A DNA stretch of 64,000 bases. It comes from Oceanisphaera marina (lineage in GTDB: Bacteria; Pseudomonadota; Gammaproteobacteria; Enterobacterales; Aeromonadaceae). Location of the stretch: positions 132,132 through 196,131 of the forward strand of contig NZ_BMKE01000002.1 of NCBI RefSeq assembly GCF_014643915.1, given 5' to 3'. Both the position numbers and the translations under genes were made by a program. Numbering within the stretch: the stretch's first letter is position 1; each line of letters starts with the position of its first letter. Below, one piece after another: positions 1 through 64,000 of the stretch. The notes beneath the pieces are model-generated. The model was not told the origin of the DNA and did no database searches. It saw only the letters and a list, made by a program, of their open reading frames with translations.

Positions 1-269
1 ATCACCTCCAGGGTGGGTTTCTTGTAAAAGTAAGAAGTCCCAAAATCCCCCTGCAGTGCATTGCCCACAAACCGGCCGTACTTCACCATAAAGGGATCGT
101 TCAGGCCCATATCGGTGCGCATTTGTTGACGAACTTCTTCCGAAACCGACTGGCCAACCAGCTCGCGCAGCGGGTCACCCAGATTATCCTGAATTGAAAA
201 CGCAACCAGGCTGATGATAAACATCACCACTACCACCTGGAACAGCCGTTTCAGTAAAAAAGTAAGCAT
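1..269 (-). CDS. ABC transporter permease (DppB/OppB type); only the N-terminal ~89 aa are in the window and the gene runs off the left edge
   Basis: Reverse-strand ATG at 267-269. Translation MLTFLLKRLFQVVVVMFIISLVAFSIQDNLGDPLRELVGQS... is the typical N-terminus of peptide/nickel ABC permeases. It lies directly downstream of the family-5 binding protein. Confidence 0.8.
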   Translation of the reverse strand, partial: MLTFLLKRLFQVVVVMFIISLVAFSIQDNLGDPLRELVGQSVSEEVRQQMRTDMGLNDPFMVKYGRFVGNALQGDFGTSYFYKKPTLEV

Positions 270-317
270 CTTTGTTACATCCAATAGCGGGAATGGGGAT
301 CAGGGAATGGGAAAACT

Positions 318-348
318 CCCTAATCCCTAATCCCTAATCCCTAATCCC
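318..348. repeat. (CCCTAAT)x4 + CCC tandem heptamer repeat, preceded by GGGAATGGGA at 303-313
   Basis: Direct reading of the sequence. It sits in the 84-nt spacer between the binding-protein stop (354) and the permease start (269). Confidence 0.9.
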
Positions 349-353
349 AGTTT

Positions 354-1907
354 TTATTCGACGACCAAATCACCCAGGTACGGGAAGTCCATGGCGTTCA
401 CCACCGCTTCGGCACCTATGTTATCGCGCGCACCCCAGGCGAGATCCTGCCAATGCAGCGGCACGAAAGCGGCATCGTCATACAGGATTTTTTCTGCCTG
501 CTGCAGCATCTTGCCGCGTTTTTCGCCATCGGTTTCCAGGTTGGCGGACTCAATCAACTGATCCAGCTCCGGGTTGGCATAGTGACCGCAGTTATACTGG
601 CCGCGGCCGGTTTCTTCATTGCGGGTCATGGTCAGGAATTCGGAGAAATTGGCCGCATCTTCGGTATCCGAGTGCCAACCAATCATCAGCATGTCGGCGT
701 TGCATTTATCGAACTCGGGCCAGTATTGCGCCACCGGCATGGTTTTGAGATCCACATCGATATTAATGCGCGCCAGCATCGCCTTTACCGCTTCGGCAAT
801 TCTAAAGTCGTTTACATAACGGTTGTTGGGCGCAATCATGCTGATTTTAAAGCCGTCTTTATAACCGGCGTCAGCCATCAGCTGCTTGGCTTTGTCCAGA
901 TCAAAACGGGGCTTCAGCTCAGGATTGTGGCCCACATAACCGGCCGGAGCCTGTTGCGATGCCGTGGTGCCAAAGCCGCGCATGATGCGTTTTACAATAC
1001 CGTCCTGATTCACCGCGTAGTTCACCGCCTGGCGCACTCGCACATCTTTAAAGGGCTCGAAACGATCCTGGTTCAGCTGAAAGGTAATAATGCGCGTGCC
1101 CGATTCGGTCACCAGCTTGACGCCGTTGGCCGATTTGACGCGATTTTGGTCGTTGGGCGAAACCGGTTTGATGAAGTCGACGTCACCGGCCAGCAAGGCC
1201 GCCACTCGAGTAGCGTCTTCCTTAATCGGCACCAGCGTCATGTTTTGTACGTTACCCGGTGAGGCGTTATCCCAGTAGTCGGCGTTACGTTCGTATTCTA
1301 CCTTAACGCCCTGCTGGCGGAACTTGAGCTTGAAAGGGCCGGTACCAGAAGGATGGGTCGACGCAAACGAGCTGCCATGTTTCACCACGGCCCCCTTGTC
1401 TTGACCGTCATCGGTTTTACCGCTGTAGTACTTGGAATCCATCGGGAACAGATAGGTCACGGTATTCAGTACCAGCGGAAACGGCCCTTTGGTCACCAGG
1501 TCGACCGAATACTTATCTACCCTGGACGCCGCACTGAAGGGGTTGAAAATAGCCTTGAAGTCCGGCGATTCTTTCAGGCGATTAAAGGTCCACACCACAT
1601 CATCGGCAGTCAACTCGTTGCCACTGTGAAAGGTGACGCCCTTGCGTAAATGGAAGCGCATGGTGTTTTCATCAATCCGTTCCCACTTTTCTGCCAGGCG
1701 CGGCTCAATGTCGAAATCTTTGGTCCAACGTACCAGCGGGTCGAACAACAGATGCGACATCTCCATGGTGGCGCCCGACAGCTGCTCATGCGGATCCATA
1801 GAGACAGGATCCGCATCGTAGGCAATGGTGATATCCGCCGCCTGAACACTGAATGCCAGCCCGGCAGCCAGCAGCGCTGCCGTTACTTTATTGAGTCCTT
1901 TTTTCAT
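354..1907 (-). CDS. ABC transporter periplasmic substrate-binding protein, family 5 (peptide/nickel type)
   Basis: 517-aa product with signal peptide MKKGLNKVTAALLAAGLAFSVQA. The 523-aa ORF 354..1925 is trimmed to the Met at 1907 before the signal peptide. Homology across the whole length is to DppA/OppA-like binding proteins. Confidence 0.85.
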   Translation of the reverse strand: MKKGLNKVTAALLAAGLAFSVQAADITIAYDADPVSMDPHEQLSGATMEMSHLLFDPLVRWTKDFDIEPRLAEKWERIDENTMRFHLRKGVTFHSGNELTADDVVWTFNRLKESPDFKAIFNPFSAASRVDKYSVDLVTKGPFPLVLNTVTYLFPMDSKYYSGKTDDGQDKGAVVKHGSSFASTHPSGTGPFKLKFRQQGVKVEYERNADYWDNASPGNVQNMTLVPIKEDATRVAALLAGDVDFIKPVSPNDQNRVKSANGVKLVTESGTRIITFQLNQDRFEPFKDVRVRQAVNYAVNQDGIVKRIMRGFGTTASQQAPAGYVGHNPELKPRFDLDKAKQLMADAGYKDGFKISMIAPNNRYVNDFRIAEAVKAMLARINIDVDLKTMPVAQYWPEFDKCNADMLMIGWHSDTEDAANFSEFLTMTRNEETGRGQYNCGHYANPELDQLIESANLETDGEKRGKMLQQAEKILYDDAAFVPLHWQDLAWGARDNIGAEAVVNAMDFPYLGDLVVE

Positions 1908-1941
1908 GTAACACTCCATTGACATGGTTAATGTGGATCCG

Positions 1942-3681
1942 TTAGCGAGGGTCCATTGTGGTGGTGGAAATATTCAGACCTTCCCGTGACATCCCCTTGA
2001 ATTCGGGCATTAAAGAAATCAGAGAGCGACTGTAGGGATCGCTCGCATGGGTAAACAGCTGCTCGGTTTCAGCCACTTCTACCAGCGTGCCTTTTTTCAT
2101 GACGCCGATGCGATCGCACATTTGGCGGATAACCGGCAAATCGTGGCTGATAAAAAGCATGGTCAGCTTCAACTCGTCTTGCAAGTCTTTCAATAAATTG
2201 AGAATTTGAGCCTGTACCGACACATCCAGCGCCGAGGTGGGCTCGTCACAAATCAGCAGTCGCGGGCGCGTAGCCAGCGCACGAGCAATAGAGATCCGCT
2301 GGCGTTGGCCACCGGAAAACTCGTGAGGAAACTTGAGCCCGGCCGCTTTCCCCAGACCGACATAATCAAGCAGATCGTCGACAATGCCGCGAATTTGTAC
2401 TTCATTTTTCGCCAGCTGATGAAAACGAATCGGCTCGGCAATAATGTCGGCCACCCGCATCCGGGGGTTAAGGGAAGAATAGGGGTTTTGAAATACCATC
2501 TGCATTTGTCGGCGTATTGGGCGACGCTGTTTTTCGCTTTTAATCGCGGTCAACTCTATGCCTTCAAACCAGATTTTACCGCTGTCGGGCGGATACAGGC
2601 CGGTAATGGCACGCGCTATGGTCGACTTGCCCGATCCCGACTCGCCCACCAGGCCAAAGGTTTCGCCCTCGGCTATCTCAAAACTGACATCGTTAGTGGC
2701 TTGCAGATACTGACGGCGTGAGGCAAACAGCGAGTCCTGGGTAACAAAGCGCAGGTTGCAATGCTCCACTCTCAGCAAAGAGCCGCTGTAATCGCGCTGA
2801 TCCTGACTTTGTCCCAACCAGTGGTTTTTAAGATCCAAAGTGGTTTTTTCCTTGGCGTCTTCAATGTAAGACACCAGCGGAAACCGATGCAGCTTGACAT
2901 CGGATCGCGGCACGGCAGAAATCAGGCTCTTGGTGTAATCGTGGCTGGGGGTGCCCAGCACCTGGGCGGTGGGGCCTATTTCCATCAAGCGCCCGCGATA
3001 CATCACCGCCACGCGGTCGGTCACGTTAGAGACCACGCCCATATCATGAGTCACCAGCATGCAGCCTACATTACGTTCTTTGCACAGGTTGCGGATCAGG
3101 GTCAATATCTGGTCTTGAATCGATACATCCAGTGCCGTGGTGGGTTCGTCGGCAATAATCAGCTCCGGGTCGCAAGACAGTGCAATGGCAATCACCACCC
3201 GTTGACGCATACCGCCGGAAAACTGATGAGGATACTGCTTGATGCGCAGCTCCGGTTCGGGAATACCGACCGCGTCCAGTAGTGATATCGACTTTTTGCG
3301 CGCCGCATCCCGACTCATGCCGGTATTGGCCAGCAGGGTTTCCACCATCTGGTATTCCACGGTAAACAGTGGATTCAGCGAGGTCATGGGATCTTGAAAG
3401 ATAAAACCGATTCGACTGCCGCGAATGCTGCGCATCTGGTTGGCATTCAGGCCAGAAATAAGCTCGCCATCCAGATAAACCTCCCCTTTGGCGATGCGCC
3501 CTGGCGGGCTCAACAGGTCGATCACCGCGTTGCCTATGGTGGACTTGCCGGCGCCGGATTCTCCGACCACCCCCAGAATTTCTCCTCTTTCAATACTCAA
3601 GGATAAATCGTCAATGGCAGCCATGACGCCATGGCGAGAGGGATATTCAATGCGCAGGTTTTTTACTTCTAACAGGGACAT
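1942..3681 (-). CDS. ABC transporter ATP-binding protein with two fused ATPase domains (GsiA/YejF/DppDF-like)
   Basis: Two Walker A motifs (GESGAGKST and GESGSGKST), two ABC signature motifs (SGGMRQR and SGGQRQR) and two Walker B motifs. Start placed at Met-14 (3681), which has GAGG seven nt upstream. Starts at 3687 or 3720 are also possible. Confidence 0.85.
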
Positions 3682-3978
3682 ATTCATCCTCGAGGTCCAC
3701 TTGGGCCGCAATCCTTTCATCGGCTACAACAGGTAGCGCGGCAATCGATTATGTTACTGTCTGGTTTGTGATGACAATAAAGGTTAGTTACAAAAAAGCA
3801 ACATATCGCGTCTATTGTAAACCCAGTTCTGTGCCAAGATAAATCGCAGTCATCCCGATTCATCTCACAAAACCAGCAATAAGTTTCAATAGATAAATGA
3901 TAGCTAGAGTTTATGACTGACGACTCGGGAAAGGTCAAGCGAGAAATGAAACAAAAATAGAGTTTTTGATCTAAATCA

Positions 3979-4037
3979 GGGATTGGGGATTGGGGATTGG
4001 GGATTGGGGATTGGGGATTGGGGATTGGGGATTGGGG
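3979..4037. repeat. (GGGATTG)x8 + GGG tandem heptamer array. It is followed at 4053-4061 by the inverted copy CCAATCCCC
   Basis: Direct reading. G3-N4 spacing fits the canonical G-quadruplex pattern. The array lies in the 536-nt spacer between the ATPase gene start and the pgpA stop. Confidence 0.9.
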
Positions 4038-4169
4038 TAAAGATAGCGCCAATCCCCAACCTCCGGTAACAGAAAACCACCGCACCTGTAGAAGGCTGCT
4101 TTAGCTGGCTGGTTTTGCGCAGCAAAACGAAAACGACGATATTGCACAGCTGAAGCAGCGCCTACAAAA

Positions 4170-4202
4170 GCAAAAAACACCGGCCTTTTGAGGGCCGGTG
4201 TG
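4170..4202 (-). terminator. Rho-independent terminator downstream of pgpA
   Basis: Stem CACCGGCC / GGCCGGTG with a T-run on the minus strand (plus strand reads aaaaaacaccggccttttgagggccggtgtg). Confidence 0.6.
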
Positions 4203-4256
4203 TATCTTTAGCTGGGCTGGGCGTTTGATGCTTAGCGCAGGTTTACCAATGCCGAT

Positions 4257-4736
4257 TTACCAATACAAGACGAGTAACTGCAGGCAGGCCAGGGCAAACA
4301 CGCCGGCGATGACATCGTCGAGCATAATACCGAAACCGCCGTGCACGCGACGATCAAACCAGCTAATGGGCCAGGGTTTGATAATATCGAAGAAGCGAAA
4401 CAGCACAAAGCCCACCACCATCCAGCCCAAACCGGCGGGAGCGGCAAACATGGTAATGCCATAACCAATGATTTCATCCCACACGATGGCGCCGTGGTCA
4501 TGACGACCAATGGCCCTGGTCGCCGCATTGCAAATCCAGATACCGGCAATAAAGCCCAGCAATAAAATCAACAGATACCAGGCGGGGGAAAGGCCCTGTA
4601 TCAGCCAATACAACGGAATGGCGGCCAGGGTCCCCATGGTGCCCGGCATAACGGGGCTTAAGCCAGAGCCAAAACCCAGGGCCAGTAAGTGCAAGGGATT
4701 GGACAGTTTCAAGTTGGCAAGCTCAGGCTTTCTCAT
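4257..4736 (-). CDS. pgpA: Phosphatidylglycerophosphatase A
   Basis: 159 aa with full-length PgpA-family similarity (…GTMGTLAAIPLYW…DEIIGY…). Conserved position downstream of thiL. Confidence 0.9.
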   Translation of the reverse strand: MRKPELANLKLSNPLHLLALGFGSGLSPVMPGTMGTLAAIPLYWLIQGLSPAWYLLILLLGFIAGIWICNAATRAIGRHDHGAIVWDEIIGYGITMFAAPAGLGWMVVGFVLFRFFDIIKPWPISWFDRRVHGGFGIMLDDVIAGVFALACLQLLVLYW

Positions 4737-4900
4737 CTAGACACTCCTAAATGATTCACTCACGGTAAGGAGTGAAGAGTAAATGGTGAAGGGTAAAATA
4801 TAACCGCCCTGTATTTAACGAATAAAGACGTCTTACATGGCAAAAACAGGTTTGAGTAAAGTGCACTTATTTCGTCCACTTCACTCTTTACCCAGCCCCT

Positions 4901-5866
4901 TCACGGCTGGCGAAAGTGATCCCAACTTTGGCTTTGCAACTGGTAAGGGTGCCCTTCGAGCAATAGCTCTACATCGGGAATTCCGGTAAACATACGCCCG
5001 ATACGGGTAAATTTAACCCCACAGTGCGCCAGGGCCATCTCCAGCTGACCACGATGCAATTCCGGTACGGTAAAGCATAACTCGTAGTCATCCCCTCCGG
5101 TCAGCGCCAACTCCCAGCCCTGCTCTTTGGAGACCGAATCCTGCATGGCCGCGCTCAAGGGGATCTGTTCCAGCTCGATTTGCGCCCGCATGCCCGACGC
5201 TCGGGTGATGTGTGCCAGGTCGCCCATCAGGCCGTCGGACAAATCCAGCGCACTGGTGGCGATATCTCGTAACGCCTGCCCCGCCAGAATACGTGGGTGC
5301 GGATGCTCGAACTTGTTGCGTACAAAGGCTTTATGCGCCTCGGGCACGGTAATATTACCCAGTACCTTCTGCAAGCCCAGAGCGGCATCACCCAGGGTGC
5401 CGGTGACATAAATACCGTCGCCAACCTGGGCACCGCTGCGCTTCAGACCTTTACCCTCGGGCAAGGTCCCTTTTACCGAGACGGTAATCGACAGCGGACC
5501 CTTGGTCATGTCGCCCCCCACCAGCGCCACATTGTAGTATTCCGCCAGCTCGAAAAAACCGGCACAAAACTGCTTGATCCACTCTTCATCCACCTCTGGC
5601 AGGGTAAGCGCCAGTGACACCCAGCAAGGGTCGGCTCCCATGGCAGCCAGATCGGACAGGTTTACCGCCAGGGCCTTGTGACCTAACGCAGTGGGGTCCA
5701 TGTCGGCAAAAAAGTGTACGCCGCTAACCAGGGTGTCCGTGCTGACGGCCAACAGGGTATTGGGCGGAACTTGCAGCAAGGCACAGTCGTCGCCCGGCCC
5801 CATGACAACATCTTTACGATGACTGGCCACGGTGAAGTAGTGTTTTATTATATCGAATTCATTCAT
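4901..5866 (-). CDS. thiL: Thiamine-monophosphate kinase
   Basis: 321 aa with the ThiL/AIR-synthase-related fold. Conserved nusB-thiL-pgpA synteny. Confidence 0.9.
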   Translation of the reverse strand: MNEFDIIKHYFTVASHRKDVVMGPGDDCALLQVPPNTLLAVSTDTLVSGVHFFADMDPTALGHKALAVNLSDLAAMGADPCWVSLALTLPEVDEEWIKQFCAGFFELAEYYNVALVGGDMTKGPLSITVSVKGTLPEGKGLKRSGAQVGDGIYVTGTLGDAALGLQKVLGNITVPEAHKAFVRNKFEHPHPRILAGQALRDIATSALDLSDGLMGDLAHITRASGMRAQIELEQIPLSAAMQDSVSKEQGWELALTGGDDYELCFTVPELHRGQLEMALAHCGVKFTRIGRMFTGIPDVELLLEGHPYQLQSQSWDHFRQP

Positions 5867-5874
5867 AAAAAATG

Positions 5875-5900
5875 AAAAGCCAGCAACCGCTGGCTTTTTT
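5875..5900 (-). terminator. Stem-loop plus T-run between nusB and thiL (possible attenuator or terminator)
   Basis: gccagc-aacc-gctggc stem, flanked by an A-run and a T-run. Confidence 0.5.
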
Positions 5901-5913
5901 CCCGTGCTTATTG

Positions 5914-6324
5914 TTATTTTTTCAACTGCTTGATGACTTTATCCAGTACACCGTTTACAAAACGATGACTTTCTTCGGCAGCGAACGCTTTGGCCAGTTC
6001 AATGGCCTCGTTAATCACTACACGATAAGGCACATCTTCACGCCGAGTCAGCTCATAGCTGGCTAAACGCAGTATTGCCTTGTCAACCATATCCAAATCG
6101 GCCAGCGGACGTGAAAGATAGGATGAATAGACCGCATCCAGTTCGTTGGCATGCACCGACACCCCAAACAGCAGGTCGCGGAAATAATCCAGATCCACCC
6201 CTTTGGTGTCCTGTTCCAGTGCAAATTGCTGAGCAATATCGGCCACGTTATCCTTGGTCATTTGCCATTGGTAAATGGCCTGGGTAGCGAGACGGCGGGC
6301 CTTGCGGCGTTCGGACGGTTTCAA
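5914..6324 (-). CDS. nusB: Transcription antitermination factor NusB
   Basis: Clear NusB homology (…RRKARRLATQAIYQWQ…). The ORF-track ATG at 6360 would overlap ribH by 23 nt. An in-frame TTG at 6324, with GAGGAG eight nt upstream, gives the canonical N-terminus (M)KPSERRKARR. Confidence 0.85.
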   Translation of the reverse strand: MKPSERRKARRLATQAIYQWQMTKDNVADIAQQFALEQDTKGVDLDYFRDLLFGVSVHANELDAVYSSYLSRPLADLDMVDKAILRLASYELTRREDVPYRVVINEAIELAKAFAAEESHRFVNGVLDKVIKQLKK

Positions 6325-6337
6325 TTCAATACTCCTC

Positions 6338-6805
6338 TTAGTCCAGCTGCTGCAGGACATTAATCATTTCAAGTGCGCTGAGGGCGGCTTCTGCGCCCTT
6401 GTTACCCGCCTTGGTGCCAGCACGCTCTATGGCTTGTTCTATGTTTTCGGTGGTCAATACCCCGAAGGCAATCGGCATTTCAAACTCCATCATTACACTG
6501 GCCATGCCTTTGCTGTTTTCATTGGCAACCAGGTCAAAATGATAAGTACCGCCGCGGATAACGCAGCCCAGGGCAACGATGGCGTCATACTTGCCGCTTT
6601 TGGCGAGTTTTTTACACACCAAGGGCATTTCAATGGCGCCAGGCACTTTTACCAGCGTAATGTTATCGTCTTTTACCTGGCCCTGACGCTTGAGCACATC
6701 CAGTGCACCGCCTACCAGGCTGTCGTTGATAAAACTATTGAAGCGAGCAACAACGATCGCTACCTTGGCCTCGGGAGTGGCCATCAGCCCTTCGATTACC
6801 TTCAT
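6338..6805 (-). CDS. ribH: 6,7-dimethyl-8-ribityllumazine synthase
   Basis: 155 aa starting [23 protein letters not shown]… with AGGGA six nt upstream of ATG 6805. The ORF-track start at 6835 is probably spurious. Confidence 0.9.
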
Positions 6806-6952
6806 GGGAATCCCTGTTTGGACAAAAGTGCGCACATTCTAGCACAACCTGAGGGTGACAAAAGTCATTAGATTGCGAACTTAGGTCTCGCGCCTGACGC
6901 TTTACGCCTTACGCCCCCCCCTGAAGAGGTTCGGCAAAAAAAGGGCGGCAGG

Positions 6953-7900
6953 CTAATGTCGCGATGCGGGAGTTTCGTCATCAGCGTCTTCCACTTCGGT
7001 TTGCTCCCGTAAAAAGCACACCAGATTTTCACTCGGCATTTCTATGCCGGCGTCGTCCAGCGTCAGCTTGATGATACGAATCACCTCGGCATGCACTCGC
7101 GTCACATCAGCCCGACGGCTATGGGTCCACCAGCGTACCCTGATCGTGACCCAGCTGGCCGCCAGATCCCATGGCAACGCCTGCACTTCGGGAGCGCCTT
7201 CCACCTGGGCCACCTTGGCAACGGCGGCCTTTAGCAGCTCGCACGCCTTGTCTATATCATCGTCATAACCAATGCCCACGTCGTATTGGCTGCGCCTGTA
7301 ATCATGAGCAGTAAACACCCTGACCGCATTGGTATAAATATCGCTGTTCGGGATCACGATGCGCTGACCATCATAGGTTTTAATGATGGTAGCGCGGGTT
7401 TCAATGCGCTGTACCGTGCCTTCGTGACCGTTGACCTCTATTTGGTCGTTAATATTGAAAGGCTGGCGCAACAGAATAAGCAGCCCCGCCAGCCAGTTTT
7501 GCAGGATATCCTTGAAGGCGAAACCAATGGCCACCGAGCTAACGCCCAGGCCGGCAATCAGATCACCGGGTTTCAGACTGGGGATCACTATGGTGGCGGC
7601 CAGCAAAAAGCCGAATAAAATAACGGTCCATTTAACCAAGCCACCCAACACCTCACCCAGATTATCCCTGCCCCGGGTATGGGTCTGGCGTAGAATAAGC
7701 CGTCGCACCAACAGGGCGAGCCCATAGAAAACAAGTAACAGGACCAGGGCAACCAGCAAATTGGGCAGCAAGCGTATACCGCCATCCAGCCAGCTGTCGA
7801 TGCGTTCTATGGCTACGCCAAAATCCAGATCGACCTGCTGCGGAACATCCTGATTGGCACTGCTCTCGTTTGCCGACGCCGTTGCGGAATTGTCTGCCAT
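6953..7900 (-). CDS. Small-conductance mechanosensitive channel, MscS family
   Basis: Transmembrane helices plus the MscS beta domain (…PFNINDQIEVNGHEGTVQRIETRATIIKTYDGQRIVIPNS…). Start set at ATG 7900, preceded by AGGAGGA. Confidence 0.8.
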   Translation of the reverse strand: MADNSATASANESSANQDVPQQVDLDFGVAIERIDSWLDGGIRLLPNLLVALVLLLVFYGLALLVRRLILRQTHTRGRDNLGEVLGGLVKWTVILFGFLLAATIVIPSLKPGDLIAGLGVSSVAIGFAFKDILQNWLAGLLILLRQPFNINDQIEVNGHEGTVQRIETRATIIKTYDGQRIVIPNSDIYTNAVRVFTAHDYRRSQYDVGIGYDDDIDKACELLKAAVAKVAQVEGAPEVQALPWDLAASWVTIRVRWWTHSRRADVTRVHAEVIRIIKLTLDDAGIEMPSENLVCFLREQTEVEDADDETPASRH

Positions 7901-8189
7901 ATTATCCTCCTGAGCGGCCGCCATACGTGAAGCGAATGGCGTCAAACTAACCCTAAAAGCTTATGTAACAGACGCCTGCTTTGCCATTTTTATTAACGCC
8001 TTTTCCGCCTTAAAACACCGGTCACCTCACAGTCGCAAGCGGCTGCGCGTGCAAACTGGATGAAATAACATAAAGTGAAGCAATGGCAGAATAAAGCGTC
8101 CACCTCTGCGGTAGAATGCAGACTTCTAGAGGAGCATTTTTCTCTTTTACAGCACAACACTTTTATCACATGCAGGGCGAGGTTTATTT

Positions 8190-9092
8190 ATGCTGCCAGA
8201 GCGGCGTGGCGACGTGTTTATTTTAACGGCAACTTTATTGGCTTCTGCCGGCTGGTTATTCTCTAAAGAAGCCCTTGGCGGCCTTCCCCCTGCCGGGTTT
8301 GTCGGTTGGCGTTTCTTGCTGGCCGCCCTCTTGCTGCTGCCTTTTTGCTATCGGCATTTACGCAGCACTGCGCCCATACTCTTGCTCAAGGCCGCCGCCA
8401 TTGGTCTGGTGATGACCCTGAATCTGATTTTCTGGATCCAGGCCATTTCTCACAGTGAAGGGATTGGCGAGGGGGCTTTTATTATGAGTCTGGCCATGTT
8501 GATGGTACCGCCGCTGGCCTGGCTGATATTCAAAGAGCGGCCACAACGCCAGTTTTGGCTGGCGCTGCCAATTGCCGTATTGGGGTTGTTTTTTCTGACC
8601 ATGGGTAATGGCCTGAGCTTGTCACTCAGCCAACTGCTGTTTTTGCTGGCGTCGCTCTCGCTGGCGCTGTATTTCAATTTAAACAGCCGCTTTGCCAGGC
8701 GCGTTCACCCCATGGCGCTCACCTGCATTCAGCTGGCCGTTACCGGCATCATGCACCTGCTGTATTCCGGCTTGTTTGAGCAGTGGCCCGAACAAATTCT
8801 CCCGGTTACCTGGGGCTGGTTTGCCGCCAGCGTCTTGCTGGCCACCTCGTTACGGTTTGTCTTTCAAAGCATGGGGCAAAAATACAGCCATGTTGCCAAC
8901 GCGGCCCTGATTATGATGCTGGAACCCATCTGGACGGTGCTGATCAGCGTATTCTGGTATCACGAGCCCATGCCGATACAGAAGATATTTGGCTGCCTGT
9001 TGATCCTGCTGGCCCTGCTCAGCTATCGCAGCCGTAACCTGCTGGACTGGTATCGCAGCCGCCGAGCATTACAGGCCGCCAATAAACGATAA
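8190..9092 (+). CDS. EamA/DMT-superfamily transporter
   Basis: 300 aa with about 10 predicted TM helices and duplicated EamA-like halves. Confidence 0.7.
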   Translation: MLPERRGDVFILTATLLASAGWLFSKEALGGLPPAGFVGWRFLLAALLLLPFCYRHLRSTAPILLLKAAAIGLVMTLNLIFWIQAISHSEGIGEGAFIMSLAMLMVPPLAWLIFKERPQRQFWLALPIAVLGLFFLTMGNGLSLSLSQLLFLLASLSLALYFNLNSRFARRVHPMALTCIQLAVTGIMHLLYSGLFEQWPEQILPVTWGWFAASVLLATSLRFVFQSMGQKYSHVANAALIMMLEPIWTVLISVFWYHEPMPIQKIFGCLLILLALLSYRSRNLLDWYRSRRALQAANKR

Positions 9093-9135
9093 CCCGCCAG
9101 CCTGTCTCTTAATCACAACTATTTGTTGATATTAG

Positions 9136-9248
9136 TGTGGTTTGTCAGGCAGAGGGCGCTACTCCTCCGACTCGCCGTGAATACGGTCCCTGTAGGCTCA
9201 ACTGACCATCCCTGGCGCGGATGGTCGGTTGAGCAGACACCCTCTGCC
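9136..9248. repeat. Nested imperfect palindrome (REP/ERIC-like structured element) between convergent genes
   Basis: Outer arms are GCAGAGGG / CCCTCTGC. Inner 15-bp arms are CTCAACTGACCATCC / GGATGGTCGGTTGAG around an 8-nt loop. A second hairpin, CACATGAC-aggac-GTCATGTG, lies at 9335-9356. Confidence 0.6.
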
Positions 9249-9478
9249 TTCCCATTGACAACGGAGCTGCCTGTTAATGTGACTGACCGACAGCTCAGGG
9301 GCTAAGAAGAGGCAGCTGGGATAGCCTCAGCCGACCATCACATGACAGGACGTCATGTGCTGAGCGTCGCAGGGATGCGGTTTAGCGTGTCGGAGGAGGG
9401 TACCCAGTCGCCTCTGGACATGAATTCACTGGCTAGCGACTTGTAACTAAGAGACAGGCATAAAGCCCCAACAACGCT

Positions 9479-10390
9479 TTAAGCGCTGTGCTTGAACAGG
9501 CTGAGCGCTTTTATCAGCAACAGCACCACCATGCCGGCGAATATGCCGATAACGGCGTTCAATAACAGAGGGGTCAGCCAGAGCAGCGTGCCTCCTACCC
9601 CGGGCAGGCCCTGACTCAGCTCTGCCCAGTGGTGAATCACCTGCTCGATGACGGGCAAACCATGTACCAGAATGCCGCCCCCCACCAGAAACATGGCGGC
9701 AGTGCCCACCACCGACAAGCCCTTCATTAAATAAGGGCAGGCCGCCAGCAATACCTCTCCGGCTTTTTTCAGTACACCGGTTTTCTGACTGAGATACAGC
9801 CCCAGATCATCGAGCTTGACGATGCCCGCCACCAGACCGTACACGCCTACCGTCATCAGCAAAGCAATGCCTGCCAGTACCGTCACTTGCTGACCAAAGC
9901 CAGCCCCCGCCACCGTGCCCAGGGTAATCACGATAATTTCGGCCGACAAAATAAAATCGGTACGAATGGCGCCCTTGATCTTGTCTTGCTCAAACGCCAC
10001 ACGGTCAACCGAGGGGGCAAGATCGGCCAAGTGAGGCTTATCTTCGCCCTCTTGGTGCATAAAAGAATGCACCAGCTTTTCTACCCCCTCGTAGCACAGA
10101 AACGCCCCGCCCAGCATCAATAACGGCACTATGGCCCAAGGCGCAAAGGCACTGATCACCAAGGCGGCCGGCACCAGTATCACCTTGTTACGCAAAGAGC
10201 CTTTTGCGACCGCCCATACTACCGGTAACTCTCGTTCAGCTCGTACGCCCGATACCTGCTGGGCATTCAGAGCCAAATCATCCCCCAGCACACCGGCGGT
10301 TTTTTTGGCCGCTACCTTGGTCATCAGTGAAATATCGTCAAGCAAGGTCGCAATATCGTCGATCAGGGTCAGCAGACTGGCTCCGGCCAT
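9479..10390 (-). CDS. DUF808 (YedI-like) inner-membrane protein
   Basis: Full-length similarity to E. coli YedI-family proteins ([46 protein letters not shown]…). Confidence 0.8.
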
Positions 10391-10403
10391 AGTGGCGTCC
10401 TTA

Positions 10404-10751
10404 TTAGCGGTGTTTAGGGGTTAACGGCTGTTGCTCATAGTGAATACCGGCCCAGCCGTGTTTGATGAAGTTACGGATATTTTGATGATCTTGTCCAGTC
10501 GGGTTAGCCAACACATTTTGATAATGTTGACCAAAACAGGTGAGCGCCTGCTCCTGGTTCAACTCGTGCAGTTGGGCAAAGGCAAAAATCTTGCACGAGC
10601 CATTGTTTTTCCCGGCTTCATTGTGCAGCTCACCGTTGTCAAAGGCGGTGGGAGTAAAGTCATAGCAGGCATCAATCACCGCCATCACCTCGGAAAATTC
10701 CATCTGCTCCGGCTGCTGTTGCAGCGCCGTAATCAACTCATGTTCGGTCAT
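10404..10751 (-). CDS. HopJ type III effector family protein (small conserved protein)
   Basis: 115 aa with the HopJ-family signature [24 protein letters not shown]…[14 protein letters not shown]. Confidence 0.65.
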
Positions 10752-10791
10752 TGATATTCCTTAACTTTGATGTAATACCGGCGACCTGCGC

Positions 10792-11466
10792 TTATGCCGT
10801 TTGCTTCAACGCCAGGCACTGGCACAAAAAGCGGGCGATATCGGCTATTTGAGGGCCGCACACGCTGTGCTCCATCGAGTAATCATGAAACTCGGGGGTG
10901 AAACCCCATAACTGCAGTTGCTGACAGGCGCGCTCACCCAACACTGCTGGCACCACCGTATCACGTGTACCGTGCATCACCAGTATGGGCAGCTCGGAAT
11001 TGGCCGCATGACGCTGCAGGGTATCGCCGGTGGCCAGATAGGTCGACATGGCCATCAGCCCGCCCAACGGCTTGTCACAGCTCAAGGCCGCCTCGTAGGC
11101 AACCGCGCCCCCCTGAGAAAACCCGGCCAGCACAATGCGCCGGCTATCGATACCGGCTGCAATTTGCTGCTCAACCAGCGCTTGTATCGCTCGGGCCGAA
11201 GCACGCAGCTGGCGTTCGTCCACTTCACGATCCAGATTCATGGCCAGAATATCGTACCAGGCCGGCATGCGATGCCCGCCATTAATGGTCACCGGTATTT
11301 GTGGCGCATGGGGAAAAATAAAGCGAATGGCGCTGCCTTGCGGCAAGTTCAGCTCGGGAACGATCGGCTCAAAATCATGGCCATCGGCCCCCAGACCGTG
11401 CAGCCAGATCACACAGGCATCCGGAGTTGGGGCGGTGTCTTTCACAATCACATTCAGTGTACTCAT
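10792..11466 (-). CDS. Alpha/beta-hydrolase carboxylesterase/phospholipase family (EstB/YpfH-like)
   Basis: 224 aa with the catalytic GFSQGG nucleophile elbow and a C-terminal His-containing motif. Confidence 0.8.
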   Translation of the reverse strand: MSTLNVIVKDTAPTPDACVIWLHGLGADGHDFEPIVPELNLPQGSAIRFIFPHAPQIPVTINGGHRMPAWYDILAMNLDREVDERQLRASARAIQALVEQQIAAGIDSRRIVLAGFSQGGAVAYEAALSCDKPLGGLMAMSTYLATGDTLQRHAANSELPILVMHGTRDTVVPAVLGERACQQLQLWGFTPEFHDYSMEHSVCGPQIADIARFLCQCLALKQTA

Positions 11467-11467
11467 C

Positions 11468-12025
11468 TCAGGCTCCGTGCAAAGGATAAAGGGTGATATC
11501 CACCAGCGTCGCGCCCTGCTCGTCGGCAGTCAACTCCAGAAGTTCATCGGCGGCCAGTATCCATAACTCGGGCTCGGCACTCTGCCCCCTTGCATGACGA
11601 TACAGCAGCCTGGGCGTCTCGCCGTAACAATGATAAATCTGCCACGGTGCCAGCTCATGTACCTGTAACTCGGCCCGGCCCCAGCGCCGATCGCTCATCA
11701 CATTGAAGTCCAGGCATTCCCCGCCCAGTAATGTACAGTCAACCGATTCTTCTCCACAAAAGGCCAGCGGAACGAAGGGCGTATCCAGTGTTTTCAGCTG
11801 GCCGTTCAGATCCAGCTTGAAACCGGCCCCCTCTACCAGCATCAAGATACGGTCGACATTGGGGAAAAAAGAAAAAGGACCACTTTGCCCCACTCGGGCC
11901 ATAGACACTCGCAGGCCAAAATCACTGCCAGGTACACCGGGCAGCCGATACAGCTCTCGGGTAACGCCGCCGCCATTTTTCCAGGGCATGTCGATAAAGT
12001 CATTCGCTCCCAGTCGTGTTGCCAT
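11468..12025 (-). CDS. hutD: HutD/Ves family protein
   Basis: 185 aa with the conserved PWKNGGGVTRE motif. Its start lies 2 nt from the esterase stop. Confidence 0.75.
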   Translation of the reverse strand: MATRLGANDFIDMPWKNGGGVTRELYRLPGVPGSDFGLRVSMARVGQSGPFSFFPNVDRILMLVEGAGFKLDLNGQLKTLDTPFVPLAFCGEESVDCTLLGGECLDFNVMSDRRWGRAELQVHELAPWQIYHCYGETPRLLYRHARGQSAEPELWILAADELLELTADEQGATLVDITLYPLHGA

Positions 12026-12076
12026 CGATATTTTGCTCCGATTCCAGGGTAATAAACAAAAGTGGTGTTGGACTGG

Positions 12077-12859
12077 CTAAGTACGAGCTATCTGTAGCTG
12101 ATCCCGGCCATTCTTTTTGGCCTGAATAAGCGCAGCATCGGCACGATTGATGGTGAGATCGACGTTTTCATCAGGCTGATACATAGCCAGTCCCGCACTG
12201 ATACTGAGCCTGAGTTGTTCCTCTTTCTCCAGGCGCACCCCACGCACCGCAGCCATGACACGCTCAACAATATGACAGGCCTGCTCCAGTTCGGTTTGCG
12301 GCAATAGCAGCAAAAACTCTTCTCCTCCCCAGCGCGCGCACAAATCGTAGCCTCGCAGTTGCTGCACTATGGTCTCGGCCATCATGCATAAGGCCCTATC
12401 CCCCATCTCGTGGCCGAAATCATCGTTGATTCGTTTGAAATGATCGGCATCCAGCATGACCAGAGTAAAGGGGCTTGCGCCACGGCGACATCGCTCCACT
12501 TCTTCTCCCAGCCGGGCCATCAACAGTCGACGGTTCGCCAGTTTGGTCAAGGGGTCCTGCTGTGCCGCCTGCTTGAGCTGTTCGTTCAGTTCCATCAGGC
12601 TATGCTGATAGCGATCGGAAATACGGGTGATTTTTTCCAATCGGCGTAACTGCTTGTCGTATTGCTCCAGCAGTTCATGGGTCTGGGAGCGTGCGATACC
12701 ATCGCTGCAATCGGCAATACGCAGCAGCTTTTCAAGCTGTTTGCGTTGCGCCTGTTCTCGCTGCTGCAGCCACTCCAGGGCCGGCAACAGGGGATTATCC
12801 TGATGTTCGGGGTTTGTCAGCAAGCGTTCCAGATCGGCATCAGTCCATGGTTTCATCAT
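12077..12859 (-). CDS. siaD: GGDEF diguanylate cyclase, SiaD-like
   Basis: N-terminal coiled coil plus a GGDEF domain with an intact GGEEF active site and RxxD I-site context (…CARWGGEEFLLLLP…). It is the last gene of a siaABCD-like array. Confidence 0.75.
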   Translation of the reverse strand: MMKPWTDADLERLLTNPEHQDNPLLPALEWLQQREQAQRKQLEKLLRIADCSDGIARSQTHELLEQYDKQLRRLEKITRISDRYQHSLMELNEQLKQAAQQDPLTKLANRRLLMARLGEEVERCRRGASPFTLVMLDADHFKRINDDFGHEMGDRALCMMAETIVQQLRGYDLCARWGGEEFLLLLPQTELEQACHIVERVMAAVRGVRLEKEEQLRLSISAGLAMYQPDENVDLTINRADAALIQAKKNGRDQLQIART

Positions 12860-12865
12860 GCGGCT

Positions 12866-13270
12866 CTATTCATCATGGGGCTTTATATAGAAAGGAAAGG
12901 TGCAATCTTCTTTAAACTCTTCAGCCAGCTCCACTACCCGTTCGTTTTCCGGATCGTAATACCAGCGTACACTCACCGCACGCCCTTGCTCGTAGGCGGC
13001 CTCCAGCAAGTCAAAAATATCCATCATGGCCTTGACGCTGCTGGTATTCATGTAAATCAGACGTAGTTCAAGTTGCAGTGGCAAGGTGGACTGTTGCAAA
13101 AACTGCTCGACCCAGTGGATAACCTCATCAAAAAACTCAAACGAGTTTTCCGGATAAGAGTCGCCCTGCATGCTCATCAGGCCCCGGGCAGGATCGCATT
13201 GAATGGTCGGGGTAGAATGGCTGCCTGCCATCGTTAATGATTTCATGTCTATTTCTGGTCCCATATTCAT
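12866..13270 (-). CDS. siaC: DUF1987 protein, SiaC-like (anti-sigma-antagonist-like partner-switch protein)
   Basis: DUF1987 signature …YMNTSSVKAMMDIFDLLE…VRWYYDPENE. Its ATG overlaps the siaB stop (ATGA). Confidence 0.75.
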   Translation of the reverse strand: MNMGPEIDMKSLTMAGSHSTPTIQCDPARGLMSMQGDSYPENSFEFFDEVIHWVEQFLQQSTLPLQLELRLIYMNTSSVKAMMDIFDLLEAAYEQGRAVSVRWYYDPENERVVELAEEFKEDCTFPFYIKPHDE

Positions 13271-13809
13271 ATCACTGCCAACAAACTTAAAAAACCACGG
13301 CCGGAGCCGGTATCCACCAATTTGGCAACCATCGGCTGTGCGCTTTTTCGGGCAACATCCAGCAGGCCCAGTCCGGCACCACTGGCGGTATCTTCACCTC
13401 GAGGCTGGCGTAGCTGTGTTTTGTACGCTTTTTTCAGTTCAACCTTGTCCATTTCGGCCAGCTGCTCAATACGCTGACACACCGCCTGACCATCGTCCAG
13501 CTCTACCTGATTGCCCGCCAGCACCAGGTAATTGCCTTCGGTATTACGCGCCACCACCACGGTCGCCGAGCCTTCGGAGTCACTGTATTGCATGCGGTTG
13601 GCATAATGACGAATATTCTGGGTCAGCTCTATGTATACGCCAAAAACATCTTGTGCCGCATGGGGCAAGGCATTATCGGCCTGCAAATAGTTCTTTAACG
13701 CATTCCCTATTTCTTCTATCAGACTGCGAGAAATAGGACCGTTAAAACACAATAGTATGTGATTATTATTAAACTGTTCTCGTATCGACAATAAATCTAT
13801 GGATAGCAT
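13267..13809 (-). CDS. siaB: SiaB-like serine/threonine kinase (HATPase-like anti-sigma-factor-type)
   Basis: 181 aa from ATG 13809, which has AAGGA five nt upstream. The product has a GAGLGLLDV G-rich ATP-lid-like motif. It matches the P. aeruginosa SiaB in length and in operon position. Confidence 0.65.
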   Translation of the reverse strand: MLSIDLLSIREQFNNNHILLCFNGPISRSLIEEIGNALKNYLQADNALPHAAQDVFGVYIELTQNIRHYANRMQYSDSEGSATVVVARNTEGNYLVLAGNQVELDDGQAVCQRIEQLAEMDKVELKKAYKTQLRQPRGEDTASGAGLGLLDVARKSAQPMVAKLVDTGSGRGFLSLLAVI

Positions 13810-13819
13810 AGCAACGTCC

Positions 13820-15847
13820 TTATTTGTATGAGTCCACTTTAAACGCCAGCAGGGTAATATCATCCCGCTGAGGATAGTCACCCCGGTAATCTTCCAGTGC
13901 CTGCTTGAGCGCCTGAGCCTGTTCACTCAAAGGCAAGCCAGTTTGTTGTTTCAATAAATCACAAAAACGACTATTACCCAAGCCAAACCCTTTTTCACCC
14001 CCCGCCTGATCCAGATAGCCGTCGGTGGCCAAATAATAAATATGCTCCGGCTGCAGGGCCAGCCGTGTATCGCTAAATTGCACCTGGCGACGGTCGAGCA
14101 ACGGACGACGATGACCCTTAACCTCCATCACCTGATCACCATCGCTGTGATAGAGTGACATCTTGGCTCCGGCAAACACCAGCTGTTGAAGATCCGGCAT
14201 CACACTGACCAGGCCAACATCCATGTTGGTGGCGAGTCCACGAGGCAGCTCGCAATCTTGCATCATGCCACGCAAGATAAGGTCGGTCTGCTGCAGTATG
14301 CCGGCCGGCGAGGTAATGCCACTATCATGAATGGCATGATCCAGTGCGGCACGGGCCAGCATGGTCATTAACGCTCCGGCCACGCCGTGCCCGGCACAAT
14401 CCACCACCCCAACCAGATAACGGCCCTGCTCTGCGGGATGAAACACATAAAAGTCTCCGCCTACTACATCGCGAGGATGCCACAAGACAAAGTGCTGTTC
14501 ACCCAGGGTTTGCCTTAACTGTTGATCGGGTAAAATCGCTTTTTGTATCAAGCTGGCGTAATCAATGGAGTCATTAATCTGTTGATGGGCCTTGCGCATC
14601 TTGTTGTTGGCTTCTTCCAGCTCAGAAGTACGACTGCGTACCTTGTGCTCCAGTTCCCGGGTATGGGTCTGCACCTTGTTTGCCATTACACCAAATGCCG
14701 TGCTCAAGTCGCCAATTTCGTCGCCCTGGGATGGCGGTAACGACGTTTTATAATCTCCATCGGCAATGGCACTGGCCGAGCTTTGCAGTCGTCGCAGCGG
14801 TGACAGGATCAATCGCTCTACCGCATAAGCCAGGGCCAGCAGCAAGAGGACAAAGATGATGACCAACGCCAACAGAGAGGTCATGAGCCAACCGGATTCC
14901 AGCACCTGGGCCGCATCGAGATCAATGGCCGTCACCACATACCAGCCCAGCTCGGGAATAAAGCTCATGGCCACCAACTGGCGCTTCTCGGCCAGGGTAA
15001 AACTGTCGATGCCTACCTGGCCGGGATTGGATTTAGCCTGTGCCATCAGCGTTCGCAACTGCGGCTGTTGCGCCTGGGGTAATTGCGCCAATAAGGTACG
15101 GCGTTGCACCTCGGCCCCGGTCGCGGAGCCGATGGCAATACTGTCTTTATCGGGATGGGCCTGAAACGCCCCCTGCTCATCGATGATCATGGGGGTGACG
15201 CCCACTTCATCGGTCGCAATAAACTCATTGATAAACTCGGTGAGATCGATCCCCGTTCCCGCCAGCCCCAGTACTTTACCCTGGTCTTCAACCAGAATAT
15301 TTAACCAGACCCGCGTCGTTTCCAGCCGGGTATCAAGATTAACGTTGATATTAACCTGGTCACCCTTGGCCAGCACATTGTAAAACCAGCTGTCATCGGG
15401 GTTGCTGGCCACAAGAACATATTCGGGTTGGCCGTCGAATGCCGTGTTGGCTTCACGGTAATAATAGGCGCCTGACTGCGCGCTGGTAATAAAAAAGGAA
15501 TGGCTACTGAAATCCTTGATATAGCCTTCGCTTTCACGAAACAGCAGGGCTTTATCTTGTTCATCACCTTCATTGCTCAGCCATTGCTTCATCAAGATGG
15601 AGTCGGCAAAGCGCTGGGCCAGAGCGAGATCCCGAGACAGGGGCACCAGAATATTCTGTCTGTTCAATTGGGTAAAGTTTCGGGCAAAGGCGCTGCCAAA
15701 ATGGTCTTGCACCCCGGACATTATCTGCCAGCCAATTCCCACCGCCGGAATAAATACCAGCAAACAGGCCACGAAGAGTGCCCACATTGCCTTGGCGCGC
15801 AGTCCTTTTCCCCAAATAGCCATTGGCGTCCTTGCCCTTGTCATCAT
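13820..15847 (-). CDS. siaA: Membrane sensor PP2C phosphatase, SiaA-like (TM - periplasmic domain - TM - HAMP - SpoIIE/PP2C)
   Basis: 675 aa with two TM segments flanking a periplasmic domain of about 280 aa, a HAMP domain, and a C-terminal PP2C fold (…VVDCAGHGVAGALMTMLA…). Confidence 0.75.
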   Translation of the reverse strand: MMTRARTPMAIWGKGLRAKAMWALFVACLLVFIPAVGIGWQIMSGVQDHFGSAFARNFTQLNRQNILVPLSRDLALAQRFADSILMKQWLSNEGDEQDKALLFRESEGYIKDFSSHSFFITSAQSGAYYYREANTAFDGQPEYVLVASNPDDSWFYNVLAKGDQVNINVNLDTRLETTRVWLNILVEDQGKVLGLAGTGIDLTEFINEFIATDEVGVTPMIIDEQGAFQAHPDKDSIAIGSATGAEVQRRTLLAQLPQAQQPQLRTLMAQAKSNPGQVGIDSFTLAEKRQLVAMSFIPELGWYVVTAIDLDAAQVLESGWLMTSLLALVIIFVLLLLALAYAVERLILSPLRRLQSSASAIADGDYKTSLPPSQGDEIGDLSTAFGVMANKVQTHTRELEHKVRSRTSELEEANNKMRKAHQQINDSIDYASLIQKAILPDQQLRQTLGEQHFVLWHPRDVVGGDFYVFHPAEQGRYLVGVVDCAGHGVAGALMTMLARAALDHAIHDSGITSPAGILQQTDLILRGMMQDCELPRGLATNMDVGLVSVMPDLQQLVFAGAKMSLYHSDGDQVMEVKGHRRPLLDRRQVQFSDTRLALQPEHIYYLATDGYLDQAGGEKGFGLGNSRFCDLLKQQTGLPLSEQAQALKQALEDYRGDYPQRDDITLLAFKVDSYK

Positions 15848-15905
15848 GTAATTAAGTCGAGGCTGCCATTGTTCACGCTTGTCTTTGAAAACTCAATCGG
15901 CACTC

Positions 15906-15938
15906 ATAAAAAAGCCCACATAAAGTGGGCTTTTCTTT
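15906..15938 (-). terminator. Rho-independent (bidirectional-looking) terminator downstream of ribBA
   Basis: aaaaaagcccac-ataa-agtgggcttttcttt. The stem is flanked by A- and T-runs. Confidence 0.65.
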
Positions 15939-15958
15939 AAAACAACGGTCAATGTTCA

Positions 15959-17068
15959 TCAATCGGTAATGTATTCCACGACTTCAAGGCCGAAACCCGA
16001 CAAGGCATGGTAGCGTTTGGGGGAGCTTAACAGCTTCATTTTACCCACGCCCATGGCCTGCAGAATTTGCGAGCCCACTCCCACGCGGCGCGACGTGCCC
16101 TGCCACTTGGCGGCGGCGGATCGTTCGCCACGGTCCTCGGCTTCAAACTGGCGCACCAGCGACAACAAATGGTCCGGCGTTTCTTCTCGGCCCAGGATCA
16201 CCAGCACACCGCCTTCCTCGGCAATGCGTTGCATCGACTTGCCCAAGGGCCAGGTACGAGATGAATGACGGTCTGTCATCAATACATCGGTAAACATATC
16301 GTGAATATGCACTCGCACCAGAGCCGGCTCATCCTGCTTGATGTCGCCTTTTTTCAGTGCAAAGTGCACCTGATTGTCGATGGTGTCTCTGAAGGTGACC
16401 AGCTCGAAATCACCGTATTCGGTGGGCAGATTACAACGGGCAACCTGCTCTATGGTGGTTTCGTTCTGATTACGATATTCAATCAAATCGGCAATGGTAC
16501 CCAGCTTGATACCGTGCTCTTTGGCAAATACTTCCAGATCGGGCCGACGAGCCATGGTGCCGTCTTCATTGAGGATCTCGACGATGACCGACGAAGGCTC
16601 CAGGCCCGCAAGGCGCGCCAAATCACAACCGGCTTCGGTATGCCCGGCACGGGTCAAGACGCCACCGTTCTGGGCTTTCAGCGGAAAAATATGCCCGGGC
16701 TGCACCAGGTCGGCCGGTTTGGCATCGGGCGCCACCGCGGCCTGAACGGTACGGGCACGGTCGGCAGCAGAAATGCCGGTGGTCACGCCTTCGGCCGCTT
16801 CAATAGACACGGTAAAGGCCGTGGAAAACTGCTCGGTATTACGGCTGACCATCTGCGGAATATCCAGCTGGCGGCAGCGGGCTTCGGTCAGGGTCAGGCA
16901 AATCAGGCCTCGGCCATATTTCGCCATGAAGTTGATGTCTTCCGGGCGCACATGATGGGAGGCCATGATCAAATCGCCTTCGTTTTCGCGATCTTCATCG
17001 TCCATCAAAATAACCATCTTGCCCTGACGGATATCGTCGATGATCTCTTGGGTACTGCTTAAAGCCAT
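15959..17068 (-). CDS. ribBA: Bifunctional 3,4-dihydroxy-2-butanone-4-phosphate synthase / GTP cyclohydrolase II
   Basis: 369 aa. The N-terminal half is RibB-like (…[12 protein letters not shown]…) and the C-terminal half is RibA-like. Confidence 0.9.
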
Positions 17069-17093
17069 GGAATTCTCCCTTAATATCTAACGA

Positions 17094-17747
17094 CTACTTT
17101 ATAAAACCACTGGTAGCCAGCGCCGACAGCGTAATCCCGGCTGACGCAGGCGTGGCATCCGCATTGAGCAGACGTTCCAGGTAGCGAGCAATAATATCCA
17201 CCTCGAGGTTGACCAGCCGGCCGGGCCGCCAGTCGTTCAGGGTGGTTTCCTGCAAGGTATGGGGTACCAGCGTCAGCTTGAAACGCGACGCCACTACCTC
17301 GTTGACCGTCAGACTGATGCCATCCACCGTGATAGAGCCCTTTTCGGCAATATAACGCGCCAGATGGGCCGGAGCCTCAACCCACAGCTCAATGCTCTGC
17401 CCCCTAAGGGTGCGCTGGCTGATCGTACCCACATCATCAACATGACCGGACACCATGTGTCCCCCCAGTCGACCAGTGGCCAGCAGCGCCTTCTCCAGAT
17501 TCACTTTTTGCCCTTTGGCATAGTTGGCAAAGCCGGTGCGTTCTATGGTTTCGCCGGAAACATGAGCACAATAATAATCGCGGCCCAGCTCGGTTACTGT
17601 GAGGCAGACACCATTGGTGGCAATCGAATCACCCAGCTTCACATCGGACAAGTCCAGCTGTGGGCAGTGAATGCGAATAACCGACTCCTTGCCCTGGCGG
17701 CGCAACTCGGCCAATACGCCGGTGGCTTCTACAATACCGGTAAACAT
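17094..17747 (-). CDS. ribE: Riboflavin synthase (alpha subunit)
   Basis: 217 aa starting MFTGIVEATG…, with the duplicated lumazine-binding halves. Confidence 0.9.
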   Translation of the reverse strand: MFTGIVEATGVLAELRRQGKESVIRIHCPQLDLSDVKLGDSIATNGVCLTVTELGRDYYCAHVSGETIERTGFANYAKGQKVNLEKALLATGRLGGHMVSGHVDDVGTISQRTLRGQSIELWVEAPAHLARYIAEKGSITVDGISLTVNEVVASRFKLTLVPHTLQETTLNDWRPGRLVNLEVDIIARYLERLLNADATPASAGITLSALATSGFIK

Positions 17748-18910
17748 CAGTTTTTTACCCTTGCGGTTAATTTAATATCTTCACCTACCTGCCGACAGTC
17801 TTGCCACTCCAGCCGGGTGATCTGACTCATGGCAACCCGCTCGGGAATATCGAATAAGCCACGGGCAGTGCTGCCCATCAGTTTGGGCGCCTGATAGAGC
17901 ACCAGCTCGTCGATCAGTGTCGCCTCCAGCAAGGCGCCTCCTAACCGGGCCCCCGCCTCTACCCACAGATGATTAATCTGGCGACGGCCCAGCTCGGCCA
18001 TCAGCTCGGGCAAGTCCAGCTGGCCGAGAGGGGTGCACGGCAGTACGCATTCTTCAACATTGGCATTGAAGCCGCCCGTCACCTGACCACGCAGCAACAA
18101 GATAGGGCCGGGCACGCTGAATAAGGCAAGATGAGGAGTCAGTCGGTTACGAGTGTCGATAATCACCCGCAATGGCTGACGTAACGGTTGGCTTACCTGA
18201 AGGCTAGCTAGCTCACCGGCATTATCAGCGGTCCGAACCTCGTCGTAACTGGCCTGCACCGACTCGGGCAGCTCGGCCCAGCGCACATTGAGGCTGGCGT
18301 TGTCGACCAGTACCGTATCGGCACCCGACAAAATGGCACAACTCAAGGCCCGGTGGCGTTGCACATCACGCCGCGCCGCAGAGCCGGTGATCCATTTGCT
18401 CTGGCCATTGGCCAGTGCAGTACGGCCGTCCAGGCTGGATGCCAGCTTGACGGTAACAAACGGCAGACCGGTACGCATACGGTGCATAAAACCGCGGTTA
18501 ATGGCATCGGACTCGGCCGCCATCAGCCCGGCTTCCGCCATAATACCCGCCTCGCGCAGCATGGCCAGGCCACGACCCGACACCTGCGGGTTGGCATCCA
18601 CACTGGCGGCGACCACCCGCGACACGCCGGCATCGATCAAGGCCTGAGCACAAGGCGGGGTACGACCATAATGGGAACAGGGCTCTAACGTAACGTAAGC
18701 GGTGGCTCCCTTGGCGGCAGCACCCGCCTGGCGCAGAGCAAACACTTCGGCGTGCGGGCCACCGGCCTGACGGTGATAACCCTCGCCCACTATTTTATCG
18801 TGCCGCACTATGACGCAGCCCACGGCGGGATTGGGACTCACGGTAAAACGGCCCCGTTTGGCCAGCTCCAGCGCCCTGGCCATGTAGTGTGCATCTTGGG
18901 AGTTAAACAC
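17747..18910 (-). CDS. ribD: Bifunctional diaminohydroxyphosphoribosylaminopyrimidine deaminase / 5-amino-6-(5-phosphoribosylamino)uracil reductase
   Basis: 387 aa with a CMP/dCMP-type deaminase motif (HAE…PCxxC) and a C-terminal reductase domain. Its start abuts the nrdR stop. Confidence 0.9.
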   Translation of the reverse strand: MFNSQDAHYMARALELAKRGRFTVSPNPAVGCVIVRHDKIVGEGYHRQAGGPHAEVFALRQAGAAAKGATAYVTLEPCSHYGRTPPCAQALIDAGVSRVVAASVDANPQVSGRGLAMLREAGIMAEAGLMAAESDAINRGFMHRMRTGLPFVTVKLASSLDGRTALANGQSKWITGSAARRDVQRHRALSCAILSGADTVLVDNASLNVRWAELPESVQASYDEVRTADNAGELASLQVSQPLRQPLRVIIDTRNRLTPHLALFSVPGPILLLRGQVTGGFNANVEECVLPCTPLGQLDLPELMAELGRRQINHLWVEAGARLGGALLEATLIDELVLYQAPKLMGSTARGLFDIPERVAMSQITRLEWQDCRQVGEDIKLTARVKN

Positions 18911-19360
18911 TTATTGCTCCAGTCGGGCTATTTCTTCACCAAATTGGCGTAGGTCTTCAAAGCAGCGGTACACGGAGGCAAAGCGGATATAGGCCACCTT
19001 GTCGAGCAGCTTTAGCTCTTCCATCACCAGGTTGCCAATGTGATCTGACTTGATTTCTCGCTCGCCGGTGGCACGCAACTGAGACATGATGCGACTAACG
19101 GATTGCTCGATGGCTTCTATGCTGACCGGACGCTTTTCCAGTGCCCGTTGCATGCCCGCTTCCAGTTTGTCTTCGTTAAAGGGTTCGCGAATGCCGTTGT
19201 TCTTGATCACTCTTGGCATGACCAATTCGGCGCTTTCAAAGGTGGTAAAACGCTCTTTGCAGGCATTGCATTCTCGCCGACGGCGCACCTGCAAACCTTC
19301 ACCGACCAAACGGGAGTCGATCACCTTGGTTTCGGTTGCTTGACAGAAGGGACAGTGCAT
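18911..19360 (-). CDS. nrdR: Transcriptional repressor NrdR
   Basis: 149 aa starting [19 protein letters not shown]…, with a zinc ribbon and an ATP-cone. Confidence 0.95.
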
Positions 19361-19474
19361 AGCGCCTCCATGGGCTGAATTCGGTCATTAGTGTAAATAA
19401 GCAGGCTACAGATTGCCAGAATGAAACACAGTTGTAAGCATGAAGCTATCAGCAAAACGGGGTGGATATGAGTA

Positions 19475-19556
19475 GGGAAATGGGAATGGGGAATGGGGAC
19501 GATGGATGAAAAAAGGGACCGGGAACGCAAGTCCCCGATCCCTAGTCCCTAATCCA
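19475..19556. repeat. Composite G3-heptamer repeat: (GGGAATG)x3 at 19475-19499, then after a spacer CCCCGAT-CCCTAGT-CCCTAAT-CC
   Basis: Direct reading. The architecture is the same as at 303-348. It lies between the glyA stop and the nrdR start. Confidence 0.85.
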
Positions 19557-19564
19557 GATACGTG

Positions 19565-20818
19565 TTAGGCGTAAACTGGGTGACGACGGCAGATATCCTG
19601 TACCTGCTCTTTCACGTTGGCAATGGCGGCTTCATCGTTGATGTCGTTCAGCACATCACAAATCCAGCCGGCCAGCTGGCGTACTTCGGCTTCTTTAAAG
19701 CCACGACGCGTTACCGCAGGGGTACCAATACGAATGCCGGAAGTCACAAACGGCGAGCGTGGATCGTTAGGCACGGCGTTTTTGTTCACGGTAATGAAAG
19801 CACGACCCAGGGCGGCGTCGGCCTCTTTACCGGTAATGCCTTTGTCGATCAGATCCAGCAGGAACAAGTGGTTGTGAGTACCACCAGACACCACCTTGTA
19901 GCCGCGCTTCTGGAACTCGTCAGCCATGGCCTGGGCGTTTTTCACGACCTGACCCTGGTATTCCTTGAACTCTGGCTCCATGGCTTCTTTGAACGCAACG
20001 GCTTTAGCAGCAATCACGTGCATCAGAGGGCCACCCTGACCACCCGGGAAGACGGCCGAATTCAGCTTCTTCTCCAGATCTTCATTGTTGGAGGCAGACA
20101 GGATCAAACCACCGCGTGGGCCGGCCAGTGTTTTATGGGTAGTGGTGGTCACCACATGAGCGTGCTCGATGGGGCTTGGGTAATGACCCGCCGCAATCAG
20201 GCCGGCCACGTGAGCCATATCCACCATGAACCAGGCACCTATCTTGTCGGCGATTTCACGCATACGCGCCCAATCAACGATACCGGAGAAAGCGGAAAAA
20301 CCACCGATGATCATCTTCGGCTTGTGCTCAACCGCCAAACGCTCCATTTCTTCGTAATCGATCACGCCGGCTTCGTTAATGCCGTAAGGGATGATGTTAT
20401 ACATTTTGCCGGAGAAGTTGGCAGGCGAGCCATGAGTCAGGTGACCACCATGAGCCAGGTTCATGCCCATGACGGTGTCGCCTGGCTTGACCAGCGCCAT
20501 AAATACCGCTGAGTTGGCCTGAGAGCCGGAGTGCGGCTGCACGTTGGCATAGGTTGCACCAAACAGCTCTTTGGCACGGTCAATCGCCAGCTGCTCGGCA
20601 ATATCAACGTACTCACAGCCACCATAGAAACGCTTGCCCGGATAACCTTCGGCATATTTATTGGTCAACTGGGAACCCTGGGCCTGCATGACGCGTGGGC
20701 TGGTGTAGTTTTCGGAAGCAATCAGCTCGATGTGCTCTTCCTGACGTTGAGTTTCATCAACGATGGCCTGCCACAGCTGGGGATCATAATCGGCGATATT
20801 CATGTCACGCTTTAACAT
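19565..20818 (-). CDS. glyA: Serine hydroxymethyltransferase
   Basis: Near-identical to enterobacterial GlyA from [16 protein letters not shown]…. The start is trimmed to 20818. Confidence 0.95.
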
Positions 20819-21091
20819 CCGTCTCTCCTGACTCATGGGGGTGTTCACTGAAGTGCCAAGTTTACCCTTTAGGGGCTGTGCGGCCTAGTCCCGACCCCAT
20901 AGTTAACAACACTTATTTATCTTTATGTTGAAAATTTTACAAAAAGTTTAATATATAGCAACATTTAATTCCCTAGTTATTCACTCACATTCGGGGTAGA
21001 TCTGACAGACAAAGCCGATAGAATAGAAACTTTTAGCTGAGCCAACCTGTATTTACAGAAAATCTGGCGCCCCGACCCCGTTGAGGAGTAT

Positions 21092-21712
21092 ATGCAAGAC
21101 TTCACAGTGACCTCGCAACGCCGAGCCGAACTTTATCACTGGTTTACCGCCCTGTTTTCGGCTCCACTGGTCGAAGATGACATTAACGAGTTTGGCGGCT
21201 ATGACATGCATGCCTTTCTAAGCAGTCTGGCCACCCTGGATCCCTTGCGTGAAGCCACCGAAGCCTTTCGGGTGCAAGCCGATCAAGTGTTGCGGCTAAA
21301 GCAGCCACAAGCCGAGCTGAGCGGGCAATATCAGCAGCTGTTTGGTGAACCTTCTTTACTGGACACCTCGGCTTTGGCTGCGCCGGATGAAGAGTCGCTG
21401 TTTTTGATGAGCATATTATTACATCAACACGGCACTCAACTGCAGGATGACGATCCTCTCAATGCCTGTAATCAGCTGGAAATGATGGCCACCCTGGCGC
21501 TGGCTGCCGCCGCTGCCAATGACGAACAACAGTGTATTGCCCTGCTCGACCAGCAACGGGAGCTGGCCAACCAACTGCTGCTTAACTGGTTACCCGCATT
21601 CGTTGCTGCCTGTCAGCAACAGGACTCCCTGGGCTTTTACGCCGCCGCTGCGCAACTATTACTGGCCATGTTCAGCATGGATATTCATTATCTGAACAAT
21701 GTGGCGCAATAA
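21092..21712 (+). CDS. TorD/DmsD-family redox-enzyme maturation chaperone-like protein (orphan)
   Basis: 206 aa. The N-terminus (AELYHWFTALFSAPLVEDDINEF) and C-terminus (LLLNWLPAFVAACQQQDSLGFYAAAAQLLLAMF) align with E. coli TorD. No molybdoenzyme gene is nearby. Confidence 0.7.
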   Translation: MQDFTVTSQRRAELYHWFTALFSAPLVEDDINEFGGYDMHAFLSSLATLDPLREATEAFRVQADQVLRLKQPQAELSGQYQQLFGEPSLLDTSALAAPDEESLFLMSILLHQHGTQLQDDDPLNACNQLEMMATLALAAAAANDEQQCIALLDQQRELANQLLLNWLPAFVAACQQQDSLGFYAAAAQLLLAMFSMDIHYLNNVAQ

Positions 21713-22065
21713 TGGCCCATCACAAGCACGGCAAAGCCAGCCCATCGCCCCAGACTCAAGAAGAGGCTGAACGCGTGGCCAGGGCCACCCAGAAACCGGG
21801 GCAAACCAAAGAACAGACACGACTGATTGCCCAGGGTATTCAAAAGGGCATAGACGAATATAAAAAGCAGCAAAAGGCCCGCGCTCGGGCCGCCGACAAG
21901 GCGAAAAAACAACGCAGCCGCGAACAGGCCCCCCCCCGGACTGACGAGCAGGAAGAGTGGGCGCCAGCACCCCAAGCGATTGGCACATCCTGGTTACCCT
22001 GGGCGTTGCTGGTATCAAGCTGGATTGGTTTTGCCGTTTACTGGTGGCAACAACAACCCGGATAA
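21712..22065 (+). CDS. DUF2956-like small protein with C-terminal TM anchor
   Basis: 117 aa, Lys/Gln-rich (…KPGQTKEQTRLIAQGIQKGIDEYKKQQ…) with one C-terminal TM helix. Its start overlaps the torD-like stop. Confidence 0.6.
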   Translation: MAHHKHGKASPSPQTQEEAERVARATQKPGQTKEQTRLIAQGIQKGIDEYKKQQKARARAADKAKKQRSREQAPPRTDEQEEWAPAPQAIGTSWLPWALLVSSWIGFAVYWWQQQPG

Positions 22066-22074
22066 CCCACAGGA

Positions 22075-23049
22075 GTGCACATGGCCCTTAGCTTACCCGA
22101 ACACTGCCTTACTGCCGAAGGGGTTGAACGACGTCTTGGCGTTGAGCTTGAGCTAAACGGCCTGCCCCTGCCTCGGTTGGCCGGGCTGGTGGCCGAACAA
22201 CTCGGCGGCACTCTGCAACCGCAGTCGGAATACGAAATAGACATAGAAACACCTCTGGGTACCTTTCGCGCCGAGCTGGACTTCGATTATCTGAAACGGC
22301 TGGCGCGAGAACAGCTCAAGCAACCGCCCGGAGAACTCGAATTGGCTGCCACCGAGCTGTTGGGCACCCTGGCCTTTCAACTGGTACCACTCGAACTGAT
22401 CAGCCCGCCACTGCCCTTATCGCAGCTGGTCTGCCTAACACCCTTGTTTGAACGTCTGAGGCTGGCCGGCGCCAAAGGGACCCGCCATGCCCTGCACTAC
22501 GCTTTTGGTTTGCACCTTAATCCCGAGCTGCCAGATACCGATAGTCATACCCTGCTGCGCTACTTCAAGGCTTATTTATGCCTGCACGACTGGCTGGAAG
22601 AGCACGAAGACATAGTGGCTGCGCGCAAGGTGTCGCCCTATATTCGCGCCTTTGGCAAAGAGTACAGCCGCCGGGTTATCGACGTGCATTACTGGCCTGC
22701 CTTGCCCGCCTTTAGTGCCGATTATCTATTGGCCAATCCCAGCCGTAACCGGTCACTCGACTTGCTGCCCTTGTTGGCCTGGCACGATGAGGCGCAAGTA
22801 CAAAGAGCGGTACAGGACGACAAGGTCAACAAACGCCCCACCCTGCACTATCGTCTGCCCAACTCGGATATCGATAACCCCAACTGGTCCCTGGATCATG
22901 CCTGGCGGGGCTGGCTGCAGGTAGAGTCCCTGGCCAACGATGAACACCGGCTGGCCCAGGTATGCCAGCACTACGCCGCGCATCTTGACCAGCTCACGCC
23001 GGACTTCTTAAACCCGTGGAAATACAAGGTCATCCAATGGCTCCGCTAA
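22075..23049 (+). CDS. Putative amidoligase (Amidoligase_2 / glutamine-synthetase-like fold)
   Basis: 324 aa. The similarity is to the uncharacterised amidoligase enzyme family, which is typically paired with C26 gamma-glutamyl hydrolases. Confidence 0.6.
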   Translation: MHMALSLPEHCLTAEGVERRLGVELELNGLPLPRLAGLVAEQLGGTLQPQSEYEIDIETPLGTFRAELDFDYLKRLAREQLKQPPGELELAATELLGTLAFQLVPLELISPPLPLSQLVCLTPLFERLRLAGAKGTRHALHYAFGLHLNPELPDTDSHTLLRYFKAYLCLHDWLEEHEDIVAARKVSPYIRAFGKEYSRRVIDVHYWPALPAFSADYLLANPSRNRSLDLLPLLAWHDEAQVQRAVQDDKVNKRPTLHYRLPNSDIDNPNWSLDHAWRGWLQVESLANDEHRLAQVCQHYAAHLDQLTPDFLNPWKYKVIQWLR

Positions 23050-23726
23050 TTGGCGTCACCGGACCCGACAGCAGACTGCCCTGGGCCTGGTGGGCAACCC
23101 GTCTGGCCATTCGCCTGGCGGGTGGGCGGGCGCTGCGCTTGACCCCCAACAGCTTTCGACCCCACAAGAGAGACAAGCTGCAGGGGCTGATTATTGGCGG
23201 CGGCGACGACATAGATGCCGCCTTATACGGCGAAGACACCGGCCGCGCCCCGGCCGATCCCAGGCGGGATGCCTTTGAAATAGAGCTGATTGAGCACGCT
23301 CTGCAAACCCAACTGCCGTTATTGGGTATTTGCCGCGGTGCCCAGCTGATCAACGTGGTACTCGGGGGATCCTTGCATGCCGATATTCGCCCCCAACGCC
23401 AACACACTTCCAACCGTCGCACCCTGCTACCACGCAAAACCGCCCTGGGCACAGGCGAGGGGCGGTTACATCATATTATGGGCCAGTCACGCTGGCGTAT
23501 TAACAGCCTGCATCATCAGGCGGTCAAACGACTGGGCGCTCAGCTTGAGGTGACTGCACGCGATCTGGACGGCTTTGTACAGGCCATCGAATATCGGGGC
23601 GATCACGCCATTCTGGGAGTACAGTGGCATCCGGAATACCTGCCTTATCTGGCTGGTCAGCGGGAAATTTTTCGCCATTTAGTGGCGCTGGCCAAAGCCA
23701 CCTCTCCCGAGCGACTCTATCCCTGA
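23037..23726 (+). CDS. Class-I glutamine amidotransferase-like / peptidase C26 gamma-glutamyl hydrolase (PuuD-like)
   Basis: The catalytic Cys is in GICRGAQLIN, with the His in the LGVQWHPE context, matching PuuD (GICRGLQ…GVQWHPE). Start chosen at MAPLIGVTG, overlapping the amidoligase by 13 nt. Confidence 0.8.
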   Translation: MAPLIGVTGPDSRLPWAWWATRLAIRLAGGRALRLTPNSFRPHKRDKLQGLIIGGGDDIDAALYGEDTGRAPADPRRDAFEIELIEHALQTQLPLLGICRGAQLINVVLGGSLHADIRPQRQHTSNRRTLLPRKTALGTGEGRLHHIMGQSRWRINSLHHQAVKRLGAQLEVTARDLDGFVQAIEYRGDHAILGVQWHPEYLPYLAGQREIFRHLVALAKATSPERLYP

Positions 23727-24157
23727 TGCTGGATTACCTCATTGTTTTTACCAGCAGCCTGCTGGCGGCCACCATAGCGCCCTTTTACTCGGAAGTGGTG
23801 CTGGCTGCCGTGCTCACCCGCCAGCCCGACGCCGCCCTGTTGTTGTGGTTGCTGGCAAGCATCGGCAATACCCTGGGCGCCATCGTCAACTGGTGGCTCG
23901 GCAAATACCTGCTGCATTATCGCCACAAGCGCTGGTTCCCCATCAAGGAAAAACAATTAGTCAAAGCCCAGGCCGGCTTTCAGCGCTTTGGCGTCTGGAG
24001 CTTGTTGTTGTCCTGGGCGCCCATCGGCGGCGATGCCCTGACCTTTATTGCCGGCATCATGAAGGTACAGCTGCTGCCTTTTACGCTGTTGGTGTTTATT
24101 GGTAAGGCAGCCCGCTACGCCGTGGTGATCTGGCTTGCGGATACGCTGCTGTTGTAA
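23726..24157 (+). CDS. yqaA: YqaA-family (DedA-related) inner-membrane protein
   Basis: Aligns with E. coli YqaA along its length (…NSEVVL…LLSW.P..GD…GKA.RY…). Start at MLDYLIV. Confidence 0.75.
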   Translation: MLDYLIVFTSSLLAATIAPFYSEVVLAAVLTRQPDAALLLWLLASIGNTLGAIVNWWLGKYLLHYRHKRWFPIKEKQLVKAQAGFQRFGVWSLLLSWAPIGGDALTFIAGIMKVQLLPFTLLVFIGKAARYAVVIWLADTLLL

Positions 24158-24193
24158 AAAGGGCCCTGTCGTTGCCGACAAGGCCCTTGGGGA
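24155..24193 (-). terminator. Terminator downstream of telA (a hairpin shared with convergent yqaA)
   Basis: agggccctgtcg-ttgc-cgacaaggccctt stem with TTTTT on the minus strand. Confidence 0.55.
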
Positions 24194-25276
24194 TTAAAAG
24201 GTCTGGCGTAAAGCCTGCTTGAGTTCCTCTTCGGCGCGAGCAATTTCCAGCTCGGCCGCGGCCCGTTGCCGACGCCCGTCACGATAATGCTCCAGGGTGC
24301 TGTTGAGGGTATCTATGGTGATGCGGTTCACTTCTTTCAGGGAGTCCAGATCCAGAATGCCGCGCTGGTAATTACCGGCAATCTCCTGCTCCAGCTGCTG
24401 CAGCTTCTGGGCATTACGTACATATTGCTGATTGGTATAGTCTTTGACGGCTCGCGTCACCTGCAAGGCCTTTTCTTTTTCATAGTTGGAAATTGCAATC
24501 AAGAATTGCCGTTTCCATAACGGAATGGTGTTGTGACAGATATCCTGAATATCTTCCATCAACATCTTGTTGCCTTCTTGGGACAGCCGGATTTGCGGTG
24601 CGGTTTGCAGTGCCGCCAGGCGCACCGCACTCAGATTGGCCAGACGTTTTTCCAGGCGCCCCAGCGCCTGTTGCAAATCACGCAATGCCTGTGCATCTAC
24701 CGGATCGCCGCTTGCCTCGGCCTTGCTCTGCAAGGTGGGCACCTGCTGTTCAAGCAAGGTGTTCAGCTTAAGCTTGCCGGCGGCAATATACACATCCAGT
24801 TGCTGCAGTAGATGCAAATTTTCCTGATACAAGCCATCGAGGCGCTCAATATCCGTGGTCAGTTGGTGCTCATGGGCACGCAACTGCCCCTCCAGGGCAT
24901 CGAGACGATCCTTTACCGAATCAAACCCCTTGATAAAGCTGCCAAAGGTCTGAAACAGTTCGCCAATAAGCGGCAGGCGACTGAGAAAGCTGTCGGGGCG
25001 AATCCGGTCCAACTCACAGCCTTTCATCTGGCCTATCATGGCATCCAGAATGTCTCCGGCTTCGCCCGTATCTCGACTGCGAATATTATCCAGCACCCGA
25101 TCTGAAAAGGCGGTAATGCGCTCCATCGCCTCCTTGCCAAAGGTGATGGTCGCCACTGAATCGAGCGGATCAAGACTGGCGGCAATGCTCTGAACTGCCT
25201 GTTGTTCGTCTGTGTGCAGATCCCCTGGCCGCGTTTCGGCGAGAGCCTGTGTTTGCAAAACGGGTTCATTGGGCAT
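24194..25276 (-). CDS. telA: Toxic anion resistance protein, TelA/KlaA family
   Basis: 360 aa with full-length TelA-family similarity. Start set at the second ATG (MPNEP…), which has AAGGAG six nt upstream. It overlaps the PLD gene stop. Confidence 0.8.
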   Translation of the reverse strand: MPNEPVLQTQALAETRPGDLHTDEQQAVQSIAASLDPLDSVATITFGKEAMERITAFSDRVLDNIRSRDTGEAGDILDAMIGQMKGCELDRIRPDSFLSRLPLIGELFQTFGSFIKGFDSVKDRLDALEGQLRAHEHQLTTDIERLDGLYQENLHLLQQLDVYIAAGKLKLNTLLEQQVPTLQSKAEASGDPVDAQALRDLQQALGRLEKRLANLSAVRLAALQTAPQIRLSQEGNKMLMEDIQDICHNTIPLWKRQFLIAISNYEKEKALQVTRAVKDYTNQQYVRNAQKLQQLEQEIAGNYQRGILDLDSLKEVNRITIDTLNSTLEHYRDGRRQRAAAELEIARAEEELKQALRQTF

Positions 25277-25976
25277 GAAATACTCCTTCATGGTGTAGTT
25301 GCCACAAGCGGTTAAACTCCCCCACGTAGGCTGACACCAGCGGCTCGTTGTCGGTCAGCAACAGGTTTTCCTGGTTGTACTGGCTGGCGCTGCGCGTCCA
25401 GTTAAAGCTGCCATTGAGCAGCCAGCGTCGGTCGAACAGCGCGAACTTGTGGTGCATGTGATAGGGGCTGGTATCGAGCAAGACCTCGACGCCCTTGCGA
25501 CTAAGATAATCCACGTCACTGCCCCTGTCGTTGGCCTTGTCCTGATCGCTCAGCACCCGCACCGCCACCCCCTTGTTGTGGGCCGCCAGCACCGCCTGGG
25601 TAAGGCGATCGTCGGACAAGGTAAATACGCAAATATCCAGTTGCGTTCGGGTCTGCTCAATCAAGCCGATAATGGCCTCTAGACAATCGCGCCCCGGTGA
25701 AAACCAGGCCCCGGATGTGACTGGCTGTACCTGCAGGCGGGCACGATCCAGCGTCTGGATTACCCGCTCCAGCCAGATAACCACCTCGGTGTTTAACTGG
25801 CCGTCTCTGGAGCGTTCGCGCGCCAATTCAAAGGCTTTGTTACGGGCAAAGGACAATAACTCCGGCTGAGAGACCAGACCATCAAACAGCAGCCCCAGAT
25901 CTCGCCGCTCTTCCTTGGAAAGACGGCCATCGGCCAGGGTCAGTCGCAGCTGCATTTCCAGCTCTTGTTGTGTCAT
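25266..25976 (-). CDS. Phospholipase D-family (HKD) protein with an N-terminal TerB-like domain
   Basis: HKD motif HMHHKFALFD…GSFNWT. The N-terminus LTLADGRLSKEERRDLGLLFDGL resembles the TerB ADG motif. Its ATG overlaps the stop of the giant gene (ATGA). Confidence 0.75.
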   Translation of the reverse strand: MTQQELEMQLRLTLADGRLSKEERRDLGLLFDGLVSQPELLSFARNKAFELARERSRDGQLNTEVVIWLERVIQTLDRARLQVQPVTSGAWFSPGRDCLEAIIGLIEQTRTQLDICVFTLSDDRLTQAVLAAHNKGVAVRVLSDQDKANDRGSDVDYLSRKGVEVLLDTSPYHMHHKFALFDRRWLLNGSFNWTRSASQYNQENLLLTDNEPLVSAYVGEFNRLWQLHHEGVFHAQ

Positions 25977-28900
25977 TCGATAGACTCCTTATCCGCCGCG
26001 CCGACGAGGGCGGCTTTATCATCAGTGCCCTGCATCATGGACCAGGCCAGGGTGCGCAGGTGGCTGCCAATGCCCTTCATTTCATCGGCGATCACACCCA
26101 CCTTGTCGACCGGCTGATGCTGTTGGCGATAACGGGCGCAAATGGCGGCCCAGCGGTCGGCCTGCTCGGGTGTCAGAGTCCCGCGCAGCTCGGCCAGCTT
26201 GAGCAGGTTTTCTTCGGTGCCCTGGGTCAGTGTTTGCGCCTCGCCCAGATAGTGATCGTCAAGCAGGCGTTGCAGCTCTTGCTCTGTCATGACCGCCATC
26301 ACTTTTTCCGCCAGCTTGTTCATGTTGCGATAAGAGCCCTGCAACTTGAACGGCGGCTCGGTGCGGTAATCGTCGGCCGAGGCGGCGGACGCGATATATT
26401 GCTGGTTAACCTTGAGCACCACCTGCTGCACTTGCAACAACCGGCTGAGAACGCCGGTGATCTCGCGAGCTTCATGGGCGGAATAGTTGTATTCCAGCTC
26501 ACTGAGTGCAATGTCTTCGCCGCGCGCCATGGCCACCAGCAAGTAAAGGTCCTTGAGATTGCGACTGGCCAGCGGCGCCAGCACCGGGTTGGACGAGAGG
26601 GCATTTTCCACATAAGACAACTCAAAGGCCGCTCGCTGATCAGACAGCATGTCACCCAGGTTATAAATATCGGCGCGGTTGGCCAACATGTCGGGCAGGC
26701 GAAACACTTCTCCCGACTCGGTATAGGGATTGCCCGCCATCACCAGCGCAAAGCGCTTGCCTTTCATGTCATAGGTTTTGGGTTGGCCGCGCCAGACGCC
26801 ATCGATGCGCCGCGTGCCATCACTCAGGGAGATAAATTTCTGCAAAAACTCGGGGTGCGTATGCTGAATATCATCCAGATACAAGAGCACGTTAGCGCCC
26901 ATTTCCAGCCCCAGATTAAGCTTTTCTATCTCGCGGGCAGCGGTGGCATTAGGCGCATCCGCCGGATCCAGCGACACCACCTCGTGTCCCAGCGACGGGC
27001 AGTTGATTTTCATAAACACCATGCCCAGCTTGCCGGCTATGTATTCCACCAGTGTGGTTTTGCCGTAACCGGGAGGCGATATCAACATCAACAGACCCAT
27101 TTGATCGGTTCGACGAGCCGTTCCCATGGCCCCCAGTTGCTTGGCAAAGTTGTCTCCGATCAAGCCCAGATAAGACTCACTGATCAGTTTGTTGCGTACG
27201 AAGCCACTGAGCGGACGCGCCTGAAACTGATCGGGGCGCAACTCGTCTCTGGCTTGCTCGAGCAAAGTCGAGCGCCTCGCCTGAAAGGCATCAAAGGCCG
27301 GTAATACCTGTTGTTGGTGATATTCACCCCGCGTTAAAAAGTCATCCAGGCTGAGTATCAGCTCTCCCCCATCCAACCTCGGATGGTCGGCCAGTAATCC
27401 TTGCACGCGTACCGCCAACGAGAAATCGAGCGGGCGCAACACCAGCTCGCTGTGCTCTTTAAGGCAGGCCAGCGCCGCCGCTTCAACCACGAAGCTGTCG
27501 GGTCTTTGCTGCTGTTCACAAAATGCCTGCAGCCACAGTTGATGCTCGGCACAGCTCTCGACACTGATTGAACTATCACCCTGCCAACCTAAGCTGCGGC
27601 GAAAGGACAGATAATCCGAGGCCAGTTCATCCGCATCCCGGCTGATCAGGATATCGCCATCGATGGCGAGTTGGCGCAACAGATAGTCGGCGGTTTGCCG
27701 GGTATCTATCGCCTCGGCAACGAGCCCGAGTTCCTGTATCGACAACGCCAACTGCTGCTGTAATTGCTCATACAAAGATGACTGCCCAAGATGTTGTTGT
27801 AATTGCAGGGCGTCTTGACCACGGCGACGCCAGTGCTCGCGCTGGATCTTAGGCTGGGCAGATAACCACAAGAGCCCGGTCGCGCGGGCGCGCTGGCCAA
27901 AGCGTAATAATCCCGCCTCTCTATACAAGGGCCAGAGCGCCGTAAGCAGGCACACTGCGTCTTGATCGTGAATGCCCTTTACATAACCATCGCGATAACG
28001 GCTGGCAGCAAAACGCTGTACTAATCCGGTCAATGTGCCTTCTTTGAGCGCCGCTTCCAGCACCTCGGGCGAGAGGTCTTCTTGTCGGCGCTCCACTTGC
28101 TGCAACAGGCAGTAAGCCAGATATTCAGAGCGGCTAAGCTGCGGGCTTTCCGAGGGTAGCGTCAGCTCACCAAACCGGCTCAGGGTTTCCAGCTCGGCAT
28201 CCACCACCGGCTCGTAAAAGTCGGTGCCGGTAAGATGCAGCGCCAGTTGCTGCTGCCTTTGCACCAGGGTCAGGGCCGGCTCTTGAGTGTTGACCGCAAA
28301 CCGATGTCGACCCAGCTTGAGCACGCTGCCCCCCTGCTCAAAGATATCCTGATTATCTCGCAGGGTACTCATTGCCTGTTCTTTCAGGGTCTTTACGCGC
28401 CCGCGTACCGCTTCGGCACGCACGCTGCCGCCCAGTTGCTCCATTTGAGTGGCAAGCTGCGCCAGCTTGTGCACCATGGCATCGGCGGCAAAATAACCGT
28501 TAAGCTCCGCCAACTGGTCGAAACGTCGCACTCGCTTGTCGATGCTGGCCAGCGTAATCTCTGCCGCCTGCGCCAGGTTGTCGAGCCGCTTTTGTCGCGC
28601 CGCAAGCAACTGTTGTTTGCGCGATTCCAGACTGGACTGTATCTCGTCACGTTTGTGATAGATGTCAGCCAGAAACTGATCGAATTCGGCAAAACGGCTT
28701 TCCAGTTTTTCAATCATGCCCATCAGTCGCGCCTGCTGTTCGTCGCAGCTTTCTGGACTGTCGGCCTGCCCCAGTGCCGACGTGACCGCCTGGGTCAACA
28801 ACTTGAGCTGAGCCTCAAACTCGGCCTCTGCCTCGCCTTGACGCAGTTGCTGATGACGCTGGCGCAATCGAGCCAGACAGGCATTGAGCCGCGCCACCAC

Positions 28901-30898
28901 TTCAGTAGTCAGATCGAGAATACGGGTCGCCTGGGTCGCATCCTGAGTTTCAATTTCGGCCACTTCTTCGTTGATCAGATCCAAAGACTGATGGATTTCA
29001 TCCGCCTGCTCACGCAGTCGATCCAGCTCGACTGTGGTAGTACATTCGGGCAGAGCCCGTTCCAGCTCATCAATGACCTTGAGAAAAGGCTGATACGCCT
29101 GCTCTTTCTGTAACAACCCCAGCAGTCGCTGATTAAGCTGCTCACGGCCGTGTTCGAGCTGTTGCTCCAGCTCCAACAGACGTGCTTCATCCACATAACG
29201 GCCACCCTTGAGACTGATCACCCGCCCCAGCTGGGTTTTGATTCCGGCCAATAATTGAATAAGCTGCGCGGCATCGTCATCCGGGCTCAGTTTGATGCGG
29301 CCCAGCAACGTCTGCTGCTCCTGCGCCAACTCGGCAATGGCGCTATCGGTTTGCTGGCGCAACAGCTGTACCTTGGCAAACTCATCGACGATTTGTTCGG
29401 CGGTGGTGGTGATTTCACGCACCTGAGCACCCAACTTGCCTGCTGCATCGTCATCGAGCCAATGATAGTTATCGAGCGTGCGTCCACAAAAGGTCACCAG
29501 AATTTCATACAGCGAACGGGTCACCTCCTGGGTACGACAATAGGAGACGATACTGTTGATTTCGGCGATACCACGCACCAGTTCGGCATTGCCGATATTG
29601 GCGAAAAAAGGATGTTGATGCTGGTGTTGGTCAGCCTCGTAAATTTCGAGGGTCATGAACGGCGTTTGCCAGATGCGCAGCGGGTGCAGTTTGCTGGCCA
29701 CACTGTTATCAGTGAGGCGAAACATCAACATGCGGCCATCGTTATAAAGGCTGTAGCCGTGATTGTAGTTAGGTGGACTGACGCTTTTCTCGATCAGGTT
29801 GTAGCTATAGTGCAGGTAGGCGCCTTGAACGGGATCAAAAAAGATAAACAGCACATCTTCGCCATTGGGAGCCTGTTCCCGATGGAAATAGCGCATCTGC
29901 CGCCAGTCTTCGTCAAATAGCCGAGCGTCTCCATCGGCCAGCAGATAGCCGTTGGCAAATAACAGGCCGTGATCTTCTGGTAGTAACTTGCAGCTCGCCC
30001 CGATGGCATCGGCGCGCACGACTTTTTCGGTCAGTCGGTTGTACGCCAGATAACGGTAGTCTTTCTCACGGTTAGGCCGCACCTTGAGCAGAATAAACCC
30101 CGCCGCCTCGGCATAATGGACTTCGGTATCGGCCAGCGTCTGGTGGACGTCTTCCACCGGCTCGTTGAATATTTCCAGACCGTCGGGGGTGTTGTTTTCA
30201 ATACGAACACTGAGGCTGCCTGCCAGACAGTCGACAAACAGCTGATCGAGGATCATCAGGTGTGGTCTGTCTCCCTGCACCTGATGATCTCGCCCTGCCA
30301 ACTGCCATTGCACATCCTGCTGGGGCGCTTCATCCAGCTGGGCTTGACCCGGATCGTCCAGATATTCGACGCGACCGTCTGCGTGCAGCTGCCAGCGATA
30401 GACCTTGCGATCTTCCAGCCGCGAGCCAATTTGAAACACCAGATACAACCAGCTGCCGCGCCGGCTGATTTGGGTCAAACGCGTATCTTTGTAGTAGGTG
30501 AGCAGTTCATTAAAGGAGTGGCGAAAACGGGCATCGTCGAGAAAAGTATCCGCCAGTGGCAGCTCTTCTACTCGAAACTGACCGTCATGTTCGACCAGTC
30601 GATATAATCCCAGTACTTCTTCCACGGACGGGACGGCTTTAAGCCCCACTTGTACACGATAGCCAAACAGCAAGAGGCCGTTGATCTGCGCTATGTCTAT
30701 GGGCAGGCAACGATGTTCGGTATGTACATTGACCCTGCCCAGCAGCTCCTGGGCTCGGGCACCAAAGGCCTGTTGGCGAGCCTGATTAAAACTGCCGGCA
30801 TCTTCGGCCAGCGCCTTGCCTTGCTCGGCCAGGCGGGCGCGCAGTATCTCGTAGGATCCTTCGCCGGCCACCGCCTCATTAAGTTGATGTTGTTCCAT
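25973..30898 (-). CDS. Giant (1641 aa) uncharacterised protein with extensive coiled-coil regions and one P-loop AAA+ ATPase module near residue 1320
   Basis: A single uninterrupted ORF. Walker A is LISPPGYGKTTL, Walker B is VLLYLDDIQH, and sensor-1 is ALVMAGNP. Residues about 480-900 are Gln/Leu/Glu/Arg-rich coiled coil. The N-terminal 450 aa show no similarity I recognise. Confidence 0.75.
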   Translation of the reverse strand: MEQHQLNEAVAGEGSYEILRARLAEQGKALAEDAGSFNQARQQAFGARAQELLGRVNVHTEHRCLPIDIAQINGLLLFGYRVQVGLKAVPSVEEVLGLYRLVEHDGQFRVEELPLADTFLDDARFRHSFNELLTYYKDTRLTQISRRGSWLYLVFQIGSRLEDRKVYRWQLHADGRVEYLDDPGQAQLDEAPQQDVQWQLAGRDHQVQGDRPHLMILDQLFVDCLAGSLSVRIENNTPDGLEIFNEPVEDVHQTLADTEVHYAEAAGFILLKVRPNREKDYRYLAYNRLTEKVVRADAIGASCKLLPEDHGLLFANGYLLADGDARLFDEDWRQMRYFHREQAPNGEDVLFIFFDPVQGAYLHYSYNLIEKSVSPPNYNHGYSLYNDGRMLMFRLTDNSVASKLHPLRIWQTPFMTLEIYEADQHQHQHPFFANIGNAELVRGIAEINSIVSYCRTQEVTRSLYEILVTFCGRTLDNYHWLDDDAAGKLGAQVREITTTAEQIVDEFAKVQLLRQQTDSAIAELAQEQQTLLGRIKLSPDDDAAQLIQLLAGIKTQLGRVISLKGGRYVDEARLLELEQQLEHGREQLNQRLLGLLQKEQAYQPFLKVIDELERALPECTTTVELDRLREQADEIHQSLDLINEEVAEIETQDATQATRILDLTTEVVARLNACLARLRQRHQQLRQGEAEAEFEAQLKLLTQAVTSALGQADSPESCDEQQARLMGMIEKLESRFAEFDQFLADIYHKRDEIQSSLESRKQQLLAARQKRLDNLAQAAEITLASIDKRVRRFDQLAELNGYFAADAMVHKLAQLATQMEQLGGSVRAEAVRGRVKTLKEQAMSTLRDNQDIFEQGGSVLKLGRHRFAVNTQEPALTLVQRQQQLALHLTGTDFYEPVVDAELETLSRFGELTLPSESPQLSRSEYLAYCLLQQVERRQEDLSPEVLEAALKEGTLTGLVQRFAASRYRDGYVKGIHDQDAVCLLTALWPLYREAGLLRFGQRARATGLLWLSAQPKIQREHWRRRGQDALQLQQHLGQSSLYEQLQQQLALSIQELGLVAEAIDTRQTADYLLRQLAIDGDILISRDADELASDYLSFRRSLGWQGDSSISVESCAEHQLWLQAFCEQQQRPDSFVVEAAALACLKEHSELVLRPLDFSLAVRVQGLLADHPRLDGGELILSLDDFLTRGEYHQQQVLPAFDAFQARRSTLLEQARDELRPDQFQARPLSGFVRNKLISESYLGLIGDNFAKQLGAMGTARRTDQMGLLMLISPPGYGKTTLVEYIAGKLGMVFMKINCPSLGHEVVSLDPADAPNATAAREIEKLNLGLEMGANVLLYLDDIQHTHPEFLQKFISLSDGTRRIDGVWRGQPKTYDMKGKRFALVMAGNPYTESGEVFRLPDMLANRADIYNLGDMLSDQRAAFELSYVENALSSNPVLAPLASRNLKDLYLLVAMARGEDIALSELEYNYSAHEAREITGVLSRLLQVQQVVLKVNQQYIASAASADDYRTEPPFKLQGSYRNMNKLAEKVMAVMTEQELQRLLDDHYLGEAQTLTQGTEENLLKLAELRGTLTPEQADRWAAICARYRQQHQPVDKVGVIADEMKGIGSHLRTLAWSMMQGTDDKAALVGAADKESIE

Positions 30899-30959
30899 GA
30901 TTAGATGATTCCAGGCTGGTAAGCGAACGGGGGCCGCATAACGGCCCCCTCCTTGCGGT

Positions 30960-33041
30960 TTACTCCTGTTTGGCGTCGCCTGTTACCAGCTGCTGCAGTT
31001 TATCCTGCAGGTTGCCGTTGCCATTGAGTTTGGTCAGCAGGTTGGCCAGCGCCAAATTGCTCACCGTGCCTGTGTCTATCTTGGAATTTTCCAGTACCGC
31101 GCGAATATCGTCGGACAGGCTGCGGCCTTGTTCAGTGTATTCACGCACCAGTGGCTTGAGCACTTCGCTGCTGCCAATGCGGCTGTCGAGTTTGGCGCTG
31201 CTCATCACGGTGCGACGCAGCTCTTCCATACCCTGACCGCCAAACAGCTTGATGTCCGCGTTGGACAGTGCCGTTGCCAGTGCCTTGGCACTGTCGACCG
31301 ACATCGACTTTTGGGCGTCGATACGGGCAATTTCCAGCTCTTTCTGCTGCTGCAGTTCCAGCACCCATTTGTCGTGCTCACGGGTTTGATCGTCAAATTT
31401 CTTCGCCGCTTCAAAACGTGCCGTCTGGGTTTCGGCTTCGGCCAGCCCTTTGGCGCGCAGCGCCTGGGCCTCGGCATCACCTTTGGCTCTGTGGCTTTCG
31501 GCTTCAGCCAGACCAAGCGAAGAAATAGCAGCGGCTTCGGCGTCGCCGGTTTCACGAATCGCCATGGCACGCTCGCGATCCACACCGACCTGCGCCAGCC
31601 CTTCGGCACTGATTTCTTCACGCAGGGCATGGGCCATGCGCTCTTTGGCTTCGGCACGTTTGGTTTCCTGAATCAGTTCGGCCTCGGCTTCGCGGGTCTT
31701 CACATTCAGATCGTTTTCCGCTTCGCGGGTACGGATCTTGATTTGAGCTTCGCTTTCCAGGGTTTGCTTTTCCATCCATTCCTGAGCAGCCTGCTTCTCG
31801 GTGCGGGCCATGACCACGGAGCGAATGCCCTCGGCTTCGGCTGCCGCCTCGGCCTCTACCAGGCGCACTTTTTTCTCGCGCTCGACAAGCTGGAAGGCGC
31901 GCAAATTGGCGGTTTCTTCTTCTTCACGTGCTATCTTGCGCTCGATTTCAACTCGCTGAGATTGCGTTTCCACCACCGCCTTGCGGGCTTCTTCCAGCGC
32001 AGCCTCTTTCTCCATGGTCTGCTGGGCAATTTCCCGCTCGGTACGTACCCGTTCGGTTTCCTTGGCGCGATTGACTTCTTCCTGCTGAATAGCCACCTGA
32101 CGCTCGTTGCTGCTGCGGGTTAAATCCACTTCCATCTGCAACGATTCCTGGCGCTTGGCCACGTTTTCTTCGGTCTGCAGACGCGCCAGTTCTTTTTGAC
32201 TGACATATTCCTGACGCTTCTCTTCGGTCAGGGCTTCTTCTTGAGCACGAATGATCTCGATTTCGCGCTTTACGCGAGCCAGGTTTTCCTGCTCCTGCTT
32301 ATCAAGCTGAGCGCGGTTGCTTTCGGCCTCTACGTTCTTTTGCTTGATTAAGGTTTGCTCGTCCTGACGAATGGCGTTGGTTTCAATATTTTTACTGGAG
32401 GTAATAGAAGCAATCTTGCGAATACCTTCCACATCCAATACGTTTTGCGGATCGTGGGCGTCAAAACAGGTCTGATCTACGCGGTCAATAACCACATCGT
32501 AGATCTTGAACCCATCCATCTCGGAGCCAATCACTTCCACCACAGCATCCCGAAATTCACGGCGGTTGGTGAGCAGCTCTTCAAATTCAAACTGCTTAAC
32601 GGCGGTTTTCAGGGCCTCTGAGAATTTGGGCTGAAAATGTTCTTTCAGCCGATCCAGCTGAGACGCACCAATGGTGGTGAACAGCTTGGCCACGCGAATA
32701 ATATCTTCTTCTTCGTGGTTAACACCGATATAGAAGTCTACTTTCAGGTCGGCACGAATATTATCCCGGCAATGCAAACCTTCCGATTCCTCACCCAACT
32801 GGTCTTTACGACCACTGCGGATCACCGAAATTTTCTTGCGCGTGATATCCATAAACTCACCGCGATTAACGACAGGCCACACAAAGGCACCGGTAAGCGT
32901 AGCGCGCGTCCGTCTGCTGCCGTTAACAATAAGTGCTTCACCTTCATGGCGTATTTTGTAATAGCGGCTGGTCAGAAAAACAAGTATCAAGACTATCAGG
33001 CCGGCAAGCCCACCGACAAAATAGTACAAAGGGGTAAACAT
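30960..33041 (-). CDS. Flotillin / SPFH (band-7) family protein, YqiK-like but extended (693 aa)
   Basis: N-terminal TM helix, then an SPFH domain, then a Glu/Ala/Arg/Lys-rich coiled coil of about 320 residues with repetitive EAE/AEA heptads. Confidence 0.8.
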   Translation of the reverse strand: MFTPLYYFVGGLAGLIVLILVFLTSRYYKIRHEGEALIVNGSRRTRATLTGAFVWPVVNRGEFMDITRKKISVIRSGRKDQLGEESEGLHCRDNIRADLKVDFYIGVNHEEEDIIRVAKLFTTIGASQLDRLKEHFQPKFSEALKTAVKQFEFEELLTNRREFRDAVVEVIGSEMDGFKIYDVVIDRVDQTCFDAHDPQNVLDVEGIRKIASITSSKNIETNAIRQDEQTLIKQKNVEAESNRAQLDKQEQENLARVKREIEIIRAQEEALTEEKRQEYVSQKELARLQTEENVAKRQESLQMEVDLTRSSNERQVAIQQEEVNRAKETERVRTEREIAQQTMEKEAALEEARKAVVETQSQRVEIERKIAREEEETANLRAFQLVEREKKVRLVEAEAAAEAEGIRSVVMARTEKQAAQEWMEKQTLESEAQIKIRTREAENDLNVKTREAEAELIQETKRAEAKERMAHALREEISAEGLAQVGVDRERAMAIRETGDAEAAAISSLGLAEAESHRAKGDAEAQALRAKGLAEAETQTARFEAAKKFDDQTREHDKWVLELQQQKELEIARIDAQKSMSVDSAKALATALSNADIKLFGGQGMEELRRTVMSSAKLDSRIGSSEVLKPLVREYTEQGRSLSDDIRAVLENSKIDTGTVSNLALANLLTKLNGNGNLQDKLQQLVTGDAKQE

Positions 33042-33096
33042 TATCGTGCTCCTAGTTATAGTGATTTTTTTTGGGGGGATATCAAATAACAGACAA

Positions 33097-33690
33097 TTAT
33101 TGCTTGGTGATGAAATATCGCCGAGTCACATCATTGAAAGAAAGAATGCGAACTTCATCTCCATAATGCAGCTCTTCTTTATCATCACAATAAACATCAA
33201 GCTGATTTTCCACACTGCCACGAGTCACCACCACTTCACCGAAGTGTGCGCCCACTCGAGAAGTACGAACTCGAGCACGCATACCAATGTAATTGATGCT
33301 GGCGTAAACGCGGCTCTGATCAAACAAGGGAGCCAAAGGCTTCAGTATCCATGCAGCAAGGTAGAGACTGAGGTAACATGCCAGCGGTATGGCCAGAGTG
33401 GCGAGCGTATAAAACAGCCAGGCAGGAACCAAAGGCGTCACCAAATGAGAAAACATAAATAGTTCGGCCGTGGCTAAAAAAAACACCAAGGGTAAACTGA
33501 CCACGATGGGAATTTGAGTGATGCCTATGGGTAACAGCATATCGGGCAAGTCTGCGTCCACGTTCAGGCTGGGTAACAGCTCGTCAAACAAGCCGGTAAA
33601 TACCGAAAAGAGTAGCAGCAGTAAAAATAGCAAAAAGGGAATCGCTGTCATCACAACAGGAAAGGCAAAAAACGTTTGCCATACGTCCAT
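33097..33690 (-). CDS. YqiJ/NfeD-like inner-membrane protein (DUF1449) with a C-terminal OB-fold
   Basis: 197 aa with four TM helices and a soluble C-terminus (…GEVVVTRGSVENQLDVYCDDKEELHYGDEVRILSF…). It lies 55 nt upstream of the flotillin gene, as in yqiJK/nfeD-floT pairs. Confidence 0.7.
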   Translation of the reverse strand: MDVWQTFFAFPVVMTAIPFLLFLLLLLFSVFTGLFDELLPSLNVDADLPDMLLPIGITQIPIVVSLPLVFFLATAELFMFSHLVTPLVPAWLFYTLATLAIPLACYLSLYLAAWILKPLAPLFDQSRVYASINYIGMRARVRTSRVGAHFGEVVVTRGSVENQLDVYCDDKEELHYGDEVRILSFNDVTRRYFITKQ

Positions 33691-33816
33691 GATAAGGTCT
33701 CGTTTGTATGTTTACCCGATACTAAATGCGTATTCCAAAGTGAGCATCATATGCAGCATTTATTTTTGTGCTGCGCACAATCGAAAAGGAAACTAACAAA
33801 GCCATCTGCAATCGTC

Positions 33817-33841
33817 AACGTTAATATTTTATATTAACGTT
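33817..33841. promoter_or_regulatory. Perfect 11-bp inverted repeat AACGTTAATAT-ttt-ATATTAACGTT, about 125 bp upstream of the yqiJ-like gene; candidate operator
   Basis: Direct reading. It lies in the AT-rich divergent region between the yqiJ-like gene and acs. Confidence 0.5.
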
Positions 33842-34298
33842 ATTCACCCAACGACTTTCCAACCTTTTATAAGACCCAGTAAAATTCATCCTGTCGTAAT
33901 TTAAATAGTCGTTACCCCTCTAAATTCAGGGTGATTTAGTCGTACATACTGCTCTTGCTCAGCCATCGTCTTTAAAATAAAATCTTGCTAATAAATATCC
34001 AGCAACAGGCGCAGACCTTAACCTTTACTCATGCTCGTCACTAACATCAGAAAGCCGACGGCTTTGTTCATACTTCAAGCGGCATTTGCTATCGCTTTAC
34101 AACACGCATGCTACATGCGTGAATTTTGAACAAGCCGTACACTATCTGCATACAAACCAACAACAAAGCCTGCAAACTATGCTAGTAATGAGACATGGCT
34201 AGCCAAAAGTCTAATTGAGCGTGACGGCCTTCTGCGTCACCTTGTTACACAATAGTTACACCCCAGGGGTTATTGGTACTACACCAAGGAGCGGAATA

Positions 34299-36248
34299 AT
34301 GAGTGAAGTTAAGGTTCATCCTGTCATGGCACATATTGCCGAACATGCCCTGATAGACGATGCAGGCTATAAAAGCATGTATCAGGAGTCTATCGAGAAC
34401 CCAGAGAAATTCTGGGGCGAACAAGGTAAGCGTTTAGACTGGATAAAGCCCTATACCAAGGTAAAGAATACCTCTTACGATCCGGGCCATATCAACATCA
34501 AGTGGTTTGAAGACGGTACCCTTAACCTGTCCGCCAACTGCATCGACAGGCATCTGGCGACCAAGGCCGATGAGGTGGCTATTATCTGGGAAGGTGACAG
34601 CCCCGACGACGACAAAAAAGTCACCTACCGCGAGCTGCACGAGCAGGTGTGCCGCTTTGCCAACGTATTGAAAGCACACGGCGTGAAAAAAGGCGACGTG
34701 GTCAGTTTATATATGCCCATGGTAGTGGAAGCCGCCGTGGCCATGCTGGCCTGTGCGCGCATTGGCGCCGTACATTCGGTGGTGTTTGGTGGCTTTTCTC
34801 CCGACGCCGTAGCCAGCCGTATCATCGACTCCAATGCCAAACTGGTGATCACCGCCGACGAAGGCCTGCGCGGCGGTCGTACCGTGCCGCTGAAAGCCAA
34901 CGTGGATGCGGCACTGGCCAAGCCGGGGGTGAGTGCAGACTGTAAAGTCATTGTTTACCGTCGCACCGGTGGCGATGTTGCCTGGGACGAGTCTCGCAAT
35001 ATCTGGTGGCATGAAGCCGCCGCCAAGGTAGACGCCGTTTGCGAGCCCGAAGAAATGAACGCCGAAGATCCGCTGTTCATACTCTATACCTCGGGCTCTA
35101 CCGGTACCCCAAAAGGCGTATTGCACACCACCGGGGGGTATCTGGTGTATGCCGCCATGACCTTCAAGTACATCTTCGACTATCACGACGGCGACGTGCA
35201 CTGGTGTACCGCAGACGTCGGCTGGGTGACCGGCCACACCTATATTCTGTATGGCCCGCTGGCCAATGGCGCCACCACCCTGATGTTCGAGGGGGTGCCC
35301 AATTACCCGAAAACCAATCGCATGAGCCAGATTGTCGACAAGCACCAGGTCAATATTCTGTATACCGCTCCTACCGCCATTCGCGCCTTCATGGCCAAGG
35401 GCGATGAAGCAGTAGAAGGCACCAGCCGTGCCAGCCTGCGCATTCTGGGCTCTGTGGGTGAGCCCATCAACCCAGAAGCCTGGGAATGGTATTACCGGGT
35501 GATTGGCGACGAACGCTGCCCGATAGTGGATACCTGGTGGCAAACCGAAACCGGCGGTATCCTGATTTCTCCGCTGCCCGGCGCCACCCTGCTCAAGGCC
35601 GGCTCGGCTACCCGCCCCTTCTTTGGCGTACAGCCCGCCCTGGTGGACGGGGAAGGCAATATTCTGGACGGCGCCACCGATGGTAACCTGGTTATTCTGG
35701 ACTCCTGGCCGGGACAGATGCGTACCATCTACGGCGACCACGACCGCTTTGAACAAACCTACTTTTCGACCTTCCCCGGCACCTACTTCTGTGGTGATGG
35801 CGCTAAGCGCGACGAAGACGGTTACTACTGGATTACCGGTAGGGTAGACGATGTGCTGAACGTGTCTGGCCACCGCATGGGCACCGCCGAAATTGAGTCG
35901 GCATTGGTGGCGCATCCCAAAATTGCCGAAGCGGCCATTGTGGGCGTGCCTCACGACATCAAGGGCCAGGGTATTTACGCCTACATCACCTTGAATGCCG
36001 GCGAAGTACCCAGTGCCGAGCTGCATAAAGAGGTAAAAGACTGGGTGCGTAAAGAAATTGGCCCTATTGCCACGCCCGATGTCATCCACTGGGCCGAAGG
36101 CCTGCCCAAGACTCGATCAGGTAAAATCATGCGCCGTATTCTGCGCAAGATTGCCACCGGCGAAACCGATACCCTGGGCGATACCTCGACCCTGGCTGAT
36201 CCGGCCGTGGTTGACCGTCTGATAGAAGAGCGGGTTCGTCTGGGTTGA
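34299..36248 (+). CDS. acs: Acetyl-CoA synthetase
   Basis: 650 aa from [19 protein letters not shown]…, near-identical to Acs. The start is trimmed from ORF position 34215. Confidence 0.95.
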
Positions 36249-36275
36249 ATCACGTCAGCATGAAATAATGAATAT

Positions 36276-36299
36276 CGCCGCCTGCGGGCGGCTTTTTTG
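36276..36299 (+). terminator. Rho-independent terminator after acs
   Basis: cgccgcc-tgc-gggcggc stem followed by TTTTTT. Confidence 0.7.
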
Positions 36300-36632
36300 T
36301 GCGCTGGCAGCAAAACTTCTCGCCGTATCACTTATTTGATGTAACTCTCATGTTAATGTCTAAAAATGTCGTATTGGTAACAGAAGCTAGCTACATTGCG
36401 TGCTGGTGCCGCTATCATGATGCCGCATCGGGTTGAAGGCCATCTTCTGTTACCAGGATTTAACCTGCCTTCAGTGATTAGACCAGTAAATTGCTGCCAA
36501 TTTCCACGAAATCACTATAATTGGCCGATATGAGTCGAGCCGCACGATTTTATTTGCCAGCAATAGGTAAAAACGGCTAGGCTTCCGGTTACTCGATATG
36601 AACACTGCAAGATTGACGAGGATTGCTGCACA

Positions 36633-37082
36633 ATGGCCGATGAATACCGAATTCTGTTGCTTAACGGACCCAATTTAAATCTGTTGGGCCAGCGCGAACC
36701 CGGCATCTATGGTCAGAACAGTCTGGCTGATATTGTTACTCGCCTGACCCAACAGGCAGCCGAGCGTAATATCACCCTCAGTCACCTGCAGTCTAATGCC
36801 GAACATCAACTGATTGACGCCATTCACCAGGCCTATGGCCAGCAGGATTTTATTATTATCAATCCTGCTGCATTTACGCACACCAGCGTGGCCATTCGTG
36901 ATGCCCTGTTAGGAGTGAATATTCCTTTCATCGAGGTGCATCTGTCGAACGTGCATGCCCGTGAGCCGTTTCGTCATCACTCTTATCTGGCCGATAAGGC
37001 GGTAGGCGTGATCTGTGGTTTTGGCGCCAATGGTTACGAATTTGCCCTGGAAGCGGCGGCGAGACATTTAAGCCACCGTTAA
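36633..37082 (+). CDS. aroQ: 3-dehydroquinate dehydratase, type II
   Basis: 149 aa starting [23 protein letters not shown]…. Confidence 0.95.
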
Positions 37083-37120
37083 CTCCCCAAGCTCAGTACT
37101 AACATAACAAGAGAACGCTC

Positions 37121-37591
37121 ATGGATATTCGTAAAATTAAAAAACTGATCGAACTGGTTGAAGAGTCTGGCATCGCCGAACTGGAAATTTCCGAAGGCGA
37201 AGAATCCGTTCGCATCAGCCGTTACGGTAATCCCGGCCAGCAAGTCATGCAGCCCCAATATCAGCAATTTCAAGCAGCTCCCGCTCCTGCACCGGCCCCC
37301 ATGGCTGCCGCCTTGTCTCCTGCGGCTACAGAAGAAGCTGCCGCCCCGGCCGTTAGCGGCCATGTGATGCGTTCGCCCATGGTTGGCACCTTCTACCGTG
37401 CTTCTAGCCCGGGTGCTAAAAACTTCGCCGAAGTAGGCCAGACGGTCAATGCCGGTGACACCCTGTGCATTGTTGAAGCCATGAAGATGATGAACCAGAT
37501 TGAAGCCGACAAGAGCGGCGTGATCAAAGCCATTCTGATCGACAATGGCGAGCCGGTTGAATTTGACGAGCCGCTGTTCATCATCGAATAA
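37121..37591 (+). CDS. accB: Acetyl-CoA carboxylase biotin carboxyl carrier protein
   Basis: Ala/Pro-rich linker and the biotinylation motif EAMKMMN. Confidence 0.95.
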
Positions 37592-37601
37592 AGGAATTCT
37601 C

Positions 37602-38942
37602 ATGCTGGATAAAGTAGTCATCGCCAACCGCGGTGAAATTGCCTTGCGGATCCTGCGCGCTTGTAAAGAGCTGGGGATCAAGACGGTAGCCGTGCATTCC
37701 ACGGCCGACCGCGAGCTTAAGCACGTATTGCTGGCAGACGAGTCCATCTGTATTGGTGGCAACCAGTCTAGCCAGTCTTACCTGAACATACCGTCCATTA
37801 TTGCGGCGGCAGAAGTGACCGATGCGGTCGCCATTCACCCCGGTTACGGCTTTTTGGCAGAAAACGCCGATTTTGCCGATCAGGTAGAAAAGTCGGGGTT
37901 CGTGTTCATCGGCCCTCGTGGCGACACCATTCGCCTGATGGGCGATAAAGTGTCGGCGATTAACGCCATGAAAAAAGCCGGTGTACCTTGTGTTCCCGGT
38001 TCAGACGGCCCCATCAGCGACGACGCCAAGAAAAACGCCGCCATCGCCAAGCGCATTGGTTATCCGGTGATCATCAAGGCCTCTGCGGGTGGCGGTGGTC
38101 GCGGTATGCGTGTGGTGCGCAACGAAAGCGAGCTGGAAAAATCCATTACCATGACCAAGGCCGAAGCCGGCTCTGTATTCGGTAGTGATGTGGTTTACAT
38201 GGAAAAATTCCTGGAAAATCCACGTCATATCGAAATTCAGATTCTGGCCGACGGTCAGGGCACAGCCATTCATCTGGGCGAACGTGACTGCTCCATGCAG
38301 CGCCGTCACCAGAAAGTGGTAGAAGAAGCACCGGCTCCTGGCATTACCGATGAAATGCGCAAGTTCATTGGTGAGCGTTGCTGCCGCGCCTGTGTCGATA
38401 TCGGTTATCGCGGTGCCGGCACCTTCGAATTCCTGTATGAAAACGGCGAGTTCTATTTCATTGAAATGAACACCCGTATTCAGGTTGAGCATCCGGTTAC
38501 CGAGATGATCACCAGCGTGGACTTGATCAAAGAGCAGCTGCGCATTGCCGCCGGCATGCCGTTGTCGATTACTCAAGAACAAGTCAATGTTCGTGGCCAT
38601 GCCATCGAGTGCCGGATTAACGCCGAAGATCCCAAGAGCTTTATTCCAAGCCCGGGTGAAATCAAGTTGTTCCATTCTCCGGGTGGCTTAGGGGTTCGTT
38701 GGGATTCGCACATTTATGCGGGTTACAAAGTCCCCCCTTACTACGACTCCATGATTGGCAAGCTGATCTGTTACGGCGAAAATCGCGATATCGCGATTGC
38801 CCGCATGACCCATGCCCTGAACGAGCTGGTCATTGAAGGTATTAAAACCAACATACCGCTGCATCAGGAAATCATGCGTGACGAGAACTTCCGCAACGGC
38901 GGTACCAACATTCATTACCTGGAGAAAAAACTGGGTTTGTAA
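37602..38942 (+). CDS. accC: Acetyl-CoA carboxylase biotin carboxylase subunit
   Basis: 446 aa starting [17 protein letters not shown]… with AAGGAA upstream. Confidence 0.95.
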
Positions 38943-38964
38943 TTGTTGAGTCACAGCACATTTA

Positions 38965-38993
38965 AAACGGCGCCCTTGGGCGCCGTTTTTTTA
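38965..38993 (+). terminator. Rho-independent terminator after accC
   Basis: aaaacggcgcc-cttg-ggcgccgtttttttatttg. Confidence 0.75.
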
Positions 38994-39082
38994 TTTGTGA
39001 TCTCGCAGGCCTTGTGGCGTTTCCCCCTCGCCGTCTTTTGCCGTTAAAATAGCGCATTTACGTCTACCGCAAGAGAAGCTCA

Positions 39083-39448
39083 GTGACTATCCACCGTATC
39101 AATCCCTGCCAACGCTGGTCCGACATTACCGTGTTCAACGGCATGGCACACTTCGTCGAAGTACCCGAGTCCGATCTCGACGCCGATATTCGCGGTCAAA
39201 CCGCGCAGATTTTTGCTCAGGCCGAACAGGCGCTGGCCAAGATCAACAGCGACAAGACACGATTGCTGTCGGTCACCATCTACCTGACCGACTTCGACAA
39301 TTTGCCCGCTTTCAACGCCGAGTGGGATGCCTGGTTTGAGCCTAATACCGCCCCCAGCCGCGCCTGTGTAAAGGCCGAGCTGGCCAATCCACGTTATCTG
39401 GTGGAGCTGGCCTTTGTGGCCGCCGCCGGTGACGGTTACTCCGCATAG
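39083..39448 (+). CDS. RidA/YjgF/TdcF-family reactive-intermediate deaminase
   Basis: 121-aa YjgF fold (…LSVTIYLTDFDNLPAFNAEWDAWF…PSRACVKAELA…). Confidence 0.8.
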   Translation: MTIHRINPCQRWSDITVFNGMAHFVEVPESDLDADIRGQTAQIFAQAEQALAKINSDKTRLLSVTIYLTDFDNLPAFNAEWDAWFEPNTAPSRACVKAELANPRYLVELAFVAAAGDGYSA

Positions 39449-39553
39449 CCCAGCTGGTAACGGCACGCTCAAACGGACCACCAGCATAGCAGCCGATTGA
39501 TTCCAGCAAGCTCGGGCTGGTATCCTGCGGCCCCTTCTTGTGGAAAATCAAAG

Positions 39554-39883
39554 ATGATTAATATTGTATCCATCGCCCGTCGGGAGGCCGCCCTGAGTGT
39601 GGGCCTGGCAATGCTGTATATGCTGGGCTGGTGGCTGAGTGCCTATCAGGTTTCGCCGGAGCTAACCTTTGGCGGCTGGCCGCTGTGGTTTCTATTAAGC
39701 TGTTTGTTCAACCCCTTATTGTTTGTGGGCCTGTGCGTCGTCATGGTGCGCTATTGCTTCAAGACGGTGGCGCTGGACAGCCCTGAGCCTGCGAGCAGCC
39801 CTGAGCCAATCCATCGCCCTGCACCGAAAAACAGCTCCAGTATCGCCCCCTCTCATCACCATGAATCAGGTACACAGTCGTGA
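39554..39883 (+). CDS. yhdT: YhdT-family small membrane protein (DUF997) preceding panF
   Basis: Two TM helices. It sits at the conserved accC-yhdT-panF position and its stop overlaps the panF GTG start. Confidence 0.65.
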   Translation: MINIVSIARREAALSVGLAMLYMLGWWLSAYQVSPELTFGGWPLWFLLSCLFNPLLFVGLCVVMVRYCFKTVALDSPEPASSPEPIHRPAPKNSSSIAPSHHHESGTQS

Positions 39884-41382
39884 ATATCGAGTTAGTCATT
39901 CCCCTGGTCTGTTATTTGGTCCTGATGCTGGCGCTGGGCTTTTACTTGAGCCGTCGCCCTCAGCAAGGCAGTTTCGTGCAGGACTACTTTTTGGGTAATC
40001 GCTCCATGGGCGGTTTTGTGCTGGCCATGACCATGGTGGCTACCTACGCCTCGGCGTCATCTTTTATCGGCGGCCCGGGTGCCGCCTACAGCATGGGGCT
40101 GGGCTGGGTATTATTGGCCATGATCCAGGTGCCCACGGTATGGCTGACACTGGGCGTGCTGGGCAAGCAGTTTGCCCACATTGCCCGCCGGGTAAACGCG
40201 CTTACCATCAACGACATGCTCTATGCCCGCTATCGCAGTCCGTTGGTGGTCATTCTGGCCGCATTCGGCCTGTTGGCGGCCTTTATCGCCACCATGGTGG
40301 TGCAGTTTATTGGCGGTGCCCGGCTGCTGGAAACCGTGACCGGCCTGCCTTATCAGGGCGGCCTGATCATTTTTGCCACTACCGTGCTGCTCTATACCCT
40401 GATTGGCGGCTTCAGAGCCGTGGTGATCACCGATGCAGTACAGGGCATCTTGATGCTGATTGGCACCATAGTGCTGCTGGTGGGTGTATTGCATGCCGGT
40501 GGCGGTGCCAGCGCCATGTTCAGCGCCCTGGCCGACATAGACCCGGGCCTGGTTACGCCCCAAGGGCCGGATGACTTTTTAAGCACCAGCTTTATGCTGT
40601 CATTCTGGGTACTGGTGTGCTTTGGCGTGATTGGCCTGCCCCACTCTGCTGTACGCTGCCTGGCCTATAAAGACAGTGGCGCCATGCACAAGGGCATTAT
40701 CATCGGTACGCTCGTGGGTGCGCTCTTGATGTTTGGCATGCACTTTGCCGGAGCACTGGGGCGGGTGCTGGTGCCCGAGCTGACCGTACCCGACAAGGTG
40801 ATGCCTACCCTGATGCTCACCGTACTGCCGCCCATAGTGGCGGGGCTGTTTTTGGCCGGCCCCATGGCAGCCATTATGTCGACCATAGACTCGCAGCTGA
40901 TCCAGGCTTCGGCCACCCTGGTTAAAGACTTGTACCTCAATTACCTGAGCCGTTCTCATGGCGGCAAGCCCGCCCCTTCGCCGATCTTTATTAAGCGCGC
41001 CAGCCGCGGGGTCACGCTGGTCGTTGGCCTGATTGTGCTGTGGGCCGCCCTGAGCCCGCCGGACATGATAATCTGGCTCAATCTGCTGGCCTTTGGCGCC
41101 CTGCAGGCCATTTTCTTCTGGCCCCTGGTATTGGGTCTGTACTGGTGGCGCGGTACGGCCGCCGGGGCACTGGCCTCCATGGTCACTGGAGCCCTGTGTT
41201 ACGGCCTGCTGACCACCTTTGGCATCAAGCTGCTGGGGCTCCATGCCATCGTTCCCAGCCTGGCCTTCTCGGGTCTGGCCTACGTCATAGGTTCACTGCT
41301 CAGCCCGGCCCCCTGCGCCGAAGTACGGGCCTTGTTCGGCAAAGAAGAACTTGGAAAAAGCAGCTCCCGGCACCCAGCTTGA
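39880..41382 (+). CDS. panF: Sodium/pantothenate symporter (SSS family)
   Basis: 500 aa with about 13 TM helices and PanF similarity. GTG start overlaps the yhdT stop (GTGA). Confidence 0.85.
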   Translation: MNIELVIPLVCYLVLMLALGFYLSRRPQQGSFVQDYFLGNRSMGGFVLAMTMVATYASASSFIGGPGAAYSMGLGWVLLAMIQVPTVWLTLGVLGKQFAHIARRVNALTINDMLYARYRSPLVVILAAFGLLAAFIATMVVQFIGGARLLETVTGLPYQGGLIIFATTVLLYTLIGGFRAVVITDAVQGILMLIGTIVLLVGVLHAGGGASAMFSALADIDPGLVTPQGPDDFLSTSFMLSFWVLVCFGVIGLPHSAVRCLAYKDSGAMHKGIIIGTLVGALLMFGMHFAGALGRVLVPELTVPDKVMPTLMLTVLPPIVAGLFLAGPMAAIMSTIDSQLIQASATLVKDLYLNYLSRSHGGKPAPSPIFIKRASRGVTLVVGLIVLWAALSPPDMIIWLNLLAFGALQAIFFWPLVLGLYWWRGTAAGALASMVTGALCYGLLTTFGIKLLGLHAIVPSLAFSGLAYVIGSLLSPAPCAEVRALFGKEELGKSSSRHPA

Positions 41383-41711
41383 GCCTAAGACCTAAAGACT
41401 AACGCTATGTTTGCCACGGAAGAACGCTGAAGACGTAACATATAGCACAAATGTAGTCGCGTGCTTTAGCCGCGAAAACCTGCAGAGCAGGTTCTGATGC
41501 ACAGGTTCAACCCTGTTCGCCAAACTGTGTGTAAACCAATGTAATACGATAAACGATGAAACCTCGGAGTCGGGATCTGGCTTCGCCACATTGCGAAGCG
41601 GTCGCATCGCCTTGGTATCTACAGAAGGTGTTATTCTGTGGCTGCTTTAGCTGCTAAAAACGGCTGGTTTTATGCTAGAATCTGCCCTTTACCGTTTGAT
41701 GAAGCCACGCC

Positions 41712-42599
41712 ATGCCCTGGATACAAATTCGCATTAATGCCACCGAAAAAACCGCCGACAAGGTCAGCAACATGCTGATGGGGCGCGGTGCTCAGGCGGT
41801 GACCTATATGGACGCCGAAGACAAACCCGTGTTCGAACCCCTGCCCGGTGAAACCCTGTTGTGGGACGATACCGTAGTGGTCGGCATGTTTGATGCGGCC
41901 ACCGACCCCGATCCCGTGATCGCCTTCCTGAAAAAGTACTACCGCAAAGATCTCACCTACAAGGTAGAGCAGCTGGAAGACAAAGACTGGGTACGCGAGT
42001 GGATGGACAGCTTTCACCCCATGCGGTTTGGCAAGCGGTTATGGATTTGCCCCAGCTGGCGCGATGTGCCCGATCCCGATGCGGTCAACGTGATGCTGGA
42101 TCCGGGCCTGGCTTTTGGTACCGGCACCCACCCCACCACCGCCTTGTGCCTGGAATGGCTGGACGGCCAGGATCTGAGCGATAAAACCGTGATCGACTTT
42201 GGCTGTGGCTCGGGCATTCTGGCCCTGGCCGCCCTCAAGCTGGGCGCCAAGCAGGTGATTGGTATCGACATAGATCCACAGGCACTGCAGGCCAGCCGCG
42301 ATAACGCCGAGCGCAATGGCGTGGCCGATCGCCTGAGCGTCTATCTGCCCAAAGATCAGCCCGACGGCCTGCTCGCAGATATCGTGGTCGCCAATATTCT
42401 GGCCGGCCCACTCAAAGAGCTGTCGCCGCTGATCACCAGCCTGGTCAAGCCCGGCGGCCAGCTGGCACTGTCCGGCATTCTCGACACCCAGGCCGAGGGG
42501 TTGAACCAGTTGTATGAACAGTGGTTTACCATGGATACTCCCGAACTGCGTGAAGAATGGGCGCGGCTAAGCGGCCAAAAACGCCAGGTAAATCAGTAA
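41712..42599 (+). CDS. prmA: Ribosomal protein L11 methyltransferase
   Basis: 295 aa starting [23 protein letters not shown]…, with the SAM motif [10 protein letters not shown]. Confidence 0.95.
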
Positions 42600-42830
42600 A
42601 TAACTATTCAATAACGCCCGTGGCCCGGCCAAATCTGCCGCTGGAAAGAGACACCAATTAATGAGTCAAACGCATTCATTTGCGGATGAATAATCCGCAA
42701 ATGAAATTGCATAAAAAACGCACCAGCATCTTGACTTATAAAAATTTAGCAATCGGTCAATTTGTGACCTTTTCAGACTCATAAAAAATGCGTAAGATAC
42801 GCGACCCTGAGCAAAGATAGCCGTTATCTC

Positions 42831-43796
42831 ATGCAAATTGGTCCTTACAAACTGTCTACCCCGTTATTGGTGGCACCGATGGCTGGCGTAACCGACAGAC
42901 CATTTCGTACCCTGTGCTTGCGCATGGGCGCAGGAATGGCCGTGTCGGAAATGATGTCGTCCAACCCCAGGGTCTGGCAGTCCGAGAAGTCTTTACGGCG
43001 TATGGACCATGCAGGGGAAACGGGTATTCGATCCGTCCAGATTGCCGGGGCAGATCCTGAGTTGATGGCCGAGGCCGCCCGGTTCAATGTGGACCAGGGC
43101 GCGCAGATTATCGACATCAATATGGGCTGCCCAGCAAAGAAAGTGAATAAAAAAATGGCAGGGTCCGCCCTGTTGCAATATCCACAGCTAGTGCAAGAAA
43201 TTGTCAGCGCCGTGGTGAAGGCAGTAACGGTTCCCGTAACCCTGAAAATTCGTACTGGCTGGGACCCTGATCACCGCAACGGCGTGCACATTGCTCGCAT
43301 AGCCCAGGAATGCGGTATTCAGGCTCTGGCCGTGCATGGCCGCACACGCGCCTGCATGTACAGGGGTGAAGCGGAATACGATACCATTAGAGCAATAAAA
43401 CAAGCCGTCTCTATTCCCGTTATCGCCAACGGGGATATCGACAGCCCGGAAAAGGCGCGTTTTGTACTGGATTACACCGGCGCTGATGCCATCATGATTG
43501 GCCGGGCTGCCCAGGGGCGGCCATGGATTTTTAGAGAAATCCGCCACTATCTGGAACAAGGTACCCATCCCGTGCCGCTTCACAAGGACCTGGAGCAGGC
43601 CATGATTAGGGAGCACGTTGATGCACTGCACGCGTTTTATGGTGAGGTGATGGGCGTGCGTATTGCCCGAAAACATGTGGGCTGGTATTTGAAAGATAGT
43701 GATGCGGGCCGTGACTTTCGCAGTGATTTTAATGCTATCAATGAGCCCGAGCTCCAGCTCGACTCATTGCAGCAGTATTTCGCGAATATAGCTTAA
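42831..43796 (+). CDS. dusB: tRNA-dihydrouridine synthase B
   Basis: 321-aa Dus TIM barrel (…[13 protein letters not shown]…). Confidence 0.95.
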
Positions 43797-43821
43797 CGAA
43801 CAAAAGAAGAGCCGACTGAAT

Positions 43822-44121
43822 ATGTTCGAACAAACTACGACTTCTGATGCACTGGTTACTACCACTAAATCTCCAACCTCTGAGCAGCCTACCCAGCGCC
43901 CGTTGCGCAACTCGGTAGACCAAGCGCTGCGTAATTACCTGTCCCAGCTGAATGGTCAGGAAGTAACTGAGTTGTATGAGTTGGTCCTCGCCGAAGTCGA
44001 AGCTCCCATGCTGGACGTGATCATGCAGTACACTCGCGGTAACCAAACCCGCGCCGCCAACATGATGGGCATCAACCGCGGTACACTGCGCAAGAAGCTT
44101 AAAAAGTACGGCATGAACTAA
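43822..44121 (+). CDS. fis: DNA-binding protein Fis
   Basis: 99 aa. The C-terminal helix-turn-helix [27 protein letters not shown] is near-identical to Fis. Confidence 0.95.
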
Positions 44122-44147
44122 TTTATATTAGTTAAGTGCTTGAATTA

Positions 44148-44183
44148 AAAAGCGTTAACCTGCAAAGGTTAACGCTTTTTTTA
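44148..44183 (+). terminator. Rho-independent terminator after fis
   Basis: aaaaagcgttaacc-tgcaaa-ggttaacgcttttttt. Confidence 0.8.
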
Positions 44184-44291
44184 TGCATGAAATCACATTA
44201 AGCTCACATTTTTACCTGCAAAAAAGAACACAAGCTCCTCCAAGACATTACAAACAACAAAAAGCCTCTGTGACTCAATCTGTTTGGTATT

Positions 44292-44996
44292 ATGCTGCAG
44301 CCTAAAAATCAGCCCTGTAAAACGCGGTCACTTAATACAGAGATTCATATGCTAAACACTGAACACTCCCCCCGGGATGGAACATCTATCATCGGCATCG
44401 ACACCCAGCTCGATATAGATAAAACAAACAGCCAAAACAAAAAGCTACAGTCGCTGGGCTTCTTGAGCTTTTTGGAACAGGTGCAAACCGAGTTGAATGC
44501 TGCGGTGGCGGTCTTTGTTGCAGTGAACGGCCATGATGTTCAGCAGCTAATAGCCGATAAAACGGATATTAATACGCTGTTTGCCGACCATGAGCACTAC
44601 CCTGACTTCGTCGCTTATTTTGCGCGTACCAAGGCCGAGATTGAACACTGGGTAGCAGCAGACAACCCAGAGCCCTTGGCGCATCAGGCCATTGTTGATC
44701 AAGTGATCTGTTTGCGGGCGTTTATAGAAACACGTTATGCCGCCTCTATTTCCGAACCGGATACGCCACCCAAACAACGCAAGGTTGGCCATTATCTCGG
44801 CGCCGGTATCGTATTTTTACCGATTATTTTTGCCTGGTTTACGCTACGCAAAGGCTACTCGAATTGGTTAAGAATAGGGGCATTTTTATGGCTGGCGGTA
44901 TTTTTGTACGCCACCTTCCCCACCGCTAAAGATGACGTTGAGAAGAACTCCCCGCCCTACGAACAAGAGGTCCATGAACAAGACGCTGGCGAATAA
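44292..44996 (+). CDS. Hypothetical protein with two C-terminal TM helices
   Basis: 234-aa ORF with coding-like composition and no family I recognise. An alternative start is at 44349. Confidence 0.5.
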   Translation: MLQPKNQPCKTRSLNTEIHMLNTEHSPRDGTSIIGIDTQLDIDKTNSQNKKLQSLGFLSFLEQVQTELNAAVAVFVAVNGHDVQQLIADKTDINTLFADHEHYPDFVAYFARTKAEIEHWVAADNPEPLAHQAIVDQVICLRAFIETRYAASISEPDTPPKQRKVGHYLGAGIVFLPIIFAWFTLRKGYSNWLRIGAFLWLAVFLYATFPTAKDDVEKNSPPYEQEVHEQDAGE

Positions 44997-45181
44997 CATC
45001 CTCCACTCCAGTTAAGGGCTCCTGGCTGACATGGCGTGCTTGGCCCCGAGCAGTGTATTGTGGCTGAAACGCGGTATGTTCAGTCTCTGACAGACAGATC
45101 CTGTCCAAGGTATCCAGTTTCAAACGAACTCTTGTGCACTCTGTCACTCTTACTGGTTGGTTCATTATTAGAGAGACCCTT

Positions 45182-46207
45182 ATGTTGTTAAGAATAACAA
45201 TGATGATCTCGCTGCTGATCACCAGCCAGCTTGCTCACGCTCGCCCTTACGTAGATGGTCATCTGCACTACGTCGATTTCTTTCAGGAATCTGATGGCAT
45301 GCCGGCTTTACTGAGTGCCATGGACGACGGCAATATCAGCCAGGCGGCCATTATGGGCATTCCGGTGGCCAAAATCTGGCACGAAGACGAACCCAAGAAG
45401 CCCCGTTATTATGCGGGGGATGATGCGGCCCTGTACTGGTATAGCGCCACCGACTTTGAGCTGCTCAATGCCATACAGGCACTGCAGCCGGAGCAACAGC
45501 AACGCTTTATTCCCTTTATTTCGGGCATTAATGCCAACGATAAAAACGCCGCCGCCCATTTGCGCCGGGCCCTGGAGCTTAACCCCGGTTTTTGGCAGGG
45601 CATTGGCGAGCTGTTTACCCGCCACGACGATGTCACCGCGCTGATGCATGGTAATACGCCACGGGCAAACAACGAAGCCATGATGAAGGTCTACAAGGTG
45701 GCCGCCGAGTTTGACTTGCCGGTACTGATCCACAGCAATGTGACCTCCAAACGTGAACGTAACCCGCTGTATCTTGAAGAAATGGAAGAGGCGCTGAGCA
45801 AGAACCCCGAGGTGAAGTTTATCTGGGCCCATGCCGGCACCAGCAAAGAGCTGCATCGCCACCAGGAGGAGCTGGAATTTTTGCGCCCTCTATTACAACG
45901 CCTGTTGGCAAAATACGATAATCTGACCATCGACTTGTCGTGGACGCTGATAGAGCCTTATTTACTCGATGAGCAGGGAAAACCTCGCCCCCAGTGGCTG
46001 GCACTGCTTAAGCAGTATCCACAGCGTTTTGTGCTCGGCAGCGATGTGGTCGGCCGGTTTGACAACCTGGGCAACACCATGCACCGCTTCGATCCTGTGC
46101 TGCAGGCGCTGCCGCCCGAGGTGGCGAAGGCCATTGCTCACGATAACTTTCTGGCCTTGTTGCCCAAGTCCGCCCAACACGCCGAGCAAGAATCAGCGTC
46201 AGACTAA
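45182..46207 (+). CDS. Secreted amidohydrolase-family (metal-dependent TIM-barrel hydrolase, Amidohydro_2-like) protein
   Basis: Signal peptide MLLRITMMISLLITSQLAHA. The HxH-like N-terminal motif DGHLHY and a later …HSN…H…D pattern fit an amidohydrolase. Confidence 0.6.
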   Translation: MLLRITMMISLLITSQLAHARPYVDGHLHYVDFFQESDGMPALLSAMDDGNISQAAIMGIPVAKIWHEDEPKKPRYYAGDDAALYWYSATDFELLNAIQALQPEQQQRFIPFISGINANDKNAAAHLRRALELNPGFWQGIGELFTRHDDVTALMHGNTPRANNEAMMKVYKVAAEFDLPVLIHSNVTSKRERNPLYLEEMEEALSKNPEVKFIWAHAGTSKELHRHQEELEFLRPLLQRLLAKYDNLTIDLSWTLIEPYLLDEQGKPRPQWLALLKQYPQRFVLGSDVVGRFDNLGNTMHRFDPVLQALPPEVAKAIAHDNFLALLPKSAQHAEQESASD

Positions 46208-46294
46208 AAACCGCTGACGAGCAAAAGCGCTCTGCGCAGGGGAGCGCTTTTTATCCGTGCGACTGTGTCATATCACCCTATTAAGGAGAACATC

Positions 46295-46630
46295 ATGAAA
46301 CGTCTGCTAACTGCGATAACAGGGATAATGGCAGTGGCGCTGCTGGTAGCCTGTGGTAAACCCACCGTTGAAATTGCACACACAGTGAAAGCCTCGCTGC
46401 AAAGAGTATTAGACTCGGAATTTAACCTGCTGCCCCAGGAATTGAGTGTGGATAAGGTTGAAGTATCTAGAAATTTGTTGGGTGGCTATAGTGGCACCGC
46501 CCATATTCTATACCAGGAACAATGGCATGAAATCCCGCTCAAAATCACGCTTATACACGGCGAGCCAGTATGGGAACTCAGCCCTGAGGCTATTCAGCTC
46601 ATTAATCGCAACCCACGGCAAAGCCAGTAA
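46295..46630 (+). CDS. Small lipoprotein, uncharacterised
   Basis: Lipobox in MKRLLTAITGIMAVALLVAC. Confidence 0.55.
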   Translation: MKRLLTAITGIMAVALLVACGKPTVEIAHTVKASLQRVLDSEFNLLPQELSVDKVEVSRNLLGGYSGTAHILYQEQWHEIPLKITLIHGEPVWELSPEAIQLINRNPRQSQ

Positions 46631-46699
46631 ATTACGACGCTGTCGGCCCACCCAGCCGCCGTGTCTATTTTGCCCTTAACGATTTACTCTTTACGCTGC

Positions 46700-47290
46700 T
46701 CACTCGCAGGCGATGCGTGCTATCTGGCCATGGCTGAGTTTAAAGAAGGCGTTTTGCGGGATCTCTTGCTGCCATACCGCATCAAAATCCAGGTTGGCGT
46801 ACAGGCCGCGTAATACGGCGCCGGATAATCCATGGGCGACCACCACCACTTGCTGAGGCAAATCAGGATCTTGCAGCCAGCTTGAGAGCCTGGTTTGCAG
46901 TTTATCGTAGCGCTCGGCACCTGGCGCTTGCAGATACCAGCTTAATACCTGTTGCGAAATATGCGGGTATTGCTGCTGCAGATCCGGGGCGCGTTGCTGT
47001 TCCCATTCGCCCAGCCCCAGCTCCATCAGTCGTTCATCCAATCGAATATGCTCAGACGATATCTGTAATCGCTCGCCTACTATATGTGCCGTTTGTTGTG
47101 CCCGGCCCAGGGGGCTGGAATAGAGTGCCCACTCTTGTGGCGTGGCCAATAATTCGGCCAGAGTATTGGCCATGGCTTCGGCCTGTTGCAGTCCGGTGGC
47201 GGTCAGATCGGAATTGCAGTGCCCTTGTAAACGCTGCTCGGCATTAAACCGGGTTTGCCCGTGGCGTAATAAATAGATGGTACGTGACAT
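46700..47290 (-). CDS. Histidine phosphatase (phosphoglycerate-mutase-like) family protein
   Basis: Catalytic RHG motif in MSRTIYLLRHGQTRFNAEQRLQG…. Confidence 0.8.
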   Translation of the reverse strand: MSRTIYLLRHGQTRFNAEQRLQGHCNSDLTATGLQQAEAMANTLAELLATPQEWALYSSPLGRAQQTAHIVGERLQISSEHIRLDERLMELGLGEWEQQRAPDLQQQYPHISQQVLSWYLQAPGAERYDKLQTRLSSWLQDPDLPQQVVVVAHGLSGAVLRGLYANLDFDAVWQQEIPQNAFFKLSHGQIARIACE

Positions 47291-47392
47291 GGTGTGAGTT
47301 ACCTTGTTGACAGAAACAGCCCCCTGCACTTGTTAAGGGTGAAGCGTAAAGAGTTAAGAGGATGACATAAATTAAAATCACTCAAACATAGA

Positions 47393-47575
47393 GCTATTTT
47401 TGCAACGGAAGAACGCGGAACGCGCGGAAAATCAAGCAGAGATAAGATCGAAAATGGCTAAAAAATATGGTTGGTAAGAGCCAAACATAGTCTTGTTAGC
47501 TCTTAACATAAAATTACTTTTCAGATTTGATCACTATTTTTCCGCGTTTTCTGCGGGTTCCGTTGCAAGAATTCT
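47393..47575. repeat. MITE/REP-like intergenic element of about 180 bp, with terminal inverted repeats TTGCAACGGAAGAACGCGGAA … TTCCGCG…GGTTCCGTTGCAA and an internal hairpin
   Basis: Direct reading. It shares the ACGGAAGAACGC core with 41415-41435. Confidence 0.55.
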
Positions 47576-47581
47576 TAGTCT

Positions 47582-48763
47582 TTAGAACTCGACGGTGACC
47601 TTGGCGGCACAGTCGCTGGCCTTGGTTTTGGCTGCTTCGATGCTGTCGGCCAGCGCCAGAGCAACGCCCATGCGACGGCGGCCATTAATCTCGGGCTTGC
47701 CGAACAGGCGTAGCTCGGTGTCCGGCTCGGCCAGCGCCAGGTTAAGGCCGCCGAAGCGGGTTTGACAAGACAGCCCTTCAGGCAAAATCACCGCCGAGGC
47801 GGCAGGACCATACTGGCGGATCAGCGGGATTGGCAAGCCCAGAATGGCACGGGCATGCAGGGCAAACTCCGACAGATTTTGCGAAATCAAGGTGACCAGG
47901 CCGGTGTCGTGCGGCCGTGGCGACACTTCACTGAACAACACCTCATCACCACGAATAAACAGTTCAACGCCAAATACACCAAAACCACCCAGGGCACCGG
48001 TCACTTGCTCTGCAACCTGTTGCGAGGCGGCCAGTGCCGCCGCACTCATCACCTGGGGCTGCCAGGAAGTGCGATAGTCGCCGTCTTCCTGCAGGTGGCC
48101 AATCGGCTCGCAAAAGCTGGTGCCGTTGACATGACGCACCGTAAGCAGGGTGATTTCATAATCAAACTCAACGAAACCTTCAATAATAACGCGCCCACCG
48201 CCGGCTCGACCGCCTTCCTGGGCATATTGCCAGGCCGCTTCAATGTCACTCTTCTGGCGCAAGGTGCTCTGCCCTTTACCGGATGAGCTCATGATCGGCT
48301 TGACCACACAGGGTAGCCCGATCTCGGCAATGGCCGCCTTAAACTCGGCCAGGGTACCGGCAAAACGGTACGGCGACGTCGCCAGCCCCAGTTCTTCTGC
48401 CGCCAGGGTGCGAATACCTTCGCGGTTCATGGTCAGCTGGGTAGCGCGGGCGGAGGGGATCACGGTAAAGCCTTCCTGCTCCAGTTCGGCCAGGGTGTCG
48501 GTGGCGATGGCTTCAATCTCGGGCACGATCAGGTGCGGCTGCTCTTGCTCGATGACGGCTCTGAGTGCCGCACCATCGAGCATGGAAATCACGTGGGATC
48601 TATGGGCCACCTGCATGGCGGGCGAGTCGGCATAGCGGTCCACCACTATCACTTCTACGCCCAGGCGCTGCAGTTCAATGACCACTTCTTTGCCCAGCTC
48701 GCCGCCGCCGCACATTAATACTCGGGTGGCCGTAGCCGAAAGAGGAGTTCCAATTGTTGTCAT
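47582..48763 (-). CDS. purT: Formate-dependent phosphoribosylglycinamide formyltransferase (GAR transformylase T)
   Basis: 393 aa with strong PurT/ATP-grasp similarity ([27 protein letters not shown]…). Confidence 0.9.
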
Positions 48764-49172
48764 CTGCGCTGTTCCTGTAAAAGCAGGCCACCCACGGCGG
48801 CCAAAAATAAAGTAATAAGCTAGGGTCTGTTAGACTCCAGTCTGTCTTAGTCACAAGTCAATCAGCTGTTGATGTAGTGCAAAGAGGCAGCAGGATTGCC
48901 TACGCCAACGCGCTAAGCCGCATCCATACAACGCTCGTCAAATGCCGTCCCTGGCATTTGACGGTTGACTCCGACAACTCCTACTGCCTCTTTCAACGAT
49001 ACGGAGCCGTCTGTTGATCGCACTCACAGGCAACTCCGCTGTCGACGGGAGGGCAAAGATGGCAAGCCCAGCGGCGAGTCGGAGGAGCTGTGCTCTCTGC
49101 CTGACAAGCCACACTCATTTCAAAAACATCAACAAAAAGATGTGACTGAGAGACAGTCTGTTAGCCTCCAGA

Positions 49173-49742
49173 TTACGGCTTAACGCTTTCCGAAGGGGCC
49201 TGTTCTGCCAGCCAGCTTTCTGCCGCCAGGGTCCAGTTCTGGCTTTGTTGCCAGCTGTTGATGATGTGCGTTACATCCTGCGGCTGCCAATGCAGACTGC
49301 GCAAAATAGCCAGCGCTTCGGGCGATTCCTGCTCAAGACTGCGGCGCACCACCGTATGGGGTTTATCGTTAACAGGCCATATTTCGCTTTCTTCCGCCAG
49401 AGCAGTGCCTTTGGGGCCTAAGTCGTCCAGCCGGTCAAAAAAGCGCTCCACAAAAGGGGCTGATGCATCGGGTAGCCATACCGTTACACTGGCATCGGCT
49501 TTACCGGCCCAGAGTCGCTGCCAGATTTGCCCTAACCGGGCTTCTTCAATGGTAACGGTAAAGCCCTGTTCTCGTAATACGGCACCCGCCAGATGAGTGC
49601 GGGCCAGCTCGGCGGGATTAGCGCCAGTAAGCAAATGAATCTGCCTGGAAGATGAATCGGTACAGGCCGCTAACAGCAGTCCGCACAGCAATAGCACCGA
49701 TAGTGTAAATCGTCGCGCTGCCTGGGATATCAATCGTCGCAT
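49173..49742 (-). CDS. Lipoprotein with a glycine-betaine-binding (OpuAC/ProX-like) domain, short form
   Basis: Lipobox LLLAAC after the start MRRLISQ, which has GGAGA/AGGGA upstream. Weak OpuAC-like similarity. Only 189 aa, so it may be a truncated or standalone binding domain. Confidence 0.5.
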   Translation of the reverse strand: MRRLISQAARRFTLSVLLLCGLLLAACTDSSSRQIHLLTGANPAELARTHLAGAVLREQGFTVTIEEARLGQIWQRLWAGKADASVTVWLPDASAPFVERFFDRLDDLGPKGTALAEESEIWPVNDKPHTVVRRSLEQESPEALAILRSLHWQPQDVTHIINSWQQSQNWTLAAESWLAEQAPSESVKP

Positions 49743-50068
49743 TCCCTGTTCTCCAATGAATCGCAATCCCCCTAAGAGTGCCAGAAAGTGACGCCAATAG
49801 CATGTGATCCGGCATGTTTTAACCACGGCTGATCACGGGCGGCTGATCGCGATTGGCGAAGAAAGAAACATGTGGTGACGGCAACACTTAGGCTGAGTCC
49901 CTGCTTGTTTCACTAAATCAGAATCCGCCGTAAATACCGTGAAAATGCGGTTACCACCCAGGATGCTTTTAACAGAAATTGTGCTAATGTGCGCCACCTT
50001 TTCGGACCTGGGCCCACGCCGAGGATCAGTTAGGCAAACCTTTATTTACTTACTCAAATGGATACAAG

Positions 50069-50749
50069 ATGCGTCTATCTAACCTGTTAACCGTTACCGC
50101 ACTTTGCTGGTTGCTCAGCGGTTGCGTTGCCCCCATGTTGGCCATGGGACAAAACCAGCTGATGTGGTCTTTGATCAAGCCTTTGGTCGGGCTGGATCCC
50201 AGCAGCAGCAAGCTGTTTGAACAGCCCATGATTAAAAACCGCATGACGGCCTTGCTGGGCGACGACTATCAAGACACGCTGGCCCTGCTGCGCACCGCCC
50301 CTAAATTACAGCAAGAAGGTACCCTGTTTTATCTGGCATCCAATGACACCCTGACCCAGGGATCTGATCGGGCCAGCCTGGTATGGAATGCTCAAACCAA
50401 CCAAATGTCGGCTTTGCTAAACAAGGGAGATCTTACCCAGGTGTTTACCGAGTCGGACAGCGAACAAACGGTGGCATGGCCACAAACCGTTCAAACCTGG
50501 TTGGCCGAGCCTGACTCTGCCGGCGCAAAGGCAGCAGCTGCAGACGTGGAAACAGAGCGACGTCAACTAAAGCAAGAGCTGACGGCGGCCCAGCAAAAGC
50601 TCAAGGCGGCACAAGCGCAGCTGCAAGCATTGCAGACTGACTCCGCCGCCAATGCCAAGGTGGAAGAAAAGCTCAAGGCGACGGCACAGAGCAAACTGGC
50701 GGCAGAAACAAAACCCGCCAACACGGCCCCCCTAGAGTCTTTGAATTAA
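50069..50749 (+). CDS. Lipoprotein with a C-terminal coiled coil, uncharacterised
   Basis: Lipobox in MRLSNLLTVTALCWLLSGC. The C-terminus is Ala/Gln/Lys-rich and heptad-like. Confidence 0.6.
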   Translation: MRLSNLLTVTALCWLLSGCVAPMLAMGQNQLMWSLIKPLVGLDPSSSKLFEQPMIKNRMTALLGDDYQDTLALLRTAPKLQQEGTLFYLASNDTLTQGSDRASLVWNAQTNQMSALLNKGDLTQVFTESDSEQTVAWPQTVQTWLAEPDSAGAKAAAADVETERRQLKQELTAAQQKLKAAQAQLQALQTDSAANAKVEEKLKATAQSKLAAETKPANTAPLESLN

Positions 50750-50752
50750 GCA

Positions 50753-50791
50753 TAAAACAATGGCGTGGTTAACCACGCCATTGTTGTTTTT
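50753..50791. terminator. Bidirectional rho-independent terminator
   Basis: 13-bp stem aacaatggcgtgg-ttaa-ccacgccattgtt with T-runs on both strands. Confidence 0.8.
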
Positions 50792-50810
50792 GACTGCTGG
50801 CGGCTAGCGG

Positions 50811-52910
50811 CTACATCGGTTTGTCGGCCAGATAACTGTCTTCTGGCGGATGATCGCTTTCGTTGACCAGGTCATCATCATGCTCTTCCATCTTCCAGGG
50901 CAAAATGCCCGGCGAGATGTGCAAGAAATGCAGATATTTCTCGAACTGGTCGAGAATATCGCTGATGATATCCTGCTGATCATAACCGTATACATCGTAA
51001 GCCTGGCCACCCCGGCGCAGGAACACCTCGGCACGATAGTAATGTTCATCCCCGTCCAGATCCCGCTCGGTTTCCGGAAAGGCAAAATCAGGCAAGGCAT
51101 AACCACGCAGCCGAATTTCATAGATAAACTCGAGTTTACCCTCCTGAAACACCTGAAACTGCGCGCGGCAATTTTGCTCGTCAAAAGTCACTTCGGCTTC
51201 CCAGCCTTGCTGCTCCAGCTCCTGCTCCACCTTGTGCATGCCCTGAAAACAGGTGGTGCGAATAAATTTTTCTACCGCATCCCGAGCCGGAAAGTCCACC
51301 AGGTTGGCCAGACGCTTTTTCCAGAAACCCGGCCCGGCCTTGGCCCCGCTCTTGGCCGACTGCATATGATGTTGCAGGCTCACCTCGTGATGCCCTTCAA
51401 TAATCAAGGCCCGCCACATGCCGACCATGGCAATCAGCATGATAATGGCAAAGGGCAAGGCACTGACGATAGAGGCGGTTTGCAAGGCCCCCAGACCACC
51501 GGCCAGCAAGAGTGCCGCAGCCACCACCCCTTCGGTGGTTGCCCAGAACACTCGCTGCCACACCGGCGTATATTGAGCACCGCCCGAAGCCAGCGAATCA
51601 ATGACCAGAGAGCCCGAATCCGATGAAGTAACAAAGAAGGTAATGATCAACACCACGGTGACAAACGACACGATAGACGTCAGTGGCAGCCGTTCGAACA
51701 ATTTGAACAAGGCAATCGCATGATCGGCCTGCACTTCATCGATCAGTGCCGTATAGCCATCCACCATGATCAGGTGCAAGGCGGTGTCACCAAACACCGA
51801 GAACCACAAGAAGGTAAAAATGGTCGGCACCACCATTACGCCTACCACAAACTGGCGAATAGTACGGCCACGGCTGATTTTGGCAATAAACAGCCCCACA
51901 AACGGCGCCCAGGCGATGGTCCAGCCAAAGATAAACAGGGTCCAGTTGCCAATCCAGTCACTGGCGGTATAGGCCTGCAGATTAAAGGTACGCTCGACAA
52001 TGTTGCTTAAATAGCTGCCGGTATTCTGCATGAAGGTGTCGAGGATGAAGATGGTCGGCCCCACCGCAAACACGAACAGCATCAGCGAAATGGCCAGCGC
52101 CATGTTCAGCATCGACAGGCGCTTTACGCCTTTGTCCATGCCTGCCACCACCGACATGATGGCCAGCCCGGTAATCACGGCAATGGCAATAATCTGCACC
52201 GTGGTATTCACCGGAATATTCGGCCACAGATAATTCATGCCGGCGTTGATTTGCGCCACCGACAAGCCGAGTGTGGTGGCAATACCAAACAGGGTGCCCA
52301 AAATGGCAAACACATCCACGGTATGCCCCATGGGGCCATGAATTTTTTCGCCAATCAGCGGATACAAGGTAGAGCGCATCGACAGCGGCAGCCCATGGCG
52401 AAAAGCAAAGTACGCCAGTGATAAACCGACCAGGCCGTAAATGGCCCAGATATGAAAGCCCCAGTGAAAAAAGGCGATTTGCATGGCTTGCTTGGCGGCG
52501 TCTACGGTCAGCGCCGGCCCTTGTGGCGGTGAAGCATAATGCAACACCGGCTCGGCCACGCCAAAGAACAATAATGCAATGCCGTAACCGGCCGAAAACA
52601 GCATGGCAAACCAGGCGACAAAGCTGTATTCCGGCTCTGCATGATCTGGCCCAAGCTTGATATTACCCCATTTACTGAAGGCCACCGACACCACAAACAC
52701 CAGGAAGATGGCCACCGACAGCATGTAGAACCAGCCAAAGGTTTTGGTGATGTAGCCCAGTACGCTGGAAAACAGCTCTCCGGCCTGAGTGGGGTTGCTC
52801 ATGGTGCCAATCACCATAAGCGCAATCACAATCACGGCAGGGATAAAAACCGGTATTAGCACCGTTGATGAGGGAGGCGATTTTTCCGAGTTCGCTTTTT
52901 CCGAAACCAT
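50811..52910 (-). CDS. BCCT-family betaine/choline transporter (BetT-like) with a long cytoplasmic C-terminus
   Basis: 699 aa with 12 TM helices and the BCCT signature region (…WTLFIFGWTIAWAPFVGLFIAKISRGRTIRQF…). Confidence 0.85.
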   Translation of the reverse strand: MVSEKANSEKSPPSSTVLIPVFIPAVIVIALMVIGTMSNPTQAGELFSSVLGYITKTFGWFYMLSVAIFLVFVVSVAFSKWGNIKLGPDHAEPEYSFVAWFAMLFSAGYGIALLFFGVAEPVLHYASPPQGPALTVDAAKQAMQIAFFHWGFHIWAIYGLVGLSLAYFAFRHGLPLSMRSTLYPLIGEKIHGPMGHTVDVFAILGTLFGIATTLGLSVAQINAGMNYLWPNIPVNTTVQIIAIAVITGLAIMSVVAGMDKGVKRLSMLNMALAISLMLFVFAVGPTIFILDTFMQNTGSYLSNIVERTFNLQAYTASDWIGNWTLFIFGWTIAWAPFVGLFIAKISRGRTIRQFVVGVMVVPTIFTFLWFSVFGDTALHLIMVDGYTALIDEVQADHAIALFKLFERLPLTSIVSFVTVVLIITFFVTSSDSGSLVIDSLASGGAQYTPVWQRVFWATTEGVVAAALLLAGGLGALQTASIVSALPFAIIMLIAMVGMWRALIIEGHHEVSLQHHMQSAKSGAKAGPGFWKKRLANLVDFPARDAVEKFIRTTCFQGMHKVEQELEQQGWEAEVTFDEQNCRAQFQVFQEGKLEFIYEIRLRGYALPDFAFPETERDLDGDEHYYRAEVFLRRGGQAYDVYGYDQQDIISDILDQFEKYLHFLHISPGILPWKMEEHDDDLVNESDHPPEDSYLADKPM

Positions 52911-53146
52911 AATAGAACTCCTGTATTATTATTTAATGTCATAAAATGCAGCGTGCTCGAATTGAGTCTATCGCAAAAGCCACTCGCTTTGGGTAATAAG
53001 CTGGAGTCAAATGAACGATAATAATACGCCCAAGTTTTTAGCCGCTATTGAATGTCGTCGGTATTAACAACTCGCTTTACCGATAATAGCTATCCCATGC
53101 CCCTATACTAAAAAGACATTTTTGGCCGCTTTCAGCGGGAGGTATT

Positions 53147-53518
53147 ATGCAAGGGAAAACAACTCGCCGTGGCTTGCCGAAGGTCGCCATACGGTACACC
53201 TGGGCACTGCTCATATTGTTGTTGAACATTCTGACGCCAGAGGCTTGGGCTGAAGACGTCATCAACCTCGAGTTCGGCGGCACGCCCGGAACGGCGTATT
53301 CGGCACACTGGACGGTAGAAAACGCAGGTCAAATCCGTGAATATCAGGAACAAGATGGCCGCGTTCCGGCCAGGCACCTCTATGCTGGCGACGCCATCAG
53401 CGGCACCGTCACGCTGTTAAGCGGCGGACAGTTAACGTTGAATGTGGAAAAAAGCGGCAATCGTTCTCGCTCTGCCACCCAGGGCAGGGGCAGCACGCTG
53501 CATTTCTCGGTCAGATAA
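53147..53518 (+). CDS. Small secreted protein, uncharacterised
   Basis: Signal-peptide-like N-terminus, and RBS GGGAGG upstream. Confidence 0.45.
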   Translation: MQGKTTRRGLPKVAIRYTWALLILLLNILTPEAWAEDVINLEFGGTPGTAYSAHWTVENAGQIREYQEQDGRVPARHLYAGDAISGTVTLLSGGQLTLNVEKSGNRSRSATQGRGSTLHFSVR

Positions 53519-53585
53519 CCGGCTGAAAACTTTTTTCAATCTTGTTGCTATTCAGCCTAATACGTTCTGTCTATTGCGGTACCAT

Positions 53586-53611
53586 TAAAAAGCCGCTGTT
53601 AGCAGCGGCTT
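53586..53611 (-). terminator. Rho-independent terminator after gabD
   Basis: gccgctg-ttag-cagcggc stem with a T-run on the minus strand. Confidence 0.65.
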
Positions 53612-53647
53612 GGATAGATGATTTATATTAGCGAAGTATATTCAACG

Positions 53648-55093
53648 TCAGTTAACCTGCCCCAGATTCACGTATTTGGTTTCCAGAAACTCATCCAGGC
53701 CGATACGCGAGCCCTCTCGGCCCAGGCCCGACTCTTTTACACCACCAAAGGGGGCCACTTCGTTGGAGATCATGCCGGCGTTAACCCCCACCATGCCTGA
53801 CTCCAGCGCTTCAGACACCCGAAATACCCGATTGAGATCCCGGGTATAAAAATAGGCCGCCAGGCCAAAAGGCGTGTCATTGGCCCGTTTAATGGCGTCA
53901 GCTTCCTCTTTAAAACGAAAGCAGGCCGCTACCGGACCAAAAGTTTCTTCATGGGCCAGCAGCATGTCTTCGTTGGCCTCGGCAATCACGGTAGGCTGAT
54001 AGAAGGTGCCGCCCAGCGGGTGCCGCGCACCGCCGCAAATCAGCTTGCCGCCTTTAGCCAGTGCATCGCTGACGTGCTGCTCGACTTTTTCCAGCGCGCC
54101 CTGGTTGATTAGCGGCCCCTGTTCGGCACCCTCGGTCAGGCCGTCGGCCACCTTGAGCGCAGTGGCGGCCTCGGCCAGCTTTTGTACGAAGGCATCATAA
54201 ATGCCCTCTTGCACAAAGAAACGGTTTACACACACGCAAGTCTGGCCGGTATTTCTAAACTTGGAGGACATGGCACCGGCAACAGCCGCGTCCAGATCCG
54301 CATCATCAAACACAATGAAAGGCGCATTGCCGCCGAGCTCCAGCGACAGTTTTTTTACCGTGTCTGCCGCCTTGCCCATCAGCAGCTTGCCAACATTGGT
54401 GGAGCCGGTAAAAGACAGCTTGCGCACCTGGCTGCTGCTCATCAAGGCGTCACTGATGGCGGCGGTATCACCCGAGACCAGATTCAGCACACCTGGCGGC
54501 AGTCCCGCCTGTTCGGCCAGCACGGCCAGAGCATTGGCGCACAGCGGAGTTTCGCTGGAGGCTTTCACCACGGCGGTACAGCCGGCTGCAATGGCGGGCC
54601 CGACCTTGCGGGTCAGCATGGCAATAGGGAAGTTCCAGGGAGTAATGGCCGCCACCACGCCCACCGGTTGCTTGATCACCCAAAGACGGTTTTCCGCCGT
54701 GGGGCTGGGAATGGTATCGCCATAGGCACGTTTGGCCTCTTCGGCAAACCACTCCAGAAAACTGGCGGCATAGGCCACTTCACCCTTGGCTTCGGCCAGT
54801 GGCTTACCCTGCTCAAGCACCATGAGCTCGGCCAGGGCAGTTTGATGTTCCATCATCAATTCATACCAGCGGCGCAACACGGCTCCCCGCTCTTTGGCCG
54901 TTTTTTTGCGCCAGCTGTCAAACGCCCGCGTGGCGGCGGTAATGGCGGTTTCCGTTTCTTGAGTGCCACACCGGGCAACCTTGGCCAGCAGCTGACCGTT
55001 GGCCGGGTTGTTCACGTCATACTGCTGCTCACAGTCATGCCACTGACCGTCGCAATACCAACCGGTTTGCCATAAGAAATGCGAACTGTCCAT
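53648..55093 (-). CDS. gabD: NADP-dependent succinate-semialdehyde dehydrogenase
   Basis: 481 aa with more than 60% apparent identity to E. coli GabD across its length (…ITPWNFP…ELGGNAPFIVFDDADLD…NTGQTCVC…). Confidence 0.9.
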   Translation of the reverse strand: MDSSHFLWQTGWYCDGQWHDCEQQYDVNNPANGQLLAKVARCGTQETETAITAATRAFDSWRKKTAKERGAVLRRWYELMMEHQTALAELMVLEQGKPLAEAKGEVAYAASFLEWFAEEAKRAYGDTIPSPTAENRLWVIKQPVGVVAAITPWNFPIAMLTRKVGPAIAAGCTAVVKASSETPLCANALAVLAEQAGLPPGVLNLVSGDTAAISDALMSSSQVRKLSFTGSTNVGKLLMGKAADTVKKLSLELGGNAPFIVFDDADLDAAVAGAMSSKFRNTGQTCVCVNRFFVQEGIYDAFVQKLAEAATALKVADGLTEGAEQGPLINQGALEKVEQHVSDALAKGGKLICGGARHPLGGTFYQPTVIAEANEDMLLAHEETFGPVAACFRFKEEADAIKRANDTPFGLAAYFYTRDLNRVFRVSEALESGMVGVNAGMISNEVAPFGGVKESGLGREGSRIGLDEFLETKYVNLGQVN

Positions 55094-55210
55094 TTAGCTT
55101 CTCCTTTATCGGTGAATGTATGACGAACATGGGATCAATAATGACGCTATCGGTAATCGGGTACGGGTGCAACCGTAAGCGCAAGATGTATAACCTTACT
55201 CACATAAACC

Positions 55211-55235
55211 AAAAAAGCCGGGCTAAGCCCGGCTT
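55211..55235 (-). terminator. Rho-independent terminator after the AGCS transporter gene
   Basis: agccgggct-a-agcccggct with TTTTTT on the minus strand. Confidence 0.75.
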
Positions 55236-55254
55236 GAATAATAAAGAAGAGACG

Positions 55255-56754
55255 TTAACCGCGTTCGGTTTGCGCTGGCACCCCGGGTGGCTCGGTGTCT
55301 GGCACAGAGTGAGTATTACCCGCCTTGTCTGTCGTCCAGATATCCGCATTTTTGATGCCCAGCTTTGTCGGGTCGAAAACGGGATCCAAACCCTGGGCTT
55401 TTTGCGCCTCGTAATCTTTCAGAGCCAGTAATGCCGGCTTTTGCAGCAGCAAAATGGCGATGATATTCAGCCACGCCATCAAGCCCACGCCTATGTCACC
55501 CAATCCCCATGCCAGTTCGGCCGTTTTAACCGCGCCGTACACCACGGACGACATAAGCGCGATTTTCAGCAAGAACATCAGCCAGGGGCGATGGATATGG
55601 CGGTTGATATACGCCACATTGGTTTCGGCAATATAGTAGTAAGCCAAAATAGTGGTAAAGGCGAAGAAGAACAGCGCTATGGCCACAAACATGCCACCAA
55701 AGCCCGGCATCACCGACTCGACGGCGGCCTGGGTATACCCCGGACCCGCTTCAACGCCTGGCAGCTGCTCCACGATGGCCTCACCGGCTTTGCCCATCAC
55801 GTTATAGGCACCGGTAATGATGATCATGAACGCAGTCGCGCTGCACACAAACAGGGTGTCTACATACACGGAGAAACCTTGCACCAGCCCCTGCTTGGCA
55901 GGGTGAGAGACCTCGGCGGCCGCCGCTGGGTGAGGACCTGTGCCCTGCCCTGCTTCATTGGAATAAATACCGCGCTTGACGCCCCATTCGATAGCCAGCC
56001 CCAGAATGGCGCCAAAACCGGCTTTCATGCCAAAAGCACTGCCAACAATAAGGCTGACCACATCGGGAACCATCTCGATGTGCATCGCGATAATCACGAA
56101 GGCGACCAGGATGTAACCCAGCGCCATGAAGGGCACTACTATCTGGGTAAAGTGCGCAATGCGCTTTACACCGCCAAAGATAATCATTCCCAGCAGCACC
56201 ACAATCACGGCGGCCGATACCGACGGCGAAATGCCAAAGGCATTCTCGATGCCGGAGGCGATGCTGTTGGCCTGTACCCCAGGCATTAACAAGCCGCAAC
56301 CCACTATGGTCGACAAGGCAAACACCCAGGCATACCATTTCATGCCCAGGCCTTTTTCAATGTAATAGGCAGGTCCGCCCCGATACTGACCCTTACTGTC
56401 TTTCTCTTTATAGATTTGCGCCAGTGTGGATTCGATAAAAGCAGTACCGGCACCAAAGAAGGCCACTACCCACATCCAGAACACGGCGCCCGGGCCACCA
56501 AAGGTGATGGCCGTGGCCACGCCTGCGATGTTGCCCGTTCCCACTCGTCCGGACAACGACAGGGTCAATGCTTGAAAAGACGTAATACCGGCAGGAGAAG
56601 ACTCCCCCTTGAACATCAGCCTAACCATTTCCTTGATATGACGAATTTGTAAAAAACGGGTACGCAACGAAAAGTACAACCCCACGCCCAGACACAAGTA
56701 AATCAGGGGCAGGCTCCATATATAACTGTTTATGCCATTAACTAGGTCACTCAT
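55255..56754 (-). CDS. Alanine/glycine:cation symporter (AGCS family)
   Basis: 499 aa with AGCS signature segments (…GRVGTGNIAGVATAI…GGPGAVFWMW…). Confidence 0.85.
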   Translation of the reverse strand: MSDLVNGINSYIWSLPLIYLCLGVGLYFSLRTRFLQIRHIKEMVRLMFKGESSPAGITSFQALTLSLSGRVGTGNIAGVATAITFGGPGAVFWMWVVAFFGAGTAFIESTLAQIYKEKDSKGQYRGGPAYYIEKGLGMKWYAWVFALSTIVGCGLLMPGVQANSIASGIENAFGISPSVSAAVIVVLLGMIIFGGVKRIAHFTQIVVPFMALGYILVAFVIIAMHIEMVPDVVSLIVGSAFGMKAGFGAILGLAIEWGVKRGIYSNEAGQGTGPHPAAAAEVSHPAKQGLVQGFSVYVDTLFVCSATAFMIIITGAYNVMGKAGEAIVEQLPGVEAGPGYTQAAVESVMPGFGGMFVAIALFFFAFTTILAYYYIAETNVAYINRHIHRPWLMFLLKIALMSSVVYGAVKTAELAWGLGDIGVGLMAWLNIIAILLLQKPALLALKDYEAQKAQGLDPVFDPTKLGIKNADIWTTDKAGNTHSVPDTEPPGVPAQTERG

Positions 56755-57292
56755 ATAACATCCTTTGTTCTAATGTAATGACTCTGCACCAGCAGAACAT
56801 TTGCCAAAACAGGCTTATCACCCACAGCTAAACAAGGGTCAAGCCGTCAGCTGCAGAGAAAAATACTCTGCATTATTCATCAGCACAAGTGAGCAGCCCG
56901 GACAAAAAGTCCACCTTGCAAAAAAACACAAACGCAACATTTGAATAACATTTCATTCCATTGGCGAAAGCGCCGAAGGACGTTACGCAGATTTCTTACT
57001 AACTCTCTGTTTAAGCAGCAATAAAGATCACTCAACCGACAAGGGCAGTTTTAAGAAGTGAATGAATATTTAAATGTGTGCGAAAGTAAGCCGTTTTTTC
57101 GAGGAACAATGAAATTGAAGAAACGGGATAAAGATCACATGAGCTGGTTGAGCAGCCGCCCATAGACGGAACCCAATGCATGAGACATACAGGCATTGAT
57201 AACTGCACGAGCAAGCGTATGAGAGCGGAGGTTTATGCTGTGCATGAGCATGCACAGCACCAAAGATATTAATATTAAATAATTGAAAGCCG

Positions 57293-58054
57293 TTACTGAA
57301 CTTGCAGAGCCACCTGGCGCAGCCAGCGCTGCCTTAGTGGCAGCATTTCCATGGCGCCAAACTGAGCCTCGCCTGCCTTGCTGTACCAGGCCCAGTTTTG
57401 ATTGCCATAATCAAAATGCCACCATTCACTGGGGAGATTGGTAAAGCCGGCCTGGATCATCACGCTATGCAGCAAACGACGGTTTTCAATGACTTCCGCT
57501 TCCCGGGCACTGGGCTTTTCAATGGCCTCGAACGCCGCGCTGTAAGACCAGGGGCTGATGTCATCAAACTCGGTGCCCATGTCCAGAAACAGGCCTTCGC
57601 TATCACACAGGGCTATATCAACAGCGCCACCGGTTAGATGTGGGCTGGGCGCCGCAGGGTCGCTGCTTGGCGGTGCCACAAAATGACGGATGCGACTCAA
57701 GAGCTCGGGCTGGGAGTCATTAACATGATGCGCACTCATGGCCGCAAACAGAACATCATACAGATGCTGCTGCACTATCAGCGGACGCCAGCCATCCAGC
57801 ACCACCAGCTCTATGCCTGACGGCAATAATCGCGCCGCCTTGTAAAGGCGATACAATACGGAGCGGCGAATATAACACTCGCTAATTGCGCCCGGCACAT
57901 TTTGATGAAAATAGGTCGGGTAAGAACGCAGCGGCGTATTCACCAGCCCCAAAGGCACCAGAGGATCATCGGCCTCGACTATGGGTATCAGCTGCACTCG
58001 AGGCCAGTCTGGCTCAGGTTGGGCGATAATGGCTTGAGATAAGAAATTCATCAC
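57293..58054 (-). CDS. ddpX: D-alanyl-D-alanine dipeptidase, VanX/DdpX (M15D) family
   Basis: Zn ligands in SPHLTGGAVDI and EWWHFDYG. Confidence 0.75.
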   Translation of the reverse strand: MMNFLSQAIIAQPEPDWPRVQLIPIVEADDPLVPLGLVNTPLRSYPTYFHQNVPGAISECYIRRSVLYRLYKAARLLPSGIELVVLDGWRPLIVQQHLYDVLFAAMSAHHVNDSQPELLSRIRHFVAPPSSDPAAPSPHLTGGAVDIALCDSEGLFLDMGTEFDDISPWSYSAAFEAIEKPSAREAEVIENRRLLHSVMIQAGFTNLPSEWWHFDYGNQNWAWYSKAGEAQFGAMEMLPLRQRWLRQVALQVQ

Positions 58055-58163
58055 GTTTGCCTACGGTTACGAAGATATGGCTCAGGCTTACCAAAAGCAC
58101 CGTACTTTGCAAGCAAAGAAGACTCTTTATGTGAACAGGCCGCAAAACTGGCGCGTTAATCAA

Positions 58164-58604
58164 TCACAAATCACGAATGAAAGACTTGTCCAATTGTTTG
58201 AAGGCCAGGCTCAGGGTTTCGCCCAATTGAAAATAACTGGGCCTGGCGACCGGTTCGGCTATCGGCACGCCAGCGGCAACAATTTTGGCATAAAGCTGGC
58301 GATACCAGTTAACCAGTGAGGGGGGCAATGGGGTATCGGCGCGTTTGCCGAGCCAGAACAATCCCTGCATTGGCAGACTGGCCAGAAACATGACAGACGC
58401 CACCACTCCCGGCCAATAACGGGGGTCACCCGCCTGAAACTGCACCAGCAGACTCAGCACGATCAGGGCCGGCATGGTGCGCAGCCCCAAGCGCGTCGCC
58501 GTCATAATACGATATTCGGGAAACAGGGCCGCCAGTTGTCGTTCTTTGGGCCAAACGTCAAGGTAGGCGCTGCCTCTGTGTAGCGTGCCAGTCAATGTTG
58601 CCAT
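58164..58604 (-). CDS. yfbV: UPF0208/DUF412 membrane protein YfbV
   Basis: Aligns with E. coli YfbV (…LPMQGLFWLGKR…AFKQLDKSFIRDL). It is divergent from ackA, as in E. coli. The start is uncertain (58604 or 58646). Confidence 0.75.
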   Translation of the reverse strand: MATLTGTLHRGSAYLDVWPKERQLAALFPEYRIMTATRLGLRTMPALIVLSLLVQFQAGDPRYWPGVVASVMFLASLPMQGLFWLGKRADTPLPPSLVNWYRQLYAKIVAAGVPIAEPVARPSYFQLGETLSLAFKQLDKSFIRDL

Positions 58605-58865
58605 AATGCCTCCAAAACAGGCCGCAATTACCATTACTAGACCCATATCATAGAACCGTTGTCACATTATGTTATTTTACGCCACCAACAGGGGTTTATC
58701 CCCCTGTTATTATAATTTGCTTGATTTTAAGGCATCGGCAAGCGCCATCAACCAGGCATAAGTTGCGGGTTGAGCATCACACTGGCGAGTACCGCCGCTG
58801 CCAATAACCTGAATATTGCATTCGGGCAGCAAGACTTTCGACCTCTCTGACGACAGGGTTTACAG

Positions 58866-60098
58866 ATGACTAGCAAGCTGGTTCTTGTGCTTAATTGCGG
58901 CAGCTCGTCGCTTAAATTTGCCATTCTGAATGCCGACACCGGCGCCGAGCAACTTTCTGGCCTGGCCGAGTGCTTCTACCTGCCCGACACCCGCATCAGC
59001 TGGACGCTCAATGGCCAGAAAGGCAGTGTCTCTCTGGGCGCGGGAAGTGCACACCAACGGGCACTGGACTTTATCGTCGACACGCTGTTGAAGCCTCATC
59101 CCGAGCTGATGCACCAGCTTTCAGCGGTGGGGCACAGGGTGGTGCACGGTGGTGAGCAATTTACCCGTTCGGTACTGATTGATGACGCCGTGATCAAGGG
59201 CATTGAAGACTGTGCCAGTCTGGCACCCCTGCATAATCCGGCGCATTTAATCGGCATAGCCTCGGCCCGGCACTCGTTTCCCGACTTGCCTCAGGTCGCA
59301 GTGTTTGACACCGCCTTTCATCAGTCCATGCCCGAGTCGGCCTATCTTTATGCCCTGCCCTATGCGCTGTATCAGGACCATGATATTCGCCGCTATGGCA
59401 TGCACGGCACCAGCCATTTTTTTATTACCGAACAAGCGGCCACTGTGCTTAACAAACCTCGGGAGCAGCTGAACATCATCAGTTGCCATTTGGGTAACGG
59501 CGCTTCGGTATGCGCCATCAAAAATGGCGAGTCGGTCGATACCTCCATGGGCATGACGCCGCTCGAAGGTCTGGTCATGGGCACGCGATCCGGCGATATT
59601 GATCCCGCCATTATTTTTCATCTGCACGATAATCTGGGTTATAGCCTGGACCGCATCAATACTCTGTTGACCAAAGAATCCGGCCTGCTGGGCCTGACCG
59701 GGCGCACCAACGACTGCCGTTATATCGCAGAGCACTACGATTCTCAGCCCGAAGCCAAACGGGCCATGGATATTTTTTGTTACCGCCTGGCTAAATATAT
59801 TGCCAGCTATACCTGTGCCCTGGATGGCCGGCTGGATGCCGTCGTATTTACCGGCGGCATAGGGGAAAACTCGATTCTGGTACGTGAGCTAACCCTGTCC
59901 CAGCTTGGCTTGCTGGGTTTCAAACTGGATTCGGACGCGAACAAAGACACGCGCTTTGGCAAAACCGCCTGCATTACCACCCCGGACAGCACGCCCGCCT
60001 GGGTGATTCCGACCAATGAAGAGTGGGTCATTGCACAGGATGCACTAGTATTGTCCGGGCAATCAGCTACCTCCCCCATGCCGTTGGCAAAACAATAA
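58866..60098 (+). CDS. ackA: Acetate kinase
   Basis: Starts [21 protein letters not shown]…, near-identical to AckA. Confidence 0.95.
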
Positions 60099-60107
60099 GA
60101 GGATCTC

Positions 60108-62300
60108 ATGGCTAGAACGATAATGCTTGTTCCCGTTAGTGGCGGCGTGGGTGCCACGTCTGTCAGTCTTGGCATGGTACGCGCCATGGAACGTAACGGG
60201 GTGAACGTCAGTTTTTTCAAGCCGGTTTCACAACCTCGTCATCGCAGCAAAATTCAGGACCATTCCACCGCCGTTATCGCCAATGGCTCTAATATTGAGC
60301 CGCCGGAACCATTCGCGCTTAGCTATGCCGAAACCATGATTTCTCAGGGCAACCTGGATGTACTGCTTGAAGAAATAGTGGCTCGGGTAGAAAAACATGT
60401 GGCAGATAGCGGAGCCGAAGTGATAGTGGTGGAAGGATTAATCCCCACCGATAAACAACCCTTTGCCAACCGCATCAACTACGATGTCGCCAAGGCGCTG
60501 GATGCCGATATGGTGTTTATAGCTCAGCCCGGCAACGACACCAGCCAGCAGCTGAAAGAGCGTATCGAGCTGGCCTGCTCCAGCTTTGGTGGCATGATCA
60601 ACAAGCGTATTGTGGGCTGTATCATCAACAAGGTGGGCGCCCCCATGGATGAGCAGGGCAATACCCGGCCCGATCTCACCGAAATGTTTAATCCCAAAAA
60701 CAAGAATCAGCAATACAGCCCCAACCTGGAAGTGCTGCAGGTATTTGGTAAAACCCCGCTGCGTATTCTGGGTTGTGTGCCCTGGAATACCCAGCTGGTG
60801 GCACCGCGCGCCGTCGACCTGGCTCGCCACCTGAATGCCACCGTGCTGAATGAAGGCAAACTGAATAGTCGTCGCCTGCAAAGCGTGACCTTTTGTGCCC
60901 GCGCCTTGCACAACATGGTGCAGCATTTCAGGCCCGGCAGCTTGCTGGTAGCCTCGGGCGATAGATCCGATGTGATTGTGGCTGTGTGTCTGGCCGCCAT
61001 GAACGGGGTGAAAATTGGTGCCCTGCTGCTAAACGGCAGCTATCACCCCGAGCCGCAGATCATGGATTTGTGCCAGCGCGCCACCGAAACCGGATTACCC
61101 ATCCTGATGGTGGATACCAACACCTGGCAAACCGCCGTGAGCCTGCAGCATTTCAACCTTGAAATTCCGGTGGATGACGCAGCCCGTATCGAGCTGGTGC
61201 AGGATTACATGGCCAGCCATATCGACCAGCACTGGATTGAGTCGCTGAGTGCCAAATCAACCCGCAGCCGCCGCCTGAGCCCACCGGCGTTTCGTTATCA
61301 GTTAACCGAACTGGCTCGGCGTGCCGCCAAGCGCATCGTGCTGCCCGAAGGAGAAGAGCCGCGCACCATCAAGGCGGCGGTGATTTGTGCCGAGCGCAGC
61401 ATAGCCCGCCCGGTGCTGCTGGGTAACAGGGAAGAAATCATGCGCGTCGCAGCCCAACAAGGCGTGGTGCTGGATGAACGGGTCGATATTATCGAGCCTG
61501 AACAGGTACGGGAGCATTACGTAGAGCGCTTGGTGGAATTGCGCAAGGCCAAGGGAATTACCGACATTGTTGCCCACGAGCAATTAAAGGACAACGTGGT
61601 GTTGGGCACCATGATGCTGGAGCGTGACGAAGTAGACGGTCTGGTATCCGGCGCCATCAATACCACCGCCAACACCATACGCCCCCCGCTGCAGATCATT
61701 AAAACCGCACCGGGTTCGTCATTGGTGTCTTCGGTGTTCTTCATGCTGTTGCCCGATCAGGTGCTGGTTTACGGCGACTGTGCCATCAACCCGGATCCCA
61801 CCGCCGAACAGCTGGCGGAGATCGCCATTCAATCGGCAGAGTCGGCGCTGGCCTTTGGTATCGAGCCCAGAGTGGCGATGATATCTTACTCCACCGGCAG
61901 CTCGGGCACAGGTGCCGATGTGGACAAGGTACGAGAAGCCACCCGCCTGGCCCAGGAAAAACGTCCCGACCTCATCATAGATGGCCCACTGCAATACGAT
62001 GCGGCCATTATGGAAAACGTGGCCAAATCCAAGGCGCCGGATTCTCCGGTTGCCGGCAAGGCCACCGTGTTTATCTTTCCGGACTTGAACACCGGCAATA
62101 CCACCTACAAGGCGGTACAGCGCTCGGCGCAGCTAGTCTCCATTGGCCCCATGCTGCAAGGCATGCGCAAGCCCGTTAACGACCTGTCGCGCGGCGCCCT
62201 GGTAGACGACATCGTTTACACCATAGCGCTGACCGCCATTCAGGCCAGCCAGATGGCGGCCGCCAAGCTGAGTCCACCTACGGACAGCAGTCAACCTTAA
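60108..62300 (+). CDS. pta: Phosphate acetyltransferase (long form, with N-terminal DRTGG/regulatory domains)
   Basis: 730 aa starting [32 protein letters not shown]…, with Pta homology throughout. Confidence 0.95.
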
Positions 62301-62317
62301 GCCGCAAGATGCCTGAA

Positions 62318-62356
62318 AGCGCCGCTCCTTGTACAAGGCCAGCGGCGCTTTTTTTA
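62318..62356 (+). terminator. Rho-independent terminator after pta
   Basis: agcgccgct-(ccttgtacaaggcc)-agcggcgcttttttt. Confidence 0.8.
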
Positions 62357-62478
62357 TGTCTGGCGCGTATTCAAGTGTGGGCGATAAAAATAAAAACCTT
62401 TTCCTTATGGTGAAAACTGGTAACTTAACCCTTTCAACACACTTTTTTCACACTGCCTTTCAACAAGGAGCACAATAC

Positions 62479-62979
62479 ATGTCTACAGTGACGTTCCAGG
62501 GTAATTCCGTTGCCGTTTCCGGTCAGTTTCCACAAGCAGGCCAAGCGGCTCCCGATTTCACCCTGACCGACGGTGATCTGAATGACGTTCGCCTGGCGGA
62601 CTTCAAAGGCCAGAAAGTACTGCTGAATATCTTTCCTAGCGTAGATACCGGCGTATGTGCCACCAGCGTGCGCACCTTCAATGAAAAAGCAGCCGCCCTT
62701 GGCAACACCAAGGTACTGTGTATTTCCATGGATCTGCCGTTTGCACTGGGTCGTTTCTGTGCCGCCGAAGGCATCGAAAACGTACAAACCGCGTCTGCCT
62801 TTCGCAATGCAGAATTTCTGAATGCCTACGGCGTTGCCCTGAGCGATGGTCCACTGCGTGGTCTGTCTGCCCGTGCCGTGGTGTGCATCGACGAGCAAGG
62901 TAAAGTGACTTACAGCGAGCGCGTTGCCGAGCTGACCGACGAGCCTGCATACGACGCCGCAATCGCCGCTTTATCCTGA
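62479..62979 (+). CDS. tpx: Thiol peroxidase
   Basis: 166 aa starting MSTVTFQGN…, with the peroxidatic Cys in DTGVCA and AAGGAG upstream. The ORF-track start at 62329 is spurious. Confidence 0.9.
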
Positions 62980-63217
62980 TCTTGCTGGATCCCTGTCCAG
63001 TCAGTTTTTTGATGTAATATCAAAGAACTAGCCATAATGTCCGAGGTAATCTACAGACTTACTCACAGTTTATGTGGATAACCTCGGTTATGTTGCCTCT
63101 GTTCTGCCGTTACACACCCCCTCTTTTACTCCCCCACAGCTGCCGCTCTCTGATACTCTGATAAGGTATGATCCTTTAGGGCACCGTTGGTCTGAATAGC
63201 AGATTGAGGAATACATC

Positions 63218-64000
63218 ATGAATATATTACTAACCGGGGGTACTGGCTTTATCGGCCATCGCTTGATGAGTCATTTGCGGCCTCATCACCAGGTTACCGT
63301 GCTGAGCCGCACTCCCAACAAGGTACATCAACGCCTAGGGCACGATATTCAGGCATTGGCCTCACTGGACAATCTGGAGAACCTCGATCAATTTGATGCG
63401 GTGATCAATCTTGCCGGCGAGCCCATTGCCGATAAGCGCTGGACTCCCGCTCAAAAAGAACGCATTTGTAACAGCCGTTGGCAGATTACCGAGCAGCTGG
63501 TGAACAAACTCAAGGCTGGCCAACATCCGCCCAAGGTGCTGATCAGCGGCTCGGCCGTGGGTTTTTATGGCCGCCAGGGTGAGGCATTGGTAGATGAAGA
63601 CTCGCATCCGCATCCGGAATTCAGCCACAAGGTGTGTGCCAGATGGGAAGAACTGGCGAACGAAGCCGCCAGTGAGCAAACTCGAGTGTGCTGTATTCGC
63701 CTGGCGGTAGTCATGGGGGCCGAAGGTGGCGCACTAAAGAAAATGCTACCCAGCTACCGCTTAGGCCTGGGTGGCCCCATTGGCAGCGGAAAACAGTATA
63801 TGTCGTGGATCCACATTGATGATGTGGTGAGCTTGCTGCTGTTTTTACTGGAAAATGAGCAGTGCCAGGGCCCCTTTAATGCCGCCGCACCGGAGCCGGT
63901 GACCAACGAGCAATTCAGCCGCACCCTGGCCCGGGTATTGAACAAACCGCACTTTGCCCGTATTCCCGCCTGGAGCATGCGGTTACTGTTTGGCGAAATG
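63218..64000 (+). CDS. TIGR01777/YfcH-family NAD-dependent epimerase-like protein (DUF1731); the C-terminus lies beyond the window
   Basis: Starts MNILLTGGTGFIGHRL…. The frame is still open at the window end, and the gene is not in the ORF track because no stop falls inside the window. Confidence 0.8.
   Translation, partial: MNILLTGGTGFIGHRLMSHLRPHHQVTVLSRTPNKVHQRLGHDIQALASLDNLENLDQFDAVINLAGEPIADKRWTPAQKERICNSRWQITEQLVNKLKAGQHPPKVLISGSAVGFYGRQGEALVDEDSHPHPEFSHKVCARWEELANEAASEQTRVCCIRLAVVMGAEGGALKKMLPSYRLGLGGPIGSGKQYMSWIHIDDVVSLLLFLLENEQCQGPFNAAAPEPVTNEQFSRTLARVLNKPHFARIPAWSMRLLFGEM

Follow-up and report, generated by a model that had tools for sequence, protein, structure and literature searches.

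A DUF3686-family AAA+ ATPase encoded next to a YqiK-type flotillin in Oceanisphaera marina and its probable place in an envelope-stress module

The window analyzed here is a stretch of 64,000 nucleotides from Oceanisphaera marina (contig NZ_BMKE01000002.1, positions 132,132 to 196,131), and it contains a minus-strand operon of five genes (Table 1). Its genes are closely spaced: the gaps measure 55 and 61 nt, the latter between the flotillin and ATPase genes, and the overlaps measure 4 nt between the ATPase stop and the start of the phospholipase D (PLD) gene and 26 nt between the PLD and TelA genes. It is flanked by housekeeping genes in synteny with Oceanimonas baumannii and does not resemble a defense island.

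Table 1. Features of the operon and of the ATPase that it encodes (positions in the window; aa, residues of the ATPase)
Feature	Position	Strand	Basis
First gene: 197-aa YqiJ/YuaF-type (short NfeD-like) membrane protein	33097..33690	-	hydropathy, hhalign
Second gene: 693-aa flotillin/YqiK-type SPFH protein	30960..33041	-	hhalign, homologues
GC-only stem-loop, 8-9 bp, no T-tract, in the flotillin stop-ATPase start spacer	30929..30949	-	
Third gene: 1641-aa soluble DUF3686-DUF7902-AAA+ protein	25973-30898	-	ORF, translation, Pfam, homologues
Long helix (aa 3-45), β-propeller-like domain and helical bundle, together Pfam DUF3686, aa 1-500	29399..30898	-	
Heptad-periodic Q/E/L/R-rich helical stalk including DUF7902, aa ~490-805	28484..29431	-	hydrophobic periodicity, Pfam
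Small β-unit, all-α domain and connecting helix, aa 855-1235	27194..28336	-	AF2 model, conserved columns
Single AAA+ module, MoxR/dynein (AAA_5) fold class, with helical lid, aa 1237-1600	26099..27190	-	
Walker A, SPPGYGKTT, aa 1274-1282	27053-27079	-	
Walker B of DD type, LLYLDDIQH, aa 1338-1346	26861-26887	-	
Pre-sensor-1 β-hairpin	26768-26809	-	AF2 model
Sensor-1, MAGNP, aa 1387-1391	26726-26740	-	
Candidate Arg finger R1408, in LPDMLANRAD, aa 1401-1410	within 26669-26698	-	
Candidate sensor-2, R1524	within 26315-26338	-	
Fourth gene: 236-aa single-HKD PLD-superfamily hydrolase with 90-aa helical N-extension	25266..25976	-	Pfam
Fifth gene: 365-aa soluble TelA-family protein	24194..25291	-	Pfam TelA E 1.2e-79; no TM segment

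The first protein has three TM segments predicted from hydropathy and a C-terminal soluble β-domain; it has no Pfam match of its own, and its family profile aligns with E. coli YqiJ (hhalign, 93.8% probability, E 1.7e-7), with a faint PDB match to B. subtilis YuaF (2k14). The second begins with an N-terminal TM segment, the only one predicted, continues with a Band-7 domain and an extended coiled coil rich in Glu and Ala, and has a conserved domain at its C-terminus. Its family profile aligns with E. coli YqiK over 406 columns (hhalign, 99.9% probability, E 3e-34), PF01145 (Band_7) is found in its homologues of 40-50% identity, which go by the names flotillin or YqiK, and it has weak matches to NCBIfam FloT and Pfam Flot. 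The spacer between the flotillin and ATPase genes folds with -23.2 kcal/mol (z -1.9), and its stem lies at the same place in O. baumannii with a different loop; this element could possibly act as a partial terminator or in mRNA stability and in that way set the flotillin:ATPase ratio. The PLD protein matches Pfam PLDc_2 (E 1.6e-29) with an intact HKD motif (HHKFALFD...NGSFNWT). Among solved structures its best relative is MitoPLD/Zucchini, the "mitochondrial cardiolipin hydrolase" (E 1.5e-29), followed by Nuc (2.7e-10) and NucT, and its matches to the NucT, DrmC and DpdK models lie below their cut-offs; as judged from these matches, it stands equally near to nucleases (Zucchini, Nuc, NucT) and to lipid hydrolases, and by sequence alone a link to nucleic acids is conceivable. 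The flotillin and TelA neighbors named in a preliminary description of the locus are thus confirmed by the YqiK profile and by Pfam, respectively.

The ATPase ORF starts with ATG, is the longest of the region and encodes a protein of ~185 kDa for which hydropathy predicts no TM segments. Relative to the O. baumannii orthologue, mismatches at codon positions 1, 2 and 3 number 222, 149 and 749, and this bias to the third position marks the frame as coding and, on this sequence comparison, as being under purifying selection. Across many phyla the homologues are each encoded by one ORF of 1600-1900 aa, and conservation extends over the entire protein. Although frameshifted copies do exist, as seen in Veronia nyctiphanis, whose orthologue comes in two pieces of 433 and 1184 aa, the identical full-length architecture across hundreds of species, the third-position bias and the whole-length conservation refute the reading of the ORF as an assembly or frameshift fusion or as a non-coding chance ORF instead of a real single gene, to which we assign practically no probability. 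Thus, the continuous 1641-aa frame that the preliminary description had singled out as the largest ORF stands, and the frameshift or gene fusion against which it had cautioned is excluded by the full-length homologues. Its dismissal of the antisense plus-strand ORFs of 444, 292 and 221 aa as artefacts was similarly borne out: none of them occurs in the orthologues of Vibrio and Veronia, and the largest alone persists in O. baumannii.

The N-terminal 450 residues, for which no family could initially be named, match Pfam DUF3686 (PF12458) over aa 30-479 and model positions 2-448 of 448 with 501.5 bits (E 2.2e-150; gathering score 25 bits). In the structural model, aa 50-412 form a β-propeller-like domain of ~27 strands and aa 417-500 a helical bundle, suggesting that the bundle grips a β-propeller. 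In the stalk, windows that cover aa 491-805 show a 3.5-residue hydrophobic periodicity at 2-5 times the background level, and DUF7902 (PF25472) matches aa 600-683 (E 2e-16). Given that Pro and Gly interrupt the stalk at several points, it may equally well be a bundle of helical hairpins or a single long coiled coil; of the ~400-residue coiled coil proposed initially, the helical stretch holds, and its length is reduced to ~315 aa with Pro/Gly breaks. The middle region comprises a conserved β-unit (aa ~859-897, motif LGxHRFxVN), an all-α domain of ~250 aa and a long connecting helix, and is modeled well (pLDDT 87 for the AF2 model of aa 850-1641, mostly >90 for aa 855-1235). A second P-loop domain was rejected here because the order of secondary-structure elements in the model differs; a family assignment was not obtained for aa 855-1235.

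The C-terminal module has the Walker A and B motifs, sensor-1, candidate arginine finger and α/β core with helical lid of the AAA+ superfamily, and 67 family members of 32-58% identity all retain G1277, K1280, T1281, D1342, D1343, N1390 and R1408. It matches Pfam AAA, AAA_22 and AAA_5, the last of these above the cut-off. The solved folds closest to the modeled module are those of the MoxR ATPases CbbQ and NorQ (15-17% identity), followed by dynein and midasin. In total, the model and the motifs identify a MoxR/dynein-class AAA+ fold with invariant nucleotide-binding and hydrolysis motifs. This agrees with the preliminary description, which had seen a long helical scaffold ending in a single intact AAA+ module, had placed its Walker A, DD-type Walker B, sensor-1 and Arg-bearing segment correctly, and had held the protein to be neither a dynamin nor an SMC. 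A dynamin-like protein is rejected, since no dynamin or GTPase model of Pfam or NCBIfam matches and the sole P-loop domain has an AAA+ fold; similarly, an SMC/Rad50-type protein is rejected, since the P-loop module is single, contiguous and C-terminal and there is no ABC head split by a coiled coil, the weak matches to LmuB/JetC (E 0.03-0.17) being confined to the coiled-coil region. Among the affiliations that had been proposed for the module, AAA_5 and a MoxR-like fold are supported, the latter by a core nearest to MoxR proteins and by the pre-sensor-1 β-hairpin. A MoxR sequence profile is not: AAA_3, the Pfam model of MoxR, does not match, and the family profile aligns with E. coli RavA in the Walker A-B region only (hhalign, 4.4% probability, E 0.009) and insignificantly beyond the P-loop. 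An McrB-type assignment, including CoCoNuT CnuB, also fails, as the combination of an McrB-like core with an McrC partner and a nuclease was not found.

Two features of the module bear on its mode of action. First, the Walker B motif is DD instead of the canonical DE and is invariant in the family. Its DDIQ motif is also present in E. coli DnaA, which is a slow switch-type AAA+ protein, and based on this shared motif the ATPase may be a nucleotide-dependent switch or assembly factor rather than a processive remodeller. Second, the loop at the position of pore-loop 1 or the helix-2 insert is highly conserved and lacks an aromatic residue, which argues against classical threading of polypeptides.

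The ATPase belongs to a catalogued, uncharacterized family, Pfam DUF3686, which carries the NCBI name "DNA repair ATPase". There are more than 2390 full-length homologues. The family covers at least 585 species and, in a search with the DUF3686 domain alone, 595 clusters at 50% identity, the representatives of which are mostly 1600-1900 aa long with the domain N-terminal at residues ~10-490. All of the 120 homologues listed carry PF12458 and PF00004, and PF25472, and the ATPase shares this architecture of N-terminal DUF3686, middle DUF7902 and one C-terminal AAA domain. Our literature search found no experimental study of any family member, no paper containing DUF3686 or PF12458 and none supporting the "DNA repair" name, and Pfam and NCBIfam detect no DNA-binding or repair domain in the protein; we found no support for the name and regard the family as mislabelled. 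An operon of YqiJ/YuaF, Band-7/flotillin and ATPase genes, sometimes with PLD, has been described computationally by Ravi et al. 2024 (mSystems, PMC11237479) with Dokdonia donghaensis as the example. These authors describe the ATPase as "β-propeller + coiled-coil + AAA-ATPase", propose a role in sub-membrane dynamics and chaperone-like assembly, note PLD in "some Proteobacteria" and also describe an abbreviated operon form, to which the operon analyzed here corresponds given that tblastn with Pseudomonas proteins finds neither PspA nor DUF2170 in the window. The novelty implied by the preliminary description therefore does not extend to the family, its name or its operon; it holds insofar as the orthologues are annotated and catalogued, yet no experimental characterization was found.

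To what extent this arrangement is general was addressed at 80 ATPase loci from seven phyla (Gamma- and Betaproteobacteria, Myxococcota, Actinomycetota, Planctomycetota, Verrucomicrobiota and Bacteroidota). In 75 of them, the gene immediately upstream of the ATPase, on the same strand, encodes a YqiK-type flotillin; the other five are each cut off with at most 1.5 kb of sequence upstream of the ATPase, so that flotillin adjoins the ATPase in every locus with sufficient upstream sequence. The YqiJ/NfeD-like 3-TM gene precedes flotillin in 70/80 loci. PspA (PF04012, E 1e-57) and DUF2170/YjfI head the operon in 32 and 31-32 loci, respectively, PLD lies downstream of the ATPase in 15-16 and TelA adjoins the module in 11. 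Given these low counts, PLD and TelA are not core components and are accessory parts that extend the three-gene module in the window. In metagenomic contigs L083-L085 the order is TelA-YqiJ-flotillin-ATPase. A rhomboid gene (PF01694, E 4e-19) is present in eight loci of Pseudomonas, Xenorhabdus and relatives, directly after the ATPase, whose stop it usually overlaps (median start offset -3 nt). The recurrent neighbors are all membrane or envelope-stress proteins, with no DNA-repair protein among them. At one metagenomic locus, an Mrr_cat gene lies ~2.6 kb downstream of the ATPase.

Because the ATPase gene is nearly always beside a flotillin gene, a role in membrane stress rather than in DNA repair is most likely. 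On balance, we favor a model in which the ATPase is a soluble MoxR-class remodeller of a flotillin/NfeD membrane scaffold, i.e. the ATP-driven component of a conserved envelope-stress module of a YqiJ/NfeD-like protein, a YqiK-type flotillin and the ATPase. We infer ATPase activity, an oligomeric state and an interaction with flotillin, and suggest that (i) the AAA+ module would oligomerize into a ring, as AAA+ proteins of the MoxR/dynein class do, (ii) the helical stalks would hold the N-terminal β-propellers outward as adaptor "hands", (iii) the β-propellers would bind the flotillin/NfeD assembly at the cytoplasmic face of the inner membrane or, where PspA is encoded next door, could bind the ESCRT-III-like PspA polymer, and (iv) ATP binding and hydrolysis would serve to assemble, disassemble or remodel the scaffold during envelope stress. 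Alternatively, ATP could be used for loading client proteins at the scaffold, or extracting them from it, under these conditions. The variable downstream genes would encode lineage-specific effectors acting at the same membrane site, with PLD as a putative cardiolipin/phospholipid hydrolase and rhomboid as a putative intramembrane protease.

That this operon starts with PspA and the CesT/Tir-like protein that partners it, DUF2170/YjfI, in 31-32 of the loci could also indicate that the ATPase disassembles the PspA/IM30 polymer, the bacterial ESCRT-III, in a Vps4-like manner, with flotillin and YqiJ as a mere membrane platform; Ravi et al. 2024 (PMC11237479) reached the module via PspA neighborhoods and likened PspA-AAA+ pairs to Snf7-Vps4. 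We consider this unlikely, because PspA is absent from the window and from 48/80 loci whereas flotillin is adjacent wherever the upstream sequence suffices, and because Pfam finds no MIT domain in the ATPase. The rhomboid gene that typically overlaps the ATPase stop, together with the established theme of SPFH-AAA-protease supercomplexes, is compatible with HflK/C-FtsH-like quality control, in which a cage of flotillin would surround the AAA+ ring or recruit it and damaged membrane proteins would be unfolded or extracted and passed to a protease such as rhomboid. This, too, is improbable: rhomboid is confined to eight loci, neither the ATPase nor the operon in the window provides a protease, and the ATPase lacks an aromatic pore-loop motif and has a DD-type Walker B.

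A function directed at nucleic acids, in DNA repair or in anti-phage defense by abortive infection, would make the AAA+ module an McrB-like motor or sensor, PLD a nuclease effector and TelA/flotillin the membrane anchor. The Pfam description of DUF3686 as "ATPase involved in DNA repair" and the NCBI name point in this direction, as do the PLD matches to Nuc, NucT and Zucchini and weakly to the defense proteins DrmC, DpdK and MkoB/C, as well as the Mrr_cat gene at the one metagenomic locus; TelA and ter genes are also reportedly linked to phage and colicin resistance. We nevertheless regard this function as quite unlikely given that PADLOC gives no significant match for the ATPase (best E 0.03, coiled-coil region only) and none for flotillin, YqiJ or TelA, that PLD and TelA are each restricted to a minority of the loci, that the flanks are housekeeping genes syntenic with O. 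baumannii, and that the literature offers no paper in support of the repair name.

The remodeller model can be set against systems already described. The operon of Ravi et al. 2024 (PMC11237479) has the same ATPase domain order and the optional PLD (HKD) gene, and its YqiJ/YuaF 3-TM gene and flotillin also occur in the window, the latter 61 nt from the ATPase. The window lacks the dyad of CesT/Tir (YjfI/DUF2170) and PspA at the operon head and adds TelA, a word with no occurrence in the main text of that paper, which gives no Pfam identity, AAA+ clade or experiment for the ATPase. As in MoxR proteins (CbbQ, NorQ, RavA) and the AAA_5 modules of dynein and midasin, an AAA_5 match and a modeled pre-sensor-1 β-hairpin are present, and the pattern xGNPxxE...LPxxLxxR resembles the MoxR consensus. 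Unlike MoxR proteins, the ATPase is five times larger, with propeller, stalk and middle domain fused N-terminally, and has a DD instead of a DE Walker B and an insignificant RavA profile match. MoxR proteins normally act with a VWA-domain partner (e.g. ViaA, CbbO, NorD), whereas none is encoded by the five operon genes or by the scanned recurrent neighbor clusters.

The first two genes in the window are homologues of YqiJ and YqiK and parallel the NfeD-flotillin operons yqiJ-yqiK of E. coli and yuaF-floT of B. subtilis. No ATPase gene follows yqiK in E. coli K-12, where the sibD/ibsD locus comes next, and relative to these operons the ATPase-linked flotillins are longer (~690 aa versus 553 aa). 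SPFH scaffolds recurrently pair with AAA+ machines and proteases, as in HflK/C-FtsH and in mitochondria, where SLP2 partners with PARL, a rhomboid, and YME1L, an AAA protease. The DUF3686 ATPase differs from these in being soluble, in lacking a protease domain and in its AAA+ clade. By functional analogy, drawn from the genes only, the loci resemble these systems in the genetic coupling of an SPFH scaffold to an AAA+ ATPase, to which some lineages add a rhomboid protease and a MitoPLD-like hydrolase.

The DUF3686 ATPase gene shows near-obligate coupling to the YqiJ/YqiK flotillin gene pair and facultative coupling to the genes for PspA, PLD, TelA and rhomboid. In a linkage scan that used one GTDB genome per species and covered the best 80 of at least 585 positive species, from the Gamma- and Betaproteobacteria, Myxococcota, Actinomycetota, Planctomycetota, Verrucomicrobiota and Bacteroidota, a YqiK-type flotillin gene lies directly upstream of the ATPase gene on the same strand at 75 loci, and at the remaining five the sequence upstream of the ATPase gene extends for at most 1.5 kb. 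A YqiJ-like gene is present at 70 of the 80 loci, a PspA/IM30 gene at 32 and, further upstream, a DUF2170/YjfI gene at 31, while PLD (15-16 loci), TelA (11 loci) and a rhomboid protease gene directly after the ATPase gene (8 loci) are less frequent. In metagenomic contigs recovered via the flotillin homologue P0383 (L083-L085; e.g. L083 7107-16199), the order is TelA, YqiJ-like, Band_7 flotillin and DUF3686 ATPase; that TelA lies upstream and not downstream in these unrelated contigs argues that its link to the module is functional and not accidental. One such metagenomic locus carries a gene for a protein with an Mrr_cat restriction-endonuclease fold on the opposite strand ~2.6 kb downstream of the ATPase gene. 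At the Xanthomonadales loci L019, L025, L028, L038, L042, L053 and L059 (e.g. L059 15304-16062), the gene directly after that for the ATPase encodes a conserved protein of ~252 aa that is rich in Ala, Gln and Leu and lacks a Pfam match. In Lysobacter, Stenotrophomonas, Luteimonas and Thermomonas this gene stands between the ATPase and TelA genes, and it looks like a further lineage-specific accessory gene of the module.

An operon of this kind was described computationally by Ravi, Anantharaman, Aravind, Gennaro and colleagues (mSystems 2024, PMC11237479) as a CesT/Tir-PspA dyad with three further genes, in which a PLD hydrolase is sometimes included and of which abbreviated versions without PspA are more widely distributed; their supplementary table lists a 'Betapropeller+Coiled-coil+AAA-ATPase' architecture for Dokdonia donghaensis. 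The O. marina locus belongs to this operon type in its abbreviated form, lacking PspA and carrying PLD and TelA in addition. With the family catalogued and the operon described, the novelty implied for the ATPase in the preliminary description is not sustained.

Within the window the ATPase gene is the third of five tightly packed operon genes: the first three lie 55 and 61 nt apart, the ATPase and PLD genes overlap by 4 nt, and the PLD and TelA genes by 26 nt. The flotillin and YqiJ identities rest on hhalign comparisons with the E. coli proteins, and the corresponding family profiles retrieved nothing, or just a faint YuaF match, from the PDB; relatives of the flotillin carry Pfam Band_7. 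The closest solved relatives of the PLD protein are MitoPLD/Zucchini (E 1.5e-29), followed by the nucleases Nuc and NucT. The 61-nt spacer from the flotillin stop (30960) to the ATPase start (30898) contains a hairpin with 8-9 bp, all of them GC (GGGGGCCG-loop-CGGCCCCC), that is not followed by a T-run; in Oceanimonas baumannii (L003, ~9947-9968) the stem occurs at the same place with a different loop. This hairpin could lower read-through or steady the upstream flotillin mRNA and in that way give a high flotillin:ATPase ratio. The Rfam scan of the whole window gave no match, and promoter and terminator signals did not exceed what shuffled sequence gives. The G+C content of 32001-34000 is 0.46, compared with 0.52-0.59 elsewhere, and this low-GC stretch runs from the 5' portion of the flotillin gene through the YqiJ-like gene into an AT-rich 525-nt intergenic region shared with a divergent acetyl-CoA synthetase gene. 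The latter spacer presumably holds the operon promoter and regulatory region, and within it neither an Rfam family nor a convincing sigma-70 consensus was detected. Convergent with TelA lie three packed genes that are syntenic in O. baumannii, the second and third of which probably start later than their overlapping ORFs; the pairing of an amidoligase with an amidotransferase is suggestive of small-molecule metabolism of a γ-glutamyl or peptide-like kind.

Features of the DUF3686 ATPase and its surroundings (nucleotide positions refer to the window, aa positions to the ATPase)
Feature	Position	Size	Assignment or description
Operon gene 1, YqiJ-like	33097..33690 (-)	197 aa	three TM segments; E. 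coli YqiJ homologue, hhalign 93.8%
Operon gene 2, flotillin	30960..33041 (-)	693 aa	E. coli YqiK homologue, hhalign 99.9%, E 3e-34
Operon gene 3, DUF3686 ATPase	25973..30898 (-)	1641 aa	ATG start codon
DUF3686 (PF12458)	aa 30-479		Pfam, E 2e-150
DUF7902	aa 600-683		Pfam
AAA, AAA_22, AAA_5	aa ~1266-1400		Pfam
Walker A	aa 1274-1282		SPPGYGKTT
Walker B	aa 1338-1346		LLYLDDIQH
Sensor-1	aa 1387-1391		MAGNP
Arg-bearing segment	aa 1401-1410		LPDMLANRAD
Operon gene 4, PLD	25266..25976 (-)	236 aa	single-HKD PLD-superfamily protein
Operon gene 5, TelA	24194..25291 (-)		TelA, Pfam, E 1e-79
Hairpin	30929-30949 (-)	8-9 bp	GC-only
Intergenic spacer	33691-34214	525 nt	AT-rich
Three packed genes	22075-24157 (+)	324 aa; 236 aa; 177-aa ORF	Amidoligase_2; Peptidase_C26/class-I glutamine amidotransferase; VTT/DedA-type membrane protein

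The ATPase belongs to Pfam DUF3686 and to the AAA+ superfamily; the N-terminal ~450 residues, for which no family could initially be named, are covered by DUF3686. In a confident AlphaFold2 model of aa 1-500 (pLDDT 92) a long N-terminal helix is followed by ~27 β-strands, with a helical bundle at the C-terminal end, and the top Foldseek matches of this model in the PDB are all WD40 or 7-blade propellers, with E-values down to 3e-7 and low TM-scores. In the model, the helical bundle clasps a divergent β-propeller, and together they make up the N-terminal domain. The adjoining region, aa ~490-805, has a strong 3.5-residue hydrophobic periodicity with several Pro/Gly interruptions and is a predicted helical stalk of ~315 residues, which may be a hairpin bundle and need not be a single long coiled coil. 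No TM segment is predicted in the protein. The model of aa 850-1641 (pLDDT 87) comprises a β-unit that is small and conserved, ~250 residues in an all-α domain, and a single AAA+ module, which carries a helical lid as well as a pre-sensor-1 β-hairpin. The idea that aa 855-1235 form a second, degenerate AAA+ domain was rejected, the order of secondary-structure elements in the model not being βαβ.

The Walker A, Walker B, sensor-1 and Arg-rich segments recognized in the preliminary description are all in place, and its picture of one intact C-terminal AAA+ module on a helical scaffold, neither dynamin nor SMC, was largely right. The key motif residues are invariant among 67 family members sharing 32-58% identity with the query. 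The family departs from textbook remodelling AAA+ proteins in (i) the invariant DD of Walker B and (ii) the loop at the pore-loop position, which is strongly conserved and lacks an aromatic residue; together these sequence features suggest that the protein acts as a switch or in the manner of a MoxR chaperone and not by processive threading. The DDIQ motif is shared with E. coli DnaA, and kinship with DnaA was rejected because the likeness is limited to this motif (E 0.067). By fold, the modelled AAA+ module is of the MoxR/dynein class. Nevertheless, classing the ATPase as a MoxR protein is not warranted, given that its profile match to RavA is insignificant, that AAA_3 is absent from the Pfam hits and that no gene for a VWA-domain partner is found in the window operon or among the scanned recurrent neighbours. 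Membership of McrB, SMC or dynamin was likewise rejected. PDB searches with the single protein and with the family profile returned only P-loop-level matches (RuvB, p97, NVL), so that by sequence search the ATPase has no solved relative in the PDB, and NCBIfam and PADLOC gave no significant match.

Combining the linkage data with the structural models, we lean towards a model in which the ATPase is a soluble MoxR/dynein-class remodeller of the flotillin/NfeD scaffold in envelope stress. In this model, the AAA+ modules would form a ring, with the stalks holding the propellers outwards as adaptors. On the cytoplasmic side of the membrane, the propellers would dock onto the flotillin/NfeD assembly or, where it is encoded, onto PspA. 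Nucleotide turnover would assemble, disassemble or remodel the scaffold or its clients during envelope stress, and the accessory enzymes would have lipids or membrane proteins at that membrane site as their substrates. A Vps4-like action on PspA is unlikely, PspA being absent from the window and from most loci. An HflKC-FtsH-like quality-control machine is likewise unlikely, as the ATPase has no protease domain and a rhomboid is found at so few loci. Participation in nucleic-acid repair or defence appears quite improbable: the core has no defence-model hits, PLD and TelA are not core genes, McrB is a poor structural match to the AAA+ module, and the recurrent neighbours at the 80 loci are all membrane or envelope-stress proteins, with no DNA-repair gene among them. 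That the ORF is an artefact and not a genuine single gene can practically be discarded, given its coding-type substitutions and the full-length ORF in hundreds of species.

Those substitutions were counted against the O. baumannii orthologue (84% identity), where 222/149/749 differences at codon positions 1/2/3 identify the minus-strand frame, as originally called, as coding. The family is encoded as a single ORF of 1600-1900 aa in those hundreds of species, which rules out a fusion or frameshift. The plus-strand ORFs of 444, 292 and 221 aa, initially taken for composition artefacts, are present in the window and missing from the Vibrio and Veronia orthologues, and so are by-products of sense-strand composition. 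Synteny with O. baumannii (acetyl-CoA synthetase, VTT/DedA protein, glutamine amidotransferase, amidoligase and SHMT) and the housekeeping genes that flank the operon indicate that the window is chromosomal, from an Aeromonadales bacterium of the Oceanisphaera/Oceanimonas type. The flotillin matches an Oceanisphaera marina protein at 100% identity, while a lookup with the exact ATPase sequence retrieved no contig. The ATPase gene was not found in E. coli genomes. In Veronia nyctiphanis CAIM 600 (L036, 7834-14853), frameshifts split the genes for the flotillin (429 + 339 aa) and the ATPase (433 + 1184 aa), reflecting either a decaying module or assembly errors.

NCBI records name the ATPase 'DNA repair ATPase' and the flotillin 'peptidase', and we found no support for either name. 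Most Vibrio and Photobacterium orthologues of the flotillin are also called 'peptidase' in NCBI and UniRef, which looks like a wrong name for a Band-7/YqiK-type flotillin that has been passed on between records. The searchable literature yielded no mention of DUF3686 or PF12458, no experimental work on any family member and nothing on links of TelA-flotillin-NfeD, YqiK-AAA+-propeller or 'DNA repair ATPase'-flotillin; a search for TelA, flotillin, AAA and phospholipase D together gave only irrelevant papers, and a paper on P. aeruginosa SPFH proteins covers neither the YqiK-type flotillin subclass nor the ATPase. The DUF3686 ATPase is thus a new member of a catalogued family that has been noticed computationally. 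As the flotillin-ATPase association is already in the literature, the window is one more example of it. The present analysis places the N-terminus in a Pfam family and the AAA+ module in the MoxR fold class, quantifies the gene linkage across phyla, shows that TelA and rhomboid recur beside the module and that its PLD partner is MitoPLD-like, argues against the 'DNA repair' label, and puts two misannotations right.

The locus bears on two questions: what bacterial flotillins do and how their large assemblies are put together and dismantled, and what TelA does, a puzzle since its discovery. Coupling of the ATPase gene to a flotillin gene in at least seven phyla provides a concrete, testable lead on these questions and makes the DUF3686 family a good experimental entry to flotillin and TelA biology, even if specialists familiar with the 2024 survey will not find it surprising. 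We tentatively suggest that the ATPase might be the dedicated energy-consuming partner of a bacterial flotillin subclass. If so, it would be the first known ATP-dependent regulator for bacterial flotillins, and the long enigmatic 'tellurite resistance' protein TelA would join a flotillin-based membrane-repair pathway. In this picture, a MoxR-class ring with six arms would hold the flotillin/NfeD cage in its propeller 'hands' and, working with lineage-specific effectors (a MitoPLD-like cardiolipin hydrolase, rhomboid protease, PspA and TelA), would be a possible bacterial counterpart of the mitochondrial SPFH-AAA-rhomboid-cardiolipin hub for membrane maintenance.
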